This document shows positions 1 through 64,000 of a stretch of 64,000 nucleotides of DNA, piece after piece. How positions within the stretch are numbered: position 1 is the stretch's first letter; each line of letters starts with the position of its first letter. The position numbers and the translations under genes were made by a program. This DNA comes from Obrimoposthia wandeli. Taxonomy: Eukaryota. The DNA lies in NCBI GenBank assembly GCA_977020255.1, contig CDROCS010004896.1, positions 1 to 64,000 of the forward strand. Reading direction: 5' to 3'. The notes beneath the pieces are model-generated. The model was given only the letters and a program-made list of their open reading frames with translations. It did not search any database and was not told the origin of the DNA.

Positions 1-897
1 GGGGTTACGTATTGTTGCAATGGCTGGCTGGAAAAAAGTGGTTGATGCCGTACATGCTAAAGGCGGCAAAATTGCGCCTCAGTTATGGCATGTAGGTTCA
101 GTGCGTAAAGAAGGCGCCGATCCAGATCCTTCTGTGCCGGGTTATAGCCCTTCTGGTTTATTTATGCCGGGTAAGAAAAACGGTATTGCGATGTCTCAGC
201 AAGATATCGATGACGTAGTTGAAGCGTTTGCACAAGCGGCAGCCGACGCAAAAGAAGTTGGCTTTGATGCCGTTGAGATTCATGGTGCGCACGGTTATTT
301 AATCGACCAGTTCTTCTGGGAAGGTACTAATACACGCGATGATAGCTATGGTGGTGACTTGGTTGCCCGTACTAAATTTGCCGTTGAATGCCCAGTTATT
401 TTGTGTTTCGTGTGCCGCTACTAATCATTTTCCGTTTTTCACAATGGAAGCAGCAAGATTATGATGCACGTTTAGTACAAACGCCTGAAGAGTTAAAAGC
501 CTTCTTAACGCCTCTAGTCGATGCCGGTGTCGATATTTTCCATTGCAGCACACGTCGCTATTGGGAAAAAGAATTTGAGAACGCTCCTGTTGATGGTGAT
601 TTAAACCTAGCAGGCTGGACTAAAAAGTTAACGGGCAAGCCTGTGATCACAGTGGGTAGCGTTGGTTTAAATACTAGCTTTGTAGGTGCTGAACACGGTA
701 TGGAAATGTCTGCTCAAGCGGGTATTGAAACCAGTTCTATTACTCAGCTTGCTGAACGTGTTGCAAAAAATGAATTTGATTTAGTCGCTGTGGGCCGTGC
801 TTTAATTCAAGACCCTGAGTGGGTAATTAAAGTACGTGAAAATCGCTTGGAAGAATTGCAGGATTATTCGAAAGAGAGTTTGATGCAGTTGGTTTAA
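1..897 (+). pseudogene. NADH:flavin oxidoreductase (Old Yellow Enzyme family); 5' end outside window; frame broken at 389-423
   Basis: ORF 20-424 has QLWHVG and EIHGAHGYLIDQF; ORF 388-897 continues with FRFSQWK, GKPVITVGSVG and DLVAVGRAL. A 35-nt segment joins the two halves out of frame. True pseudogene vs sequencing error is unresolved. Confidence 0.8.
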
Positions 898-924
898 TAC
901 ATCTGAATATTTAAGTCTCTCGTA

Positions 925-952
925 GCACTACAGGCAGAGATGCCAGTAGTGC
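925..952. repeat. hairpin GCACTACAGGCA-GAGA-TGCCAGTAGTGC (REP-like or terminator stem)
   Basis: 11/12-bp inverted repeat with a GNRA loop, 28 bp after the OYE stop; no U-tract. Confidence 0.4.
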
Positions 953-1062
953 ATGCCGATTAAAACCAAGACACTTAATATTTCATGCTTAGATGGATGG
1001 CAATGATAATAAATTTTCATTATGTGGCCAATCACACAAGCAGAGAACATTAAGTATTGTTC

Positions 1063-1157
1063 ACATAACTCTTAGCATTTACGACGGCTTTGTAGCGTGG
1101 TACGAACGGAAAAGAGAGCTCTTTTTGGCCGGAACGCATTTCAGCGTATTGTTAAAT
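1063..1157 (-). mobile_element. attC site (95 bp), L' box degenerate
   Basis: Minus strand ATTTAAC-AATAC-GCTGAAAT...TAAATGC-TAAGA-GTTATGT. R'' ATTTAAC is exactly complementary to this cassette's core GTTAAAT at 1823-1817. Confidence 0.8.
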
Positions 1158-1159
1158 CA

Positions 1160-1792
1160 CTACTCAATTATTTCTAATTTAAATTTTGAAATATCTGATG
1201 CATCATCATTTCCGTGAAAGTCTAGAAGTTCATCAGAGATTAATGAAGTATCTTGCATTTGTGTATACACCCCATACTCAGGTAGATAGTCCATAGAATC
1301 CGCCGTAGGAGTATCTTTATAGACATTAATATTAACCTGAGTTGTTAACGAAATAATTTTAAGATCATCATGCAAGCTTCTATCCACTATAAAAGTAAGA
1401 GTATTATCATCGACTTCATAATCTATAACCCCTTTTATATAAAGAGTATCTTCGTCTTCATACTGAAGTAATCTTGCTTCTAATTTTGAGAACTCGATAT
1501 CCCTCTCAACTTCACCTGCTTGCTTATCCTCACTTATTCTGAAGACAATATCTTTCTCCCCAATGATACTGTCACCGTTAATGTCAAAAGTTACTGACCA
1601 ATCATACTCTTTGCGTCCACTTTCAGTTTCTGAATGATCGATGGTAAGTACTTTTGGTATGTCTTTAACAAAAATTGATGCCCTTATTGTATTTTCGGAA
1701 AAAGAAGAACCTGTATCATTTTCTTTGTTACTCTCGCCATTACAAGCCATCAACAACATACAATTTATTGCCAACAAAATATTCTTATTCAT
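1160..1792 (-). CDS. cassette-encoded lipoprotein, 210 aa, unknown function
   Basis: Intact ORF; signal peptide with lipobox LMAC; stop 3 bp before attC R''. Confidence 0.8.
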   Translation of the reverse strand: MNKNILLAINCMLLMACNGESNKENDTGSSFSENTIRASIFVKDIPKVLTIDHSETESGRKEYDWSVTFDINGDSIIGEKDIVFRISEDKQAGEVERDIEFSKLEARLLQYEDEDTLYIKGVIDYEVDDNTLTFIVDRSLHDDLKIISLTTQVNINVYKDTPTADSMDYLPEYGVYTQMQDTSLISDELLDFHGNDDASDISKFKLEIIE

Positions 1793-1816
1793 ATGATTTC
1801 CTTATCTAATTTTAGG

Positions 1817-1884
1817 ATTTAACGTCCAGCAGCGGCGGCGAAGCCGTCCAGCCCGCAGGGCGATGCTGCCTTTGTTTGTTATGT
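1817..1884 (-). mobile_element. attC site (68 bp)
   Basis: ACATAAC-AAACA-AAGGCAGC...GCTGCT-GGAC-GTTAAAT; L'' AGGCAGC pairs with L' GCTGCT leaving one extrahelical G. Confidence 0.9.
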
Positions 1885-1912
1885 AGCTGTTACTAAATAT
1901 AAACTATGTTGG

Positions 1913-2344
1913 TTATTTATTTTTTGATTTAACCACTCGGGTTTTTAGTTTGTAGTTAGTAATCATCGAAATTGAGTCGGAGTCAGCATATATAATCCCA
2001 CTTGAGTAGTTTACATCCTCATCTGGATTTAAGTCCCAACTTCCTTGAGTGCATCCTACAAGCTTACCGTTTTTATCATGAAATGAAATTGAATATATTG
2101 CCTTTACTTTCTGATTTGATGTATTGTCAATTCTTGCATTTGCGTTAACAATTGTTTCACCAAAAAAGTCATCATCTTCCTGAATATTAATTACAAACCT
2201 TATCTTATCACCAACTCTTACCTTCACCTTTTTTTCATTTTCAAAAATAATAGATTTTTCCTGGTAGCTTTCCTCTAGAGCAGCGACTGAGATGCCTGGA
2301 ATCAACAGTAATGTAATAAAAAAATACGTAATACTTTTCTTCAT
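1913..2344 (-). CDS. cassette-encoded exported protein, 143 aa (possibly FxLYD-like beta-sandwich)
   Basis: Intact ORF with signal peptide. SISFHDKNGKLVG resembles the FxLYD motif (weak inference). Confidence 0.7.
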   Translation of the reverse strand: MKKSITYFFITLLLIPGISVAALEESYQEKSIIFENEKKVKVRVGDKIRFVINIQEDDDFFGETIVNANARIDNTSNQKVKAIYSISFHDKNGKLVGCTQGSWDLNPDEDVNYSSGIIYADSDSISMITNYKLKTRVVKSKNK

Positions 2345-2393
2345 AATAAGACCCTTTAATACTTAAATTTAGGATGATCGGTTGATACCAATA

Positions 2394-2469
2394 CATTAAC
2401 GCCTGCCAGCAAAGGCGAGTGAAACGAGTCCAGCCAGCTTGCTGGCAATTTTGGCTGGCTTTGTTATGT
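2394..2469 (-). mobile_element. attC site (76 bp)
   Basis: ACATAAC-AAAGC-CAGCCAAA...TTTGCTG-GCAGGC-GTTAATG; L boxes pair with one extrahelical C. Confidence 0.9.
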
Positions 2470-2843
2470 AGTTAGCTTCGAGAGTAATAACCCTTAAACC
2501 AAAGCAAGTCGCAGGAAGTGCAGTGATATAAAACAGGTTGTCCATCTACCCTTAAATTCAACTGGTTCTTCAATTAATTTCTTACAGTCTTTGCATTGAA
2601 AAATCATTATCAAGAAAAGAAACATGAGTTCGTATATGTTTTTCTATGTTTCTTTCCATCTCTTTGTTTCATTAAGAAAATAAAGAATAGAAGTAAACAA
2701 AAGCAAAATGATCGTTCCAAAGTACATTTTCATCAACTGTGAAGAGAACTACTGAAAATGATCCCATTATGATTAAAAAGTAACATCGTAACAAAACTTG
2801 TACTTGTCCCTTCTAATTGTGCATTTTTAACTTTAAGAGCCAT
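2470..2843 (-). pseudogene. frameshifted cassette ORF (starts MALKVKNAQLEG; later fragment contains CKDC)
   Basis: ATG ~13 nt after the core GTTATGT; frame stops after 36 codons while other frames carry coding-like fragments up to the attC. Confidence 0.5.
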
Positions 2844-2855
2844 TTAACCCTACTC

Positions 2856-2954
2856 ACATAACGCCTCACTAAGAGGCAAAAAATAGTTGGTTAAAATAAG
2901 CGACGCAGGAGCAAAAACCAACTGTTATTTGTCCTTTTAAGTGACTTGTTAGCA
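2856..2954 (-). mobile_element. attC site (99 bp)
   Basis: TGCTAAC-AAGTC-ACTTAAAAGG...CCTCTTAGT-GAGGC-GTTATGT with internal AGTTGGTT/AACCAACT pairing; R' GTTATGT is complementary to the next cassette's R'' ACATAAC. Confidence 0.9.
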
Positions 2955-2959
2955 TGCCC

Positions 2960-3593
2960 TTACAAATCCAACGTACTAAATTCATTATTGTTATTCATTA
3001 AATAGGTTATTGGAATACCATACTTGGTAGATATTTGACGAAAAACACTATCATATTTAAGGTCTCATTCCGCAAATTATTCGTGTTGGAACAGCGGAAA
3101 TATATTCATCTTTAGAAAACTCATTCTGGAATAGCCTATATTCATTTTCATACTTCCAGCAACTAGATTTACCATTTAAAATCCCAAGATCCTGTGGTTG
3201 TAGTCATCTAGTATCTGTTTTGTCTGTTCTATAGAAATTACGGTGGACAACCATACTGGATTTCCCTGATATCGAATTCTTCTGGAGATAAGTCATACTC
3301 AAAACACACGCCTGAATAGCCACCAGCATAATGTGCCCATAAAAGTTCATTTTTAAAACAACGGGTAAAGCTGATGGTTCTTTTTGAAGCAATTAGAAAA
3401 AAATAGTTCCTCTTTAATATCTAAAGAGTTTTTCACCCTAAAAGTTCTACTTTGATTCCGTGCTACTCCAACTGCCTTCAAGAGGGTCATTTAATGATTT
3501 ACAAGGAGGAAGGAATATACGTTGATTTACAATCATATCTAACGAGTGTAAAAAACCGTCACCCTCTAAAGATTTAAACTTATAAAGTTTCAT
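2960..3593 (-). pseudogene. DUF2971-type protein, broken by several frameshifts
   Basis: Stitched fragments: MKLYKFKSL...SLNDPLEG / ISFTRCFKNELLWAHYAGGYSGVCFEYD / KSSCWKYENEYR, matching the LYKY-NDPFE, LMWAHYA and KxxxWxYExExR motifs. Confidence 0.75.
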
Positions 3594-3624
3594 AGACTTC
3601 CCTGTGAATCCACCATGGCATGTT

Positions 3625-3716
3625 GTTTTTGTTGTGGGGCGGTGAAACGTAGCGAGGAACGAGTGAAGTTTAACCGTCCCAGCACCGTAGGTGCGAACAC
3701 CAACTCATTGTTAGCT
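3625..3716 (-). mobile_element. attC site with R' core missing
   Basis: AGCTAAC-AATGA-GTTGGTG...CACAAC (L boxes pair, extrahelical G), then AAAAAC-AACATG where GTTRRRY is expected. Confidence 0.75.
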
Positions 3717-4214
3717 TTAATGCCACTTAATATTTTTAATTGCATTGGAAATCACTTTTGAAGTTTCTTTATGTCTCAATTCACCTTCGAGTGTAACCAA
3801 AAGAGCAACCTTTAGACCGACAGCACCATACAAATTATAAAACTGTGAAGCATCTTGCTTCAGTCTCAATATGCCAAATAGGGCTTCCTGATAATGTCTT
3901 TAGCTAAAGGCAAAGTAAATCTTTAAATCTGGCTCTCTACTAGCTTGAATCATCGTTGCGGAGATATTCTCTCCAAATTCATCACGAATATGTTGCAGAT
4001 CGGCTTCGCTGCCTTTACCAGTTATTCTATAAGATGAAACTATAAGGTATTCGTTATTCGGACCAATTAATTTTGCTTGGCTAGATAATTCCTCAACCTT
4101 CCAAGTAGATGGAAGCTCAAGTAAAAAGCTATCGGTTTCTACTCTGACAGGCTCTGCAATAGCACCTTGGCTGAAATTCCAAATGGTTAAAGCTACCAGT
4201 GATATTAATTTCAT
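3717..4214 (-). pseudogene. exported cassette protein (possibly PsbP/DcrB-like), frameshifted near 3900 and 3850
   Basis: Signal peptide, FLLELPSTWKVE. Downstream frames continue (KTLSGSPIWHIETEA / YNLYGAVGLKVALLVTLEG...IKNIKWH) to a TAA abutting attC R''. Confidence 0.65.
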
Positions 4215-4225
4215 AAGCTTTCAGC

Positions 4226-4297
4226 AGTTAACGCTTTTAGCACAGGCGTTGTTTTTGCGCGTCCAGCCGAAGGCGATTGTGCCTAAACTTGTTATGT
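4226..4297 (-). mobile_element. attC site (72 bp)
   Basis: ACATAAC-AAGTT-TAGGCACA...TGTGCTA-AAAGC-GTTAACT; extrahelical G in L''. Confidence 0.92.
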
Positions 4298-4696
4298 GTG
4301 ACTTCCAAACCGAAGCTCTCCAATCTAATATATATGTACTGTACTAAACCACCTGTCAATTCAAAAAGAATCTCCAGTTTTTGGAGGAAATAATATTCCC
4401 ATGAATTCTTTCTTTGAACCATCTGCTCCTCATAATGGCTGATGGTGCTGACTCTACGATCAACCCACTAATTTTATTTGCACCAATAAATTTAATGTGA
4501 AGTTTTACGATAGCAAGCATATTCGCTTCATTAGGCTTTGTGTAATGTTCAGACTCGTACAAATACTTTGCACAGTACAAGTAGTCATACTAAAGGTATA
4601 GAATACCACTGGACGTTTATCCAGATTTTCATGAACGAAGGAATCATTTAGGTCTATACTCCTTCGGAATAATTTAATTTGAGTTAAACTATTCAT
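4294..4696 (-). pseudogene. first cassette ORF, split over three frames, unknown function
   Basis: ATG 4 nt after GTTATAT (4707-4701); track ORFs 4505-4696, 4356-4580 and 4237-4422 tile the interval in different frames. Confidence 0.55.
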
Positions 4697-4700
4697 TTAC

Positions 4701-4860
4701 ATATAACATTTTAATCATGCGCATGCGCGTTTGCACGGAAGGCTCTTTTAGAAACTTCACGGCAACTGATTGATTTAACTCGGTAATTTTCAAAGTCCAT
4801 TTCCAAGCTCCAGAAATACGCGCATGCGCGTTTGCACAAATAACGAGGGTCTCGTTATGT
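4701..4860 (-). other. array-leading recombination site: attI-like or atypical long attC
   Basis: Ends in ...ATGATTAAAAT-GTTATAT, which supplies the first cassette's core. Two exact 18-bp direct repeats GCGCATGCGCGTTTGCAC (4719-4736, 4820-4837), an 8-bp hairpin (4840-4858), and ACATAAC at 4860-4854. Confidence 0.6.
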
Positions 4861-5280
4861 CAGCGCATATATTGGTAACCCATTAATTTTGCATGACTTT
4901 TAAAATTTCTGCCAGTGCAAACGCGCAAGTTTAAGTTTATTTCCGTGCAAATGAGCACGAACATACTCTTTTCAATAAAATCATCTGTATAGATACACAT
5001 ACTTTAAAAATGCACGTTGAACCTAAATGCAAACCCCTATTAACTATAATAAGAGCGGTACATTATTAACCGCTGTATGCACTCTAAAGGCCGATTGATT
5101 TTATTGATCAGCTCTACAATAGACTTCTAGTGCACTTAACAGATGCTCTAACGATGATCTAAACATTCTTGATACACAGTCCATTAGCGGGTACTGGATA
5201 ATTATCGCTACTGGTTAGTAGCGCTGCTATTACATCATCTCCATACCCCCTCATATTTCAGCGGGGGATATTGGTATGCT

Positions 5281-6561
5281 CTATTTTCGCTTACACATAG
5301 GCGTGCCTTCACGCTCTGCTTTAATCGCTTTTTCTTCATCGATCACGTTCTGAGGGAACTGACGCATAAAACAACAACAGACATTATCGTTGATCATTGT
5401 GCGCGGTCCAAATGGATGTGCGATGTGTTTATACGGCGCATGATGATGGCCGTGTTCTTCAGCATGCGAATGTGCCTTCTCTTTAGAATCTTCATGAGTA
5501 TGGCTATGCGAATGTCCATGACTATCTGAATGAGTGTGGCTGTCTGAGTGACTATGCGACTCACCATGAGTGTGTTCATGCTCACCTTCATGAGAATGCT
5601 GATGCCCTGCTTCGCTGGTTTCGTCAGGCTGAAATTCTGCATGGTGATGATGCACATCCACTTCGCCCGCGGCCAAGCGACGCTGGAAGTCTTCCATTAA
5701 ACCCATTTCATTACCTTGTCTTGGCTGAGCAATTTCTGCGATGCGCGTAATGAAGGTATTTAATACATGAGATTGATCACGTAAATAATCGGCTTTGATA
5801 AATTCTACGTCAGGGTTTTCGGCTGCGACTTTATCCACATACGCATAGATGCGATCGATTAAGCGGCCACCAAATAAGAAGTAAGGCGCTACTACTATTT
5901 TCTTGAAGCCTAGCTTCAAGGCCATTTCTAAACCACGACCAACGCTTGGGTAAGTCACACCAGAATAAACGGTTTCTGACCAACCAAAGCCTAGGTTTTC
6001 ACTGATAATTCGGGTTAGCTTAGCGGCATCTGCGTTCGCGTCTACCACTGAAGTTCCACGGCCGACAACCACCAGCATGGTATCGTATAACTCACCCGCT
6101 GCAGGGACACCATCATTTTCATCAGAAGAATAACCTAACGATTCAGAAACTCTATGCTGAAAAGCACTAATCATTTCATCGTGTAAGCCCAGTTCTTTAC
6201 CATAGGCGATGGTCAGTTCTGGATACGTTTCTTTGTAGGTTGTTAATACCGATGGGATATCATTTTTTGCATGGGTCGCGGCAAATAACATACCTGGCAC
6301 TGCAAAGATATTTTTCACGCCTTGCTCGCGTAAACGATCAAGTGCCATGTGAATATTCGGTGAAGAATACTCTAGGAATCCGTATTCAATTTTTAGCGTA
6401 GGAAAACGCGCACGTAAACCTTTTGCTAATAAGCTGAATTCTTCTTCAGCAATTTTTGCGCGACTGCCGTGGCCACAGATAATAATACCGCTATTCTCTG
6501 GCAATACGCTTGGCAGATTATTCACGACGTCATCTAAGCTATTCATTATTTCATGGGTCAT
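5281..6561 (-). CDS. cbiX: sirohydrochlorin cobaltochelatase CbiX, long form with His-rich and Cys-containing tail
   Basis: ICGHGSR and AATHAKNDIP in the first domain, VVGRGTS in the second, His-rich C-terminal region; located in a cob operon. Confidence 0.88.
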   Translation of the reverse strand: MTHEIMNSLDDVVNNLPSVLPENSGIIICGHGSRAKIAEEEFSLLAKGLRARFPTLKIEYGFLEYSSPNIHMALDRLREQGVKNIFAVPGMLFAATHAKNDIPSVLTTYKETYPELTIAYGKELGLHDEMISAFQHRVSESLGYSSDENDGVPAAGELYDTMLVVVGRGTSVVDANADAAKLTRIISENLGFGWSETVYSGVTYPSVGRGLEMALKLGFKKIVVAPYFLFGGRLIDRIYAYVDKVAAENPDVEFIKADYLRDQSHVLNTFITRIAEIAQPRQGNEMGLMEDFQRRLAAGEVDVHHHHAEFQPDETSEAGHQHSHEGEHEHTHGESHSHSDSHTHSDSHGHSHSHTHEDSKEKAHSHAEEHGHHHAPYKHIAHPFGPRTMINDNVCCCFMRQFPQNVIDEEKAIKAEREGTPMCKRK

Positions 6562-6613
6562 TTTAAAATGTTTCCATAATTGAATTTGTATTTTTTATAG
6601 TCATCAATACTAA

Positions 6614-7429
6614 TTATATTTTTAACGTAGGATGCGCTTGTGCATCTTCAACGCTTCTTGGTTTTTTCGGTTTTACTTTTGGACGAAATACATGCGCTTG
6701 CTTTTCATCGTATAAATACGAATCATCAAAGTCGCCGTCGCCTAAAACATGGCCAACTAAGATAAGGGATGTACGAGTGAATTTTTTCTCACGTACTTTG
6801 GCAACGATATCTTTTAACGTGCCAATCACTTTATCTTGATCTTCCCACGAGGTGCGATAGCACACTGCGATTGGGCAGTCTTCGCCATAGTGTGGAATAA
6901 GCTCTTCAACAATTTTATGAATACGGGTTACGCCAAGGTGAATTGCTAGCGTCGCACCCGTCGCGGCTAATGCTGGTAAACGTTCACGTTCTGGGAACGG
7001 AGTTTTACCTTCATAGCGGGTCATGATAATGGTTTGAGAAACACCCGATAGGGTTAGCTCTTTACCCAACCAAGCAGCCGAGGCTGATGTTGCTGTAACA
7101 CCAGGAATGATTTCGAAATCGATACCGAGTTCATTCAAGCGACGAATCTGTTCACCGATAGCGCCGTATAAAGAAGGATCGCCACTGTGAACGCGAGCAA
7201 CATCTTTGCCTTCTTTATGAGCGATTTTCATGTGCTCAATAATTTCATCGAGATCGATAGAAGCGGTATCAATAATTTGCTCGGCGCTATCTTCTACATC
7301 GGCCAATACGGCACGAGGCACTAATGAGCCTGCATATAAAATAATTGGGCAAGCATTAATCAAACGCTGCGCTTTGATGGTGATTAATTCTGGATCGCCA
7401 GGACCTGCACCAATAAAATAAACTTTCAT
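6614..7429 (-). CDS. cobM: (cobalt-)precorrin-4 C11-methyltransferase CobM/CbiF
   Basis: VYFIGAGPGDPELIT, YAGSLV, RVHSGDPSLYGAIGEQ. Confidence 0.93.
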   Translation of the reverse strand: MKVYFIGAGPGDPELITIKAQRLINACPIILYAGSLVPRAVLADVEDSAEQIIDTASIDLDEIIEHMKIAHKEGKDVARVHSGDPSLYGAIGEQIRRLNELGIDFEIIPGVTATSASAAWLGKELTLSGVSQTIIMTRYEGKTPFPERERLPALAATGATLAIHLGVTRIHKIVEELIPHYGEDCPIAVCYRTSWEDQDKVIGTLKDIVAKVREKKFTRTSLILVGHVLGDGDFDDSYLYDEKQAHVFRPKVKPKKPRSVEDAQAHPTLKI

Positions 7430-7441
7430 GACATTAGCCCT

Positions 7442-8218
7442 TTATAATTTTTTGCTGTAGCCGCGTGGTGTGTAAACCCATTCTTTATCGCCATTTTCTA
7501 TATGGCGCGTCTCGCTATTACCGACACTGACCAGTGTGAACATATCCACGTCGGCGGCATCGAGCTTATCGAGCGTTGTAATGGTGATGCTTTCATCTTC
7601 ACGGGTTAATTGGCGGCCTAATAATACTGGGGTATTGGCTGGGCGATATTGCAATAAAATATCGCGTGCAGTATTAATCTGCCAATCACGTTTTTTCGAG
7701 CGAGGGTTATAAAACGACACTACGAAGTCGCCTTCACCACAGCTGTGCAAACGTTTCTCAATGGTCTGCCAAGGCGTTAATAGATCGGATAACGAGATAG
7801 TGCAGAAGTCATGACCTAACATCGCACCAATGCGTGCTGAGCCAGCTTGCATGGCAGAAATACCCGGTACGACTTCGATATCAACGTCTAACCATTCAGG
7901 GTGATTCTCTTTACCTTGCAACTGCATGTCGAGTAATTCAAAGACTAAAGTGGCCATGGCGTAGATGCCAATGTCGCCACTGGAAAGTAGTGCTGTGGTT
8001 TTGCCACTCGCCGCAAGGTCTAACGCTAAGCGTGCGCGGCCAATTTCTTCACCTAGTGGTAAGTCGTGGTGCGTTTTACCGTCACAAACGCTGCCTAATA
8101 GATCTAGGTAAAGTCCATAAGCAACAAGGTCGCTACATTCGCCGATGGCTTTCACCGATCGTGGTGCGATTAAATCGGCATTACCCGGGCCTGTGCTTAT
8201 CAAATACAGTTTGGTCAT
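7442..8218 (-). CDS. cobJ: (cobalt-)precorrin-3B C17-methyltransferase CobJ/CbiH
   Basis: SSGDIGIYAMA, GHDFCTISLSDLLTPW, FYNPRS, TPRGY. Confidence 0.93.
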   Translation of the reverse strand: MTKLYLISTGPGNADLIAPRSVKAIGECSDLVAYGLYLDLLGSVCDGKTHHDLPLGEEIGRARLALDLAASGKTTALLSSGDIGIYAMATLVFELLDMQLQGKENHPEWLDVDIEVVPGISAMQAGSARIGAMLGHDFCTISLSDLLTPWQTIEKRLHSCGEGDFVVSFYNPRSKKRDWQINTARDILLQYRPANTPVLLGRQLTREDESITITTLDKLDAADVDMFTLVSVGNSETRHIENGDKEWVYTPRGYSKKL

Positions 8219-8267
8219 AATTCTATGCGCTTCTTAAAATGTGTTTAATTTTCTATTTATATTCAAT

Positions 8268-9098
8268 CTATGCCGCAGGATACGAGCGCGCAATGGCGCA
8301 CGTTGCTTTGGCATTTTTATGTTTGTTTAAAACTAATTCTGCTACTTGGCCAGTTTCAGTCTGAGCACTATAAAGTGCGGCTGATTCTGCAACGCCATAC
8401 ACGCCGACTGTTTTAAAAATATAATCCGAGTATGTACTGAGCTGGGATTCGACCGTTGCTAAATCACTTTTATTCCAAGTGATAAACGGTTTATTCAAAT
8501 TTTTAGCCAGCTCAATTAAATGTGTTTCATCGGCTTTAATATCAATACTGCTAATGCTGTGTACTTGCTCTATGGTCAACCCTGCTTGGCTTAAACATTG
8601 ATCCAATAGTTCTGACAAATATTCTAGCGGGCAATTTCTTTCGCAACCCATACCGACGGTATAAATAGGTTTTAAATAGGGATTGGCCGTGGTCATCACT
8701 AGCTGAGCATTAATCAACTCACTGATCTGATTGGCCCAGTCGTTCGCGCCGCCTTCATGGCCGGATAATAACGGAATCACAAACTTGCCTGCTTCATCTA
8801 ATATCAGAACCGCAGGGTCGTTATGCTTATCTTGTAATACCGACGCTAGAGTTCTAACTACTATGCCCGTCGCGCAGATAAATATGAGGCGCTCTCCGCG
8901 GACAAACGCTTGCTGAATGGTCTCGGCGAACGGCTTAGGCTTATACCAAATCTCGACTGTCTGCTCAGCGCTTTTTATTCTAGAAGCATTCATTCTTTCC
9001 ACTAATACTTTAGCTAGCTTATGGCCTGCTTCTGTTAGCGCGACAATACGCACAAGAGAATGAGCAGAAGAATTATCCACAGAGCGAGTCGAGATCAT
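8268..9098 (-). CDS. cbiG: cobalt-precorrin-5A hydrolase CbiG
   Basis: ATGIVVR, DPAVLILDEAGKFVIPLLSGHEGGAN, GMGC, GVAESAAL. Confidence 0.88.
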   Translation of the reverse strand: MISTRSVDNSSAHSLVRIVALTEAGHKLAKVLVERMNASRIKSAEQTVEIWYKPKPFAETIQQAFVRGERLIFICATGIVVRTLASVLQDKHNDPAVLILDEAGKFVIPLLSGHEGGANDWANQISELINAQLVMTTANPYLKPIYTVGMGCERNCPLEYLSELLDQCLSQAGLTIEQVHSISSIDIKADETHLIELAKNLNKPFITWNKSDLATVESQLSTYSDYIFKTVGVYGVAESAALYSAQTETGQVAELVLNKHKNAKATCAIARSYPAA

Positions 9099-9835
9099 TA
9101 TCTTTCCCGCTCTTTCTTAAGTACCACGAACAAGGAAAAATACGGCCCTTTGTCATCACCCAACTCACTTACATCATCGATGATAACTTGCTCGTCGCGA
9201 CCAATATATTCTAAATAGTTCGCCTCTTCACTACGACCTGTATCCGCTAACGCCGCTAAAATTTTAGGGCGATAAGGCCCAGCTTTCATGATGATCACGC
9301 TGTCGTGTTGCTGTAATGTTTGGCGTATTTTTTCTTCGCTATGACGGCCGTTTATAATCGCTACCGATTCCGTTAGCATCGATAAGGGTAACTTCAACGC
9401 CGAAGAGGCTGCGTGTACCGATGAGATACCCGGCACAACAGCACAGGTCATTTCATCTTGTAGCCTATCTAGCAAATAGCTAAACGATCCAAAAAATAAT
9501 GGGTCGCCTTCACATAAGAAGACAACACTCTTTCCTTCCGCTATCACTGACCGGATTTTATCCGCCGCTAGATCATAAGCTTGGTTTGCACCGGTGCGAT
9601 CATTTTTCATCGGCATCGGTACAGGAATTTCTATTTGCCCTGCCTTACTGCCCGCCAAACTGTGTTGAGCAATATCCCGTGCCTGTGAACTGCCTTGCTC
9701 GTTCGCAAGGTAGCTGACAACATCGGCATTTTGCATTAAGCGATGGGCTTTTAAAGTGATTAGTTCTGGATCACCAGGGCCTACGCCTAAACCGATAAAT
9801 TGTGCATTCATGCTGCTATTATTTTCCAGGCTCAT
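9098..9835 (-). CDS. cobI: precorrin-2/cobalt-factor II C20-methyltransferase CobI/CbiL
   Basis: GLGVGPGDPELITLKA, LCEGDPLFFGSF, VPGISS, PYFS. Confidence 0.92.
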   Translation of the reverse strand: MSLENNSSMNAQFIGLGVGPGDPELITLKAHRLMQNADVVSYLANEQGSSQARDIAQHSLAGSKAGQIEIPVPMPMKNDRTGANQAYDLAADKIRSVIAEGKSVVFLCEGDPLFFGSFSYLLDRLQDEMTCAVVPGISSVHAASSALKLPLSMLTESVAIINGRHSEEKIRQTLQQHDSVIIMKAGPYRPKILAALADTGRSEEANYLEYIGRDEQVIIDDVSELGDDKGPYFSLFVVLKKERER

Positions 9836-9837
9836 AA

Positions 9838-11145
9838 TTAGATGCTGTTCTTTTGAAAGCGAAATAACGTAACGGGTAAGTTAGGGCGATATACTAATTG
9901 CCCTGCGAGTTCTTCACCACGGCTAATCGCAATTTGTGAGGTTTCAATCGTCGCACTGCCGACCATTAATAATTCATCGCGAAAAGTTAATAATTGTTGC
10001 TTGGTATTTTCCATAATAGCACTCACCACCAGCACACCTTGCTCTGGAAGCTGCATCCAACAAAAGGCTAATAGTTCTGACATCTCGCCATCGCTACCAC
10101 CGATAAACACTTTATTCGCTTGCGGTAATGAATCGAGTATTGCTGGCGCTCGGCCTTGTACCGCGCTTAAGTTATCCACAACGCCAAAGCGCTGGATATT
10201 TTGCTGCAGACAATCGAAGCGCTGATCGTTATGCTCTATCGCATGTACTTGACCTGCTTTATTCCAGTAGGCCCATTCCACGGCGATACCACCGCAGCCT
10301 GCGCCTACATCCCAAGCAACATCACCTCGGCTGGGTTGTAATAACGACAATACCGCTAAGCGTACTTCACGCTTGGTGATCATGCCTTTACCCGCTGCTT
10401 TGCCAGTAATAAATAGATCGTCGTTGAAACCGGGAAACTGCGGCATCATTTGGCTAATACCGGTTTCAATAACGGTCACTTGCAGTTCAGAAAAACTGAG
10501 AGCAGATGATGTGGACGTTAAAGCGCTTGGATCTTCTAATAGCGTTTCAATAGAAAAACTACGAACTCGCTCTTTTTCATAACCGAGATCTTCGCACACC
10601 GTTATTTTTGCAGAGTGATAGCCCATAGCAAAACATTCTTGGGCTAATCGTTTTGGCTGGCTGTGTTTATCAGTGAGGATAACTAAGGTTTGGTTATGAC
10701 GAATTAAGCTTCTTAGCGTTTCGACTGGGCGGCCATGTAAACTGATCGCATCGCAATCTTGTAAGGATAAAGCTAGTTTATGACAAGCCGCTTGAATACT
10801 TGAAATACCAGGATAGAAAAACAATTCAGAAGTATTCATATTTTTCGAGAGCCAGCGGCCTATACCAAAATACAAAGGATCACCTGAGGCTAGAATACTA
10901 ATCTGCTGATCGCTTAGCTGTTGATGGCTTAGCTCGGCTAACAATTCTTTTAATTCACTGAGCTTCGGTAATTCAATTAATCGTGGCTGCGCGGTAAATT
11001 CTGAATCATCGCCCAAATAAAGAGCAACAGTATCCAGCTGACGTAGACTACCAATAATTATCTGAGATCTATCGAGTGCCTGCATAGCATTGGCCGTTAA
11101 TACCGCTTGCTCTGCTGCCCCTAAGCCAATGACATGAATAGCCAT
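9838..11145 (-). CDS. cobL: bifunctional precorrin-6Y/7 methyltransferase-decarboxylase CobL (CbiET)
   Basis: ASGDPLYFGIG, SLHGR, ITKREVR, WDVGAGCGGIAVEW. Start placed at ATG 11145 (MAIHVIG) to avoid overlap with cobH. Confidence 0.92.
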   Translation of the reverse strand: MAIHVIGLGAAEQAVLTANAMQALDRSQIIIGSLRQLDTVALYLGDDSEFTAQPRLIELPKLSELKELLAELSHQQLSDQQISILASGDPLYFGIGRWLSKNMNTSELFFYPGISSIQAACHKLALSLQDCDAISLHGRPVETLRSLIRHNQTLVILTDKHSQPKRLAQECFAMGYHSAKITVCEDLGYEKERVRSFSIETLLEDPSALTSTSSALSFSELQVTVIETGISQMMPQFPGFNDDLFITGKAAGKGMITKREVRLAVLSLLQPSRGDVAWDVGAGCGGIAVEWAYWNKAGQVHAIEHNDQRFDCLQQNIQRFGVVDNLSAVQGRAPAILDSLPQANKVFIGGSDGEMSELLAFCWMQLPEQGVLVVSAIMENTKQQLLTFRDELLMVGSATIETSQIAISRGEELAGQLVYRPNLPVTLFRFQKNSI

Positions 11146-11147
11146 AA

Positions 11148-11816
11148 TTAATAGATCTCGCCAATATTGCAACGTAATAACGCATTGCAGGTTGCTGATG
11201 AAACGGCACTGCCGCCTTGATTACCCAATAAGGTAATGCATTCGACTCCTAAGCGCTCATGTACATCCCACAGCGCTTGTTTTGATTCTGCCGCACCGAT
11301 AAATCCAACAGGCATACCAATGATGAGTGCAGGTTTATTTTTGCCATCCTTGCCACCCTCTTTTTCATTTGCCTGCTCGATCATTTCTAACAATCTAAAT
11401 AATGCAGTCGGCGCATTACCAATCACGACGATGCTACCCGTAAGATCACTGCCCCAAAGCTTTAACGCCGCCATTGAGCGAGTTTCACCACTGGCTTTTG
11501 CTAGTTCAACGGTTTGAGGATCATTTAAGAAGCATAAAGGTGGCTGCTGAATCATGCGCTTAGTAATGCCCTGCTTTACCATTTCAACATCACAGAGTAT
11601 GGCTGCACCTGCGGCCAACGCTGCTTGCCCTGATTCACAGGCATGAGCACTGAACTTCACTTTATCAGCAACTTCTGGCATACCGACACTGTGTACTATG
11701 CGCATCACAACTTGCTGCTGGCTTTGATCTAAGCCATCAAGGTTGGTTAGCTTGCGAATCATTTCGAAGCTATTTTTCTCGATTGCTTGTGGGTCTACTA
11801 CGTAATCAAAAGGCAC
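11148..11816 (-). CDS. cobH: precorrin-8X methylmutase CobH/CbiC
   Basis: IEKNSF, RIVHS, VIGNAPTALF, GMPVGFIGAAESK, GGSA. Confidence 0.94.
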   Translation of the reverse strand: MPFDYVVDPQAIEKNSFEMIRKLTNLDGLDQSQQQVVMRIVHSVGMPEVADKVKFSAHACESGQAALAAGAAILCDVEMVKQGITKRMIQQPPLCFLNDPQTVELAKASGETRSMAALKLWGSDLTGSIVVIGNAPTALFRLLEMIEQANEKEGGKDGKNKPALIIGMPVGFIGAAESKQALWDVHERLGVECITLLGNQGGSAVSSATCNALLRCNIGEIY

Positions 11817-11834
11817 AGTATTTCTCTTTTCATC

Positions 11835-12662
11835 TTATTTGTTATAACCGCTGTTTTTAATTTCTTCGAAACACTCGGCAAGACTATTAAATATTTTATT
11901 TGGCTGGCGCTCACACTCACTGCTCAGCTTGCTATTAACCTGTACTTTGGCACTCGATTCTATGCAAGGACGCTGCAACATCAATACTCGAATACCCAAT
12001 GCACGCGCAGCCTCTAATTTGGCTTTTGTCGCTTCGCCACCGCTATTTTTACAAACGATTAAATCAACTTGGTATTTCTCTAGCAGCGCTTTTTCATCAT
12101 TAATATTAAAGGGACCAATGGCTTGTACCCACTGAGAATATTGCGGTAGCTCTGTTTCTTTTGCGCTACGGATAATGTATTGCGCAGGCCCAAAAGTTTC
12201 ATTCAATTCGGCAATACCATCAAGCTCTATGGCAAGCTGTCTGCTGATCTGGCCATTGGTATAGAATATGTTTTTACTGCCGCTATTAACCGCTAACGCT
12301 AATTCATGCATAAGCTGATCTTCATTTTCTAATAAAGCCCAATCATCACCTGCTTGCGGCTGCCACTGCGGCCGGACAAATACGCAGTAGGGAATATTAA
12401 CTTCTGCCGTTGAGCGCACGGCCTGCTGACTCATTTTTTCCGCAAACGGATGTGTCACATCTAACAGGTAATCAATTTTTTCTGCTGCTAAATATTTTGT
12501 TAGGCCACCATACTGGCTAAAACCACCGCTAATAATTTTGCAGTCTAATATTGGCTGTCTTACTAAGCCGGCAATGCTATAAATAATTTCTACATCAATA
12601 TTTATTAATTGCTGCGCGAGTAATTTTGCTTCGCGGGTGCCACCTAACATCAATACTTTCAT
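11835..12662 (-). CDS. cobK: precorrin-6A reductase CobK/CbiJ
   Basis: [33 protein letters not shown]. Confidence 0.92.
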
Positions 12663-13873
12663 TGGGCGCTACTCAAAGGGTTCACATCACTCACACCCCC
12701 TTCATCAGCAACCACGACATCCACGGCTTTACCTACGATCAAGCTTTGTCGGTTAATGGCCCAGACTTCGAGTTCAATATGCGGCGGTACAATTTTTCGC
12801 GCCACCGCTAATGCTTTTTGACAAATTTTATTGCCTAGCATTAGGCCGAGGCTAGGCTCTTTTTGCTGGCATAATTTTAATACTTCAATGCTGGTATTCG
12901 CATTTTTCACTTGCGCTACCAGCTCAGCTGAAGCGTGCCCTTTTTCAGCACACAGCTCTGCTACTTGCTCTGCCAGAAAATCGAGATCGATACTGGAAGC
13001 TTTGCTGTGTAAATCCAGATGCCCTTGCGCTAGCTTAGTCATTTTTCCAAAGCCACCACAAATACTCAGTTTATCCAGCTTTAGTCGCTGACGATTATTT
13101 TTAAGATGCTTAAAAACGGCTCCCACAAAATCGCCCATTTCAATTAAGGCGATTTCTGGTAATTGATAATGATCACGAATAACCGCTTCACTGCTACTGC
13201 CTGTGGATGCGGCTATGTGCCGATAACCATTGGTGGTCGCGACATCAATGCCTTGATGAATAGAGGCGATATAAGCGGCACATGAAAAGGGACGTACGAT
13301 GCCCGTTGTGCCTAAGATGGATAAACCACCGACAATACCGAGCCGGGGATTCATCGTTTTTAGTGCGATTTGTTCACCATTCACAACCCCGACAGAAACT
13401 TCAAATCCACCCAAATAATTATATTGCTGAGCAAGGGCTTGTAAGTGTTCGGTGATCATTTTTCTCGGTACGGGATTAATCGCAGGTTCTCCCACCGCCA
13501 GCGCCAAACCTTCTCGAGTCACTGTGCCGACGCCATTACCTGCGATTAAAATTATTTCTGACTGCGATATCAGTTTTAATTCAACAAAGACTTCAGCACC
13601 GTGGGTCACATCAGGATCGTCACCCGCATCTTTTATCGTACAAGCCCTAACGACGGAATCGCGGCACTGATAACTCTTTATGGTTAATTCTACAATCTTA
13701 CCTTTAGGCAAAGTAACGCTGACGACGGTGCTTTGTTTATTGCCGAGCAGCAAGTGCGCTGCCGCTATGCTGCAAGCGGTTGCACAACAGCCTGTCGTTA
13801 AGCCCGAGCGTAATGGTTTAGGCTCTTCTGTTTTATCTGTGGTCTTAACAGTATCCGCGCTTTCTGGCCACAC
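12659..13873 (-). CDS. cbiD: cobalt-precorrin-5B C1-methyltransferase CbiD
   Basis: [52 protein letters not shown]. Confidence 0.95.
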
Positions 13874-13876
13874 GGA

Positions 13877-14614
13877 TTAAATAGCCTGCGCTAACCAATA
13901 AAAACCAATGCCAACAGCGGCTGAAGCAATTACTTTTCGACTCCAGTTGAATACTTTAATCGATTTTTGTTGTAATTTTTTCTGTACTAAACCAAAACTT
14001 AAACCAAACGTAACCATCGAGAATAAAACACCGGCACTGAATAGCACTAAGTACCCCATAGCTTCCAACAAACTGGTTTGCATCATTGCAGGGATTAAAG
14101 CCAGTGCGGGAGCACTACCTGCAAGGCCATGTAAAATACCCACCATAACAGGGGTATGAGCCTCTTTGACTTGCTGCGAACTTTCTAGCGTTTGATCAGC
14201 GCTGTTTACCGTATTTTGTACATGATTAGTCACATGCAAATGTGTATGTTCAATCGAACCCTGATTATGTTCATGAGTATGTTTATCTAATACGATTTTT
14301 TCTTTATGGAATTGCCAAAAACAGGCTAGACCTAAACCGATTAATAAAACACCAACACTGGATTCGGCGATCTGCTGTATTGCTTCTGGTAATGCGATGC
14401 CTAAACCGAAAAACAATAAGCCCAAAATAATCAGCACACTGCCATGACCAATCGCCCAATTAGCACTGAATTTTAGCGTACGCTTTAAGCTCGGTTTACG
14501 ATTACTTAAAGCCGATACGGCCATTACATGATCGGCGTCTAATGCATGTAATAAGCCTAACCCTAGGCCCGTTATCAATAACGAAAACATTTCGATAGTC
14601 ATACTCGATATCAC
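13877..14614 (-). CDS. NiCoT/UreH-like cobalt or nickel permease
   Basis: HALDADH signature, His-rich loop, GILHGLAGS, multiple TM helices; inside the cob operon. Confidence 0.8.
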   Translation of the reverse strand: MISSMTIEMFSLLITGLGLGLLHALDADHVMAVSALSNRKPSLKRTLKFSANWAIGHGSVLIILGLLFFGLGIALPEAIQQIAESSVGVLLIGLGLACFWQFHKEKIVLDKHTHEHNQGSIEHTHLHVTNHVQNTVNSADQTLESSQQVKEAHTPVMVGILHGLAGSAPALALIPAMMQTSLLEAMGYLVLFSAGVLFSMVTFGLSFGLVQKKLQQKSIKVFNWSRKVIASAAVGIGFYWLAQAI

Positions 14615-14621
14615 CTATAAA

Positions 14622-15980
14622 TTATAAAGTTACTGCATCGGTTAATTGTTTTGTTAGCTCTGGATCGAACAAACAACTGATGGCTTTTGGATTAGAGGGG
14701 AAAAATAAATGCAGATAGCTGGCATTTAAATTGTTATATCGATACATCGCTTCACCTGGCGCAGGATGACGCTGGCGACGGCCATGGGAAAGCGCCTCTG
14801 GCATATTAAAACTGCGCGATCGATGATGTGCGTGAGCACGCACTTCACCTTCAGGGAAGATTGCTGTTTGCATTCCTTGGCAACCACGCTTGCCTTTCAT
14901 CGCACCTTGGCCAGCAAGGATGTTAGCCATCACATGAGTATCATCGTTTAAGTCAGTAAGGTTTTCTAAGCAATATAAAAAGCCACCACACTCGGCTAAA
15001 ATTGGTTTTTGTTGTTCAGAAAAATCTTTCATGCATTTTAACATGCTGAAATTATCTGCAAGTTTTTGTGCATGTAGTTCAGGGTAGCCACCTGGTAACC
15101 ACAACGCATCTGCTAAAGGAATTTCAGCATCATGAATTGGAGAGAAAAATTTAACCTCGGCGCCTAACTCTTGCAAAATTAATAAGTTAGCTTGGTAAAT
15201 AAAACTAAAGGCTTCATCTTTCGCAACGGCTATTACTTTATTTTTCAATAACGGTTTCGCTATCGGTAATTCAGCAAATTTAAATTCTACATTGGCAAAG
15301 CGCTCTAGAATATTTTCCAACCCAGCTTCTACCAGCCAATCAGCTCCCGCTTCAAAACGTTGCTCTAATTCATCCCGCACTTCGCTGGCTTGTACTAATC
15401 CCAAGTGACGCTCAGGTAATGCAACCAGTTCTGATCGTGGCAGAGTTGCTAATAACGGTAAACTGTCTGGCAACGCATCTGCTATCAATTGTCGATGGCG
15501 TTCTGTGCTGCAGCCATTGCCAATTAAACCTGCAACTTGAACATCATCACGATAATTCGCTAATCCCATCGCAATAGCCGCTGCTGTTTGCGCCATGCCC
15601 TTTACATCCATAACGATGGCCATAGGGATATTAAAGGTAGCAGCTAAATCTGCACTGGAAGGATCACCATCGAACATGCCCATTGCGCCTTCAACGATAA
15701 TTAAATCGGCTTCTTTGGCGGCTTGGTAGAATTGATAGCGGCAGTAGTTTTCGCCCGCCATCCACAAGTCTAATTGCTCAACGTGTTCGCCTGATGCTTG
15801 GGCTAAAATTTGCGGATCTAAAAAATCAGGGCCGGTTTTAAAGACTCTAACAATTTTACCTTGGCGCTTAAGCATTCGTGCTAACGCGGCGGTAACGGTT
15901 GTTTTTCCCTGCCCTGAGGCTGGTGCAGTTAAAAATAATGCAGGGCAAAAAACAGAGTCCTGATTTTTTAAAGTCGTCAT
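14622..15980 (-). CDS. cobB: cobyrinate a,c-diamide synthase CobB/CbiA
   Basis: P-loop SGQGKTT, FKTGPDFLDP, EGAMG, LPERHLGL, amidotransferase AECGG. Confidence 0.93.
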   Translation of the reverse strand: MTTLKNQDSVFCPALFLTAPASGQGKTTVTAALARMLKRQGKIVRVFKTGPDFLDPQILAQASGEHVEQLDLWMAGENYCRYQFYQAAKEADLIIVEGAMGMFDGDPSSADLAATFNIPMAIVMDVKGMAQTAAAIAMGLANYRDDVQVAGLIGNGCSTERHRQLIADALPDSLPLLATLPRSELVALPERHLGLVQASEVRDELEQRFEAGADWLVEAGLENILERFANVEFKFAELPIAKPLLKNKVIAVAKDEAFSFIYQANLLILQELGAEVKFFSPIHDAEIPLADALWLPGGYPELHAQKLADNFSMLKCMKDFSEQQKPILAECGGFLYCLENLTDLNDDTHVMANILAGQGAMKGKRGCQGMQTAIFPEGEVRAHAHHRSRSFNMPEALSHGRRQRHPAPGEAMYRYNNLNASYLHLFFPSNPKAISCLFDPELTKQLTDAVTL

Positions 15981-16579
15981 TAGAATTCAATACCTTCTTG
16001 TGCTTTAACTCCTTGGCGGAACGCATGCTTTTCGTCCTGCACACTAGAGATAGTATCCGCGATGTCTTGTAATGGTCGCGCCATCGTACGGCCAGTAATC
16101 ATCACATTCTGCATTTTAGGGCGAGCCTGTAAAGCTTTAACAACCGGTTCGACATCGAGATATTCATATTTGAACATGTAGCTCATTTCATCGAATAATA
16201 AGAAATCGTAACCTTCATCTTGCAATAATTTTTCCGCTAGCACCCAGGCTTTCTGCGCCGCGGCGATATCTTGGCTCTTGTCTTGAGTTTCCCAAGTAAA
16301 TCCCTGGCCCATAACGTGCCAATCGACTAAAGGATGATCTTTGAAGAATTTCATTTCCCCAGTTTCATTACGGCCTTTAATAAACTGAATTACTGCACAT
16401 TTTTTCCCATAACCCAGAGAGCGAGCCATCGTGCCTAAAGCAGAGCTGCTTTTGCCCTTACCATTACCTTTTAATAAGATCAGAACCCCACGCTCTTCTT
16501 GGGCTTGGGCTATTTTTTCATCAACTATGGCTTTCTTTTTTGCCATGCGCTGTTGGTGTTTATTTTCGCTGTCACTCAT
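15980..16579 (-). CDS. cobO: cob(I)alamin adenosyltransferase CobO/BtuR
   Basis: GNGKGKSS, QFIKG, GFTWETQ, ITGR, KHAF..G..AQ.GIEF. Confidence 0.94.
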   Translation of the reverse strand: MSDSENKHQQRMAKKKAIVDEKIAQAQEERGVLILLKGNGKGKSSSALGTMARSLGYGKKCAVIQFIKGRNETGEMKFFKDHPLVDWHVMGQGFTWETQDKSQDIAAAQKAWVLAEKLLQDEGYDFLLFDEMSYMFKYEYLDVEPVVKALQARPKMQNVMITGRTMARPLQDIADTISSVQDEKHAFRQGVKAQEGIEF

Positions 16580-16606
16580 TGGTAGTTACTCATTAGTCTT
16601 AACTTA

Positions 16607-16621
16607 TCAGATTAAATCTGA
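16607..16621. promoter_or_regulatory. palindrome TCAGATT-A-AATCTGA, candidate operator upstream of cobO
   Basis: Perfect 7-bp inverted repeat 28 bp upstream of the cobO ATG. Confidence 0.4.
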
Positions 16622-16688
16622 CTAAGTCTAATTACTGGGTTTTGATAATTATTACTGTATTATTTCAAAATTTAATAGCGTTCAAAAT

Positions 16689-16724
16689 AAAAAACCCCAT
16701 ATATTACCAGAAATATATGAGGTT
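16689..16724 (-). terminator. intrinsic terminator after the response regulator
   Basis: AACCTCATATAT / ATATATGGGGTT stem followed by a T-run on the minus strand. Confidence 0.7.
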
Positions 16725-16764
16725 CAGTATTAACATAACTATCTACGAGTCAATTTTATACTTA

Positions 16765-17292
16765 TTAAAACGTAATATAATGATCAAAGCAGTCAAAATA
16801 ACAGTGCAAAGTTCGCAAACTATTACCTGTAACGGGCGAAGTAGCTTGAGTACCTGCCGCTGCAGAATCAACCGGCAACTCAACCAGCTCCCAATAGTGA
16901 TCAAGCATATTCACTAATTGCTCAAAGCCTTCATCCAATTTTTCTTTCACAATATAGCCTGCAACATGATTTTTATAGGCAGCTAATTTATCTTCATCGT
17001 CTTTACTGGTGGTTAATACAAAAACCACACTGGTTTCTAGCTGGGAGTCATTACGTATCACATTGAGTAGCTCTAACCCACCCATTCTTGGCATATTAAG
17101 ATCGAGCAATATGAGATAAGGGTGCTTTACATCCCCATCTTGCAAAATCTCCAAAGCTTCAATACCGTCTTTTGCACGGATAATAGGATTAGCGACCTTC
17201 ATACGTTTAAAGGCACGCTTAACACTCATCGCATCGATATCATCATCTTCTACCAGAAGAATTGATGCCGGTTTATAATTATTCTTATCCAT
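16765..17292 (-). CDS. single-domain response regulator (Rcp1-like)
   Basis: ILLVEDD, LILLDLNMPRMGG, VLTTS, AGYIVK; atypical ~36-aa tail. Confidence 0.88.
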   Translation of the reverse strand: MDKNNYKPASILLVEDDDIDAMSVKRAFKRMKVANPIIRAKDGIEALEILQDGDVKHPYLILLDLNMPRMGGLELLNVIRNDSQLETSVVFVLTTSKDDEDKLAAYKNHVAGYIVKEKLDEGFEQLVNMLDHYWELVELPVDSAAAGTQATSPVTGNSLRTLHCYFDCFDHYITF

Positions 17293-17294
17293 AA

Positions 17295-19394
17295 TTACTC
17301 CTTATCAGAAATTCTTTTAGGCCACGAGAATAAAAATGAAACTCCCCGATCACCACTTGAAGAGATGCTAATTTTCTGTCCTAAAGATTCGAGCATTTTT
17401 TTGATAATAGATAACCCCATACCGCTCCCCTCAACCTCATCGCGAGGCCTCAAGGTTTTGAACATTTCAAAGATTTGCTCATGATGCTTAGGATCAATGG
17501 CAGGTCCATCATTTATAACCGAAAACTGATAATAATCATCATATTCAATCGCTGAAATGGAAATAATACCGTTCGGCTTATCATGGTGCTTAATCGCATT
17601 ACCTATAAGGTTGCGAAATATAACCTCAAGAGGAATAGCCAGCGTTCTGAAAACAGGCAATGAACCTACAATATTTAATGAAAAATCAGCAGGCGGATCT
17701 AATAAACTAAAAAGTGCTTGAATCATCTCTTTCACATCGACTTCTTCAGCATCACCCTGATGATGCCCTATGCGAGAATAGGTTAATAAATCATCAAGAA
17801 GTTTTTCTAGGCGCGCCGTTCTGCTTTGCAATAGCCCTAAATGACTTTTAGTTTCTTCACTCACACTGTCTGAAATATCCTCTTCAATCCAGCTAGCCAG
17901 TTGCATAATTCCACGCAAAGGAGCCTTCAAATCATGCGAAGCAACATAGGCAAAGTCATTCAAATCTTTATTACTGCGTTTAAGCTCGTCGGTCATTGCC
18001 ACATGATCCGTCATATCAACAATAGTAGACAGGATCTTCGAGCCATCACCATCATCAAAGTGCGCAAGCCCTATTTCTGCAGAAAACTCTTCTCCATTAC
18101 GCTTTAACCCATAAACATTTTTATCAGTTCCCATTCGCCGCTGGGATTGATTCTGGTAAAAGTTCTCTCGGTGCTTTGAGTGCACATTATGAAATCTATG
18201 CGGAACTAACATATCAATAGACTGGCCCAGCAAATCTTTTTTATCGTACCCAAACAGTAATTCTACCTGAGGGTTAACTTTCTCAATAATTCCTTTGTCA
18301 TTTGTAATAATCATTCCACACGGTGCTGCTTCAATTATGTGCCTAAAGTATTCTTCTCCGAGAATTACTTTTTTTGTCATTTTATCGACTAAAATTAATG
18401 ATTTTTTATTACGTCCCGACAAAATAATAAATAATAAAATTAATAGGCTATTAATAAAAATACCGCCGATTAATATATAGGTAGATTGATTAGTACTAAT
18501 TACTGCATTGAACGAAGAGTCTGTTTGAATGGTAAAGTCCCAAGAACGGTTATACATTTTCAAGGTGACTTTTTTACTATAGAGAGGCCGTGAATCATAA
18601 CCTGATTTTTCAGGGCTCAACTCATCATAAAGTAAATCTTGACCATCATAAACACTAAACATTAAATGGCGGTTATTTTTATTGAGGGTTCCTGCGATTA
18701 ACTTTTCCATAATGAAGGGGGCGTATACATGACCTACAAAGTGTTTTCTACGCTGCTCTTCTGTGGCAATTTCTTGGCTATTATAAAAGGGGACAAACTG
18801 TAGAAAACCGGGTGTTTTCCTAGCATCTTGCACCAGAACAATAGGCCCAGTAATATACGTCTTCGAGGTATCTCTAGCCTGCTTAGCGGCCGAGAATCGA
18901 TTCTTTTCAAAAGCCATATCTAAGCCTACGGCCAACTCATTTCCCTTTAACGGCTCAACATAAGTGATTGGCCAATACTCGTTATTTTCATGAGAAGGAT
19001 AAACGTTAAAATCTGGTCGTAGGTCTCGCTCACCTTCAATAAAGGTTGCTAGTTTCTCTGCTGGCACATAGAAAATGACACCAATACCATTGATACCTGG
19101 ATACATTGACTCGAGTTTCAATGCCTCTGAAAAGCGCTTCCAGCCCTTGGCATCGATTTTTTTATCTTGAGTATGAATAGCCACAACACCCGTGCGCAAA
19201 GCATCCTCATAACGAGTCATACGTTCAGAAATACGCTCTAATAATTGGCCAGATAAGAAGTCAAAGCGTTGCTTTTTTTTCTGTTCAATTTGTGAATTCG
19301 AGTTCTGCCACGCAGCAATGGTCAACAACAGAGATAGCGCAATGACAGTCCATTGCATCCAATGTAAACGCCCGAGATTAATAGTTTGCAGCAT
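17295..19394 (-). CDS. CHASE-PAS sensor histidine kinase
   Basis: N-terminal TM, CHASE-like region (PITYVEP, GLDMA, ITGPIVLVQD), PAS, H-box FAYVASHDLKAPLRGI, NLIGNAIKH, GSGMGLSI. Confidence 0.9.
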   Translation of the reverse strand: MLQTINLGRLHWMQWTVIALSLLLTIAAWQNSNSQIEQKKKQRFDFLSGQLLERISERMTRYEDALRTGVVAIHTQDKKIDAKGWKRFSEALKLESMYPGINGIGVIFYVPAEKLATFIEGERDLRPDFNVYPSHENNEYWPITYVEPLKGNELAVGLDMAFEKNRFSAAKQARDTSKTYITGPIVLVQDARKTPGFLQFVPFYNSQEIATEEQRRKHFVGHVYAPFIMEKLIAGTLNKNNRHLMFSVYDGQDLLYDELSPEKSGYDSRPLYSKKVTLKMYNRSWDFTIQTDSSFNAVISTNQSTYILIGGIFINSLLILLFIILSGRNKKSLILVDKMTKKVILGEEYFRHIIEAAPCGMIITNDKGIIEKVNPQVELLFGYDKKDLLGQSIDMLVPHRFHNVHSKHRENFYQNQSQRRMGTDKNVYGLKRNGEEFSAEIGLAHFDDGDGSKILSTIVDMTDHVAMTDELKRSNKDLNDFAYVASHDLKAPLRGIMQLASWIEEDISDSVSEETKSHLGLLQSRTARLEKLLDDLLTYSRIGHHQGDAEEVDVKEMIQALFSLLDPPADFSLNIVGSLPVFRTLAIPLEVIFRNLIGNAIKHHDKPNGIISISAIEYDDYYQFSVINDGPAIDPKHHEQIFEMFKTLRPRDEVEGSGMGLSIIKKMLESLGQKISISSSGDRGVSFLFSWPKRISDKE

Positions 19395-19424
19395 GAGTAT
19401 TACCCTAATATAGGTAGAGAGCGT

Positions 19425-21122
19425 TTAAGAAATTAAAAGCGTTGCCTCAACATCCTGCTGTGGTAAAGGTCTTGAGTAATAATAGCCTTGCACATTTAAA
19501 ATTTTAAACTTCTGACAGAGTGAAACTTGATACTCAGTTTCGACACCTTCTGCGACTACGTCTAACCCTAAAATAGAGGCCATTGATACCAAGCCTTCCA
19601 TTAGGGCAATTTTTTTCATATCGCCTTTATCATTAGGAATCAAACTCTTATCTATTTTAACAACAGAAATTGGATAGTTTCTGAGATGTGAAATCGATGA
19701 AAATCCAGTGCCAAAGTCATCCAATGACAGTCTGCAATTTAGATTACTCAGACCGATAAGTGTATTATAGGTTTCAGCGGTATCTTTCAATAAAGCGGTT
19801 TCAGTTATTTCAATATCAATCAGTTCAGCAGGAACATTATGCCTTGTTAAGCAATTACTTAAGCTTTTAACCAAACGAGGATCTGATAACTGATGTGCAG
19901 AAACATTAATAGCCATCGTCAATGAGCGGTTATATTTTTTATGCCATTGCGCCAAGGTTGAAATGGCTTCTTCCATAACCCAAGCACCAATTGAAGCTAT
20001 CTGCCCGGTTTCTTCTGCAATACCAATAAACTGATCTGGACTTCGAAGCGCACCGTCTATATGCCAGCGTATTAATGCTTCGAAGCCTAATATTTGTGTG
20101 TGTTTTGGATTTATAATCGGCTGGTAGTGCAACTCAAATTGTTGTTTATCAATGGCACACTTTAGTTCAGTTTCAATCTTTACTCGCGCCAGAAACTTTT
20201 GTTGCATCTCTTCTTCAAAAAAACAAACTTGGTTTTTTCCTAATTTTTTTGCGCGGTACATAGCGATGTCAGCATGTTTAAATAATGCTTCACTGGTACT
20301 GCCATTCTCAGGATAAAAAGCAATACCCACACTCAGAGTTGTTTGAATTGAGGTCGAGGCGATATCAAAAGGTTTATACAGAACAGACACTATTCGCCTC
20401 GCGACTTGGCCCGCTTGGTCACTTGTTTTTAAGTTGCTGAGCATAATGGCAAATTCGTCTCCGCCTAAACGGGCAAATGTTTCATTGCCGCGTAAGCAGC
20501 CTCTGATTCTTGCAACGACTCTTTTTAATAATAAGTCTCCCACGTCATGCCCAAAGGTATCATTGACCAATTTGAAGTCGTCTAAATCAAATAATAACAA
20601 TCCCACTTTTTGCTCACAGCGACAGTCAACGGCAAGGATTTTCTTTAGAGATTCATCAAAAACATAGCGATTAGATAAACCTGTTAGTGAATCTGTTTCT
20701 GCAAGTAGCTTAACTTCTTGGTAGGTTTGATAGAGTTTTTTTTCTAGTTCGAAGCGGGTTGAAGCATGTAATAGTGCTCTTTTTAATCGAGCAGATGATA
20801 TTTCAGATTTAAGTAAAAAATCCTGAGCGCCTGCTCTAATGCAGGCCAAAGATAACTCCTCATCTTCTGATGAACTCATCATTACAATCGCGATACTGTT
20901 ATCTTTTGACTCATTCCTAAGCTCTACGATCATTTCAATACCATTGCGCTGTGGCAGTTGATAATCGAGCAGCACAATATCATAGGTATTAGCGGCGTAC
21001 ATTTTCAGACCTTGATCGACCGTAACGGCTTCACTAATCTGTGCACTTAAATCACTTTTTTGCAGTGCTCGTATTACCAGCGCGCGGTCAAGTTGATCAT
21101 CATCGACTAAAAGTATGTTCAT
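19425..21122 (-). CDS. REC-GGDEF-EAL diguanylate cyclase/phosphodiesterase
   Basis: ILLVDDD receiver; DLDDFK, RLGGDEF; FEALIRW, LDDFGTGFSS, AEGVE. Confidence 0.92.
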   Translation of the reverse strand: MNILLVDDDQLDRALVIRALQKSDLSAQISEAVTVDQGLKMYAANTYDIVLLDYQLPQRNGIEMIVELRNESKDNSIAIVMMSSSEDEELSLACIRAGAQDFLLKSEISSARLKRALLHASTRFELEKKLYQTYQEVKLLAETDSLTGLSNRYVFDESLKKILAVDCRCEQKVGLLLFDLDDFKLVNDTFGHDVGDLLLKRVVARIRGCLRGNETFARLGGDEFAIMLSNLKTSDQAGQVARRIVSVLYKPFDIASTSIQTTLSVGIAFYPENGSTSEALFKHADIAMYRAKKLGKNQVCFFEEEMQQKFLARVKIETELKCAIDKQQFELHYQPIINPKHTQILGFEALIRWHIDGALRSPDQFIGIAEETGQIASIGAWVMEEAISTLAQWHKKYNRSLTMAINVSAHQLSDPRLVKSLSNCLTRHNVPAELIDIEITETALLKDTAETYNTLIGLSNLNCRLSLDDFGTGFSSISHLRNYPISVVKIDKSLIPNDKGDMKKIALMEGLVSMASILGLDVVAEGVETEYQVSLCQKFKILNVQGYYYSRPLPQQDVEATLLIS

Positions 21123-21303
21123 GTTTACTTACGCCCTAACGCTTTACCGTTCTTTATTCTTAACAAGAATAAAGAGCCATACACGTAGTCCATATTAAAA
21201 ACACATATTGCTTCCTTGGCTACATGCTACTAACCGTAGAGTAGGAGGTTTTATTCATTTTTTCCAATATATTAACAGGGATAATTTTAATCGAGCAGAA
21301 ACA

Positions 21304-21330
21304 AAAAACCCCTTAAAATAAGGGGTTTTT
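21304..21330 (-). terminator. terminator after ssb
   Basis: Perfect 12-bp IR AAAAACCCCTTA / TAAGGGGTTTTT. Confidence 0.8.
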
Positions 21331-21360
21331 AGCTATTATTCACAATACTCAAAGGTATTT

Positions 21361-22074
21361 CTAGAACGGGATATCGTCATCAAAGCTATCAAAGTTATTA
21401 GCAGGCTGAGGGGCTGCTTGTGGCTGTGGTGCTGGCTGACTTTGAGGCTGGCCGTAACCTTGTTGTGGCGCTGCTTGTGGAGGAGCAAATCCAGTTTGTT
21501 GCGGCTGGTGCGCCGGACGCTGTGCTGGCTGACCTTGTGGCTGAGCATAACCTTGTTGCGGTTGCTGAGCAGGACGCTGTGGCTGGCCTTGCGGTTGCGC
21601 ATAACCCTGTTGTGGTTGCTGTGCTGGCTGCTGACCTTGAGGTGCAAAGTTACCTTGCGGCTGACCCATTGCAGCTGAAGGTGATTGAGCCATAGGTTGT
21701 GTATTAGCAAAACCTTGGCCTGCGCCCATGCCTGCATCAGGACGACCATCAAGCATCATCATATCGTTAACAACGATTTCTGTTGAATAGCGCTTAATGC
21801 CATCTTTTTCGTATTCGTTAGTGCGCAACTTACCTTCGAAGTAAGCCTTAGAGCCTTTCTTCAAGTACTGGCCAATGATTTCAGCTAATTTGCCAAAAGC
21901 CGTTAGACGGTGCCATTCAGTTTTTTCAACTTTTTGACCAGAGTTTTTATCGTTGTAGCTTTCGTCTGTCGCTACGCTTACTGTTACGACCGCACTACCA
22001 CTTGGTAGATATTTCATTTCCGGATCACGCCCAAGCGTCCCGATGATTTGTACTTTGTTTACACTGCGGCCCAT
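21361..22074 (-). CDS. ssb: single-stranded DNA-binding protein with long P/Q-rich linker
   Basis: [22 protein letters not shown]-terminal DDDIPF; start set at MGRSVNK. Confidence 0.96.
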
Positions 22075-22075
22075 T

Positions 22076-23452
22076 TTATTCTCCCAATGAGTTGACGGTT
22101 GCCATCGCTTGTTGATAATCAAAAACGCTGGCGTCTACTTTTAAATATATGGCGTGCTCTTCTGCTATTAAAATAGCATCGGCAACCCCTCTAAGATTAA
22201 TCAAGGCATCAAGATAGAGTGAACTCTGATCTTCACCGTTACCCTGATTCAGAATGTCTACACGCACACTATTAAGGTGTGCGGGTTTTGGTGTAATGAT
22301 AACCAATAATGCCCATGCAAAAACGGCAGCCGCCAGTATAAGGAATAGTCCTTCAATACCGAAGTGGTTATTTAACCAGCCACCCATTAGGCCGCCGACA
22401 AAAGCACCTAAAAACTGCAGCGTGGAATAGATTCCCATCGCACTGCCTTTGGCACCTGCCGGAGCCACCTTACTTAACCAAGATGGCAGAGTAGCTTCCA
22501 TAATATTGAAAGCCCAAAAGAATACACCTAGCGCGATTGCCCAAGCCCAAACACCTGCAGCCTGAGACATCAAAATAAGGGCGAGTATCATAATCCCTAA
22601 TGCCGTAATCACAATGCCTTTCATCTGCTTTTTCTTCTCAGCGATGATGACAAATGGAACCATTAAGACAAACGCGATTAATAAGACAGGCAAATAGAGC
22701 CAAGCGTGCTGATCAAGGGTTAATCCTGCTAGCACTAGTTGCGGCGGTATAGAGACAAACATAGCAACCATTAAGGCATGCAGAATGAAAATACCGATAT
22801 TGAGTGGCCACAACTGTCCATTGCCCAGCTGCTTAATTACTTCACTAACAATCGCGCTGCCATCTCGATGTTTTTTACGAGCGGGGTTCGGCACCAAATA
22901 CAGCATTAATGCGATACCCGCCAACGACAAGATACCCGTAACAATAAAGATTAACTGCAGGCCACCAAAGTGAACAAGCAAAGGCCCCAGTACTAACGCG
23001 ACCGAAAACGAAAGACCGATAGAGGCGCCGATAGAGGCCATTGCTTTCATTCGGTGTTCTTCACGGGTCAGGTCAGATACTAAGGCCATCACGGCACTGG
23101 CGATAGCACCACAACCTTGTAAAAATCGACCGAATATAATTCCGTAGATAGTATCGGCATTGGCGGCAACAAAGCTGCCCAGAGCAAAGATCAATAAGCC
23201 AATAACGATAATGGGTTTACGACCAAAATAATCGGATAGCGCCCCAGCGGGAATTTGTAATAATGCTTGGCTTAACCCGTAGGCGCCAATCGCTAAGCCC
23301 AATAACTCGGGAGTCGCACCCTCATAGCTAGCACCGGCAATGGCCATTACCGGCAAAACCATAAATAAGCCCAGCATACGCAAGGCGTATAAGGAGGCTA
23401 GAGAGGCAATAGCACGCTTTTCGGTGCCTGATATATTAGACGCTGTAGACAT
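22076..23452 (-). CDS. YajR-like MFS transporter
   Basis: [20 protein letters not shown], 12 TM, soluble C-terminal domain; conserved ssb-MFS-uvrA context. Start could be 23467. Confidence 0.88.
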
Positions 23453-23736
23453 TAGAAATAATTGCAAAAAAATGTGAGGCTTATTCTAGCAGATTAAATC
23501 GGACGGCCCGTACTCTAATTGCAGGATGCTTTGTGCGATGACATTTAACTCAGTAACGCAGTGTATATTTCATTCACCAATAGAGCCGCTAGTCGGTACT
23601 AACGTATCTTAGAAAGATGCTTTTTTTACTTCAAAATGTATACTTCCTCACTGTATAGATGTGGCAATTTAAGACAAATGGCGTACACTTATTTTATTCA
23701 GGCTGGACGCCACAGCATATATACAAGGAAAGTAAT

Positions 23737-24402
23737 ATGGATACATCACGCCGCATCATTCTCTTCGGCCAACAAAATCTGCAAAACTCTATTTTAATTG
23801 GCTTTATTCACCAGCGCACCAATATCGATTGCCAGCTAATCAGCACGCCCGAATGGCGCACTGAGTGGAATACCTTTGAAGGCCAAACACTTGCGTTAAT
23901 TGATGCAGATTCGGCGCGCACTGAACGCTTACAAGATTTATTAGAACAAGTTTTCGACCAAAACAAAGACATCCAAGTTGCCTTCTTCAATACCCAAAAT
24001 ACTAGCCCAGTAGAACGTTTAATGGCGTGGCCTATGGTGAATGGGATTTTCTACAAAGAAAGTTCACAACAGCAGTTAGTAAAAGGTATTACGGGCATAT
24101 TTGAAGGTGAGTTCTGGTTGTCTCGCCGCTTAATCGCGCAATACCTTGAGCGTACTCGTAGCAAACCTCGTAAAGTAACTCATAATGCAAATATATTAAC
24201 CCGACGCGAAAAACAAATTTTAAGCCTAACCGCAACGGGAGCGACGAATACGGAGATTGCAGGACATCTTAACGTCAGTATGCATACCGTAAAAACCCAT
24301 ATTTATAACCTGTTTAAAAAGATCGATGTATCCAATCGAATCCAAGCAGTTAACTGGGCTAAAGATAACTTGGAAGACATAGTTCCAGAAAGCATGGTTT
24401 AA
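23737..24402 (+). CDS. CsgD/VpsT-family LuxR regulator
   Basis: Degenerate receiver domain, WLSR motif, LuxR HTH (LTRRE...NTEIA..L.VS.HTVKTHIYNLFKKI...NR.QA). ATG 23737 follows AAGGAAAG. Confidence 0.85.
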   Translation: MDTSRRIILFGQQNLQNSILIGFIHQRTNIDCQLISTPEWRTEWNTFEGQTLALIDADSARTERLQDLLEQVFDQNKDIQVAFFNTQNTSPVERLMAWPMVNGIFYKESSQQQLVKGITGIFEGEFWLSRRLIAQYLERTRSKPRKVTHNANILTRREKQILSLTATGATNTEIAGHLNVSMHTVKTHIYNLFKKIDVSNRIQAVNWAKDNLEDIVPESMV

Positions 24403-24469
24403 TTCCTTTACCCCTTGCTCAGTTGCTTTACAATTCTGGCTTATTGATTAATAAAGTCAGAATTGTTTA

Positions 24470-27304
24470 ATGGATAAAATTATAGTTCAGGGCGCTCGCA
24501 CCCATAATCTCAAGAATATTGATATTGAGATTCCTCGCGACAAACTCATCGTCATCACAGGCTTGAGTGGCTCAGGAAAATCGTCATTAGCGTTTGACAC
24601 CTTATATGCAGAAGGACAGCGTCGCTACGTTGAATCACTCTCCACTTACGCTCGTCAGTTTTTATCGATGATGGAAAAGCCCGATATAGACCATATTGAA
24701 GGCTTATCTCCCGCTATTTCTATTGAACAAAAATCGACTTCTCATAATCCACGTTCCACCGTGGGTACGGTTACTGAGATTTATGATTACCTGAGACTAC
24801 TGTTTGCTCGCGTCGGTACACCGAAGTGCCCTGAGCATGATGTTGCGCTTGAAGCTCAAACCATTAGCCAAATGGTTGACCAAATCATTGCTCTTCCAGA
24901 AGAAAGCAAACAGATGATTCTGGCACCGGTTATTCGTGATCGCAAAGGTGAGCATTTACACGTACTCGATAACTTGCGCGCACAAGGCTTTATCCGTGTT
25001 CGTATTGATGGCCTAGTCTGTGACTTAGATGATACCCCTGAACTGGATAAGAAAAAGAAACACACAATTGAAGTGGTCGTCGATCGCTTTAAAATTCGTG
25101 CCGAAATTGCCCAACGCTTAGCAGAATCACTAGAAACTTGCGTTGGCCTAAGTGGCGGTCTTGTACTCGTTATGCCAATGGATGACGATAGCAGTGATGG
25201 TTTATTATTTTCATCTCAGTTTTCTTGTCCGCACTGTGGTTACAGCCTTTCAGAACTTGAACCTCGTTTGTTTTCTTTCAACAACCCTGCAGGTGCTTGT
25301 AGTAGCTGCGATGGTTTAGGCGTTAAACAATATTTTGATCAAAGCCTGGTAGTTGCAGAACCTAGTCTGTCTATTTCAGAGGGCGCTATTCGCGGTTGGG
25401 ATAGGCGCAGTATTTATTATTTCCAAATGCTCAATTCTGTCGCCGATCATTATGGCTTTGATATCGACAAACCCTTCGATAAGTTGACTGAAAAGCAGCA
25501 GCATCTTATTTTACAAGGCAGTGGTGAAGACGAAATCAGTTTTAACTACGTTAATAGTCGTGGTGATACAGTTTTAAAAACTCATATCTTTGAAGGCGTA
25601 CTACCAAACCTTGATCGCCGCTTCCACGATACTGATTCACAGATGGTACGTGAAGAGCTGACAAAGTACTTAAGTGTGCAGCGTTGCCCTAGCTGTGATG
25701 GCTCCCGCCTAAGAACAGAAGCACGCCACGTATTCATTGGTGATAAAACCATTCATCAATGTACTGCCCTGCCTATTGATGAAGCTCAGCAGTATTTCAC
25801 CGAACTAGAGTTTATTGGGCAAAAAGCAAAAGTCGCCGATAAGATTTTAAAAGAAATTCGTGATCGGCTGCAATTTTTGGTCAACGTAGGCCTGGAATAT
25901 TTAAGCCTTAACCGCAGCTCAGACACTTTATCAGGTGGCGAGGCGCAACGTATCCGCTTAGCCTCGCAAATTGGTGCTGGCTTAGTAGGCGTTATGTACA
26001 TTTTGGATGAGCCCTCTATTGGTTTACACCAAAGAGACAACGACCGCTTATTGCAAACATTGGTGCATTTACGCGATATTGGTAATACCGTGATCGTTGT
26101 TGAGCATGATGAAGACGCTATTCGCAGTGCTGATTACCTGATTGATATTGGCCCAGGCGCTGGGGTTCATGGTGGCGAAATTGTTGCCCAAGGAACACCT
26201 GAGGAAGTTTTCAATAATAAGAACTCTATTACTGGTCAATTTCTAACGGGTGCAAGAAGAATTTCTATCCCAGAAGAACGCAGTATTTATGACCCAGAAC
26301 GCTTACTTACACTTTCTGGAGCGACGGGTAATAACTTAGATAATGTTGATCTGATCATTCCGCTTGGGCTATTAACGTGTGTTACGGGTGTTTCTGGTTC
26401 AGGTAAATCAACCTTAATCAATCGCACACTCTATCCATTAGCAGCAACCGCATTAAATGGTGCCACGACTTTAAAAGCGGCGCCGTATGAGTCGATTACT
26501 GGTATGGATCAATTGGATAAGGTGGTCGATATTGACCAAAGCCCAATCGGCCGTACGCCACGCTCAAACCCTGCAACCTATACTGGAATATTCACTCCAA
26601 TTCGTGAATTATTTGCCGGCACACAAGAATCTCGTAGCCGTGGCTATAAAGTCGGTCGCTTCTCATTTAACGTAAAAGGCGGTCGCTGTGAAGCCTGCCA
26701 AGGTGATGGCGTTATTAAGGTTGAGATGCATTTCTTAGCCGATGTGTATGTTCCGTGCGATATCTGCAAAGGCCAGCGCTACAACCGCGAAACCTTAGAT
26801 ATTCGCTATAAAGGTAAAAACATTCATGAATGTTTATCCCTTACCGTAGAAGATGCGCGTGAATTCTTTGATGCCATCCCAGCGATATCTCGCAAACTGC
26901 AAACCCTAATCGATGTAGGCCTGTCTTACATTACTCTTGGGCAAGCAGCGACCACACTATCAGGCGGTGAAGCTCAGCGCGTGAAACTGGCGAAAGAACT
27001 GTCTAAAAGAGATACTGGTAATACGCTCTATATCCTGGACGAACCGACGACAGGTTTGCATTTTGCTGATATTCAGCAATTATTGGTCGTACTCCATCGC
27101 TTGCGCGATCATGGCAATACGGTAGTGGTTATTGAGCATAACCTAGACGTGATTAAAACAGCAGATTGGATTATTGACTTGGGGCCAGAGGGTGGCTCTA
27201 AAGGTGGTTACATCATCGCTGAAGGGACGCCTGAACATTTGGCAGAACAGACGGTATCGCATACGGCTACCTTCTTAAAACCTCTACTAGAAAGAGGTTA
27301 TTAA
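24470..27304 (+). CDS. uvrA: excinuclease ABC subunit A
   Basis: [18 protein letters not shown], two [11 protein letters not shown] signatures, zinc fingers. Confidence 0.99.
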
Positions 27305-27469
27305 GACTTAGACGAATACGGGTTCTTTACGCGTTGATAAAATAAAATCTTTTATTACTGAGTGTGTCTTTTTTGGGTATTCCAAGAAAGGCACATGACC
27401 ACACTCAGAGAAGTTAAGCATTTTCATTCCTGGCAGTCGTTAAGCATCGACACCATTAATCGCAAGTCA

Positions 27470-27507
27470 AAAAAGAGCAATAGAATTAATATTCTATTGC
27501 TCTTTTT
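27470..27507 (+). terminator. bidirectional-type terminator after uvrA
   Basis: Perfect 17-bp IR AAAAAGAGCAATAGAAT-TAAT-ATTCTATTGCTCTTTTT. Confidence 0.8.
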
Positions 27508-27509
27508 AA

Positions 27510-27790
27510 ATTCTTCCACCTAAAACTAAACCGAAATATTGGCCAACAATTGCTCCCAAATTTTACCTTCTGGACTGGAGTTAGCCCCTATTGAGTGAGA
27601 AACTTATTATCAGGCAAATAATTGGATAAGGCGGTTAATGAGTATTGATCACTATCTGTTCTATAGCCTACAGCCAAACCAGGGATATCGAGGGCAATAA
27701 CATGATAGACTATGGCCACTGGCCGACGGCACCATGTAAAAGACAGATGATAGATAACTTATGAGACTTAAAATCTGCTAGGTAACTCGC
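27510..27790 (-). pseudogene. degraded alpha/beta-hydrolase fragment
   Basis: Manual translation gives IICLLHG (27731-27750), YHVIALDIPG (27678-27707) and a broken S-L-G-G-like elbow near 27510-27530, separated by stops and frameshifts. Confidence 0.5.
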
Positions 27791-27861
27791 CAACTGCTTA
27801 ATTTTTACTTCAGTCGAGAATGAAAAGATAAACTAAGCTGGGCTTTTTTATGACAAAGATT

Positions 27862-28269
27862 TTACTCTTCGCCAGCTTCTGTTGCTTCAACAACGTCTTC
27901 TGCTTCAACAGCAGGACGGTCTACTAATTCAACGTAAGCCATAGGTGCATTATCACCTGAACGGAAGCCACATTTCATAATGCGAATGTAGCCACCCGGA
28001 CGTGCTTCATAACGAGGACCCAACTCATTAAACAACTTACCAACAGCTTCTTTACTGCGAGTACGTGCAAAAGCCAAACGGCGATTTGCAACGGAGTCAA
28101 CTTTAGCCAATGTAATCAACGGCTCAGCAACACCACGTAACTCTTTTGCTTTTGGCAAAGTAGTTTTAATGATTTCATGCTCGAACAAAGACACAGCCAT
28201 GTTTTTAAACATAGCTTGGCGATGCGAACTGGTGCGATTAAAGTGGCGACCACTTTTACGATGACGCAT
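27862..28269 (-). CDS. rplQ: 50S ribosomal protein L17
   Basis: [17 protein letters not shown]. Confidence 0.99.
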
Positions 28270-28320
28270 GATTAATTTCCTTTACTAACTGAACGCTCTG
28301 CGAGGTTTAATCCCTAAGGA

Positions 28321-29322
28321 CTAAGCCAGCACTTTGTCGTCGTTTCGAAGACTTGCTGGCGGCCAATTTTCTAGGTGCATACCTAGTGAAAGACCACGTG
28401 ATGCAAGAACATCTTTAATTTCAGTCAGAGATTTCTTACCCAAATTAGGAGTCTTCAACAGCTCAACTTCAGTGCGCTGTATCAAATCACCAATGTAGTA
28501 AATATTCTCGGCCTTTAGGCAGTTCGCAGAACGGACAGTTAACTCTAAATCGTCAACTGGACGTAGAAGGATAGGATCAATTTCCTCTTCTTCTTTCTGC
28601 TGCTCAACTACTTCCTCATTTTCCAGGTCAACAAATATTGCTAATTGTTGCTGCAGAATTGTAGCAGAGCGACGAATCGCTTCTTCTGGATCGATAGTAC
28701 CATTGGTTTCCAATTCGATAACCAACTTGTCTAGATCAGTACGCTGTTCAACACGTGCATTATCTACACTGTATGAAATACGCTGAACTGGACTATAAGT
28801 CGCATCGATTTGCAATTTACCAATTGCCTTCGTTTCTTCGTCGTTCTGGTTGCGAGACTCTACAGTCTCATAACCACGACCTGAAGTGATTTTTAACGTC
28901 ATCTTCAGTTCAGTGCCGGCCGCTAAATGAGCAATTACATGCTCAGGGTTAGCGATTTCAACACCGTGATCCAGTTGAATGTCGGCAGCGGTAACTGCAC
29001 CTGCTCCAGATTTAACTAGAGTCAGAGTCGCTTCATCACGTTCGTGAAGTTTGACTGCAACACCCTTAAGGTTTAACAAGATTTCAATTACGTCTTCTTG
29101 TACGCCTTCGATCGTGCTGTACTCATGAAGTACACCGTCGATCTCTACCTCTACAATTGCCGCTCCTGGCATGGAGGACAGCAATATTCGACGCAAAGCG
29201 TTGCCAAGTGTATGACCGAAACCGCGCTCCAGTGGCTCAAGAGTCACTTTCGCATGAGTCTTGCTCATTTCTTCAACTTGAATATGACGCGGTGTCAAAA
29301 ATTCGTTTACTGCGCGCTGCAT
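28321..29322 (-). CDS. rpoA: RNA polymerase alpha subunit
   Basis: [28 protein letters not shown]. Confidence 0.99.
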
Positions 29323-29345
29323 AGCTGCCCCTTACAATGCTCTAA

Positions 29346-29966
29346 TTATTTAGAGTAAAGTTCCACAATTAGGTTTTCGTTGATCTCTGCTGGTAAATCA
29401 GCGCGCTCAGGAACAGATTTAAATGTTCCTTCCATCTTAGTAGCGTTCGCGTCGATCCAAGAAGAATCTCCACGATTACCAGCAAGAGCAAGTGCACTTT
29501 TAATGCGATCTTGGTTCTTTGCTTTTTCACGAACAGCGACAACGTCACCGCTTTTAACCATGAAAGAAGCAACGTTAACGACAGTGCCGTTAACAGTGAT
29601 CGACTTATGTGATACCAACTGACGAGATTCTGCACGAGTTGAACCAAAGCCCATACGATAAACAACGTTATCTAGACGAGATTCAAGCAACTGAAGCAGG
29701 TTTTCACCTGTAGCGCCTTTACGACGTGCAGCTTCTTTATAATATCCGCGGAATTGCTTTTCAAGAACACCGTATAAACGACGAACTTTCTGCTTTTCAC
29801 GCAATTGTAGACCGTAGTCGGATAAACGACCACGACCAGCGCCGTGTACGCCAGGCTTTGTTTCTAGCTTACACTTAGAGTCTAAAGCGCGAACGCCGCT
29901 CTTAAGGAATAAGTCAGTGCCTTCGCGACGAGACAGTTTACATTTAGGACCAATATAACGTGCCAC
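29346..29966 (-). CDS. rpsD: 30S ribosomal protein S4
   Basis: [27 protein letters not shown]. Confidence 0.99.
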
Positions 29967-29978
29967 TATTCTGTCTCC

Positions 29979-30371
29979 TTATACACGACGTTTCTTAGGC
30001 GGACGACAACCATTATGAGGGATCGGCGTCACGTCTGTGATGTTGTTAATCTTGTAACCACATGCATTTAATGCACGTACCGCAGATTCACGACCAGGAC
30101 CAGGACCCTTGACTTCAACATCAAGATTTTTAAGACCATATTCCTTTGCAGCTTCACCAGCTCGTTCTGCAGCAACCTGCGCAGCGAACGGTGTGCTCTT
30201 ACGTGAACCACGGAAACCAGATCCACCTGCAGTTGCCCATGAAAGAGCATTACCTTGGCGATCGGTTAACGTTACAATCGTATTGTTAAAAGAGGCATGA
30301 ATGTGGGCGATACCGTCCGCAACCTGCTTTTTAACTTTCTTCTTAGTACGAGAATTTCCTGGCTTAGCCAT
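29979..30371 (-). CDS. rpsK: 30S ribosomal protein S11
   Basis: [31 protein letters not shown]. Confidence 0.99.
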
Positions 30372-30449
30372 ATTCTAAATTCCTACTTTTAATATCAACA
30401 CTGCAACCTAAACAATGACAATGCAGCTACACTAAAAGCCAATCCGTAA

Positions 30450-30806
30450 TTACTTACGGATTGGTTTACGAGGACCCTTACGAGTACGCGCATTTGTTTT
30501 AGTGCGTTGGCCACGAACTGGAAGACCGCGACGGTGGCGTATGCCACGGAAGCAACCCATGTCCATCAATCGCTTGATGTTCATTTGTTTTTCACGACGA
30601 AGATCACCTTCAACCGTCAATTGACCTACTTCATTACGAAGTTCATCAAGTTGGGCTTCAGATAGATCAGCAATTTTAATCGTTTCAGCAATTCCAGTAC
30701 TAGCACATAACTGCTTCGCGGTAGAACGACCTACGCCGAAAACGTAAGTCAGAGAGATAACCGCGTGCTTGTTATCAGGAATGTTGACACCGGCGATTCG
30801 GGCCAT
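30450..30806 (-). CDS. rpsM: 30S ribosomal protein S13
   Basis: [24 protein letters not shown]. Confidence 0.99.
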
Positions 30807-30845
30807 GTCTAACTCCAATCAGTTTTTGCTTATAAAGGGCGCAAG

Positions 30846-30874
30846 ATAATATATGCCACTTGCATAAAATGCAA
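30846..30874 (-). promoter_or_regulatory. sigma70 promoter of the alpha operon
   Basis: TTGCAT-17 bp-TATTAT followed by GC-rich discriminator CTTGCGCCC. Confidence 0.65.
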
Positions 30875-30914
30875 GCAACATATTCTTAAACGCCACCAAA
30901 GGTCAAGACTATTA

Positions 30915-31031
30915 TTAGCCTTGACGTTGTTTATGCTTAGGATCTGAAGTACAGATCACTCGCACACTACCGTTACGACGAATCGTCTTACAATTACGGC
31001 AGATTTTTTTTACAGAAGCACGTACTTTCAT
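30915..31031 (-). CDS. rpmJ: 50S ribosomal protein L36 (zinc-ribbon form); absent from the ORF track
   Basis: Manual translation: [38 protein letters not shown]. Confidence 0.97.
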
Positions 31032-31056
31032 GACGATCTCCTATCAAGTCAGTCTA

Positions 31057-32385
31057 CTAGCGCGGAACGCTACCAGAACCGAAATTCTTTAAATTTGATT
31101 TCTTCATCACTGACTCATACTGATGTGACATCAAATGCGATTGCACCTGGGACATAAAGTCCATCACTACCACTACAACAATCAATAACGAAGTACCACC
31201 GAAATAGAAGGGTACATCAGCCAAGACGACAAGCATCTGTGGCATCAAGCACACTGCTGCGATATATAAGGAGCCGAACAATGTCAACTTACCTAATACA
31301 CCATCAATATAGTTAGCAGTTTGTATTCCCGGACGAATCCCTGGAATAAAAGCACCAGACTTCTTCAAATTTTCAGCCACATCTTTCGGGTTAAACATTA
31401 ACGCCGTATAGAAGTAGCAGAAGAAGATGATACCCGCTGCAAACAGTACGATATATAGCGGTTGACTAGGTCCTAACGCTAAAGATACATCCTGCAACCA
31501 CTCCATCCCTTCGCTCTGACCAAACCACTGGCCGATTGAAGCGGGGAATAATAACAGACTTGATGCAAAAATAGCAGGAATAACACCAGCCATATTCAAT
31601 TTCAATGGTAAATGGCTTGTCTGTGCTGCAAACACTTTGCGGCCTTGCTGGCGCTTAGCGTAATTAATCGTGATGCGACGCTGTCCTCGTTCAACGAAAA
31701 CAACAAATCCAACAATCATAACTGCCACGATCCCAACTGCTAACAACACAAGGATGTTTAAGTCCCCTTGACGTGCTGATTCGAAGCTTTGACCAATTGC
31801 GCCAGGCAAGCCTGCAACGATACCCGCGAAAATCAGTATAGAGATGCCGTTACCAATGCCACGTTCGGTGATTTGTTCACCCAACCACATCAAGAAGACT
31901 GCACCACATACGAAAGACGGAATAGCTCCCAGATAGAAGTCCATGCCAGAGCTAAAGGTAATACCTTGACCCGCAAGACCGACTGACACACCAGTTGCCT
32001 GGATAGTAGCCAACAATACCGTGCCGTAGCGCGTATATTGCGTAATCTTACGGCGACCAGCTTCACCTTCTTTCTTCAGCTGTTCTAGCTGGGGGCTCAC
32101 TGCCGTTAGCAATTGCATAATAATAGAAGCAGAAATGTAAGGCATGATGCCAAGCGCAAGAATACTCATGCGCTCTAATGCACCACCCGAAAACATATTA
32201 AACATACTCAAGATCGTGCCTTGATTCTGTTCAAACATCTGCGCTAATTGATCAGGGTTAATTCCTGGTACAGGAATATGTGCCCCAATTCGATATACGA
32301 TAATCGCTAAGAATACAAAACGGATCCGAGCCCATAGCTCGGTTAATCCACTTTGCATGCCTTGCGGTAGTGAGCCTTTAGCCAT
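31057..32385 (-). CDS. secY: preprotein translocase SecY
   Basis: [35 protein letters not shown]. Confidence 0.99.
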
Positions 32386-32820
32386 TTAGTCCTCGATCTT
32401 CCCACCGGCAGCTTCAATAGCCGCCTGAGCACCTTTAGTTACTTTCAAACCTTTGATAGTAACCGCTTGTTTGATTTCACCGGATAAAATTACGCGAGCA
32501 CGCTTAATTTTATCACCAATGATATCTGCAGCTTTAAGAGCCGCTAAATCTACGATGTCGCCGTCTACTTTAGTAAGTTCGTTCAAACGAACTTCTGCAG
32601 TATATTGAGCTTTACGCGAAGTAAAACCAAACTTTGGCAAGCGACGTTGCAAAGGCATTTGACCACCTTCGAAACCAGGGGCAACATTACCACCTGAACG
32701 TGACTTTTGTCCTTTATGGCCACGGCCACAAGTCTTACCAAGACCTGAACCGATACCACGACCTACACGCTTACGTGCAGTTTTAGCACCTTTAGCAGGG
32801 CTGAGTTCATTAAGACGCAT
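32386..32820 (-). CDS. rplO: 50S ribosomal protein L15
   Basis: [17 protein letters not shown]. Confidence 0.99.
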
Positions 32821-32824
32821 CTTA

Positions 32825-33007
32825 TTATCCCTCTACCTTAAGCATGTATTGAACCTTGTTGATCATGCCACGTACTGACGGAGTATCTTCCAACTCTACA
32901 GTGTGACCGATCTTACGAAGGCCTAGACCTTTAATAGTTGCACGATGCTTCGGCAATTTGCCGATTGAGCTACGCAATTGTGTAACCTTAACAGTTTTCT
33001 TAGCCAT
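32825..33007 (-). CDS. rpmD: 50S ribosomal protein L30
   Basis: [23 protein letters not shown]. Confidence 0.98.
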
Positions 33008-33013
33008 GATGCC

Positions 33014-33523
33014 TTACCCCAGAATATCTTCTACGGATTTACCACGCTTGGCTGCAATCTGTTCAGGTGACTTCATTTGATTCAAGCCATTGAAAGTTGC
33101 ACGAACAACGTTAACTGGGTTTGTAGACCCGTAACATTTTGCCAATACGTTTTTAACACCACACATTTCTAAAACTGCACGCATTGCACCACCGGCAATA
33201 ATACCAGTACCTTCTGATGCTGGCTGCATGTAAACCTTAGAACCGCCGTGGCGTGCTTTTATCGGATACTGCAAAGTCGTACCATCCAGTTCAACCTGGA
33301 TGATATTACGCTTAGCTGAATCCATTGCTTTTTGGATTGCAGTAGGCACTTCACGTGCTTTTCCGCGTCCAAAACCAACTTTACCATTTCCGTCGCCAAC
33401 TACAGTCAAAGCAGTGAAGCCGAATATACGACCACCTTTTACTACTTTTGCAACACGGTTCACTTGAACCAGTTTTTCCTGCAGATCACTTTCGTTACGC
33501 TCTACGCGTTCATTATTTGCCAT
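33014..33523 (-). CDS. rpsE: 30S ribosomal protein S5
   Basis: [12 protein letters not shown]. Confidence 0.99.
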
Positions 33524-33535
33524 TGTTCCTACCCC

Positions 33536-33886
33536 TTAGAATTCCAAGCCGCCCAAACGGGCTGCATCAGCCAGGGCCTTAACACGACCATGGTATTGGA
33601 AACCAGAACGGTCGAATGCAACCTTAGTGACACCAGCAGCTTTAGCGCGCTCAGCAATTAGCTGACCAACTTTAGTTGCCGCTTCGACGTTACCAGTAGT
33701 AGTTGCACGCAGATCTGCTTCAACAGTAGAGGCTGTAGCTAACACTTCAGCACCACTGGAAGAAAGAATCTGAGCATAAATGTGTCTGGGTGTACGATTT
33801 ACACACAGACGTACTGTACCCTTCTCGCGAATACGCATACGAGTTTTACGGGCACGGCGTAAACGAGCTGTTTTCTTCTCATTCAT
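33536..33886 (-). CDS. rplR: 50S ribosomal protein L18
   Basis: [20 protein letters not shown]. Confidence 0.99.
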
Positions 33887-33897
33887 GAGCCTAGACC

Positions 33898-34431
33898 TTA
33901 TTTCTTCTTAGCTTCTTTGCGACGCACGTTTTCGTCAGCATATCGAACACCTTTACCTTTATAAGGCTCTGGCGGACGGTATCCACGAATTTCTGCGGCT
34001 ACTTGACCAACCTGTTGCTTATCAGCACCAGAAATAACAATCTCAGTTTGAGATGGTACTTCAACGGTAACGCCTTCTGGTAACTCATAATCCACTGGAT
34101 GTGAGAAACCTAAGCTAAGGTTGACGACTTTTCCTGAAGTTTTGGCACGATAACCAACGCCCTGAAGAATTAGCTTCTTCTGGTAGCCTTGAGTTACGCC
34201 AATAACCATATTGTTCACTAAAGAACGGAAAGTACCAGCCATAGCCATGGCCGCTTTATCACCGTTCTTCGGAGCGAAAACAATATTGTTTTCTTCTTGT
34301 TTAATTTCTACAGATGAATGGATATTCAACTCTAGAGTGCCCTTACCGCCTTTAATAGCGATTGTGGACTCAGCGAGTGTTACTTCAACACCAGCCGGAA
34401 TAGCTACAGGAGCTTTTGCAATACGTGACAT
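33898..34431 (-). CDS. rplF: 50S ribosomal protein L6
   Basis: [16 protein letters not shown]. Confidence 0.99.
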
Positions 34432-34442
34432 TGTAAATCTCC

Positions 34443-34835
34443 TTAGAAAACAGTAGCAATAACTTCGCCGCCAATGCCTTGAGCACGAGCTGCACGATCA
34501 GTCATTACACCTTTCGAAGTGGATACAATGGCAACACCAAGACCAGCTTCTACTTTTGGTAGCTTAACTGTGCCTTTGTATTGACGCAAACCAGGACGAC
34601 TAACACGCTTGATAGTCTCAATTACTGGCTTACCTTCGTAGTACTTAAGGTCTATATTTAGGCTTGGTTTAACTTCGCCTTCAACTGCAAACGCAGTGAT
34701 ATAACCTTCATCTTGTAGCAACTGGGCTACAGATACTTTTAACTTAGAAGACGGCATACTCACATTCGCATGACCAGCCAATTGGCCGTTACGAATACGA
34801 GTAAGCATGTCCGCTAAGGGATCTTGCATACTCAT
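34443..34835 (-). CDS. rpsH: 30S ribosomal protein S8
   Basis: [23 protein letters not shown]. Confidence 0.99.
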
Positions 34836-34919
34836 TTGTCTTTCCTCTGTTGTACAGCGCCCTAGATAGTGAAAGAAAGAGTGCCATTACAGCACTCTTT
34901 TCTCACTAGCCGGAATTGC

Positions 34920-35225
34920 TTACCAACTAGCTTTTTTCAGGCCAGGAACGTTACCTTTCATGCCTTCTTCACGTAATTTAATACGGGAAAGCTTGAATTT
35001 ACGGTATACGCCATGTGGACGACCTGTGATTTGGCAGCGGTTACGTAAACGGCTCTTTGAAGAGTCACGTGGAAGCTTTTGCAATTGAATTTGCGCGCTC
35101 CAACGTTCTTCGTCAGAAGAATTAACGTTTAAGATAATCGCCTTCAGTGCAGCGCGTTTCTCAGCGTATTTAGCAACAAGTTGCTCACGCTTTGCTTCAC
35201 GCTGTTTCATACTGATCTTAGCCAT
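34920..35225 (-). CDS. rpsN: 30S ribosomal protein S14
   Basis: [12 protein letters not shown]. Confidence 0.99.
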
Positions 35226-35235
35226 GAGACCTCCG

Positions 35236-35775
35236 TTAGTTACGGAACGGGAAGTTCAATGCTTTCAATAAAGCATGACCTTCTTCGTTCGTATTAGCTG
35301 TAGTAGTGATAGTGATATCCATACCGCGAATCTTATCGACTTTGTCGTATTCGATTTCTGGAAAGATAATCTGTTCTTTCACGCCCATGCTGTAGTTACC
35401 ACGGCCGTCGAATGATTTACCATTCAAGCCGCGGAAATCACGTACGCGAGGTAGAGAGATGTCGATTAGACGATCTAAAAACTCCCACATACGATCTGCA
35501 CGCATAGTTACTTTACAGCCAATCGGGTAGCCATCACGTACTTTAAAGCTTGCTACGGACTTACGAGCCACTGTAACAACAGCTTTCTGACCTGACATTG
35601 CTTCCATATCAGTAACGGCATTATCAAGAAGTTTTTTATCGCCTAACGCTTCACCAACACCCATATTCAAGGTGATTTTGGTAACGCGCGGCACTTCCAT
35701 AACGTTTTTGTAACCAAACTCTTCAGTCAACTTGGCTACAACATCTGATTTGTACAGTTCTTTCAAACGTGACAT
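35236..35775 (-). CDS. rplE: 50S ribosomal protein L5
   Basis: [25 protein letters not shown]. Confidence 0.99.
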
Positions 35776-35795
35776 ATCTGTTTCTCCTAGTTGCT

Positions 35796-36107
35796 TTAAG
35801 CGATTACTTCGCCGGTTGATTTGAAAACACGCACTTTAGTCTCGCCTTCAACTTTAAAGCCAACACGGTCGGCTTTTTCAGTCTTAGGGTTCCAGATTGC
35901 AACGTTAGAAACTTGAATTCCAGCTTCTTTTTCAACGATGCCGCCTGGTTGCTGCTGTTGCGGGTTAGGCTTTTGGTGTTTTTTCACCATATTAATGCCG
36001 CTAATGATAACACGATTGTCGGCAAGTACTTTAACTACTTTGCCTCGTTTACCATTATCTTTGCCGGCAATAACGATTACTTCGTCATCTCTACGAATTT
36101 TTAACAT
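35796..36107 (-). CDS. rplX: 50S ribosomal protein L24
   Basis: [15 protein letters not shown]. Confidence 0.99.
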
Positions 36108-36120
36108 GCTATCTCTACCC

Positions 36121-36489
36121 CTATAACACTTCTGGTGCTAGGGAAATGATCTTCATAAACTTCTCAGAACGAAGCTCACGAGTCACTGGCCCAAAAATAC
36201 GGGTACCGATAGGTGCGTCTGAAGCATTTAACAATACTGCAGAATTCGTATCAAAACGGATGATTGAACCATCCGGACGACGAACACCTTTACGTGTACG
36301 AACAACAACAGCTGTAAGTACTTGACCCTTCTTAACTTTACCGCGTGGAATTGCTTCCTTAACGGATACTTTTATAAGGTCGCCGATACGGGCATAGCGA
36401 CGGTGTGAACCGCCCAAAACCTTAATACACATTACACGTTTGGCGCCGCTGTTATCAGCAACATCCAGCATTGATTGTGTTTGGATCAT
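36121..36489 (-). CDS. rplN: 50S ribosomal protein L14
   Basis: [16 protein letters not shown]. Confidence 0.99.
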
Positions 36490-36512
36490 GCCATTTGCTC
36501 CTAGTAACTGCG

Positions 36513-36776
36513 CTAAACCTTAACGGCGCGCTCATCAACAGTAACCAACGTCCAAGTCTTTGTTTTAGACAATGGACGAGATTCCTTAACAGTAACCACG
36601 TCACCAATTTGGCATTCGTTGTTCGCGTCGTGTGCGTGTACTTTCGTAGAACGCTTCACGAATTTCTTATAGATCGGGTGCTGAACACGACGCTCTATAA
36701 GAACAGTGATGGTTTGATCCATCTTATCGCTTACAACCTTACCAGTAAGGGTGCGTGCAGTAGTTTGTTCACTCAT
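36513..36776 (-). CDS. rpsQ: 30S ribosomal protein S17
   Basis: [20 protein letters not shown]. Confidence 0.99.
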
Positions 36777-36778
36777 GA

Positions 36779-36970
36779 TTATTCACCTGCCTTCTGAGCC
36801 AGCACGGTTTTTACGCGAGCTATGTTACGACGCGTCAGCTTGATTAGATGAGATTGACCCAACTGACCAGTAGACTTCTGCATGCGCAACTTAAATTGAT
36901 CGCTCAACAACTCTTCGAGCTGAGTTTGCAACTCAGCTACTGACTTATCTTTTAATTCGATCGCCTTCAT
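36779..36970 (-). CDS. rpmC: 50S ribosomal protein L29
   Basis: [21 protein letters not shown]. Confidence 0.98.
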
Positions 36971-37380
36971 CACATCACCGTCCTTTTAACGAATGTTGTA
37001 GCAATAGGCAATTTAGCCGCAGCAAGATCGAACGCTTCACGAGCTAATTCTTCACTTACACCTTCCATTTCGTATAAAACACGACCTGGTTGGATCTGGC
37101 ATACCCAGTATTCTACGTTACCCTTACCCTTACCTTGACGAACCTCAAGAGGTTTGCTGGTAATAGGCTTATCAGGAAAAATGCGAATCCAGATTTTCCC
37201 GCCACGCTTGACTTTACGTGTCATTGCACGACGCGCAGCCTCGATTTGACGAGCTGTAATGCGACCTCGGCCAGTAGCCTTAAGGCCATACTCACCGAAG
37301 CTCACTTTACTTCCGCGAGCTAGGCCACGATTGCGGCCCTTCATCATTTTGCGGAACTTTGTACGTTTTGGCATCAACAT
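36970..37380 (-). CDS. rplP: 50S ribosomal protein L16
   Basis: [22 protein letters not shown]. Confidence 0.99.
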
Positions 37381-37392
37381 GGTTAAAAACCC

Positions 37393-38082
37393 CTATGAAC
37401 GGCCGCCTTTCTTTTTGCCTTGGTTTTTAGCACGGTTTCGAACTTCTTCGATACCACCCAAGACTTCACCTTTGAAGATCCATACTTTCACGCCGATAAC
37501 GCCGTAAGTAGTATGTGCTTCGCAAGTACCATAATCGATATCCGCACGTAGTGTGTGCAAAGGAACGCGTCCTTCACGATACCACTCTGAACGAGCGATT
37601 TCAGCACCACCAAGACGGCCACCAACTTGAATCTTAATGCCTTCAGCACCGCCGCGCATAGCATTCTGAACGGCGCGCTTCATAGCACGACGGAACATAA
37701 TACGACGCTCGAGCTGGCTAGCAACGCTTTGCGCTACTAATTTAGCATCAAGATCTGGCTTGCGGATCTCTTCAATATTGATGTGTACCGGAATACCCAT
37801 CATATCAGTGATTTCTTTGCGTAGCTTCTCGACGTCTTCGCCTTTCTTACCAATCACAATACCTGGACGGGCAGTGTGAATAGTAACTTTCGCATTCTGC
37901 GAAGGACGTTCGATAACTACCTTGCTCACTGATGCTTTAACAAGACGCTTCTCAATGTGAGTACGCACTTGAATATCAGTTAGCAAATTATCTGCATATT
38001 TGTCGCTACCAGCATACCAAACACTATTATGGTCTTTGGTAATACCGAGACGAATACCAGTAGGATGTACTTTCTGACCCAT
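37393..38082 (-). CDS. rpsC: 30S ribosomal protein S3
   Basis: [23 protein letters not shown]. Confidence 0.99.
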
Positions 38083-38092
38083 CTTCGACTCC

Positions 38093-38428
38093 CTATTTCT
38101 CAGACACTTTAATAGTGATGTGGCAAGAACGCTTCAAGATACGATCAGCACGACCCTTGGCACGCGGACGAATGCGTTTCATGGTAGTACCTTCGTCAAC
38201 GAAGATTGTTGATACATTCAACTCATCCACGTCAGCGCCTTCATTATGCTCGGCGTTAGCGATGGCAGATTCTAATACCTTCTTCATCAAGTCAGCACCC
38301 TTTTTAGGGCTAAACTCAAGAATAGTTAACGCTTCAGAAACATTTTTTCCGCGGATTTGATCCGCAACTAGACGTGCCTTTTGGGCAGACAGTTGAGCTC
38401 CACGTAATATAGCGGCTACTTCAGACAT
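38093..38428 (-). CDS. rplV: 50S ribosomal protein L22
   Basis: [16 protein letters not shown]; start set at MSEVAA. Confidence 0.98.
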
Positions 38429-38444
38429 ACAATTAACCCCTTTA

Positions 38445-38720
38445 TTAACGTTTAGCTTTCTTATCTGCAACATGACCTTTATAGGTACGTGTTACAGAAA
38501 ATTCGCCTAGTTTATGTCCAACCATGTCTTCAGTTACGAAAACAGGCACGTGTTGACGGCCGTTATGAACGGCAATGGTCAGTCCTACGAACTCCGGAAA
38601 GATCGTAGAGCGTCGAGACCAGGTTTTAATCGGACGTTTTTCGCCCGATTCTAACGCTGTCTCTACCTTTGTCATCAAGTGGTGGTCTATAAAAGGACCT
38701 TTTTTTAATGAACGTGGCAC
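38445..38720 (-). CDS. rpsS: 30S ribosomal protein S19
   Basis: [17 protein letters not shown]; GTG start. Confidence 0.99.
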
Positions 38721-38740
38721 AGCTCAATCCTCTTTTAAAT

Positions 38741-39568
38741 TTACTTCGCGGAACGACGACGTACGATAAGTTTATCAGTACGTTTGTTCGAACGAGTCTT
38801 ATAACCCTTGGTAGGCATGCCCCACGGAGATACTGGGTGACGACCACCCGATGTACGACCTTCACCACCACCATGTGGGTGATCAACTGGGTTCATAACA
38901 ACACCACGAACCGTTGGACGTACGCCTCTCCAGCGTGAAGCACCTGCTTTACCAAGCTGGCGCAAGCTGTGTTCGCTATTCCCTACTTCACCTAATGTAG
39001 CGCGACATTCGGATAATACTTTACGCATTTCTCCAGAACGTAGACGCAAGGTGCAGTAAGTACCTTCACGAGCAACAAGCTGAGCAGATGTTCCAGCAGA
39101 ACGAGCGATTTGAGCACCTTTACCAGGCTTCATTTCGATGCAGTGTATAACACTACCTACTGGAACGTTACGCAGTGGCATAGAACTACCTATTTTAATA
39201 GGAGCATCTTCACCAGAACGTACTTCATCACCTGCTGAAAGACCTTTAGGAGCGATAATGTAGCGGCGCTCACCGTCTAGGTACTTCAACAATGCAATGT
39301 TAGCACTGCGATTTGGATCATACTCTAAACGCTCAACAACAGCTGGAATGCCATCTTTGTTACGTTTAAAGTCAACCATACGGTAGTGTTGCTTATGACC
39401 ACCACCAATATGACGAGTAGTAATTCGACCGTTATTGTTACGACCGCCACTCTTGCTTTTCTTCTCTAGCAAACCAGCGAATGGCTTACCTTTGTGAAGC
39501 TCAGCGTTTACAACCTTAACCAGATGACGACGGCCAGCTGAAGTCGGTTTAGTTTTTACTAATGCCAT
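38741..39568 (-). CDS. rplB: 50S ribosomal protein L2
   Basis: [21 protein letters not shown]. Confidence 0.99.
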
Positions 39569-39579
39569 TACCTTAGCTC

Positions 39580-39873
39580 CTATTCCGCGTCAGCGAAGTC
39601 AATGTCCTGACCGGCTGCAAGAGAAACATATGCTTTACGCACATCGTTACGCTTACCAATACCGCGTGCAGTACGCTTAGTTTTGCCTTTCTGATTCAAG
39701 ACCTGAACATTTTCAACTTTAACATTGAACAATGCTTCTACAGCTTTCTTGATTTCAGGCTTTGTAGCATCTGGTGCTACCACGAAGGTATATTGACCTT
39801 GCTCTGCGATAACTGTCGCTTTCTCAGAGATACGTGGGCCCATTAATACTTTATAGATACGTTCCTGGTTCAT
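39580..39873 (-). CDS. rplW: 50S ribosomal protein L23
   Basis: [16 protein letters not shown]. Confidence 0.99.
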
Positions 39874-40472
39874 CCTAAGTTCTCCTCTAATTTCTTAAGA
39901 GCAGAGACTGTTACCAATACTTTATCAAAGGCAACTAGACTTACCGGATCAACTGCACCCGCTTCAGTAACTGCAACGTGTGGAACGTTACGAGAAGCTA
40001 AGTAAAGTTTTTCATCAAGATCTTCAGCGATGATAAGCACATTGCTTAACTGCAGCTCTGCCATCTTCGCAACGAAGTCTTTAGTCTTGTGAGAATCCAT
40101 AGTGAATTCTTCAGCAACAACTAAACGCTCTTGACGAACTAATTCAGAAAGAATGCTCTGCATCGCTGCGCGATACATCTTCTTGTTAACTTTTTGCTCG
40201 AAGCTACGTGGGCTAGCGGCGAATGTAACACCACCTTTGCGCCAGATAGGACCACGAGATGTACCAGCACGAGCTCGGCCAGTACCTTTTTGACGCCAAG
40301 GTTTAGCACCACCGCCGCTTACAGCTGCGCGGTTTTTCTGGGCTTTTGTACCTTGACGAGCAGTAGACAGGTATGCAGTAACAACCTGATGTACTAATGA
40401 TTCATTGTATTCGCGACCGAAAGCAACTTCGGAAACAGATACAGTGGCACCACTGTTTGTTGTCAGTTCCAT
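39870..40472 (-). CDS. rplD: 50S ribosomal protein L4
   Basis: [14 protein letters not shown]. Confidence 0.99.
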
Positions 40473-40482
40473 AGTTGTTCTC

Positions 40483-41115
40483 CTAGCGCTTAACTTTGAC
40501 AGCTGGTTTAACGATCAGATCACCGCCGGTAGCGCCGGGTACTGCACCTTTAACCAACAACAAACCGCGTTCAACATCAACACGAATGATCTCTAGATTT
40601 TGAGTAGTTACCTGCTCAGAACCCATGTGACCTGCCATTTTCTTACCTTTCCAAACACGACCAGGAGTTTGACACTGACCGATTGAACCAGGTGCACGGT
40701 GAGACAATGAGTTACCGTGTGTAGCATCTTGCATTTGGAAATTCCAACGCTTAACACCACCTTGAAAACCTTTACCTTTAGAGGTACCGGTTACATCTAC
40801 TTTCTGGCCGTCTTCAAAACGAGAAACAGTAAGCTCAGCGCCTACAGTAAACTCTTCTTCAGTACGAAACTCACAAAGACCACGACCTGCTTGAACACCC
40901 GCTTTAGCGAAGTGACCAGCTGCTGGCTTTGAAACGCGAGAAGCTTTCTTCTCACCATAAGTAACCTGAATAGCTTGATAGCCATCAGTTTCTTGAGTTT
41001 TAATCTGTGTAACTAATTGGGTCGGAACCTCAATTACTGTTACTGGGATAGCTTGACCATCCTCAGAAAAAACTCGGGTCATGCCAGCTTTCTTGCCGAC
41101 TAAACCTATAGTCAT
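40483..41115 (-). CDS. rplC: 50S ribosomal protein L3
   Basis: [24 protein letters not shown]. Confidence 0.99.
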
Positions 41116-41129
41116 AATACTTTCCTCTA

Positions 41130-41195
41130 GTGTACGGGGCTGATACCCGCTATGGCCGCTCCAAATCCGTCTTACGACTTCAGTGAGCGTTACAC
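41130..41195 (-). promoter_or_regulatory. candidate structured cis-regulatory RNA in the rpsJ-rplC spacer
   Basis: Nested pairings GUGUA/UACAC, CGCUC/GAGCG, GUC-GUAA-GAC and CGGGU-AUCA-GCCCCG, ending 2 nt before the rplC SD. Confidence 0.5.
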
Positions 41196-41238
41196 AAGAC
41201 CTGTGTCTGATTATTAATTAAACGGAATTGTTTAACTA

Positions 41239-41550
41239 TTAACCTAAGCTAATTTGAACTTCCACACCGGCAGCCAAATCAAGCTTCATTAACGCGTCAA
41301 CTGTCTTCTCAGTTGGCTCAACAATGTCAAGCATGCGCTTATGTGTACGGATTTCATACTGATCACGAGCGTCTTTGTTGACGTGTGGTGAAACCAATAC
41401 AGTAAAACGCTCTTTACGAGTAGGTAGTGGGATAGGACCACGAACCTGAGCGCCTGTACGTTTAGCAGTTTCAACAATTTCTTGAGTCGAAGAATCGATC
41501 AACAAATGGTCAAATGCTTTCAAACGGATACGGATACTTTGATTTTGCAT
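41239..41550 (-). CDS. rpsJ: 30S ribosomal protein S10
   Basis: [22 protein letters not shown]. Confidence 0.99.
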
Positions 41551-41610
41551 TCGTTCCAGTCTCCAATTAATGTTTATATGCAGCCGAACACCCTTCGAAA
41601 AGGGAGGCGA

Positions 41611-41639
41611 ATTGTATGCTTCTGATCAAAAAGTGTCAA
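41611..41639 (-). promoter_or_regulatory. sigma70 promoter of the S10 operon
   Basis: TTGACA-17 bp-TACAAT, GC-rich discriminator TCGCCTCCC. Confidence 0.8.
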
Positions 41640-41648
41640 GCGCACAAA

Positions 41649-41689
41649 AAGAAAGGCCCTCTTCCCAGCTTGGGAAGAGGGCCTTTCTT
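41649..41689 (-). terminator. terminator of the str operon (after tufA)
   Basis: Perfect 19-bp IR with 3-nt loop and T-rich tail on the minus strand. Confidence 0.8.
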
Positions 41690-41798
41690 GCTATAAAGCC
41701 CTAAATAATCAACAACTTACGCTTTTAAATTATTTTTGACTCATACCGAATAATGATTTCAAAATTCGGTATTGCCAGCACTGTAGCTAAAGCCGCTA

Positions 41799-43022
41799 TT
41801 AAGCGATTACTTTACCAACAACACCAGCGCCTACAGTACGGCCGCCTTCACGAATAGCGAAACGTAGACCTTCATCCATCGCGATTGGTGCGATTAGAGT
41901 TACAGTCAAGTTTACGTTATCACCAGGCATTACCATCTCAACGCCTTCAGGTAGCTCGCAAGCACCTGTTACGTCAGTTGTACGGAAGTAAAACTGTGGA
42001 CGATATCCTTTGAAGAAAGGAGTGTGACGTCCGCCTTCTTCTTTACCCAACACATAGATCTCTGCAGAGAAAGTTGTGTGTGGAGTAATTGAACCAGGCT
42101 TAGCCAATACTTGGCCACGCTGAACATCTTCACGCTTAGTACCACGAAGAAGGATACCGCAGTTCTCACCAGCACGACCCTCATCAAGGATCTTACGGAA
42201 CATTTCAACACCAGTACAAGTCGACTTAGTTGTATCTTTAAGACCGATAATCTCAACATCATTACCTGTGTTGATAATACCGCGCTCAATACGACCAGTA
42301 ACAACAGTACCACGACCCTGAATAGAGAAAACGTCTTCGATTGGCATAATGAAATCACCATCTACTGCGCGCTCTGGCTCTGGGATGTAAGTATCTAGAG
42401 TTTCTAGAAGCTTCTTAACAGCTGTAGTACCCATTTCGTTAGCATCTTCGCCGTTTAGGGCCATCAATGCAGAACCTGCGATGATTGGAGTATCATCACC
42501 TGGGAAATCGTATTCAGTAAGAAGCTCACGAAGCTCCATTTCTACCAATTCGATCATCTCTTCGTATTCTTCAGAATCAGCGCCGCCGCAATCTTCTGCA
42601 AGAAGGTCAGCTTTGTTCAAGAATACTACGATGTATGGAACACCAACCTGACGTGAAAGCAAGATGTGCTCACGAGTCTGAGGCATTGGGCCATCAGTTG
42701 CGCCACATACCAAGATAGCGCCATCCATTTGAGCAGCACCAGTGATCATGTTCTTAACATAATCGGCGTGTCCTGGGCAATCTACGTGTGCGTAGTGACG
42801 GTCAGTTGTTTCATACTCAACGTGAGAAGTTGCGATCGTGATACCACGCTCGCGCTCTTCTGGTGCGTTATCGATGTTAGCGAAATCAACCATTTCGCCA
42901 CCGAAAATTTCTGCAGCAACACGAGTAAGTGCAGCTGTTAGAGTTGTTTTACCGTGGTCAACGTGGCCAATGGTGCCAACGTTTACGTGGGTTTTATTAC
43001 GTTCAAATTGCGCTTTTGCCAT
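41799..43022 (-). CDS. tufA: elongation factor Tu (str-operon copy)
   Basis: [26 protein letters not shown]; follows fusA. Confidence 0.99.
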
Positions 43023-43045
43023 GATAGCGGCTCCTATATTTTAAA

Positions 43046-45148
43046 TTAGTTAATATTCATTATTGCTTCAGTCACACTTGCTGGTGCTGCCGCATAGTTT
43101 TCAAATTCCATACTGTAAGTCGCACGGCCTTGAGATGCAGATCGCAAATCAGTAGCGTAACCAAACATCTCAGCCAATGGCACAGATGCATTGATAATCT
43201 TACCCGCTGGAATGTCTTCCATTCCCTGAATAATGCCACGTCGACGATTTAAATCACCAATAACGTCACCCATATAATCTTCAGGGGTAACCACCTCAAC
43301 TTTCATCATCGGCTCCATAAGGACAGGATCACCCTGCTGGCCCAACAATCTTGTTGCTTGAGATGCAGCAATTTTAAATGCCATTTCATTGGAGTCGACA
43401 TCGTGGAACGAACCATCAAACAAGGTTGCCTTTAGTCCCAGCAAAGGATATCCAGCAAGAATACCGTTCTGCATCTGCTCAGCAATGCCTTTTTCAATTG
43501 CCGGTATGAATTCACGAGGTATAGAACCACCCGCAATTTCATTCACAAACTCAAGCCCGTCGTCATCCTCGTTTTGAGCTGGCTCAAAACGAATTACAAC
43601 GTGACCATATTGTCCGCGACCACCTGACTGCTTAGCAAATTTGTGATCAATCTCAACCATAGAAGAGATTTTTTCACGATAAGCAACCTGAGGCTTACCA
43701 ACATTACACTCAACACTAAATTCACGACGCATTCGATCGATAATAATATCGAGGTGAAGCTCACCCATACCCGAAATAATAGTCTGACCTGTCTCCTCGT
43801 CTGTTTCCACACGGAAAGATGGATCTTCTGCGGCTAGCTTACCCAGCGCAACACCCATTTTTTCCTGGTCAGGCTGAGATCTCGGCTCAACAGCGATCGA
43901 AATAACCGGCTCAGGAAACTCCATACGCTCAAGCGTAATAATGGATTTCATATCGCACAAAGTATCACCTGTAGTGACATCTTTCATGCCGATAGCTGCA
44001 GCAATATCCCCTGCGCGGATCTCTTTGATCTCCTCGCGGTCATTTGCATGCATCTGAACCATCCGCCCAATACGTTCACGACGACCTTTAACGGGGTTAT
44101 ATACACCATCACCCTGACAAACAACGCCAGAATAAACACGCATAAACGTTAAAGTTCCTACAAACGGATCGGTTGCGATTTTAAATGCCAAAGCAGCAAA
44201 GGGTGCGTCATCACTTGCAGGACGAGTACCAATGGTCTCATCCTTGTCGTTTAACACACCTTCAATAGGCTTTACATCTTGTGGTGATGGCAAGTATTCG
44301 ATGACTGCGTCCAATACCGCCTGCACGCCCTTGTTTTTAAAGGCAGAACCACAAGATACAAGAACGATTTCGCCCGCTAGAGTTAGCTGGCGTAACGCGC
44401 TCTTTAATTCTTCTTCCGACAGATCACCCTCTTCAAGGTATTTTTCCATCAACTCATCAGACGCTTCAGCAGCCGCATCCAATAAGTTTTCACGCCATTT
44501 ATTTGCTTCATCCATCAAATCAGCAGGAATCTCTTCATAATTGAAGGTCATACCCTGATCCGCTTCATTCCACATAACGGCTTTCATTTTGACCAAATCA
44601 ACCACGCCTTTGAAGTCATCTTCAGCGCCAATGTTAATCTGCATCGGAACCGCATTAGCACCAAGACGTTCTTTTAGTTGCTTTACAACCATAAAGAAGT
44701 CCGCACCCGTGCGATCCATTTTATTTACGAATACCATACGCGGTACTTCGTACTTATTAGCCTGCCGCCATACAGTCTCAGTTTGAGGCTGCACACCGGA
44801 AGATCCACAAAGAACAACCACTGCACCATCAAGCACTCTCAACGAACGCTCTACTTCAATAGTGAAGTCAACGTGCCCAGGAGTATCGATGATATTAATA
44901 CGATGCTGATCAAACTGCTTCGACATCCCCGACCAAAAGCACGTAGTAGCCGCAGAAGTAATGGTAATACCACGCTCCTGCTCCTGCTCCATCCAATCCA
45001 TCGTTGCTGCACCATCGTGCACCTCACCTATCTTGTGAGATACACCAGTGTAGAACAATACACGTTCGGTCGTTGTTGTCTTACCAGCATCAACATGCGC
45101 AACAATACCAATATTACGATAGAGAGCGAGTTCAGTAGTACGGGCCAC
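43046..45148 (-). CDS. fusA: elongation factor G (str-operon copy)
   Basis: [23 protein letters not shown]; between rpsG and tufA; GTG start. Confidence 0.98.
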
Positions 45149-45167
45149 AGGGTTGTCCTTAAGCTAA

Positions 45168-45638
45168 TTAGAAACGGTAATGAGAGAAAGCTTTGTTAGC
45201 TTCTGCCATACGGTGAACATCTTCACGTTTCTTAACAGCTGAACCTTTGCCTTCTGCTGCGTCAATCATTTCGTTAGCTAAGCGCTGAGCCATGGATTTT
45301 TCACCACGGGCACGAGCAGCATCAACCAACCAACGCATAGCAAGAGCCATACGACGTGAAGGACGAACTTCAACAGGTACTTGATAAGTAGCACCACCTA
45401 CACGGCGGCTTTTAACTTCGACTGAAGGCTGGATGCTTTCCAATGCCTTGTCAAAAATTTCTAGTGCGTTGTCATTACCTTTTGCAGTAATGCCATCAAG
45501 TGCACCATATACTACGCCTTCGGCGATAGATTTCTTTCCACTAACCATTACGATGTTAATGAATTTAGCTAGCGTTACATTACCAAACTTTGGATCTGGC
45601 AATATGTCGCGTTTTGCAGCGACGCGTCTTCTAGGCAT
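45168..45638 (-). CDS. rpsG: 30S ribosomal protein S7
   Basis: [16 protein letters not shown]. Confidence 0.99.
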
Positions 45639-45759
45639 GATAAGCCCTCATTTAATTAGGTCTTCAGGTCAGTCTGAGATCTTAACAATAGATTAAAATG
45701 ACTCAGCCTTACTCTTATCTAAAATACTTCTCACATTAGTCAAAAAGACTAATTGAAAC

Positions 45760-46131
45760 TTACTTAGGACGCTTCGCACCGTACTTAGAACGGCCTTGGC
45801 GACGATCAGAAACACCAGACGTATCCAATGCACCACGAACTGTGTGGTAACGAACACCCGGTAAATCTTTAACACGACCACCGCGGATTAATACCACGCT
45901 GTGCTCTTGTAAGTTGTGACCTTCACCACCGATGTAGGAAGATACTTCAAAGCCATTGGTCAAACGTACACGACACACTTTACGAAGCGCTGAGTTAGGC
46001 TTCTTAGGTGTGGTGGTGTATACACGAGTACAAACACCACGACGTTGAGGACATGCTTGCAATGCACGTACGTCACTCTTCGCCACTTGACGCTTACGAG
46101 GCTTACGAACCAATTGGTTAATAGTAGCCAT
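45760..46131 (-). CDS. rpsL: 30S ribosomal protein S12
   Basis: [20 protein letters not shown]. Confidence 0.99.
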
Positions 46132-46192
46132 TTGTAAACTCCACTAGTTTATATATGCGCCAAGACAATCCTGGCACATAAAAGGGGCCGAG

Positions 46193-46221
46193 AGCATAAT
46201 GCCCTAGCCTTATAAGGTCAA
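46193..46221 (-). promoter_or_regulatory. sigma70 promoter of the str operon
   Basis: TTGACC-17 bp-TATGCT, GC-rich discriminator CTCGGCCCC. Confidence 0.65.
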
Positions 46222-46285
46222 GAGTTATTGATTAGAATTCGACCGATTCAGCCGTTTCTAAGCAAGCTCCTAACCACGTTTATCA

Positions 46286-46321
46286 AAAAAGGGGAGATTG
46301 GTTACCCAATCTCCCCTTTTT
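46286..46321 (-). terminator. terminator after rpoC
   Basis: Perfect 16-bp IR AAAAAGGGGAGATTGG / CCAATCTCCCCTTTTT. Confidence 0.85.
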
Positions 46322-46342
46322 AATCACGCTGTTAACTTAAGC

Positions 46343-49300
46343 TTATTTATCACTAAAGGCTTCAGTTAAACGCGCTTCAACTTCATCAGCACTGGCAGAC
46401 ATGCCGCCGGCTGCTTTCAGTTTGTCAGCTTCACGAAGATCGCGCTTACGCTTACGTTCTTTGTGGTAAGCCAAACCTGTACCTGCAGGAATCAAACGAC
46501 CTACAACTACGTTTTCTTTCAGACCACGTAGACTATCAACTTTACCCGTTACCGAACCTTCGGTTAGTACACGAGTTGTTTCCTGGAACGATGCAGCCGA
46601 GATGAACGATTCAGTTGCCAAAGATGCTTTCGTAATACCAAGTAGTACACGCTGACCTTTTGCAACAATCTTATCTTCAGTGCTCAATTCATCATTCTGC
46701 TTAAGGAAAGCGTTAAACTCTACCTGTTCGCCCTGAATGAAGGTTGAATCACCAGACTGATCAATCAATACCTTACGCAACATCTGACGTACGATAACTT
46801 CGATGTGCTTATCGTTAATACCAACGCCCTGCAGACGATATACTTCCTGCACTTCGTTAGTAATATAAACAGCCAACTCACCGATGCCTAGAAGACGTAG
46901 AATATCATGAGGGTTCATTGGGCCATCAGAGATAACCTCACCCTTTTCAACTTTTTCGCCTTCAAATACGTTCAGGTGACGCCACTTAGGAATCAACTCT
47001 TCGTATACATCAGAACCATCTGTTGGACTGATAACTAAACGTTTCTTACCCTTAGTCTCTTTACCGAAGCTAACAGCACCAGAAACTTCCGCTAAAATAG
47101 CAGGTTCCTTTGGCTTACGCGCTTCGAACAAATCAGCAACTCGTGGCAGACCACCGGTAATATCTTTGTTACCAGAAGATTCTTGAGGAATACGGGCAAT
47201 TGCATCACCCACTTTCACTTCAGCACCATCTTCATGGTTTACCAAGGCATTAGGCGGTAACAGATACTGTGCAGGTGTATTAGCACCTGGCAACATTACA
47301 TCTTCACCAGCGTCATCAACCAACTTAACCATTGGGCGAATATCTTTACCCGCTGCTGGACGAACTGCAGGATCAATCACTTCAATGTTAGAAAGACCGG
47401 TTAGCTCATCAACCTGACGGTTAATAGTAATACCTTCATCCATACCAACGAACTGTATACGACCTTTCACCTCAGTAATAATTGGGTGAGTGTGTGGATC
47501 CCAGCTTGCCACTTTCTGGCCAGCTTCAACCGCATCACCATCTTTCAATGAAATTACAGCACCATAAGGAAGCTTATACAGCTCACGCTCACGACCGTGT
47601 TCATCAGCAAGAGTAATCGAACCAGAACGAGATACAGCAACCAGCTCGCCTGTTTCCTTAGTTACAGTCTTCATATTGTGAAGACGAACAGTACCCTTGT
47701 TTTTAACCTGTACGCTATCCGCAGCAGATTGACGAGATGCAGCACCACCAATGTGGAACGTACGCATCGTCAACTGTGTACCCGGCTCACCGATCGACTG
47801 TGCAGCGATAACACCAACAGCTTCACCAGCGTTAACCAAGTGGCCACGACCTAAGTCACGACCATAACAGCTTGCACAAATACCCTGACGGGTTTCACAC
47901 GTAATGGCAGAACGAACGTAAACTTCATCGATCCCCATTGCTTCAATTTTTTCTACCCATTGCTCATCAATCAACACACCGCGTTCAACGGCTAGTTCAT
48001 CTTCTGCGCCAGGCTTAAATACGTCTTTAGCAACAGTACGACCCAAGATACGAGTACCTAGTGGCACTACTACATCACCGCCTTCAATTAGCGGAGTCAT
48101 TTCTACGCCGTGCTCAGTACCACAATCGCTCTCGGTAACTACCAAGTCTTGTGCTACGTCTACTAGACGACGAGTCAAGTAACCCGAGTTTGCTGTCTTC
48201 AATGCTGTATCGGCTAGACCTTTACGAGCACCGTGAGTAGAGGTGAAGTACTGCTGTACGTTCAAACCTTCACGGAAGTTAGCAACAATCGGTGTTTCAA
48301 TAATCGAACCATCCGGCTTGGCCATCAAACCACGCATACCGGCTAGCTGACGAATCTGAGCTGGGCTACCACGAGCGCCAGAGTCAGCCATCATATAAAC
48401 CGAGTTGAATGACTCTTGCTCGATGTCCGTTGGGTTACCATTACGGTCAAGAACCGGTTCAGTACTCAAGTTGTCCATCATCGCCTTCGCCACTACTTCG
48501 TTAGCGCGAGACCAAATATCAACTACTTTGTTGTACTTCTCGCCTTGGGTTACAAGACCGGAAGCAAACTGACTTTCAATTTCTTTTACTTCAGCATCCG
48601 CTTCAGCAACGATAGTTGCCTTTGCATCAGGAATAACGAAATCGTTAACACCAATCGATACACCAGAAATCGTTGCATACTCAAAACCGGTATACATGAT
48701 TTGGTCAGCGAAGATAACGGTATCTTTCAAACCAACGCGACGATAAGCCGTGTTAAGTAAGTTAGAAATCGCTTTCTTCTTCATTGGCTGGTTAACCAAA
48801 TCGTAAGATAGACCTTCTGGTACGATGCGGAATAACAATGCACGCCCAATCGTTGTATCAACAACCTTAGTCGTTGCAACAGAACCACCTTGGTGATCGT
48901 TTACAACTTCACTGATACGTACCTTAACTTTGGCTTGTAAATCAGCCATGCCGCTGCCATAAGCACGCGTCACTTCATCAAGGTTCGCCAAGAACATGCC
49001 TTCGCCTTTAGCGGCTACACGTTCACGAGTCATCCAATAAAGACCCAATACAACATCCTGTGAAGGAACGATAATTGGTTCACCGTTGGCTGGCGATAGT
49101 ACGTTGTTCGTTGCCATCATCAAGGCACGAGCTTCAAGCTGAGCTTCAATTGTTAACGGTACGTGTACCGCCATTTGGTCACCATCGAAATCGGCGTTAT
49201 AGGCCGCACAAACCAATGGGTGCAATTGAATCGCCTTACCTTCAATCAAGGTAGGCTCGAACGCTTGAATACCCAATCTGTGCAATGTTGGTGCACGGTT

Positions 49301-50569
49301 TAACATGATTGGGTGTTCACGAATTACTTCAGCAAGGATATCCCATACTTCAGCTGTTTCGCGCTCAACCATCTTCTTAGCGGCTTTAATCGTAGTCGCT
49401 AGACCACGGTGCTCAAGCTTGCTGAAGATGAATGGCTTAAATAATTCCAATGCCATCTTCTTAGGAAGACCACACTGATGTAAGCGTAACTTAGGTCCAA
49501 CTGTAATTACAGAACGGCCTGAGTAATCAACTCGCTTACCTAGTAGATTCTGACGGAAACGACCCTGCTTACCTTTAATCATATCGGCAAGAGATTTCAG
49601 AGGACGCTTGTTAGAACCCGTAATAGCACGACCACGACGACCGTTATCTAATAACGCATCTACAGACTCTTGCAACATACGCTTTTCGTTACGTACGATG
49701 ATGTCTGGAGCACTTAGCTCTAAAAGACGCTTTAAACGGTTGTTACGGTTAATCACTCGACGATATAAATCGTTCAAGTCAGAAGTCGCAAAACGACCAC
49801 CATCCAGCGGTACTAACGGACGAAGATCCGGCGGTAGAACTGGTAGAACCGTCATAATCATCCACTGCGGATTATTACCTGAGTTGTAGAATGCTTCTAG
49901 CAACTTAAGACGCTTGGATAATTTCTTAATTTTTGTTTCAGAGTTAGTTGCAGGAATTTCTTCGCGCAAAGTCTGAATCTCTTCATCTAAAATGATGTGA
50001 GATAATAAGCCTTGAATCGCTTCAGCACCCATCTTAGCTTCAAATTCGTCGCCGAATTCTTCAATCGCTTCGTAGTACTGTTCGTCATTCAATAGCTGAC
50101 CGACTTCAAGAGTGGTCATGCCTGGCTCTGTAACTACGAAAGATTCATAATAAAGAATACGTTCGATGTCACGTAACGTCATGTCTAGCATTAAACCAAT
50201 ACGGGATGGTAATGATTTAAGGAACCAGATGTGCGCTACTGGGCTCGCTAGGTCGATGTGACCCATGCGATCACGACGTACTTTAGATTGTGTAACTTCT
50301 ACGCCACACTTCTCACAAATTACGCCACGGTGCTTCAGACGCTTGTACTTACCGCACAAACATTCAAAGTCTTTAATTGGGCCGAAAATACGCGCACAAA
50401 ACAAACCGTCACGTTCAGGTTTGAAAGTACGATAGTTGATGGTCTCTGGCTTCTTAACTTCACCATAAGACCAAGAACGGATCATATCTGGCGATGCCAA
50501 GCCAATGCGGATCGCATCAAACTCGTCAGCATTCGACTGATTTCGAAGAAAATTAACTAAGTCTTTCAT
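46343..50569 (-). CDS. rpoC: RNA polymerase beta' subunit
   Basis: NADFDGD catalytic motif, N-terminal zinc finger. Confidence 0.99.
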
Positions 50570-50631
50570 GTTCTATTTTTGCTCCGTTTGCAGTTAAGCG
50601 GCTAGTCTCCTAGCCGCCTGCACTGATACGA

Positions 50632-53600
50632 TTACTCGTTAATTAACTCGATGTCGATACCTAGCGAACGAATCTCTTTAACTAATACGTTAAAGGATTC
50701 TGGCATGCCAGGCTCCATACGGTGATCGCCGTCTACGATGTTTTTATACATCTTAGTACGACCAGCAACGTCATCCGACTTCACAGTCAACATTTCTTGA
50801 AGAGTATAAGCAGCACCATAAGCTTCTAGTGCCCATACTTCCATCTCCCCGAAACGCTGGCCACCAAACTGAGCTTTACCACCAAGTGGTTGCTGAGTTA
50901 CTAGGCTGTACGAACCAGTAGAACGAGCATGCATTTTATCGTCAACCAAGTGGTTCAACTTAAGCATGTACATATAACCAACCGTCACTGGACGATCGAA
51001 AGAGTTACCAGTACGGCCATCAAACAAGGTCATCTGACCTGATTCAGGCTGATCGGCCAAGCGTAACATACGCTTGATTTCAACTTCTTTCGCACCATCG
51101 AATGCCTGCGTACCCATAGGTACACCGCCACGTAGGTTATGAGAAAGCTCTAGAATCTCTTCATCACTGAAGCTTTCTAGATTTTCTTTCGTATACGTAT
51201 CGTCACCGTTATAAATTTCTTCAAGCAGTGCACGAATGTCGGCAACAGCACGCTGCTGCTTCAACATTGCGTCGATCTTTTCACCCAGACCTTTCGCCGC
51301 TAGACCCAAGTGAATTTCCATCACCTGACCAACGTTCATTCGCGAAGGTACACCTAGTGGGTTCAATACGATATCTACAGGGGTACCCTGAGCATCGTAT
51401 GGCATATCTTCAACCGGCATAACCGCTGAGATAACACCCTTGTTACCGTGACGCCCAGCCATCTTATCACCCGGCTGGATTTTCCGCTTAATTGCCAAGT
51501 AAACTTTAACAATTTTCAGAACGCCTGGTGCTAGATCATCACCACTTTGCAGTTTGCGCTTCTTATCTTCGAACTTTTCGTCCAATTCAGTCGCACGCTC
51601 TGCTAACTGCTGCTCAGCTTGCTCAATTTGCTCTGCTAACGCTTCGTCTTGTGGACGAATACGGAACCAATCATCAGCCGTTAGAGTTTCTAAGTATTCA
51701 GCTGTTAACGTATCGCCTTTAGCCAAACCTGTTGCTGCGTTAACTTTTGCACCGACTAGGGCACGCTGTAAACGCTCAAAGGTTGCGCCGCGAACGATGC
51801 GTAATTCTTCATTCAAATCTTTGCGCACTTCGTCCAGCTGCATTTGCTCAATTTCACGAGCTCGCTGGTCTTTTTCAACACCGTCACGGGTGAAGACTTG
51901 TACGTCAATGATAGTACCTGTGGTGCCGGTCTTAACACGTAAAGAAGTATCTTTAACGTCAGAAGCCTTTTCACCAAAAATGGCACGTAATAGTTTTTCT
52001 TCTGGCGTAAGCTGCGTTTCACCTTTAGGTGTCACCTTGCCTACTAGAATATCACCGGCTTTAACTTCAGCACCGATGTAAACAATACCAGACTCATCCA
52101 ACTTACCTAATGCAGACTCACCTACGTTTGGAATATCTGAAGTAACTTCTTCAGCACCTAACTTAGTATCACGAGCAACACAGGTTAATTCTTGGATATG
52201 AATCGTCGTTAATCGATCTTCCTGAGCAACACGCTCTGAAAGCAAGATCGAATCTTCGAAGTTGTAACCATTCCACGGCATAAATGCGATGCGGAAGTTC
52301 TGACCAAGGGCTAGCTCACCTAAATCGATAGATGGACCGTCTGCCATGATGTCACCACGTACAACCATGTCGCCAGCTTTCACAAGCGGCTTTTGGTTAA
52401 TACAGGTGTTCTGGTTAGAACGTGTGTATTTGGTTAGGTTGTAGATATCCACACCTGCATCACCAGCAGGAGTTTCGTCGTCGTTTGCTTTCACAACGAT
52501 GCGGCTTGCGTCAACAGACTCAATCACACCACCACGAAGGGCAACCGCACATACACCAGAATCACGAGCAACTGCGCTCTCAATACCAGTACCTACAAGA
52601 GGCTTCTGAGCAATTAACGTAGGCACTGCCTGACGCTGCATGTTCGATCCCATCAATGCTCGGTTAGCATCATCGTGCTCTAAGAACGGAATCAACGAAG
52701 CAGCGATAGAAACCATCTGCTGTGCCGATACATCCATTAATGTTACCGAGGCCGGTGACATCATGGTGGAATCGTTCTTATGACGAACAGGAATCAAGTC
52801 GCCTAATAAATTGTTGTTCTCATCTACTGGTACAGATGCCTGTGCAATTACGTGATCAGCTTCTTCAATTGCAGAAACATAAATCACTTCGTCACTAATT
52901 AGGCCATCTTTAACAATACGGAATGGAGTTTCCAAGAAACCGTAGTTGTTAGTACGAGCATAAGTTGCCAATGAGTTAATCAGACCAATGTTTGGTCCTT
53001 CAGGTGTTTCAATCGGACATACACGACCATAGTGAGTCGCGTGAACATCTCGCACCTCAAAACCAGCACGTTCACGAGTCAAACCACCTGGGCCTAATGC
53101 AGAGATACGACGTTTGTGCGTCACTTCTGATAGCGGGTTGTTTTGATCCATAAACTGAGACAACTGCGAAGAGCCAAAGAACTCTTTCATCGCTGCTGCA
53201 ACAGGTTTTGCGTTAATCAAATCTTGTGGCATTAAGCCTTCAGATTCAGCCATTGATAGACGTTCACGAACGGCACGCTCTACACGTACAAGACCAACAC
53301 GGAATTGGTTCTCTGCCATTTCACCTACAGAACGAATACGACGGTTACCCAAGTGGTCGATATCGTCCACTTCACCTTGACCATTACGAATGCTGATCAG
53401 AGTATGTAATACCGCAATGATGTCATCTTTGCCTAATGTACCAGCGCCTGTCGTTTCTTCACGACCGATACGACGGTTGAACTTCATACGACCTACAGCG
53501 GATAAGTCATAACGCTCTTCAGAGAAGAACAAGTTCTCAAACAATGCTTCTGCTGATTCTTTCGTTGGCGGCTCACCTGGGCGCATCATACGATAGATTT

Positions 53601-54705
53601 CAACAAGTGCTTCCAAACGATTACGAGTAGGATCGATACGCAAGGTATCTGAAATAAATGATCCACAATCTAATTCGTTGGTATAGATAGTTTCAAAAGT
53701 ATCTATTTTCGCATCGCGAAGAGTTTCTAGTACTTCTTCTGTTAACTCTGCATTACATTCCGCAATGACTTCGCCTGTTGCTGCATCGATGATGTCTTTT
53801 GCAAGTGCTTTGCCATACAAGTATTCAGAAGGTACAGGCAGTTCTTCTACCTTAGCTTTTTCTAACTGACGAATGTGACGCGCAGTAATACGACGACCAC
53901 TTTCTACAATAACGTTGTCTTTACCGTCTTTGATATCAAACGCCGCAGTTTCACCACGTAAGCGCGAAGGTATCAGTTTCAGTTTTGCGTCTTCAGCAGA
54001 CAACATATAAGTATCGTTATCGTAGAACATCTCCAACACTTCTTGAGTGCTGTAGTCTAGCGCACGCAACAAGATAGTTGCAGGCAGCTTACGACGACGG
54101 TCAATACGGACATAAACTAGGTCTTTTGGATCGAACTCGAAGTCCAACCAAGAACCACGGTAAGGAATTACACGGGCGTTGTATAACAACTTCCCAGATG
54201 AATGCGTCTTACCTTTGTCGTGATCATAGAACACGCCAGGGGAACGGTGTAACTGAGATACGATTACACGCTCAGTACCATTAATGATAAAGGTACCGTT
54301 GTCAGTCATCAGAGGCATTTCGCCCATGTAGACTTCCTGTTCCTTAATATCTTTAATAGCTTTTGTTGAAGAGTCTTTATCATAAATGATCAAGCGTACT
54401 TTAACGCGCAAAGGCGCCGCAAAAGTAACGCCACGCGACATACATTCTTTTTCATCGAATGTCGGCGTGCCTAAACGGTAGCTCACATATTCTAATGCCG
54501 CATTGCCCGAATAACTTACGATCGGGAATACAGATCTAAATGCAGCATTAAGACCAATATCGTCAGAGCCATCTTGCTGAACTAACTGCAAGAACTTGCG
54601 ATATGAATCGATTTGAATGGCCAATAAAAAAGGCACATCCATCACGGTTGGTAATTTTCCGAAATCCTTACGGATTCGTTTCTTCTCAGTATATGAGTAA
54701 GCCAT
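50632..54705 (-). CDS. rpoB: RNA polymerase beta subunit
   Basis: [30 protein letters not shown]. Confidence 0.99.
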
Positions 54706-54815
54706 CAGTTATCCCCAGACTGTCCGCTCAATGGGTTTTATGCCCATGATCAAGGATATATCCATGTGATTAATATCACAGCAGCCCGCAGGCCATTAAC
54801 TTTCTTCCAAAACGC

Positions 54816-54850
54816 GAAAAAGGCCGACAGGAAACTCCCGTCAGCCATTT
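54816..54850 (-). terminator. attenuator-type terminator between rplL and rpoB
   Basis: Minus strand GGCTGACGGG / CCTGTCGGCC stem followed by TTTTT; same position as the known rplL-rpoB attenuator. Confidence 0.6.
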
Positions 54851-54900
54851 TCTGCTATTAAACTCTATACAGAGCCTAACAACATTGCAACAAGCTGAAA

Positions 54901-55272
54901 TTACTTAATTTCAACAAGTGCGCCGGCTTCTTCAAGCGCAGCTTTAGTTTCGTCAGCTTCTTCTTTAGATACGCCTTCCTTAACAGGAGAAGGAGTACTT
55001 TCAACAAGACCTTTAGCTTCTTTCAGGCCTAAACCTGTGATGCCACGAACAGCCTTGATTACAGCAACTTTCTTATCGCCAGCGCCAGTCAAGATAACGT
55101 CAAACTCAGTTTGAACATCAGCACCGCCAGCGTCGCCGCCAGCAGCAGGACCAGCCGCAGCAACAGCTGCAGTTACGCCGAATTTTTCTTCCATTGCTTC
55201 AATCAATACAACAACGTCTGATACAGACATTTCAGCAATGGCATTAAGGATATCTTCGTGAGATACAGACAT
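54901..55272 (-). CDS. rplL: 50S ribosomal protein L7/L12
   Basis: [17 protein letters not shown]; start set at MSVSHE. Confidence 0.99.
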
Positions 55273-55357
55273 GAGTCTATTCCTATCAATGTTGGGCAAT
55301 TGCCCATTTAATCTTTTATAAACGGCTTAATTTGTTTTTGCTTAGCAAAAAACGAAA

Positions 55358-55852
55358 TTAAGCGGCTTGCTCTTCTTTCTGATCGCGAACGGCCGCAATA
55401 GTGCGAACCAATTTGCCAGCAGCTGCTTCTTTAATCGTGCCCATAAGCATAGAGATTGCTTCGTCATAAGTAGGCAATGTTGCCAACTTAGCGATGTCAG
55501 TCAATTCGCCTTCGAAAGCACCGGCTTTCAACTCAAACTTAGCATTTGCTTTAGCGAACTTACTTAGGATACGGGCAGCCGCACCTGGATGTTCGTTAGA
55601 AAACGCTATTAAAGTTGGGCCAACAAAGGTGTCTATTAGACACTCAAAGTCTGTACCTTCTACTGCGCGACGAGCCAATGTGTTACGTACGACTTTAATC
55701 CATACGCCAGCATCACGGGCTTCTTTACGCAGAGCAGTCATAGCTCCAACTGTTACGCCGCGAGAATCCGCAACTACACCAGATAAAGCTAACTTAGCAG
55801 CAGTCTGGACTTCAGCAACGATCGCTTGTTTTTCTACAAGTCCTAAAGCCAC
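55358..55852 (-). CDS. rplJ: 50S ribosomal protein L10
   Basis: LRKEAR, VVRNTL; GTG start. Confidence 0.99.
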
Positions 55853-55939
55853 AATGAACTCCTAACTTTCAATGAACCCCAAAGGGTTCTTTTAATTCGG
55901 TGGGTTGTTAATAACAAACGAATTTGTAATTAACAGGGG

Positions 55940-56020
55940 CCACACCATTTGCGTAGGTGATTATTAAGCAAATAACTCGTTAGCAGAGCCTTTTAGCCAT
56001 TTGCACCTACGGTCTTTAAT
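55940..56020 (-). promoter_or_regulatory. L10 (rplJ) leader RNA
   Basis: AAGACCGTAGGTG...CTTAATAATCACCTACGCAAATGGTG upstream of rplJ fits the L10/L12 leader pattern. Confidence 0.6.
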
Positions 56021-56055
56021 GGCTCAAGCAAGTAAACTTGTCGAACCCCAAAGAA

Positions 56056-56751
56056 TTAGATAGCCAACGCGCCGAAATCGACGGTTAAACCAGGACCCAT
56101 AGTCGTAGACAGAGTCACTTTTTTCAAATAAGCACCTTTAGCAGAAGAAGGCTTAGCTTTCTTCAAATCAACCAATAGGGCTTCTAAATTTTCTTTGATC
56201 TTATCAACAGAGAAATCAGCTTTGCCGATTGTGCTGTGGATAATACCATTCTTGTCATTTCTGTAACGAATCTGACCAGCTTTTGCGTTCTTAACAGCAG
56301 TAGCTACATCAGGAGTTACTGTGCCAACTTTAGGGTTAGGCATAAGTCCACGAGGACCTAGAACCTGACCAAGCTGACCAACAACACGCATTGCGTCTGG
56401 AGATGCAATTACAACGTCAAAATTAAGGTCGCCGCCTTTCATTTGAGCTGCAAGATCGTCCATACCTACAACGTCTGCACCAGCTGCAAGTGCTGCTTCA
56501 GCATTTGCGCCTTGAGTGAAAACTGCAACACGTACAGTTTTACCAGTACCGTGTGGTAGCACAGTAGAGCTACGAACGTTCTGATCAGATTTACGCGCAT
56601 CGATACCTAAGTTTACCGCAACATCTAGTGCTTCTGTAAACTTAACTTTTGATACTTCAGCCAATAGTGCAACAGCTTCTTCTACAGAATAAAGCTTGCC
56701 TGCTTCAATTTTTTCAGCGATTAGCTTTTGACGCTTAGAGATTTTAGCCAT
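56056..56751 (-). CDS. rplA: 50S ribosomal protein L1
   Basis: [18 protein letters not shown]. Confidence 0.99.
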
Positions 56752-57185
56752 TATTCAACACCTTCCACATTGATACCCATGGAGCGAGCAGAACCCGCGA
56801 TAGTGCGAACAGCCGCATCTAGATCTGACGCAGTCAAATCAGCTTCTTTTGTATTAGCAATCTCTTCCAACTGAGCGCGAGTAACAGAACCCACTTTCTC
56901 AGTATTTGGACGACCAGAACCAGACTTAACACCGGCTGCTTTTTTCAACAAGAAAGAAGCTGGCGGAGTCTTAACTTCAAATGTGAAGCTACGGTCGCTA
57001 TATACAGAAATAACTACTGGAATTGGTGCACCAGCTTCCATGCTCTGAGTTTGAGCATTGAACGCCTTACAGAATTCCATGATGTTTAGACCGTGTTGAC
57101 CTAGTGCAGGACCAACAGGTGGACTTGGATTTGCTTTACCAGCTGCAACTTGCAACTTAATATAAGCTTCAACTTTCTTAGCCAT
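56751..57185 (-). CDS. rplK: 50S ribosomal protein L11
   Basis: [19 protein letters not shown]. Confidence 0.99.
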
Positions 57186-57199
57186 ACTTTACTCCGAAT

Positions 57200-57228
57200 G
57201 GGTATAACGCTAGACAAACTAGCTTCCC
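57200..57228 (-). promoter_or_regulatory. L1-binding leader of rplKA
   Basis: GGGAAG-CUAG-loop-CUAG-CGUUAUACCC just upstream of the rplK SD matches the L1 operator architecture. Confidence 0.65.
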
Positions 57229-57263
57229 GATTAAACAAGCCCCGACAAATCGAGGCTAAAAAA

Positions 57264-57800
57264 TTATACTGCTTTCTCTACCTGAATAAATTCAAGCTCA
57301 ACAGGCGTATTACGACCAAAGATCGTCACAGCTACTTTCAAACGAGATTTAGCGTAGTCAACAGTCTCAACAACACCATTAAAGTCAGCAAACGGACCAT
57401 CGATAACACGAATAATTTCGCCCGGCTCGTAAACTGTCTTCTGCGTTGGAGACTGTGCACCATCCTGAACACGCTGCAAAATAGCATCTGCTTCTTTAGG
57501 CGTAATCGGTGCAGGCTTAGAAGCGGTACCGCCAATAAAACCTAAAACACGCGGAGTCTGCTTAACCAGATGCCACGTCTCATCATTCATTTCCATCTCT
57601 ACCAGGACATATCCCGGATAAAACTTACGCTCACTCTTACGCTTTTTGCCATCACGCATTTCGATGACTTCTTCAGTCGGCACCAATATCTCGCCAAACT
57701 GATCCTGCATATCATGCATTTCAATTCTTTCGTTCAAACCACTCAGAACGCGTTTTTCATAACCTGAATAGGCGTGTACTACATACCAACGTTTTGACAT
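57264..57800 (-). CDS. nusG: transcription factor NusG
   Basis: [26 protein letters not shown]. Confidence 0.99.
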
Positions 57801-57814
57801 TACGCTTCCTCAGA

Positions 57815-58183
57815 CTAGCCTAGTAACAAAGAGATTAACCAGCTGAGTAGTGAGTCAACACCCCACAATACCAGCGACATAAGAATAACTACTACTACAA
57901 CAATCATTGTTGTCTGTGTAGTTTCTTGACGAGTCGGCCATACAACTTTGCGACGCTCAAGGTTTGCAGATTTAAGGAACTGCAAGAAGATTTGACCTTT
58001 AGTGGTTATCAAGGCGACACCCACAGAAGACAACATAAGAAACACTACGCCCAATACACGATACAGCAATGGCTCGCTAGCATATTGATAATTGCCAACA
58101 ATCGCTGCCGCCAACAAGGCAATCGCCAAAATCCACTTAACAATATCCAGTGGCGATCTTTGTATATTACTATCTGCACTCAT
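57815..58183 (-). CDS. secE: preprotein translocase SecE (3-TM form)
   Basis: KVVWPTRQET; upstream of nusG; start set at MSADSN. Confidence 0.95.
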   Translation of the reverse strand: MSADSNIQRSPLDIVKWILAIALLAAAIVGNYQYASEPLLYRVLGVVFLMLSSVGVALITTKGQIFLQFLKSANLERRKVVWPTRQETTQTTMIVVVVVILMSLVLWGVDSLLSWLISLLLG

Positions 58184-58235
58184 TATGCTTTCCCTAAAGC
58201 CAAAAATGGCAGCCGAAGCTACCATCTTAAGAATT

Positions 58236-58311
58236 TGGCAGGCAACGAGGGACTCGAACCCCCAACATTCGGTTTTGGAGACCGACGCTCTACCAATTGA
58301 ACTAGTTGCCT
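58236..58311 (-). tRNA. tRNA-Trp(CCA)
   Basis: 76-nt cloverleaf AGGCAAC...GTTGCCT-GCCA, anticodon loop CTCCAAA, GTTCGA T-loop. Confidence 0.97.
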
Positions 58312-58332
58312 TTACTTGGTTTAGGGCGCAGA

Positions 58333-58361
58333 AAGATACAGCACCCCATCCTTTTAAGCAA
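58333..58361 (-). promoter_or_regulatory. sigma70 promoter for tRNA-Trp-secE-nusG
   Basis: TTGCTT-17 bp-TATCTT, GC-rich discriminator CTGCGCCC, ~20 nt upstream of the tRNA. Confidence 0.6.
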
Positions 58362-58794
58362 GAATTTATTTTGCTTAATTCGTGGTTTTAATCACTTCCC
58401 ATTAAGGGACGGCAATTATGACACTATCCATTACTTAAGCAACTGCTATCCACCTATTTTCAATAGATTATTGCAATTAGAGACACTATCCCTAATAAGC
58501 AACCAAAATCCCAAGGGGAATTCAACCCCTCCCTTTTATAGAGAACCTAATTGCCTCCTATTTATTTTGTCATATTTAACCATTCAGGCCCCACCCAAAT
58601 ACGAAATTCAATATTAATGCCTACTTTATACTCCATTTATTAAGTTTTTCTGGCCATTTCATACTCATTCACTCAAAATACCGCGCCTATTTTTAAAAAT
58701 TTACTCTAATTGATTAAATTTTATGCCAATAACAGGTTTAAAGCCTGTAGAATGGCGCACGAATTTTTATACACCTTAGCTATCGAGTAATGCT

Positions 58795-60879
58795 ATGACT
58801 GACTTATCGAAGTACAGAAATATCGGTATCTTCGCCCACGTTGACGCGGGCAAGACTACCACTACAGAACGTATCCTGAAATTGACCGGCAAGATCCATA
58901 AAACGGGTGAAGTACACGACGGCGAATCAACTACCGATTTCATGGAACAGGAAGCTGAGCGCGGTATTACCATTCAGTCTGCTGCAATCACATGTTTCTG
59001 GAAAGATCACCGCATGAACGTGATCGATACACCTGGACACGTTGATTTCACAGTTGAAGTTTATCGTTCTTTGAAAGTACTTGATGGCGGCATCGGTGTT
59101 TTCTGTGGTTCTGGTGGTGTTGAACCTCAGTCAGAAACTAACTGGCGCTATGCCGATGAGTCGGGCGTTTCTCGTATCATCTTCGTAAACAAGCTAGACC
59201 GTATCGGCGCAGACTTCTTGAAAGTAACTGAGCAAGTACAAAAAGTATTAGGTGCTACACCTCTTATCATGGTTTTGCCTATCGGCATCGAAGACGACTT
59301 CACGGGTGTTGTTGATCTTCTAACTCGCAAAGCTTACATCTGGGATGATTCTGGCGAGCCAGAAAACTACGTAGTAGAAGACGTTCCTGCTGATATGGTT
59401 GACGATGTTGAAATGTATCGTGAACAGCTAATCGAAACTGCTGTTGAAATGGATGACGACATCATGATGGCTTACATGGATGGCGAACAGCCAACTATGG
59501 AGCAAATCAAAGCGTGTATCCGTGAAGGAACTAACAAGCTTAAGTTCTTCCCAACTTATTGCGGTTCTGCGTTCAAAAACAAGGGTATTCAGTTAATTCT
59601 TGATGCTGTTGTTGATTACCTACCAAGCCCGACTGACGTTATCCCTCAGCCGCTTACTGATGAATTCGGCGAGCCGACTGGTGAAGTAGCAACAGTTTCT
59701 GTTGACGAACCTTTCCGCGCACTTGCGTTTAAAATCATGGACGACCGTTTCGGCGCCCTAACCTTTATTCGCATCTACTCTGGTAAGCTTAATAAAGGCG
59801 ATACCATCCTTAACTCTTTCACAGGCAAGACTGAACGTATCGGTCGTATGTGTGAAATGGAAGCTGATGAGCGTAAAGAATTATCTTCTGCACAAGCAGG
59901 CGACATTCTAGCAATCGTTGGCATGAAGAACGTTCAGACAGGTCATACTTTATGTGATCCTAAGCACGAATGTACTCTTGAAGCCATGGTATTCCCAGAG
60001 CCAGTAATCTCTATCTCTGTAACACCTAAAGATAAAGGTGGTGCTGAGAAGATGGGCATCGCTATCGGTAAGATGGTTGCTGAAGATCCAACATTCTTGG
60101 TTCACACTGATGACGAAACTGGCCAGACAATTCTTCGCGGAATGGGCGAGCTTCACCTAGATATTAAAGTTGATATCTTGAAGCGTACTTATGGTGTTGA
60201 TCTTGAAGTAGGCGAGCCTCAGGTTGCTTACCGTGAGACGATCAACCAAGCGGTTGAAGATTCTTACACACACAAGAAGCAGTCTGGTGGTTCTGGTCAA
60301 TACGGTAAGATCGATTACCGCATCAAGCCTGGCGAACAGGGTTCTGGCTTCACTTTCACTTCAAATGTTGTTGGTGGTAACGTTCCTAAGGAATTCCTAC
60401 CTGCAATTGAGAAGGGCTTCAAAGGCATGATGGATACGGGTGTTCTTGCTGGCTTCCCTGTTCTTGATGTTGAAGTTGAAGTATTCGACGGTGGCTACCA
60501 CGCTGTTGACTCCTCTGCTGTTGCTTTCGAAATCGCTGCTAAAGGCGCTTTCCGTCAGTCGATCCCTAAGGCTAAACCACAGCTTCTTGAGCCAATCATG
60601 AAAGTTGATGTGTTTACTCCTGATGATCACGTTGGTGATGTTATTGGTGACCTTAACCGTCGTCGTGGAATTATCGGTGGTCAAGACGCTGGTCTTTCTG
60701 GCGTTCGCATCAAAGCAGACGTTCCATTGTCTGAAATGTTCGGTTACATCGGATCTCTACGTACTATGACCTCTGGTCGTGGTCAGTTCTCGATGGAATT
60801 CGCACATTACGCACCTTGCCCTAACTCAGTATCTGAAAAAGTTATTGCGGAAGAAAAAGAGCGTAACGCTAAGAAGTAA
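58795..60879 (+). CDS. fusA: elongation factor G paralog (fusA2)
   Basis: [23 protein letters not shown], all five EF-G domains; clearly divergent from the str copy. Confidence 0.97.
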
Positions 60880-60900
60880 TTTGATTACTTTTTAGAGCGT

Positions 60901-60940
60901 TAAAAAAACCCTATCAGTGCAAACTGATGGGGTTTTTTAT
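60901..60940 (+). terminator. terminator after fusA2
   Basis: AAAAAACCCTATCAG / CTGATGGGGTTTTTT stem with T-run. Confidence 0.85.
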
Positions 60941-61239
60941 TGCCTGAAGAAAAGATAAAAAAAGAATACTTACCACAGAGGCGCTTCGCTACACAGAGGA
61001 AAGATAAATACATAACAGAACTGATAATCATGCATCTATACTTAAGTAGAACATGCGTAAAAGCACACAAACCAACTATTCGACCCCGCATTTCCTATGA
61101 GCTCTATTCATATTGCATAAACAGTTAACCTTTACTTTCACGCTACTCTGCTTTAAATCTTTGCCCTTCTCCGTGTAGCGAAGCGTCCCTGTGCCTCTGT
61201 GGTTAATTGCTTTCATCTCTGGCACTTTTCTTACAGGCA
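60941..61239. repeat. 299-bp element with nested inverted repeats (MITE/REPIN-like)
   Basis: Outer IR TGCCTG(-/T)AAGAAAAG at 60941-60954 / 61225-61239; inner IR ACCACAGAGG...CGCTTCGCTACAC at 60972-61003 / 61166-61203. Confidence 0.65.
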
Positions 61240-61240
61240 C

Positions 61241-61269
61241 AAAAAAGGCCGCTAGAAGCGGCCTTTTTT
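61241..61269 (-). terminator. terminator after tufB
   Basis: AAAAAAGGCCGC-TAGAA-GCGGCCTTTTTT. Confidence 0.85.
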
Positions 61270-61288
61270 TATGCTTAGTAAGAATCGA

Positions 61289-62512
61289 TTAAGCGATTAC
61301 TTTACCAACAACACCAGCGCCTACAGTACGGCCACCTTCACGAATAGCGAAACGTAGACCTTCATCCATCGCGATTGGTGCGATTAGAGTTACTTCTAGG
61401 TTTACGTTATCACCAGGCATTACCATCTCAACGCCTTCAGGAAGCTCACAAGCACCCGTTACGTCAGTAGTACGGAAGTAGAACTGTGGACGGTAACCTT
61501 TAAAGAAAGGAGTGTGACGACCGCCTTCTTCTTTACCCAACACATATACTTCTGCAGAGAATGTAGTGTGAGGAGTGATTGAACCAGGCTTAGCCAATAC
61601 TTGACCACGCTGAACATCTTCACGCTTAGTACCACGAAGAAGGATACCGCAGTTTTCACCAGCACGACCCTCATCAAGGATCTTACGGAACATTTCAACA
61701 CCAGTACAAGTTGAAGAAGTAGTTTCTTTAAGACCGATGATTGAAACTTCGTCACCTGTGTTAATTACGCCACGTTCGATACGACCAGTAACAACAGTAC
61801 CACGACCCTGAATAGAGAAAACGTCTTCGATTGGCATAATGAAATCACCATCTACAGCGCGCTCTGGCTCAGGAATATAAGTATCAAGAGTTTCTAGAAG
61901 CTTCTTAACAGCTGTAGTACCCATTTCGTTCTCATCTTCGCCGTTTAGGGCCATCAATGCAGAACCAGCAACGATTGGAGTATCATCACCTGGGAAATCG
62001 TATTCAGAAAGAAGCTCACGAAGCTCCATTTCTACTAGCTCGATCATTTCTTCGTATTCTTCAGAATCGGCGCCGCCGCAATCTTCTGCAAGAAGGTCAG
62101 ATTTGTTCAAGAATACTACGATGTACGGAACACCAACTTGACGAGAAAGCAAGATGTGCTCACGAGTCTGAGGCATCGGGCCATCAGTTGCGCCACATAC
62201 CAAGATAGCACCATCCATTTGAGCAGCACCAGTAATCATGTTTTTAACATAATCGGCGTGACCTGGGCAATCTACGTGTGCGTAGTGACGATCAGTTGTT
62301 TCATACTCAACGTGAGAAGTTGCGATAGTGATACCACGCTCGCGCTCTTCTGGTGCGTTATCGATGTTTGCGAAATCTACCATTTCGCCACCGAAAACTT
62401 CTGCAGCAACACGAGTAAGTGCTGCTGTTAGAGTTGTTTTACCGTGGTCAACGTGGCCAATTGTGCCAACGTTTACGTGAGTTTTAGTACGTTCAAATTG
62501 CGCTTTTGCCAT
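61289..62512 (-). CDS. tufB: elongation factor Tu (tRNA-linked copy)
   Basis: Full EF-Tu downstream of the Tyr-Gly-Thr tRNAs; start set at MAKAQF. Confidence 0.99.
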
Positions 62513-62562
62513 GACCTTATAATCTCTCGTTGAGGTATGAATATATTTTTCGAACACACAAC

Positions 62563-62585
62563 AAAAAGGCAGGCATAAGCCTACC
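62563..62585 (-). terminator. intrinsic terminator-like hairpin between tRNA-Thr and tufB
   Basis: RNA GGUAGGC-UUAU-GCCUGCC-UUUUU; the G.U pair works only on the minus-strand transcript. Confidence 0.6.
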
Positions 62586-62600
62586 TTCTTTATTGAATAC

Positions 62601-62676
62601 TGGTGCTGATAGGCAGATTCGAACTGCCGACCTCATCCTTACCAAGGATGCACTCTACCAACTGAGCTATATCAGC
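62601..62676 (-). tRNA. tRNA-Thr(GGT)
   Basis: 76-nt cloverleaf, anticodon GGT, encoded CCA. Confidence 0.97.
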
Positions 62677-62693
62677 AACAAATCTTTCTAAAT

Positions 62694-62722
62694 TGGAGCG
62701 GGTGGAGGGAATCGAACCCTCA

Positions 62723-62755
<33 letters not shown>

Positions 62756-62767
62756 TACCACACCCGC
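62694..62767 (-). tRNA. tRNA-Gly(TCC)
   Basis: 74-nt cloverleaf, anticodon TCC, encoded CCA. Confidence 0.97.
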
Positions 62768-62835
62768 AACTCAGCTTTTAATCCAGAGTACTGACTCTGA
62801 ATTAACTACTCGACATAATCGCGTAGTCTGAATAA

Positions 62836-62919
62836 TGGTGGTGGGGGAAGGATTCGAACCTTCGAAGCTTGCGCGTCAGATTTACAGTCTGATCCCTTTG
62901 GCCACTCGGGAACCCCACC
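62836..62919 (-). tRNA. tRNA-Tyr(GTA)
   Basis: 84 nt with long variable arm, anticodon GTA, encoded CCA. Confidence 0.97.
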
Positions 62920-62932
62920 AGGAATGAGCGGC

Positions 62933-62960
62933 ATTATGTCAGCATTTGAGCTGCTGTCAA
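62933..62960 (-). promoter_or_regulatory. sigma70 promoter of the tRNA-tufB operon
   Basis: TTGACA-16 bp-CATAAT, GC-rich discriminator GCCGCTC. Confidence 0.75.
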
Positions 62961-62994
62961 TACTTTTTCTCTTATTTATTAAAAACTTAGCGGT

Positions 62995-63657
62995 TTATTT
63001 CGAATGTGAACAATCTGTGAGCATCCACTGAAGTTTTTCACCTTCACCAACCACTCTTTTACGCATTGCTTCTGTTAGTTGTGTTACCTGAGGGAATTCT
63101 AACCAGAGCTCTTTCTCACCTCTAGAGACTTCTTTGATCACTACATCGTAATCTAGACCTGTCATCTTCTTAGATAGCTTGCTAGCAGAATCAGGGCTAC
63201 GGAAAAGCCCAAGCGAAATACCTTCCGCTAAATCCCCCTGAGTGATTATATAGCTATCGACACCTCTACCTTGTAACTCTCGTAGTAAGCGTAAGGACTG
63301 CTGCCGATTAGCTTGTGGGGGGATGTGCACCCAATGCTCTATACTCGTTCCAGTAGTTAACCCTCTTAGCTCGGACTTAAAGCCTAGCGCCTCTGCTCTG
63401 ACCTTTAGATGCTTAGCATCTATACGATCCGCTAGTGGGCCTACACTATAGCAACGACTACCTGAGCCTGAATCACTACTCGATTTTATTTCTTTATAAT
63501 TAATATCACTGTCATCTAACTCTGATAAGAGAACTAAAGATTCGCCCATCTGCTCTTGGTCTTTTACAGCATTAATATTAGTTCCAGATTGATCACGCCA
63601 AAACCAGACCATTACTAATAAATTCAAACAAACTAAACTAAGGAATACCCAACGCAT
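62995..63657 (-). CDS. membrane-anchored SPOR-domain protein
   Basis: N-terminal TM (MRWVFLSLVCLNLL), C-terminal GISLGLFRS...A..L; conserved position downstream of coaX. Confidence 0.8.
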   Translation of the reverse strand: MRWVFLSLVCLNLLVMVWFWRDQSGTNINAVKDQEQMGESLVLLSELDDSDINYKEIKSSSDSGSGSRCYSVGPLADRIDAKHLKVRAEALGFKSELRGLTTGTSIEHWVHIPPQANRQQSLRLLRELQGRGVDSYIITQGDLAEGISLGLFRSPDSASKLSKKMTGLDYDVVIKEVSRGEKELWLEFPQVTQLTEAMRKRVVGEGEKLQWMLTDCSHSK

Positions 63658-64000
63658 TTAATTTCTCACCTGCCAAAGTCCTTTCAATACAAGATTTTTG
63701 TCTACCTTAGCGGTAGTAAAAAATCCGGCCAACAACTCACAATCACCGCCAGTGATTATGATTTCGTATTTTGGATACTGATGTGTGACTTTTTCAATTA
63801 AAGCAACTTGCTGATTAATCACACCATACTCTACACACTGCAACGTATTATTGCCCAGTTTATTAAGCCTGCCGTCATCACTATTAAAGGAGACAACTTC
63901 ATCGTAACGCTTAACTTGCTCGGCCTTCGTGAACAATGCTGCTTGAGCCATTGCCATACCAGGTACAATATAACCTCCCTGATGCATTCCATCCCAATTA
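63658..64000 (-). CDS. coaX: type III pantothenate kinase (5' part outside window)
   Basis: HQGGYIVPG, IITGGD, LVLKGL. Confidence 0.88.
   Translation of the reverse strand, partial: NWDGMHQGGYIVPGMAMAQAALFTKAEQVKRYDEVVSFNSDDGRLNKLGNNTLQCVEYGVINQQVALIEKVTHQYPKYEIIITGGDCELLAGFFTTAKVDKNLVLKGLWQVRN

What the first reader, a model, noticed from the sequence alone, without database searches (positions are those of the whole stretch)
1063..4860. Hidden six-cassette integron array with no integrase
The ORF track shows only fragments here, but the minus strand carries six attC-type sites (1063-1157, 1817-1884, 2394-2469, 2856-2954, 3625-3716, 4226-4297), each directly after one ORF. Each cassette's leading core is complementary to its own R'' box: perfect for GTTAAAT/ATTTAAC and GTTATGT/ACATAAC, one mismatch or one-base offset for three others. 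That complementarity is the signature of integrase-mediated insertion of circular cassettes. No intI lies upstream (5000-5280 is non-coding, then cbiX) or downstream (OYE). The array is therefore either orphaned or served in trans.
Basis: partly seen in the sequence, partly recalled or inferred. Interest (0 to 1): 0.75.

Follow-up and report, generated by a model that had tools for sequence, protein, structure and literature searches.

The report
Integrase-less integron array that keeps attI
This stretch of an Oleispira-like marine bacterium is a real but partly decayed integron gene-cassette array that lacks its integrase gene yet keeps the integron's docking site and leader; it is a known kind of element (CALIN), and the one notable point is that such integrase-less 'heads' recur several times per genome in this genus.

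Summary
The finding is real. Covariance models trained only on attC sites beside genuine integron integrases give three significant hits in the whole 139.6-kb contig. A fourth appears with filters off.

The other two sites are relics. Site 3625-3716 has lost its GTT core. Site 1063-1157 is a fusion of two attC halves that no longer pair. Four of the six cassettes are broken genes.

Window 4704-5015 is a discrete 312-bp unit. In related Oleispira genomes the same unit lies directly beside intI, with a LexA box. It ends exactly at a GTTA crossover core, after which copies diverge. So this is an integron platform without intI, not a bare attC cluster.

No intI or remnant exists on the contig, and an independent contig bridges the junction. 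Relatives carry 4-6 such heads but only one intI. The cbiX-OYE gap is empty in three relatives.

Whether an integrase still serves the array in trans cannot be told, because this bacterium's genome is incomplete in the assembly. The scan had already reached the same reading on another piece of this genome (s1-204578). Verdict: a CALIN that keeps attI, a new member of a known kind.

The parts
17..897 (+). Flanking OYE-family NADH:flavin oxidoreductase gene. It runs off the contig start and is frame-broken around 387-420.
   Evidence: Pfam PF00724 on both ORF pieces. It is 82% identical to the OYE of relatives, with a net 7-nt deficit at 387-420.
1063..1157 (-). attC relic of cassette 6, a hybrid of two attC halves. 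R'' is ATTTAAC and R' is GTTATGT, but the arms do not pair.
   Evidence: No CM score. The 5' half is 97% identical to an attC in the intI-linked array L002. Other samples' contigs diverge at 1120. The fold shows no R/L stem.
1160..1792 (-). Cassette 6 gene, intact, 210 aa. A predicted lipoprotein of unknown family.
   Evidence: ORF list. No Pfam match. Atlas gives only weak 'lipoprotein/hypothetical' leads.
1817..1884 (-). attC of cassette 5, 68 nt, with a weak L stem.
   Evidence: R3 18.9 bits, E 0.025, and R2 15.3 bits, at exact coordinates on the + strand.
1913..2344 (-). Cassette 5 gene, intact, 143 aa. It has a signal-peptide-like N-terminus; function unknown.
   Evidence: ORF list. No significant Pfam match.
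2394..2469 (-). attC of cassette 4, 76 nt.
   Evidence: R2 27.3 bits and R3 29.5 bits. It is 97% identical to an attC in the intI-linked array of Oleispira G003 (L039 1798-1870).
2470..2855 (-). Cassette 4, a pseudogene of a small membrane/zinc-ribbon-like protein.
   Evidence: 88.6% identical to an intact 121-codon ORF in L039, with several frame-shifting indels.
2856..2954 (-). attC of cassette 3, 99 nt, the long type with extrahelical bases on the bottom-strand 3' arm.
   Evidence: R1 90 bits, R2 71.7 bits, R3 66.5 bits; the + strand scores far above the - strand. Fold z -3.0. It is 94% identical to the intI-linked attC at L035 3803-3895.
2955..3624 (-). Cassette 3, a gene broken into at least three ORF fragments.
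   Evidence: ORF fragments. A homologous contig in an ice metagenome differs by five indels.
3625..3716 (-). attC relic of cassette 2. R'' is AGCTAAC and the L pairing is kept, but the R' GTT core is lost, so cassettes 2 and 3 are fused.
   Evidence: Sequence reading. The homologue in L012 has GTTAAAT. No CM score. The intact cassette-3 start seen in run X4 reads GTTATGCATGCC.
3717..4225 (-). Cassette 2, split into a 104-aa and a 50-aa ORF.
   Evidence: ORF list. No Pfam match.
4226..4297 (-). attC of cassette 1, 72 nt.
   Evidence: R2 31.1 bits and R3 30.8 bits.
4298..4700 (-). Cassette 1, three overlapping ORF fragments (a broken gene).
   Evidence: ORF list. No Pfam match.
4701..4707 (-). 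attI-type crossover core GTTATAT. Homology among head copies ends here.
   Evidence: BLAST ends at 4702-4704 in about 20 head copies. The core sits at a fixed distance from the hairpin and is followed by unrelated sequence in every copy.
4704..5015 (-). The 'head', the integron platform without intI. It holds, in order:
- a LexA-box relic (4985-5000);
- boxes with a GTTTGCAC core (4945-4958, 4915-4927) and an inverse box (4882-4894);
- an invariant hairpin (4838-4860);
- a palindrome that occurs twice (4819-4837, 4724-4741).
   Evidence: It aligns to the intI-adjacent region of G003:C49 and other genomes. IntI lies directly beside the head in L039, L054, L063 and L069.
4711..4800 (-). Leader ORF of 29 codons. 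GGAG lies 7 nt before the ATG, and the stop lies 3 nt before the core.
   Evidence: The same 29-aa peptide, with substitutions but no frame breaks, occurs in 8 short-variant heads, including the intI-linked L054.
5016..5280 (.). Non-coding spacer between the head and the cbiX stop codon, where intI would be expected. It holds no intI remnant.
   Evidence: tblastn and blastn find nothing. The X1 contig covering 4967-5209 is identical.
5281..6561 (-). Flanking cbiX (long form, with a His-rich tail).
   Evidence: Pfam PF01903. It is 85-88% identical to CbiX of Oleispira MAGs.

Best explanation
Window 1063-5015 is a chromosomal integron without its integrase. The platform (head) survives: the intI-side regulatory DNA with a LexA-box relic, repeated boxes, a leader ORF and an attI-type GTTA core. 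Six cassettes follow it on the minus strand.

Shown:
- the cassettes are bounded by attC sites of the types found in intI-linked arrays;
- the head is the same unit that lies beside intI in related Oleispira genomes;
- no intI or remnant lies on the contig.

Inferred:
- the cassettes were inserted one by one at the GTTA core by an Oleispira-type IntI (attI x attC), which explains why each cassette's leading TTRRRY matches its own R'';
- transcription once came from a promoter in the head, with the leader ORF coupling ribosomes to the first cassette, as ORF-11 does in attI1;
- the module now sits without intI between cbiX and OYE and is decaying.

The signs of decay are one attC that has lost its core, one that is a fusion left by a deletion, four broken cassette genes, and a LexA box mutated at a key base. 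An integrase elsewhere in the genome could still act on the four sound attC sites and on the attI core.
For: - CM hits trained on independent intI-linked attCs: three on the whole contig at E<0.01 plus one with filters off, all in the array and on the predicted strand.
- The training structure is supported by covariation. All 43 training hits lie on the strand predicted by intI orientation.
- attCs of cassettes 3, 4 and 6 are 94-97% identical to attCs in intI-linked arrays.
- Head homology runs to the intI-adjacent region with sharp ends at 5015 and 4704. IntI lies beside the head in four genomes. IntI-linked heads carry perfect LexA boxes; the window's has ATGT for CTGT.
- The last roughly 40 nt plus the core are conserved in more distant genera, once beside an intI-like start.
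- No intI on the contig.
- The junction is bridged by an independent contig.
- The gap is empty in G002, G049 and G054. The same head plus a different cassette set lies at the same place in G003.
- Decay.
Against: - No recombination has been shown, so the attI identity of the head rests on position and homology only.
- The simple consensus scan finds no promoter in the head.
- The GTTA core lies about 150 nt from the invariant hairpin and the boxes, which is longer than any characterised attI.
- Head copies without intI have upstream break points clustered within about 30 bp. Random deletions do not obviously explain this.
- The window's head is closer (83%) to heads at other loci in other genomes than to the head at the same locus in G003 (75%). 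This hints that the module moves or is replaced by a route not identified here.
Confidence: 0.85

Rival explanations
1. The array is not a fossil but one of several working 'satellite' platforms. Oleispira keeps 4-6 attI heads, each with its own cassette array, and one LexA-controlled intI serves them all in trans. The window's organism has that intI on DNA not present in this assembly.
For: - There are 4-6 heads but one full intI per genome in G046, G049, G051 and G003.
- intI-less heads are followed by attCs that score with the CM.
- The window and G003 share head and locus but no cassette, so the content turned over after they split.
- Cassette 4 sits in the intI-linked array in G003 at core-like divergence of 88.6%.
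- The head is well kept, and its leader ORF is intact.
- The locus that carries intI in G003 (dcd-mrp-rnf) is absent from the assembly, so intI could simply be unassembled.
Against: - In this window 2 of 6 attCs are dead and 4 of 6 cassettes are pseudogenes.
- The G003 head at the same locus has lost its upstream half.
- No Oleispira-type IntI above 45% identity is found in the assembly.
- No direct evidence of excision or insertion exists.
Confidence: 0.3
2. The cluster arose by insertion of loose cassettes into a secondary genomic site (attG) by an integrase acting in trans, and was never part of an integron platform.
For: CALINs can arise this way (Cury 2016, PMC4889954; Loot et al. preprint). 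The gap is empty in several relatives.
Against: The array begins with a 312-bp unit homologous to the intI-adjacent platform, including a LexA-box relic, and the first cassette starts at that unit's GTTA core. An attG insertion would leave host sequence there.
Confidence: 0.04
3. A complete integron whose intI was dropped by misassembly at about 5000-5280.
For: The assembly is a mixed, multi-organism one, and the contig starts 1 kb from the array.
Against: The X1 contig covering 4967-5209 matches with no mismatch, and X1 covers every bin from 4934 to 6500. The syntenic G003 locus and many other heads also lack intI.
Confidence: 0.02
4. The sites are ordinary intergenic palindromes (REP-like or terminators), not attC.
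For: Unconstrained folding energies of five of the six sites are not unusual. Several register as terminator-like.
Against: The CM hits are specific to this 3.2-kb span in 139.6 kb, strand-specific, and have exact ends. The sites are near-identical to attCs beside real intI genes.
Confidence: 0.01

Closest known systems
[quoted passage not shown] 2016, PMC4889954)
   Same: [quoted passage not shown]
   Different: It keeps the whole intI-proximal platform (attI-type core, leader ORF, LexA-box relic). attI is not searched for in most CALIN surveys because it is unknown for most integrons. No intI pseudogene is left.
Complete chromosomal integron of Oleispira (e.g. G003:C49, G049:C147, G046 at 3.15 Mb)
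   Same: It has the same head (72-83% identical), the same core, the same attC types, and one shared cassette.
   Different: The intI gene is absent. The LexA box is mutated. Two attC sites and four cassettes are decayed.
Class 1 integron attI1 with ORF-11 (review PMC8876359)
   Same: A short ORF with GGAG 7-8 nt before the ATG ends at the crossover point, so translation could be coupled to the first cassette. A LexA box lies at the intI promoter.
   Different: There is no sequence similarity. The ORF here has 29 codons and its own stop. The head is much longer than the 65-bp attI1. The function is untested.
Fused cassettes in class 1 arrays (PMC4670013)
   Same: Loss of part of an attC locks two neighbouring cassettes together, as at 3625-3631 and at 1063-1157.
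   Different: Here the fusions accompany general pseudogenisation rather than creating a new expressed unit.

Membership tests
attC recombination site | Inverse core R'' (RYYYAAC) at the 5' end and core R' (GTTRRRY) at the 3' end of the top strand. | tested here: met
   Both cores are present at five of six sites. Site 3625-3716 has R'' but AACATGC in place of R'.
attC recombination site | An imperfect hairpin on the bottom strand: R and L stems, an unpaired spacer, and extrahelical bases on the 3' ('') arm. | tested here: met
   Met for 2856-2954, 4226-4297, 2394-2469 and 1817-1884 in the CM alignments. 3625-3716 keeps L pairing. 1063-1157 does not pair.
attC recombination site | Scores with a covariance model of attC sites. 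| tested here: met
   Four of six sites score with models trained on 24 and 43 intI-linked sites. Two do not. IntegronFinder's own model was not available.
Integron cassette array | One promoterless ORF per cassette, all co-oriented, each followed by its attC. The cassette's leading TTRRRY is complementary to its own R''. | tested here: met
   Six units lie on the minus strand. Complementarity is perfect in two, one mismatch in two, a one-base offset in one, and absent in one.
Complete integron | An integron integrase (tyrosine recombinase reaching the TIGR02249 cut-off) adjacent to and divergent from the array. | tested here: not met
   No match on the contig at any strength. tblastn is negative.
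Complete integron | An attI site at the head of the array. | tested here: inconclusive
   By homology and position the head equals the intI-adjacent region of four genomes and ends at a GTTA core. Recombination was not tested.
Complete integron | A Pc promoter reading into the cassettes. | tested here: inconclusive
   There is no sigma-70 consensus match on the minus strand within 4704-5015. The scan is crude.
CALIN | [quoted passage not shown] | tested here: met
   Four sound attC sites. The nearest possible intI position is off the contig: the contig start is 1 kb away on the OYE side, and 134 kb on the other side has none.
Sedentary chromosomal super-integron | Tens to hundreds of cassettes with near-identical attC sites. 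| tested here: not met
   There are six cassettes. The attC sites are 68-99 nt long, of different types, and do not align to each other.

The most novel reading that the evidence does not exclude
Oleispira and its kin may run a 'distributed integron'. One SOS-controlled intI would serve several dispersed attI platforms, each with its own leader ORF and cassette array. These platforms would be created by a recurrent, clean process that copies or strips the platform at a fixed point beside the LexA box. The window would be one such platform, here caught in decay.
Probability: 0.25. Interest if true: 0.6.

Novelty: new member of a known kind. Interest (0 to 1): 0.35.

Why it matters
CALINs are about as common as complete integrons, yet how they arise is unsettled. 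Most have no intI pseudogene nearby, and attI cannot be searched for in most lineages.

Here attI can be recognised by homology. That shows this CALIN is an integron platform stripped of intI, not a secondary-site insertion or a split array. The same genus carries several such stripped platforms per genome, with break points within about 30 bp of one another.

This gives a concrete, testable system. A cultivable relative with a finished genome appears to exist (G046). It could be used to ask whether one integrase serves several attI sites, and how integrase genes are lost so cleanly. The cargo itself (small secreted or lipoproteins and broken genes) is unremarkable.

Tried and rejected
- Rfam holds no attC family and gave no hit.
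- Three home-made detectors were too unspecific and were dropped. These were core plus stem counting and constrained folding energy. They gave 340 and 346 candidates, and true sites were not separated from the rest.
- Unconstrained folding z-scores are significant only for 2856-2954 and, weakly, for 3625-3716.
- Model R1, built from one attC type, found only the same type.
- I looked for the window organism's own intI. The four full IntI genes in the assembly are only 41-45% identical to Oleispira IntI and sit in other bacteria's arrays. The G003 intI neighbourhood (dcd-mrp-rnf) has no orthologue in the assembly. Absence of intI therefore cannot be concluded.
- I considered that the invariant hairpin at 4838-4860 is the true crossover site. 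I rejected this because homology among copies continues 130 nt past it to the GTTA core.
- Joints between attC halves seen in metagenome contigs were not read as recombination products. They rest on short sides (18-30 nt) and were laid at 90% likeness.
Full report
**Context.** The window is the first 64 kb of contig C4896 (139,637 bp) of a 1.35-Gb, 6912-contig assembly that mixes a large host genome with many bacteria. CbiX of the window is 85-88% identical to CbiX of Oleispira MAGs, and flanking DNA is 88-90% identical to that of the nearest ones. The organism is therefore an Oleispira-like gammaproteobacterium. The finding lies between two convergent core genes, cbiX (5281-6561, minus) and an OYE-family oxidoreductase (17-897, plus). 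G+C falls from 44-47% in these genes to 32-39% across 1000-5200.

**Are the six sites attC sites?** Read on the minus strand, each site begins with an inverse core ending in AAC just after an ORF. Five of the six end in GTT plus four bases.

Rfam has no attC family, and my ad hoc detectors were unspecific. I therefore built covariance models from attC sites that lie beside genuine integron integrases.
- Four TIGR02249-positive intI genes of other bacteria in the same assembly, and the one in Oleispira G003, supplied the arrays.
- A canonical R-box/L-box structure placed on 24 such sites is paired in 74% of cells against at most 46% for slid controls, with covariation 0.27 against at most 0.10.
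- Model R2, built on this, found 43 sites in the intI-linked arrays, all on the strand predicted by intI orientation. These 43 sites gave model R3.

Over the whole contig, both strands, R2 and R3 each give exactly three hits at E<0.01: 2856-2954, 4226-4297 and 2394-2469. With filters off on 12 kb, 1817-1884 follows at 18.9 bits, E 0.025. For 2856-2954 the + strand scores 66-90 bits against 7-23 for the other strand.

**The two sites that fail.**
- Site 3625-3716 keeps its inverse core and L pairing, but AACATGC stands where the GTT core should be. Its 90%-identical homologue in G003 ends in GTTAAAT. In an ice metagenome the intact version of the next cassette starts GTTATGCATGCC. A small deletion has therefore removed the core and fused cassettes 2 and 3.
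- Site 1063-1157 is a chimera. Its first 38 nt match an attC in the intI-linked array of contig C5466 at 97%. Contigs from four samples that carry cassette 6 diverge from the window exactly at 1120 and continue with the rest of that attC. The window's 3' part resembles another attC type seen in G003, and the two arms do not pair. This is what a deletion between two neighbouring attC sites would leave.

**Cassettes.** Cassettes 6 (210 aa, lipoprotein-like) and 5 (143 aa) are intact. Neither they nor any fragment has a family assignment. Cassette 4 is 88.6% identical to an intact ORF in G003's intI-linked array but carries several frame-shifting indels, not confined to homopolymers. Cassettes 1-3 are strings of overlapping ORF fragments.

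- perfect for cassettes 6 and 4;
- one mismatch for cassettes 1 and 2;
- a one-base offset for cassette 5;
- no core for cassette 3.

**The head.** Next to the intI of Oleispira G003 (contig C49, 390 bits, with the SAM-like and catalytic domains) lies a region that aligns with window 4704-5015. Reading away from intI, the region contains:
- a LexA box;
- two direct boxes with a GTTTGCAC core and one inverse box;
- an invariant hairpin (ATAACGAG, three bases, CTCGTTAT);
- a palindrome;
- a short ORF with GGAG 7 nt before its ATG;
- the palindrome again;
- a GTTA core 3 nt after the ORF's stop.

In about 20 copies from related genomes, similarity to the window starts at 5014-5019 at the furthest and stops at 4702-4704, inside the core. 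After that every copy differs. IntI lies directly beside the head in L039, L054, L063 and L069. Those heads have perfect CTGT-N8-ACAG boxes, whereas the window reads ATGT-N8-ACAG. The last roughly 40 nt plus the core are also found, at 88-97% identity, in more distant genera of the family, once about 280 bp from an intI-like start.

The 29-codon ORF is kept without frame breaks in eight short-variant heads, and a 39-43-codon version in the long variant. Position, sharp ends and a LexA box at the integrase promoter (a known, widespread feature; PMC8876359) identify the head as the integron's PintI/attI region. The leader ORF resembles ORF-11 of attI1 in layout only. This last point is inference.

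**No integrase.** The family search over the whole assembly lists 114 matches, none on C4896. tblastn with seven IntI proteins finds nothing better than E 0.4 on the contig and nothing in 4860-5300. DNA similarity to the G003 platform ends about 30-40 bp before the place where intI would start. A Logan contig from run X1 covers 4967-5209 without a mismatch, and X1 covers every bin from 4934 to 6500. The junction is therefore not an assembly artefact.

**Comparison across relatives.** The cbiX-OYE gap varies as follows:
- 60-95 bp in G002, G049 and G054;
- 1.1 kb in G046 and 2.3 kb in G001, holding unrelated genes;
- 9.9 kb in G003, holding a shorter head plus a different set of attC-bounded cassettes and some non-cassette genes.

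Run X1 also holds a variant contig that joins OYE to cbiX with only a few hundred other bases between.

Heads are multi-copy. Five distinct places occur in the single-contig genome G046, and 4-6 in G003, G049, G050, G051, G052, G054 and G055. Only one full-length intI of this type occurs per genome, and it always lies beside one head. intI-less heads are followed within 1.5 kb by sites that score with R2. A second, more divergent head with cassettes lies on contig C1089 of this assembly. The upstream break points of intI-less heads differ but cluster. Some keep about 60 bp of the intI 5' region, some end just outside the LexA box (as in the window), and some end inside it.

**Orphaned or served in trans?** The four full IntI genes of the assembly are 41-45% identical to Oleispira IntI and belong to other bacteria. 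The dcd-mrp-rnf neighbourhood that carries intI in G003 has no orthologue in the assembly (best match 74% at the nucleotide level and 53-56% at the protein level). The Oleispira-like genome is therefore incomplete here and the question stays open.
- For past activity in trans: the window and G003 share head and locus but no cassette, and cassette 4 sits in a different array in G003 at core-like divergence.
- For present decay: two dead attC sites, four broken cassettes and a mutated LexA box.

**Known or new?** This is a CALIN as defined by Cury et al. [quoted passage not shown] They also note that attI is unknown for most integrons (PMC4889954). Secondary-site insertion (attG) does not fit, because the platform is present. 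I found no paper on Oleispira integrons. I formed my reading before seeing that note.

**Unexplained.**
- The role of the invariant hairpin.
- How head-plus-array modules reach new intergenic sites.
- Why the break points cluster.
- Why the window's head is closer to heads at other loci in other genomes (83%) than to the syntenic one in G003 (75%).

Noticed in passing
window 380-425: The flanking OYE oxidoreductase gene is frame-broken. A scrambled stretch of about 30 nt with a net 7-nt deficit relative to three relatives splits it into two ORFs (20-424 and 388-897). It may be a real pseudogene.
   Followed up: partly
L048 (G000:C1089:200265-203305), head at 1330-1660: A second intI-less head with the same architecture (LexA-like box, boxes, hairpin, leader ORF, GTTA core). 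It is followed by at least two cassettes whose attC sites score 77 and 22 bits. A GYD-domain gene lies upstream and there is no intI. This may be the piece reported as s1-204578.
   Followed up: partly
window 4838-4860 and all head copies: A 19-nt hairpin (ATAACGAG, 3 nt, CTCGTTAT) is the most invariant part of the head in about 20 copies. It looks like a minimal attC (AAC/GTT arms) but is not where homology ends. Its function is unknown.
   Followed up: partly
window 897/5288 joint in runs X1 and X2: Contigs from the likely source sample and from a biofilm metagenome join the OYE end to the cbiX end without the 4.4-kb array. Co-occurring or related strains therefore lack it or carry something much shorter.
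   Followed up: no
L012 15190-17340 and 18700-20700: In G003 the array at the same locus is interrupted by non-cassette genes. These are a large transporter-binding-protein fusion and a block of opposite-strand membrane genes, with attC sites on both sides.
   Followed up: no
window 5400-5660: CbiX carries a long His/Ser/Asp-rich tail of about 70 residues before a Cys-rich end, as in long-form CbiX metal-storage tails.
   Followed up: no
L037 (G000:C666:4918-14917): The intI-linked array of another bacterium in the assembly holds about ten near-identical cassettes of roughly 560 bp with 77-nt attC sites, a tandemly amplified cassette family.
   Followed up: no
G046:C1:585983-586580: The finished Oleispira-like genome has, besides its one intact intI, a second intI broken by a stop codon and lacking the middle of the protein, with no head detected beside it.
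   Followed up: no

What the first reader, a model, noticed from the sequence alone, without database searches (positions are those of the whole stretch)
4701..4960. Unusual array-leading site: direct repeats that can also pair as inverted repeats
The first cassette's core GTTATAT (4707-4701) is not preceded by a normal attC stem. Instead there are two exact 18-bp direct repeats GCGCATGCGCGTTTGCAC, 101 bp apart. Their GCGCATGCGC core is self-complementary, so in single-stranded DNA the two copies can pair with each other. An 8-bp hairpin ATAACGAG-GGT-CTCGTTAT (4840-4858) follows, and an R''-like ACATAAC at 4860-4854 gives a 160-bp unit with attC-like termini but no pairing L boxes. Beyond it lies a degenerate inverted partial copy: 4895-4907 matches 4785-4797 (12/13), 4915-4927 matches the repeat (13/13), 4941-4951 matches 4730-4740 (11/11). 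The end ...ATTAAAAT-GTT resembles, from memory, the class 2 attI end TAATAAAAT-GTT. It could be an attI with accessory binding sites, an atypical attC class, or the target of a different recombinase.
Basis: partly seen in the sequence, partly recalled or inferred. Interest (0 to 1): 0.72.

Follow-up and report, generated by a model that had tools for sequence, protein, structure and literature searches.

The report
Integrase-less Shewanella/class-2-type integron attI site
The repeats are the conserved landing site (attI) where an integron inserts gene cassettes, of the same family as the attI of Shewanella and of the clinical class 2 integron, but here and in most related copies the integrase gene that should sit next to it is missing.

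Summary
The region is not an odd attC. It is an attI site of the Shewanella/class 2 (attI2) family.

- **Distribution.** The paired motif AACGCGCATGC, 101-108 bp apart, occurs in at least 120 loci of marine Gammaproteobacteria.
- **Boundary.** Conservation stops exactly at GTT, 24-26 nt after the proximal copy, and all 103 modules measured for this carry a different sequence after it.
- **Integrase.** A divergent intI lies 116-207 bp upstream in 17 of 83 assessable copies. Four more have intI remnants and 62, like the window, have none.
- **Relatives.** Tn7 attI2 is a degenerate copy of the same about 190-bp layout. The proximal 28-mer matches the published Shewanella-type attI at 25 of 28 positions.
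- **Window.** It keeps the whole platform up to a LexA-box remnant near 5000, but no trace of intI.
- **Turnover.** Metagenome contigs identical to the module continue after GTT into other cassettes.

What may be new is the layout: palindromic sites about ten helical turns apart with a mid-way IHF-like site. Also possibly new is how common integrase-less copies are, up to 8 intact per genome. One paper already noted a Shewanella-type attI heading an integrase-less array. What binds the repeats is not shown.

The parts
4705..4707 (-). Crossover triplet GTT (AAC on the + strand). The inferred recombination point lies between 4707 and 4706.
   Evidence: Information content across 120 aligned modules falls from 1.0-1.6 bits to below 0.3 bits right after GTTA, with a residual R-R-Y bias. 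Metagenome contigs diverge at 4702-4705.
4701..4718 (-). Simple site ATGATTAAAATG|TTATAT, made of an L-box-like and an R-box-like part.
   Evidence: Conserved as ACTAATAAAATGTTA or GATTAAAATGTTA in relatives and in Tn7 attI2. Matches the minimal attI2 consensus AATAAAATGTTRRRY given in PMC12901181.
4719..4736 (-). Proximal 18-mer (site D). It reads GTGCAAACGCGCATGCGC toward the cassettes and abuts the simple site.
   Evidence: With the simple site it matches the published Shewanella-type attI AAACGCGCATGCGCACTAATAAAATGTT (quoted in PMC9892861) at 25 of 28 positions.
4763..4776 (-). IHF-like consensus AATCAATCAGTTG (WATCAANNNNTTR), mid-way between the two 18-mers.
   Evidence: A strict consensus sits at a fixed position 57-69 nt from the distal site in 9 of 46 dereplicated modules. 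Shuffles give 0.3 on average and at most 2. This is a motif match only.
4795..4804 (-). Conserved block GGAAATGGAC. Function unknown.
   Evidence: The core AAATGGA is invariant in the nine-sequence alignment A1.
4818..4837 (.). Distal 18-mer (site C), containing the perfect palindrome ACGCGCATGCGCGT at 4818-4831.
   Evidence: D4, I21. In many relatives the palindrome extends to AAACGCGCATGCGCGTTT.
4840..4858 (.). Inverted repeat ATAACGAG-GGT-CTCGTTAT, possibly a third, variant binding site.
   Evidence: Nearly invariant in all Oleispira-type relatives, including copies beside intI (A1).
4876..4889 (-). Second IHF-like element AAATTAATGGGTTA, one mismatch to the consensus in the window.
   Evidence: Relatives read AATCAATACATTA or AATCAGTGCATTA at the aligned position (A1).
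4912..4929 (+). Site B', an inverted copy of the 13-mer GTGCAAACGCGCA.
   Evidence: I14. Conserved as TGCGCGTTTGCACTGG in A1. Equivalent to the half-site about 75 nt upstream of the distal site in Shewanella-type modules.
4941..4958 (+). Site A', a degenerate inverted copy (TTCCGTGCAAATGAGCAC).
   Evidence: I4. Aligned to a weakly conserved TGC..TTTGCAC block in A1.
4985..5000 (.). LexA-box-like remnant CTGTATAGATACACAT, one mismatch to CTGT-N8-ACAG. It is what remains of the intI promoter region.
   Evidence: It aligns with CTGGTTTTTTATACAG and CTGTATATCCATCCAG just before the intI start in the intI-linked relatives L138 and L107 (A1). Homology to relatives ends near 5007.
4232..4706 (-). First cassette: ORF 4505-4696 (63 aa, no Pfam family) and its attC at 4226-4297.
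   Evidence: In array orientation the attC reads ACATAACAAG...GCGTTAACT.
1063..4706 (-). Cassette array read on the minus strand. attC sites lie at about 4226-4297, 3627-3713, 2856-2954, 2394-2469 and 1817-1884.
   Evidence: Searches show a shared ..TAACAAR....GCGTTA.. signature in one orientation. Cassette ORFs have no Pfam family. The 3627-3713 element is multi-copy in metagenomes.
5001..5280 (.). Non-coding stretch where intI would be expected. No intI remnant is present.
   Evidence: blastx against IntI proteins gave nothing better than E = 0.4. No ORF of 50 aa or more lies there.
5281..6561 (-). Flanking CbiX-type cobaltochelatase gene. It converges on the module and is unrelated to the integron.
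   Evidence: Pfam CbiX, E = 6e-46.

Best explanation
Window 4701 to about 5007 is the attI platform of a chromosomal integron of the Shewanella/class 2 (attI2) family. It sits in an Oleispira-like gammaproteobacterium, and the integrase gene has been lost from the locus.

Cassettes are inserted at G|TT (4707/4706) and read on the minus strand. The two 18-mers, their inverted copies (4912-4929 and 4941-4958) and the 4840-4858 inverted repeat are the family's conserved accessory elements upstream of the simple site ATGATTAAAATG|TTA.

Shown:
- homology to attI sites that lie beside intI, and to Tn7 attI2;
- an exact crossover boundary;
- different cassettes behind the same site;
- absence of intI at this locus.

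Inferred:
- the repeats are binding sites for the integrase, or for an integron-specific partner;
- the two main sites, about ten helical turns apart with an IHF-like site mid-way, are brought together by a DNA bend to help attI x attC recombination and/or to control the cassette and intI promoters;
- the site is served in trans by an integrase encoded elsewhere or supplied transiently.
For: - **Distribution.** At least 120 loci carry AACGCGCATGC twice, 101-108 bp apart (mode 104-105). Nearly all are marine Gammaproteobacteria.
- **Boundary.** Conservation ends at GTTA, followed by a GTT-A-R-R-Y bias. All 103 modules measured for this carry a different 30-mer after GTT.
- **intI linkage.** 17 modules have a near-full-length intI on the opposite strand, 116-207 nt upstream. 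Four have truncated intI. intI is the only recurrent upstream gene family. In Oleispira NORP219, an intI scoring 390 bits against TIGR02249 (cut-off 265) lies 240 bp from a module.
- **attI2 homology.** Tn7/R721 attI2 aligns along about 190 bp, with degenerate versions of both sites about 105 bp apart and the same end ACTAATAAAATG|TTAACC before dfrA1.
- **Literature.** The Shewanella-type attI AAACGCGCATGCGCACTAATAAAATGTT is quoted in PMC9892861.
- **Window versus relatives.** The window aligns with Oleispira modules from 4701 to 4926-5007 at 78-83% identity, including the LexA-box region next to intI in L138.
- **Turnover.** A glacier-metagenome contig identical to 4705-4852 continues after GTT with GGACATGCC.... 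Other contigs break at 4702-4705.
- **Arrays downstream.** An attC signature occurs at 0.74 per kb downstream on the array strand, against 0.14-0.15 per kb elsewhere. 36 of 45 integrase-less copies have at least one within 4 kb.
- **Motif is module-specific.** The 11-mer occurs almost only inside such modules in five genomes. The reversed control gave 0-3 hits per strand.
Against: - No intI lies beside the window's site, and no intI closer than 43-44% identity to the Oleispira enzyme is full-length anywhere in the mixed assembly. Present-day activity here is therefore unproven.
- No sigma-70 consensus promoter pointing into the cassettes was found in the module.
- The palindromic 18-mer does not resemble the GTTA-type integrase sites of attI1, so a separate DNA-binding protein may be the binder.
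- Decayed and collapsed copies exist, so not all integrase-less sites are maintained.
- The search demanded two exact 11-mers.
Confidence: 0.88

Rival explanations
1. The module is mainly a transcriptional control region. The palindromic 18-mers would be operators for a dimeric regulator that controls a cassette promoter (and formerly the intI promoter). Only the last 18 bp or so would act in recombination.
For: - The distal site is a perfect palindrome, typical of dimeric helix-turn-helix operators.
- In class 2 integrons the cassette promoters Pc2A and Pc2B lie inside attI2 (PMC5559693).
- The motif is unlike the GTTA-type repeats of attI1.
- Modules persist in Shewanella cutis, whose draft genome shows 8 intact copies and no intI.
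Against: - No regulator gene is conserved near the modules.
- The motif is virtually absent outside the modules in five genomes, so no wider regulon exists.
- No consensus promoter was found in the window's module.
- Integron loci with other integrase lineages carry other repeat motifs in the same two-site layout. That fits co-evolution with the integrase.
Confidence: 0.25
2. The region is an atypical attC or an ORF-less cassette. It would recombine as folded single-stranded DNA, with the repeated copies pairing with each other.
For: Both strands fold more stably than shuffles, z = -3.5 and -4.7. Site B' pairs with the proximal 18-mer in the predicted fold.
Against: - The conserved unit is 255-305 bp, far longer than the 68-103 nt of the attC sites delimited in these arrays.
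- Its primary sequence is conserved across families, whereas the attC sites of these arrays share only short end signatures.
- It has a cassette on one side only. On the other side lies intI or unrelated chromosomal DNA.
- There is no break in conservation at the proposed R''-like ACATAAC at 4854-4860.
- It lacks the TAACAAR...GCGTTA ends of the local attC sites.
Confidence: 0.03
3. The repeats are transposase-binding sites at one end of a Tn7-, Mu- or Tn402-like transposon or a miniature element, which would explain the many copies per genome.
For: - There are several copies per genome, up to 8 intact in one draft genome.
- Subterminal direct and inverted repeats of 13-18 bp resemble complex transposon ends.
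- The genomic contexts upstream are varied.
Against: - Only one boundary is sharp, and it is a GTT followed by cassette-type sequence and attC sites.
- The upstream boundary varies from -17 to -265 between copies.
- The window's contig has no second copy of the motif that could be the other end.
- No transposase family recurs nearby. intI does.
Confidence: 0.03

Closest known systems
Shewanella-type attI (S. oneidensis MR-1 integron; Drouin et al. 2002, as quoted in PMC9892861)
   Same: The proximal motif plus simple site AAACGCGCATGCGC-ACTAATAAAATG|TT matches the window at 25 of 28 positions. The position at the head of the array and the GTT crossover are the same. PMC9892861 also notes this attI once at the head of an array without integrase.
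   Different: - The window's copy belongs to an Oleispira-type sub-family: GATTAAAAT instead of CTAATAAAAT, a conserved ATAACGAG-N3-CTCGTTAT inverted repeat, and GTGCAAAC flanks.
- It has no intI beside it.
- The papers I could read describe only the proximal 28 bp, not the distal copy or the inverted copies.
attI2 of class 2 integrons (Tn7)
   Same: It aligns over about 190 bp. Shared elements are TGAGATAAT, a distal ..ACG-GCATGC-ACGATTT.. site, a central TTAAC..GT..GC block, and a proximal AAAACGAGCATGCTT site next to ACTAATAAAATG|TTA. The two sites are about 105 bp apart.
   Different: In Tn7 both sites are degenerate: AAACGAGCATGCTT, and GACGGCATGCAC with a 1-nt deletion. intI2 (with its internal stop) is present. 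PMC12901181 (2026) states that structural elements and binding sites of attI2 have not been defined.
attI1 of class 1 integrons
   Same: The logic is the same: a simple site with L and R boxes around G|TT, plus upstream repeated elements (DR1 and DR2) that act as extra integrase-binding sites (as summarised in PMC12901181).
   Different: attI1 is about 65 bp. Its direct repeats lie within about 55 bp of the crossover (PMC12901181) and, from my recollection of the attI1 sequence, carry a GTTA-like motif. Here the repeats are a GC-rich palindrome, one copy lies about 104 bp further upstream, and the conserved platform spans 250-300 bp.
CALIN (cluster of attC sites lacking an integron integrase; Cury et al. 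2016)
   Same: The window's array has no integrase within the locus.
   Different: CALINs are defined without reference to attI. This one, like 62 of 83 assessable relatives, still carries a complete attI platform at its head.

Membership tests
Integron attI site, Shewanella/attI2 type | Lies at the junction between the platform and the first cassette, with a G|TT crossover followed by cassette-derived TTRRRY | tested here: met
   Conservation in 120 aligned modules ends at GTTA, followed by an R-R-Y bias. All 103 modules measured for this carry a different sequence after GTT. Metagenome contigs break at 4702-4705.
Integron attI site, Shewanella/attI2 type | Sequence homology to an attI with demonstrated activity (S. 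oneidensis attI; Tn7 attI2) | tested here: met
   25 of 28 positions match the published Shewanella-type attI. Alignment A2 with Tn7 attI2 shows shared blocks over about 190 bp.
Integron attI site, Shewanella/attI2 type | Adjacent, divergently transcribed intI | tested here: not met
   The window has no intI or remnant. Homologs have one in 17 of 83 assessable loci and remnants in 4. The site belongs to the attI family, but the locus is not a complete integron.
Integron attI site, Shewanella/attI2 type | Recombines with attC sites when the cognate integrase is present | not testable with these tools
   Only indirect evidence: identical or near-identical modules joined to different cassettes in natural samples.
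Integron attI site, Shewanella/attI2 type | Contains or adjoins the cassette promoter Pc | tested here: inconclusive
   The consensus scan found no sigma-70-like site on the cassette strand in 4400-5400. In class 2 integrons the promoters lie in attI2 (PMC5559693).
attC site (59-base element) | A short imperfect palindrome R''-L''...L'-R' at the 3' end of a cassette, conserved in structure rather than in sequence | tested here: not met
   The unit is 255-305 bp, against 68-103 nt for the attC sites delimited here. Its sequence is conserved across families. It is bounded by a cassette on one side only. It lacks the local attC end signature.
Complex transposon end (Tn7, Mu or Tn402 type) | A matching inverted end elsewhere in the element, plus a linked transposase | tested here: not met
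   There is no further copy of the 18-mer on the window's contig. No transposase family recurs upstream of the modules. Target duplications were not examined.

The most novel reading that the evidence does not exclude
Integrase-less attI2-type platforms are not just debris. They would be maintained 'landing pads', several per genome, that a single integrase encoded elsewhere or arriving transiently loads with cassettes. Their function would depend on a conserved assembly: palindromic sites about ten helical turns apart, bent together at a mid-way IHF-like site. That would give attI2-type sites an arm-site-like architecture not described for integrons. It would also mean many arrays classed as lacking an integrase are active, attI-headed arrays.
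Probability: 0.3. Interest if true: 0.65.

Novelty: new member of a known kind. Interest (0 to 1): 0.42.

Why it matters
A 2026 paper (PMC12901181) states that the functional elements of attI2, the site of the clinically important class 2 integrons, are still undefined. Environmental relatives such as this one keep those elements in undecayed form: two to four copies of one motif, fixed spacing, an IHF-like site and a LexA box. They therefore give a direct map for footprinting and deletion experiments.

Integrase-less copies outnumber integrase-linked ones about three to one in this sample. Each has its own cassettes at the exact crossover. This bears on how integrase-less arrays arise, and on whether integrases act in trans on several chromosomal sites.

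One such integrase-less site heads the trimethoprim-resistance cassette dfrA1 on a conjugative plasmid.

Tried and rejected
- **Rfam scan of 1-8000.** Nothing relevant.
- **blastn of the window's module against plasmids.** No match, because it is too divergent. The link to attI2 came only through the Proteus locus L127 and R721.
- **Two home-made attC detectors** (arm alignment, then DNA folding). Both failed on known attC sites and were dropped.
- **RNAalifold on nine attC sites.** No consensus structure, so no covariance model was built. A simple end-signature count was used instead.
- **The repeat finder for attC families in two integrase-less arrays.** None found.
- **Integrase tree.** The backbone is unresolved. 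IntI2 falls in a polytomy with the module-linked integrases, so I make no clade claim.
- **Shared sequence beyond intI in Shewanella HN-41 copies**. The neighbouring genes are ordinary: a metallophosphoesterase and an acyltransferase. This was not pursued as a mobile-element end.
- **Drouin et al. 2002.** Not available to read. Its attI is cited second-hand.
- **RNA evidence.** No sequencing run listed as holding this stretch is on record as RNA, so transcription from the module was not examined.
- **Which assembly contigs belong to the window's organism.** Not resolved. Whether that organism has an integrase elsewhere remains unknown.

Full report
**Observation.**
- the exact 18-mers at 4719-4736 and 4820-4837;
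- the 8-bp-stem inverted repeat at 4840-4858;
- the inverted 13-mer at 4915-4927;
- the partial copy from 4941;
- the inverted match between 4785-4797 and 4895-4907;
- GTTATAT on the minus strand at 4707-4701.

To the left lies a cassette array read on the minus strand. Its ORFs are on the minus strand and have no Pfam family. Its attC sites share a TAACAAR...GCGTTA signature in one orientation. To the right there are about 320 non-coding bases and then a convergent CbiX-type chelatase gene. No ORF of integrase size is present, and no blastx trace of intI.

**The assembly.**
The window is one bacterial contig (C4896) in a 1.35-Gb, 6912-contig mixed assembly. A cobalamin-pathway protein from the window is 85% identical to one in an Oleispira MAG, so the host is an Oleispira-like member of the Oceanospirillaceae.

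The 18-mer, with up to two mismatches, recurs in the assembly only in two homologous modules, on C1089 and C2735. A fourth, more diverged module on C2866 lies beside a frameshifted intI fragment. In C1089 the module is followed, after GTTAGCT, by an evident cassette array on the same strand.

**Distribution.**
About six are chance hits in unrelated phyla. The rest are Shewanella, Vibrionaceae, Oceanospirillales, Halomonadaceae, Cellvibrionaceae, Pseudoalteromonas and relatives. The start-to-start spacing is 101-108 bp with a mode of 104-105, which is about ten helical turns.

**The boundary.**
Anchored on the proximal copy, information content stays at 1.0-1.6 bits through ..GCACTAATAAAATGTTA. 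It collapses to below 0.3 bits at the next base. The next three positions show an R-R-Y bias, that is GTTRRRY. All 103 modules measured for this are followed by a different 30-mer. This is the signature expected of an attI x attC junction.

**Link to intI and to known attI sites.**
- tblastn with integron integrases found a near-full intI on the opposite strand, starting 116-207 nt upstream of the distal copy, in 17 modules. Four more have truncated intI. 62 have none within at least 1250 nt. 26 could not be judged.
- intI is the only gene family that recurs upstream.
- The Oleispira NORP219 genome has an intI well above the TIGR02249 cut-off, 240 bp from a module.
- A Proteus locus with a perfect module in front of dfrA1 led to plasmid R721, which carries the Tn7 array dfrA1-sat2-aadA1. 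Its attI2 ends ACAAAACGAGCATGCTTACTAATAAAATG|TTAACC. It has a degenerate second site, GACGGCATGCACGATTTG, about 105 bp upstream. It aligns block by block with the Shewanella and Oleispira modules (A2).
- PMC9892861 quotes the 'Shewanella-type attI site' AAACGCGCATGCGCACTAATAAAATGTT of Drouin et al. 2002. It also notes this site at the head of both a complete integron and an integrase-less array. The window matches it at 25 of 28 positions.

The site is therefore a member of a known attI family.

**Anatomy of the window's platform.**
Alignment A1 compares it with eight Oleispira-type relatives, two of them beside intI. In array orientation the conserved order is:
1. LexA-box region (window 4985-5000, one mismatch);
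2. A' (4941-4958);
3. B' (4912-4929);
4. an IHF-like element (4876-4889);
5. the ATAACGAG-N3-CTCGTTAT repeat (4840-4858);
6. the distal palindrome (4818-4837);
7. the AAATGGA block;
8. a second IHF-like element (4763-4776);
9. the proximal copy (4719-4736);
10. the simple site (4701-4718).

Homology to relatives stops near 5007, roughly 50-60 bp short of where intI would begin. The whole attI and most of the intI promoter region therefore survive, but the gene is gone.

**What the repeats may do.**
- The 11-mer core is almost confined to these modules in five genomes. Reversed-pattern controls gave 0-3 hits per strand. A genome-wide regulon is therefore unlikely.
- A strict IHF consensus sits at a fixed mid-way position in 9 of 46 dereplicated modules, against 0.3 expected. 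The Shewanella sub-family carries one on the other strand.
- Two integrons of other integrase lineages in the same assembly have the same end (..AATAAAA[TC]TG|TTA) but other repeat motifs. One has them 111 bp apart.

These points fit integron-specific accessory sites that co-vary with the integrase and are juxtaposed by a bend. No binding has been shown, and a dedicated regulator remains possible. PMC12901181 states that attI2 elements are undefined. PMC5559693 places the cassette promoters inside attI2. The consensus scan found none in the window.

**Integrase-less copies.**

| Genome | Modules | intI found |
|---|---|---|
| Thaumasiovibrio occultus (complete) | 5 intact, 1 mutated | 1 |
| Shewanella insulae | 4-5 | 1 |
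| Oleispira NORP219 | 4 | 2 (one partial) |
| Shewanella cutis (draft) | 8 intact, 3 decayed | none detected |

- Homology between copies in one genome always reaches the crossover, at +131 to +135. On the other side it ends anywhere from -17 to -265.
- Decayed forms include single-site modules collapsed by deletion between the two direct repeats.
- An attC end-signature is five times denser downstream on the array strand than elsewhere. It is present in 36 of 45 integrase-less copies.

**Natural variation at this site.**
Contigs from four public runs were laid on 3600-5400.
- Many contigs cover the module and break at 4702-4705.
- One glacier-metagenome contig is identical to 4705-4852 and continues after GTT with a different sequence starting GGAC.
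- Contigs from three studies join the module at 4703-4704 directly to the attC-like element at 3713, so they lack cassettes 1 and 2. These joints have short flanks and come from metagenomes, so they may belong to related organisms.
- The integrase-less right flank (4868-5083) is also seen in the glacier run.

All runs were contigs, so nothing can be said about transcription.

**Rejected readings.**
- **Atypical attC.** Ruled out by size, sequence conservation, one-sided cassette context and continuous conservation across the proposed internal boundary.
- **Transposon end.** Ruled out by the single sharp boundary, the absence of a second end on the contig and the absence of a transposase.
- **Single-strand folds.** The favourable folds follow from the inverted copies of one motif and do not discriminate.

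**Verdict.**
The feature is real and strongly conserved, and its kind is known. It is a new member (an Oleispira-type sub-family, without integrase) of the Shewanella/class 2 attI family. The comparative anatomy of the platform and the abundance of integrase-less copies add moderate value and are testable.

**Caveats.**
- The survey required two exact 11-mers.
- It sampled one genome per species.
- The attC count is a crude signature.
- The integrase tree was unresolved.

Noticed in passing
window 3627-3713: This attC-like element is present on many contigs at very high summed depth in four metagenome runs, with breaks at both ends. Relatives continue ...AAAGC-GTTATGT where the window reads AAAAACAACATG, so the window's copy seems to lack its R' GTT.
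   Followed up: partly
L155 (G000:C2866:24200-25700): A fourth, more diverged module of the same family (proximal AAATGCGCATGCGC, end AGTATTAAACAG|TTATGTG). It lies beside a frameshifted N-terminal half of an intI that is 62% and 55% identical to the Oleispira enzyme.
   Followed up: partly
L004 (G000:C666) and L003 (G000:C2866:95436-99398): Integrons of other integrase lineages end in the same ..AATAAAA[TC]TG|TTA but carry other upstream repeats. L004 has GATACACG[A/C]GA twice, 111 bp apart. L003 has GGCGGAACAGTTCC / GGAACTGTTCCGCC, and its intI has an in-frame TAG.
   Followed up: no
L127 (Proteus hauseri) and L141 (Moellerella plasmid NZ_CP129023, 4001-4501): A perfect Shewanella-type module heads the trimethoprim-resistance cassette dfrA1. 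It lies next to umuC on a conjugative MOBH plasmid, with no intI detected in the Proteus locus L127 and none annotated in the plasmid stretch L141.
   Followed up: partly
G007 (Shewanella cutis PS-2), e.g. C11:719740-719855 and C47:174448-174562: Eight intact and three decayed modules in one draft genome, with no integron integrase detected at E <= 1e-30.
   Followed up: partly
L143 (S. cutis), L147 (S. insulae): Single-site modules in which the distal left flank is fused to the proximal right flank. This is as expected from deletion by recombination between the two direct repeats.
   Followed up: no
L045 3805-4848 (Thaumasiovibrio occultus chr 2): A 347-aa ORF on the opposite strand interrupts an integrase-less array just after the second cassette. 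From its position it looks like an insertion sequence of the kind that targets attC sites, but I did not check its family.
   Followed up: no
window 4701-4736: From memory, the E. coli dif site (GGTGCGCATAA-TGTATA-TTATGTTAAAT) resembles the attI end (ATGCGCA-CTAAT/GATT-AAAATGTTA), with a shorter central part. This is a lead on the Xer ancestry of integron sites, not a test.
   Followed up: no
window 20-897: At the far end of the array, a gene that looks like a flavin oxidoreductase is split into two overlapping ORFs (20-424 and 388-897). This may be a frameshift.
   Followed up: no
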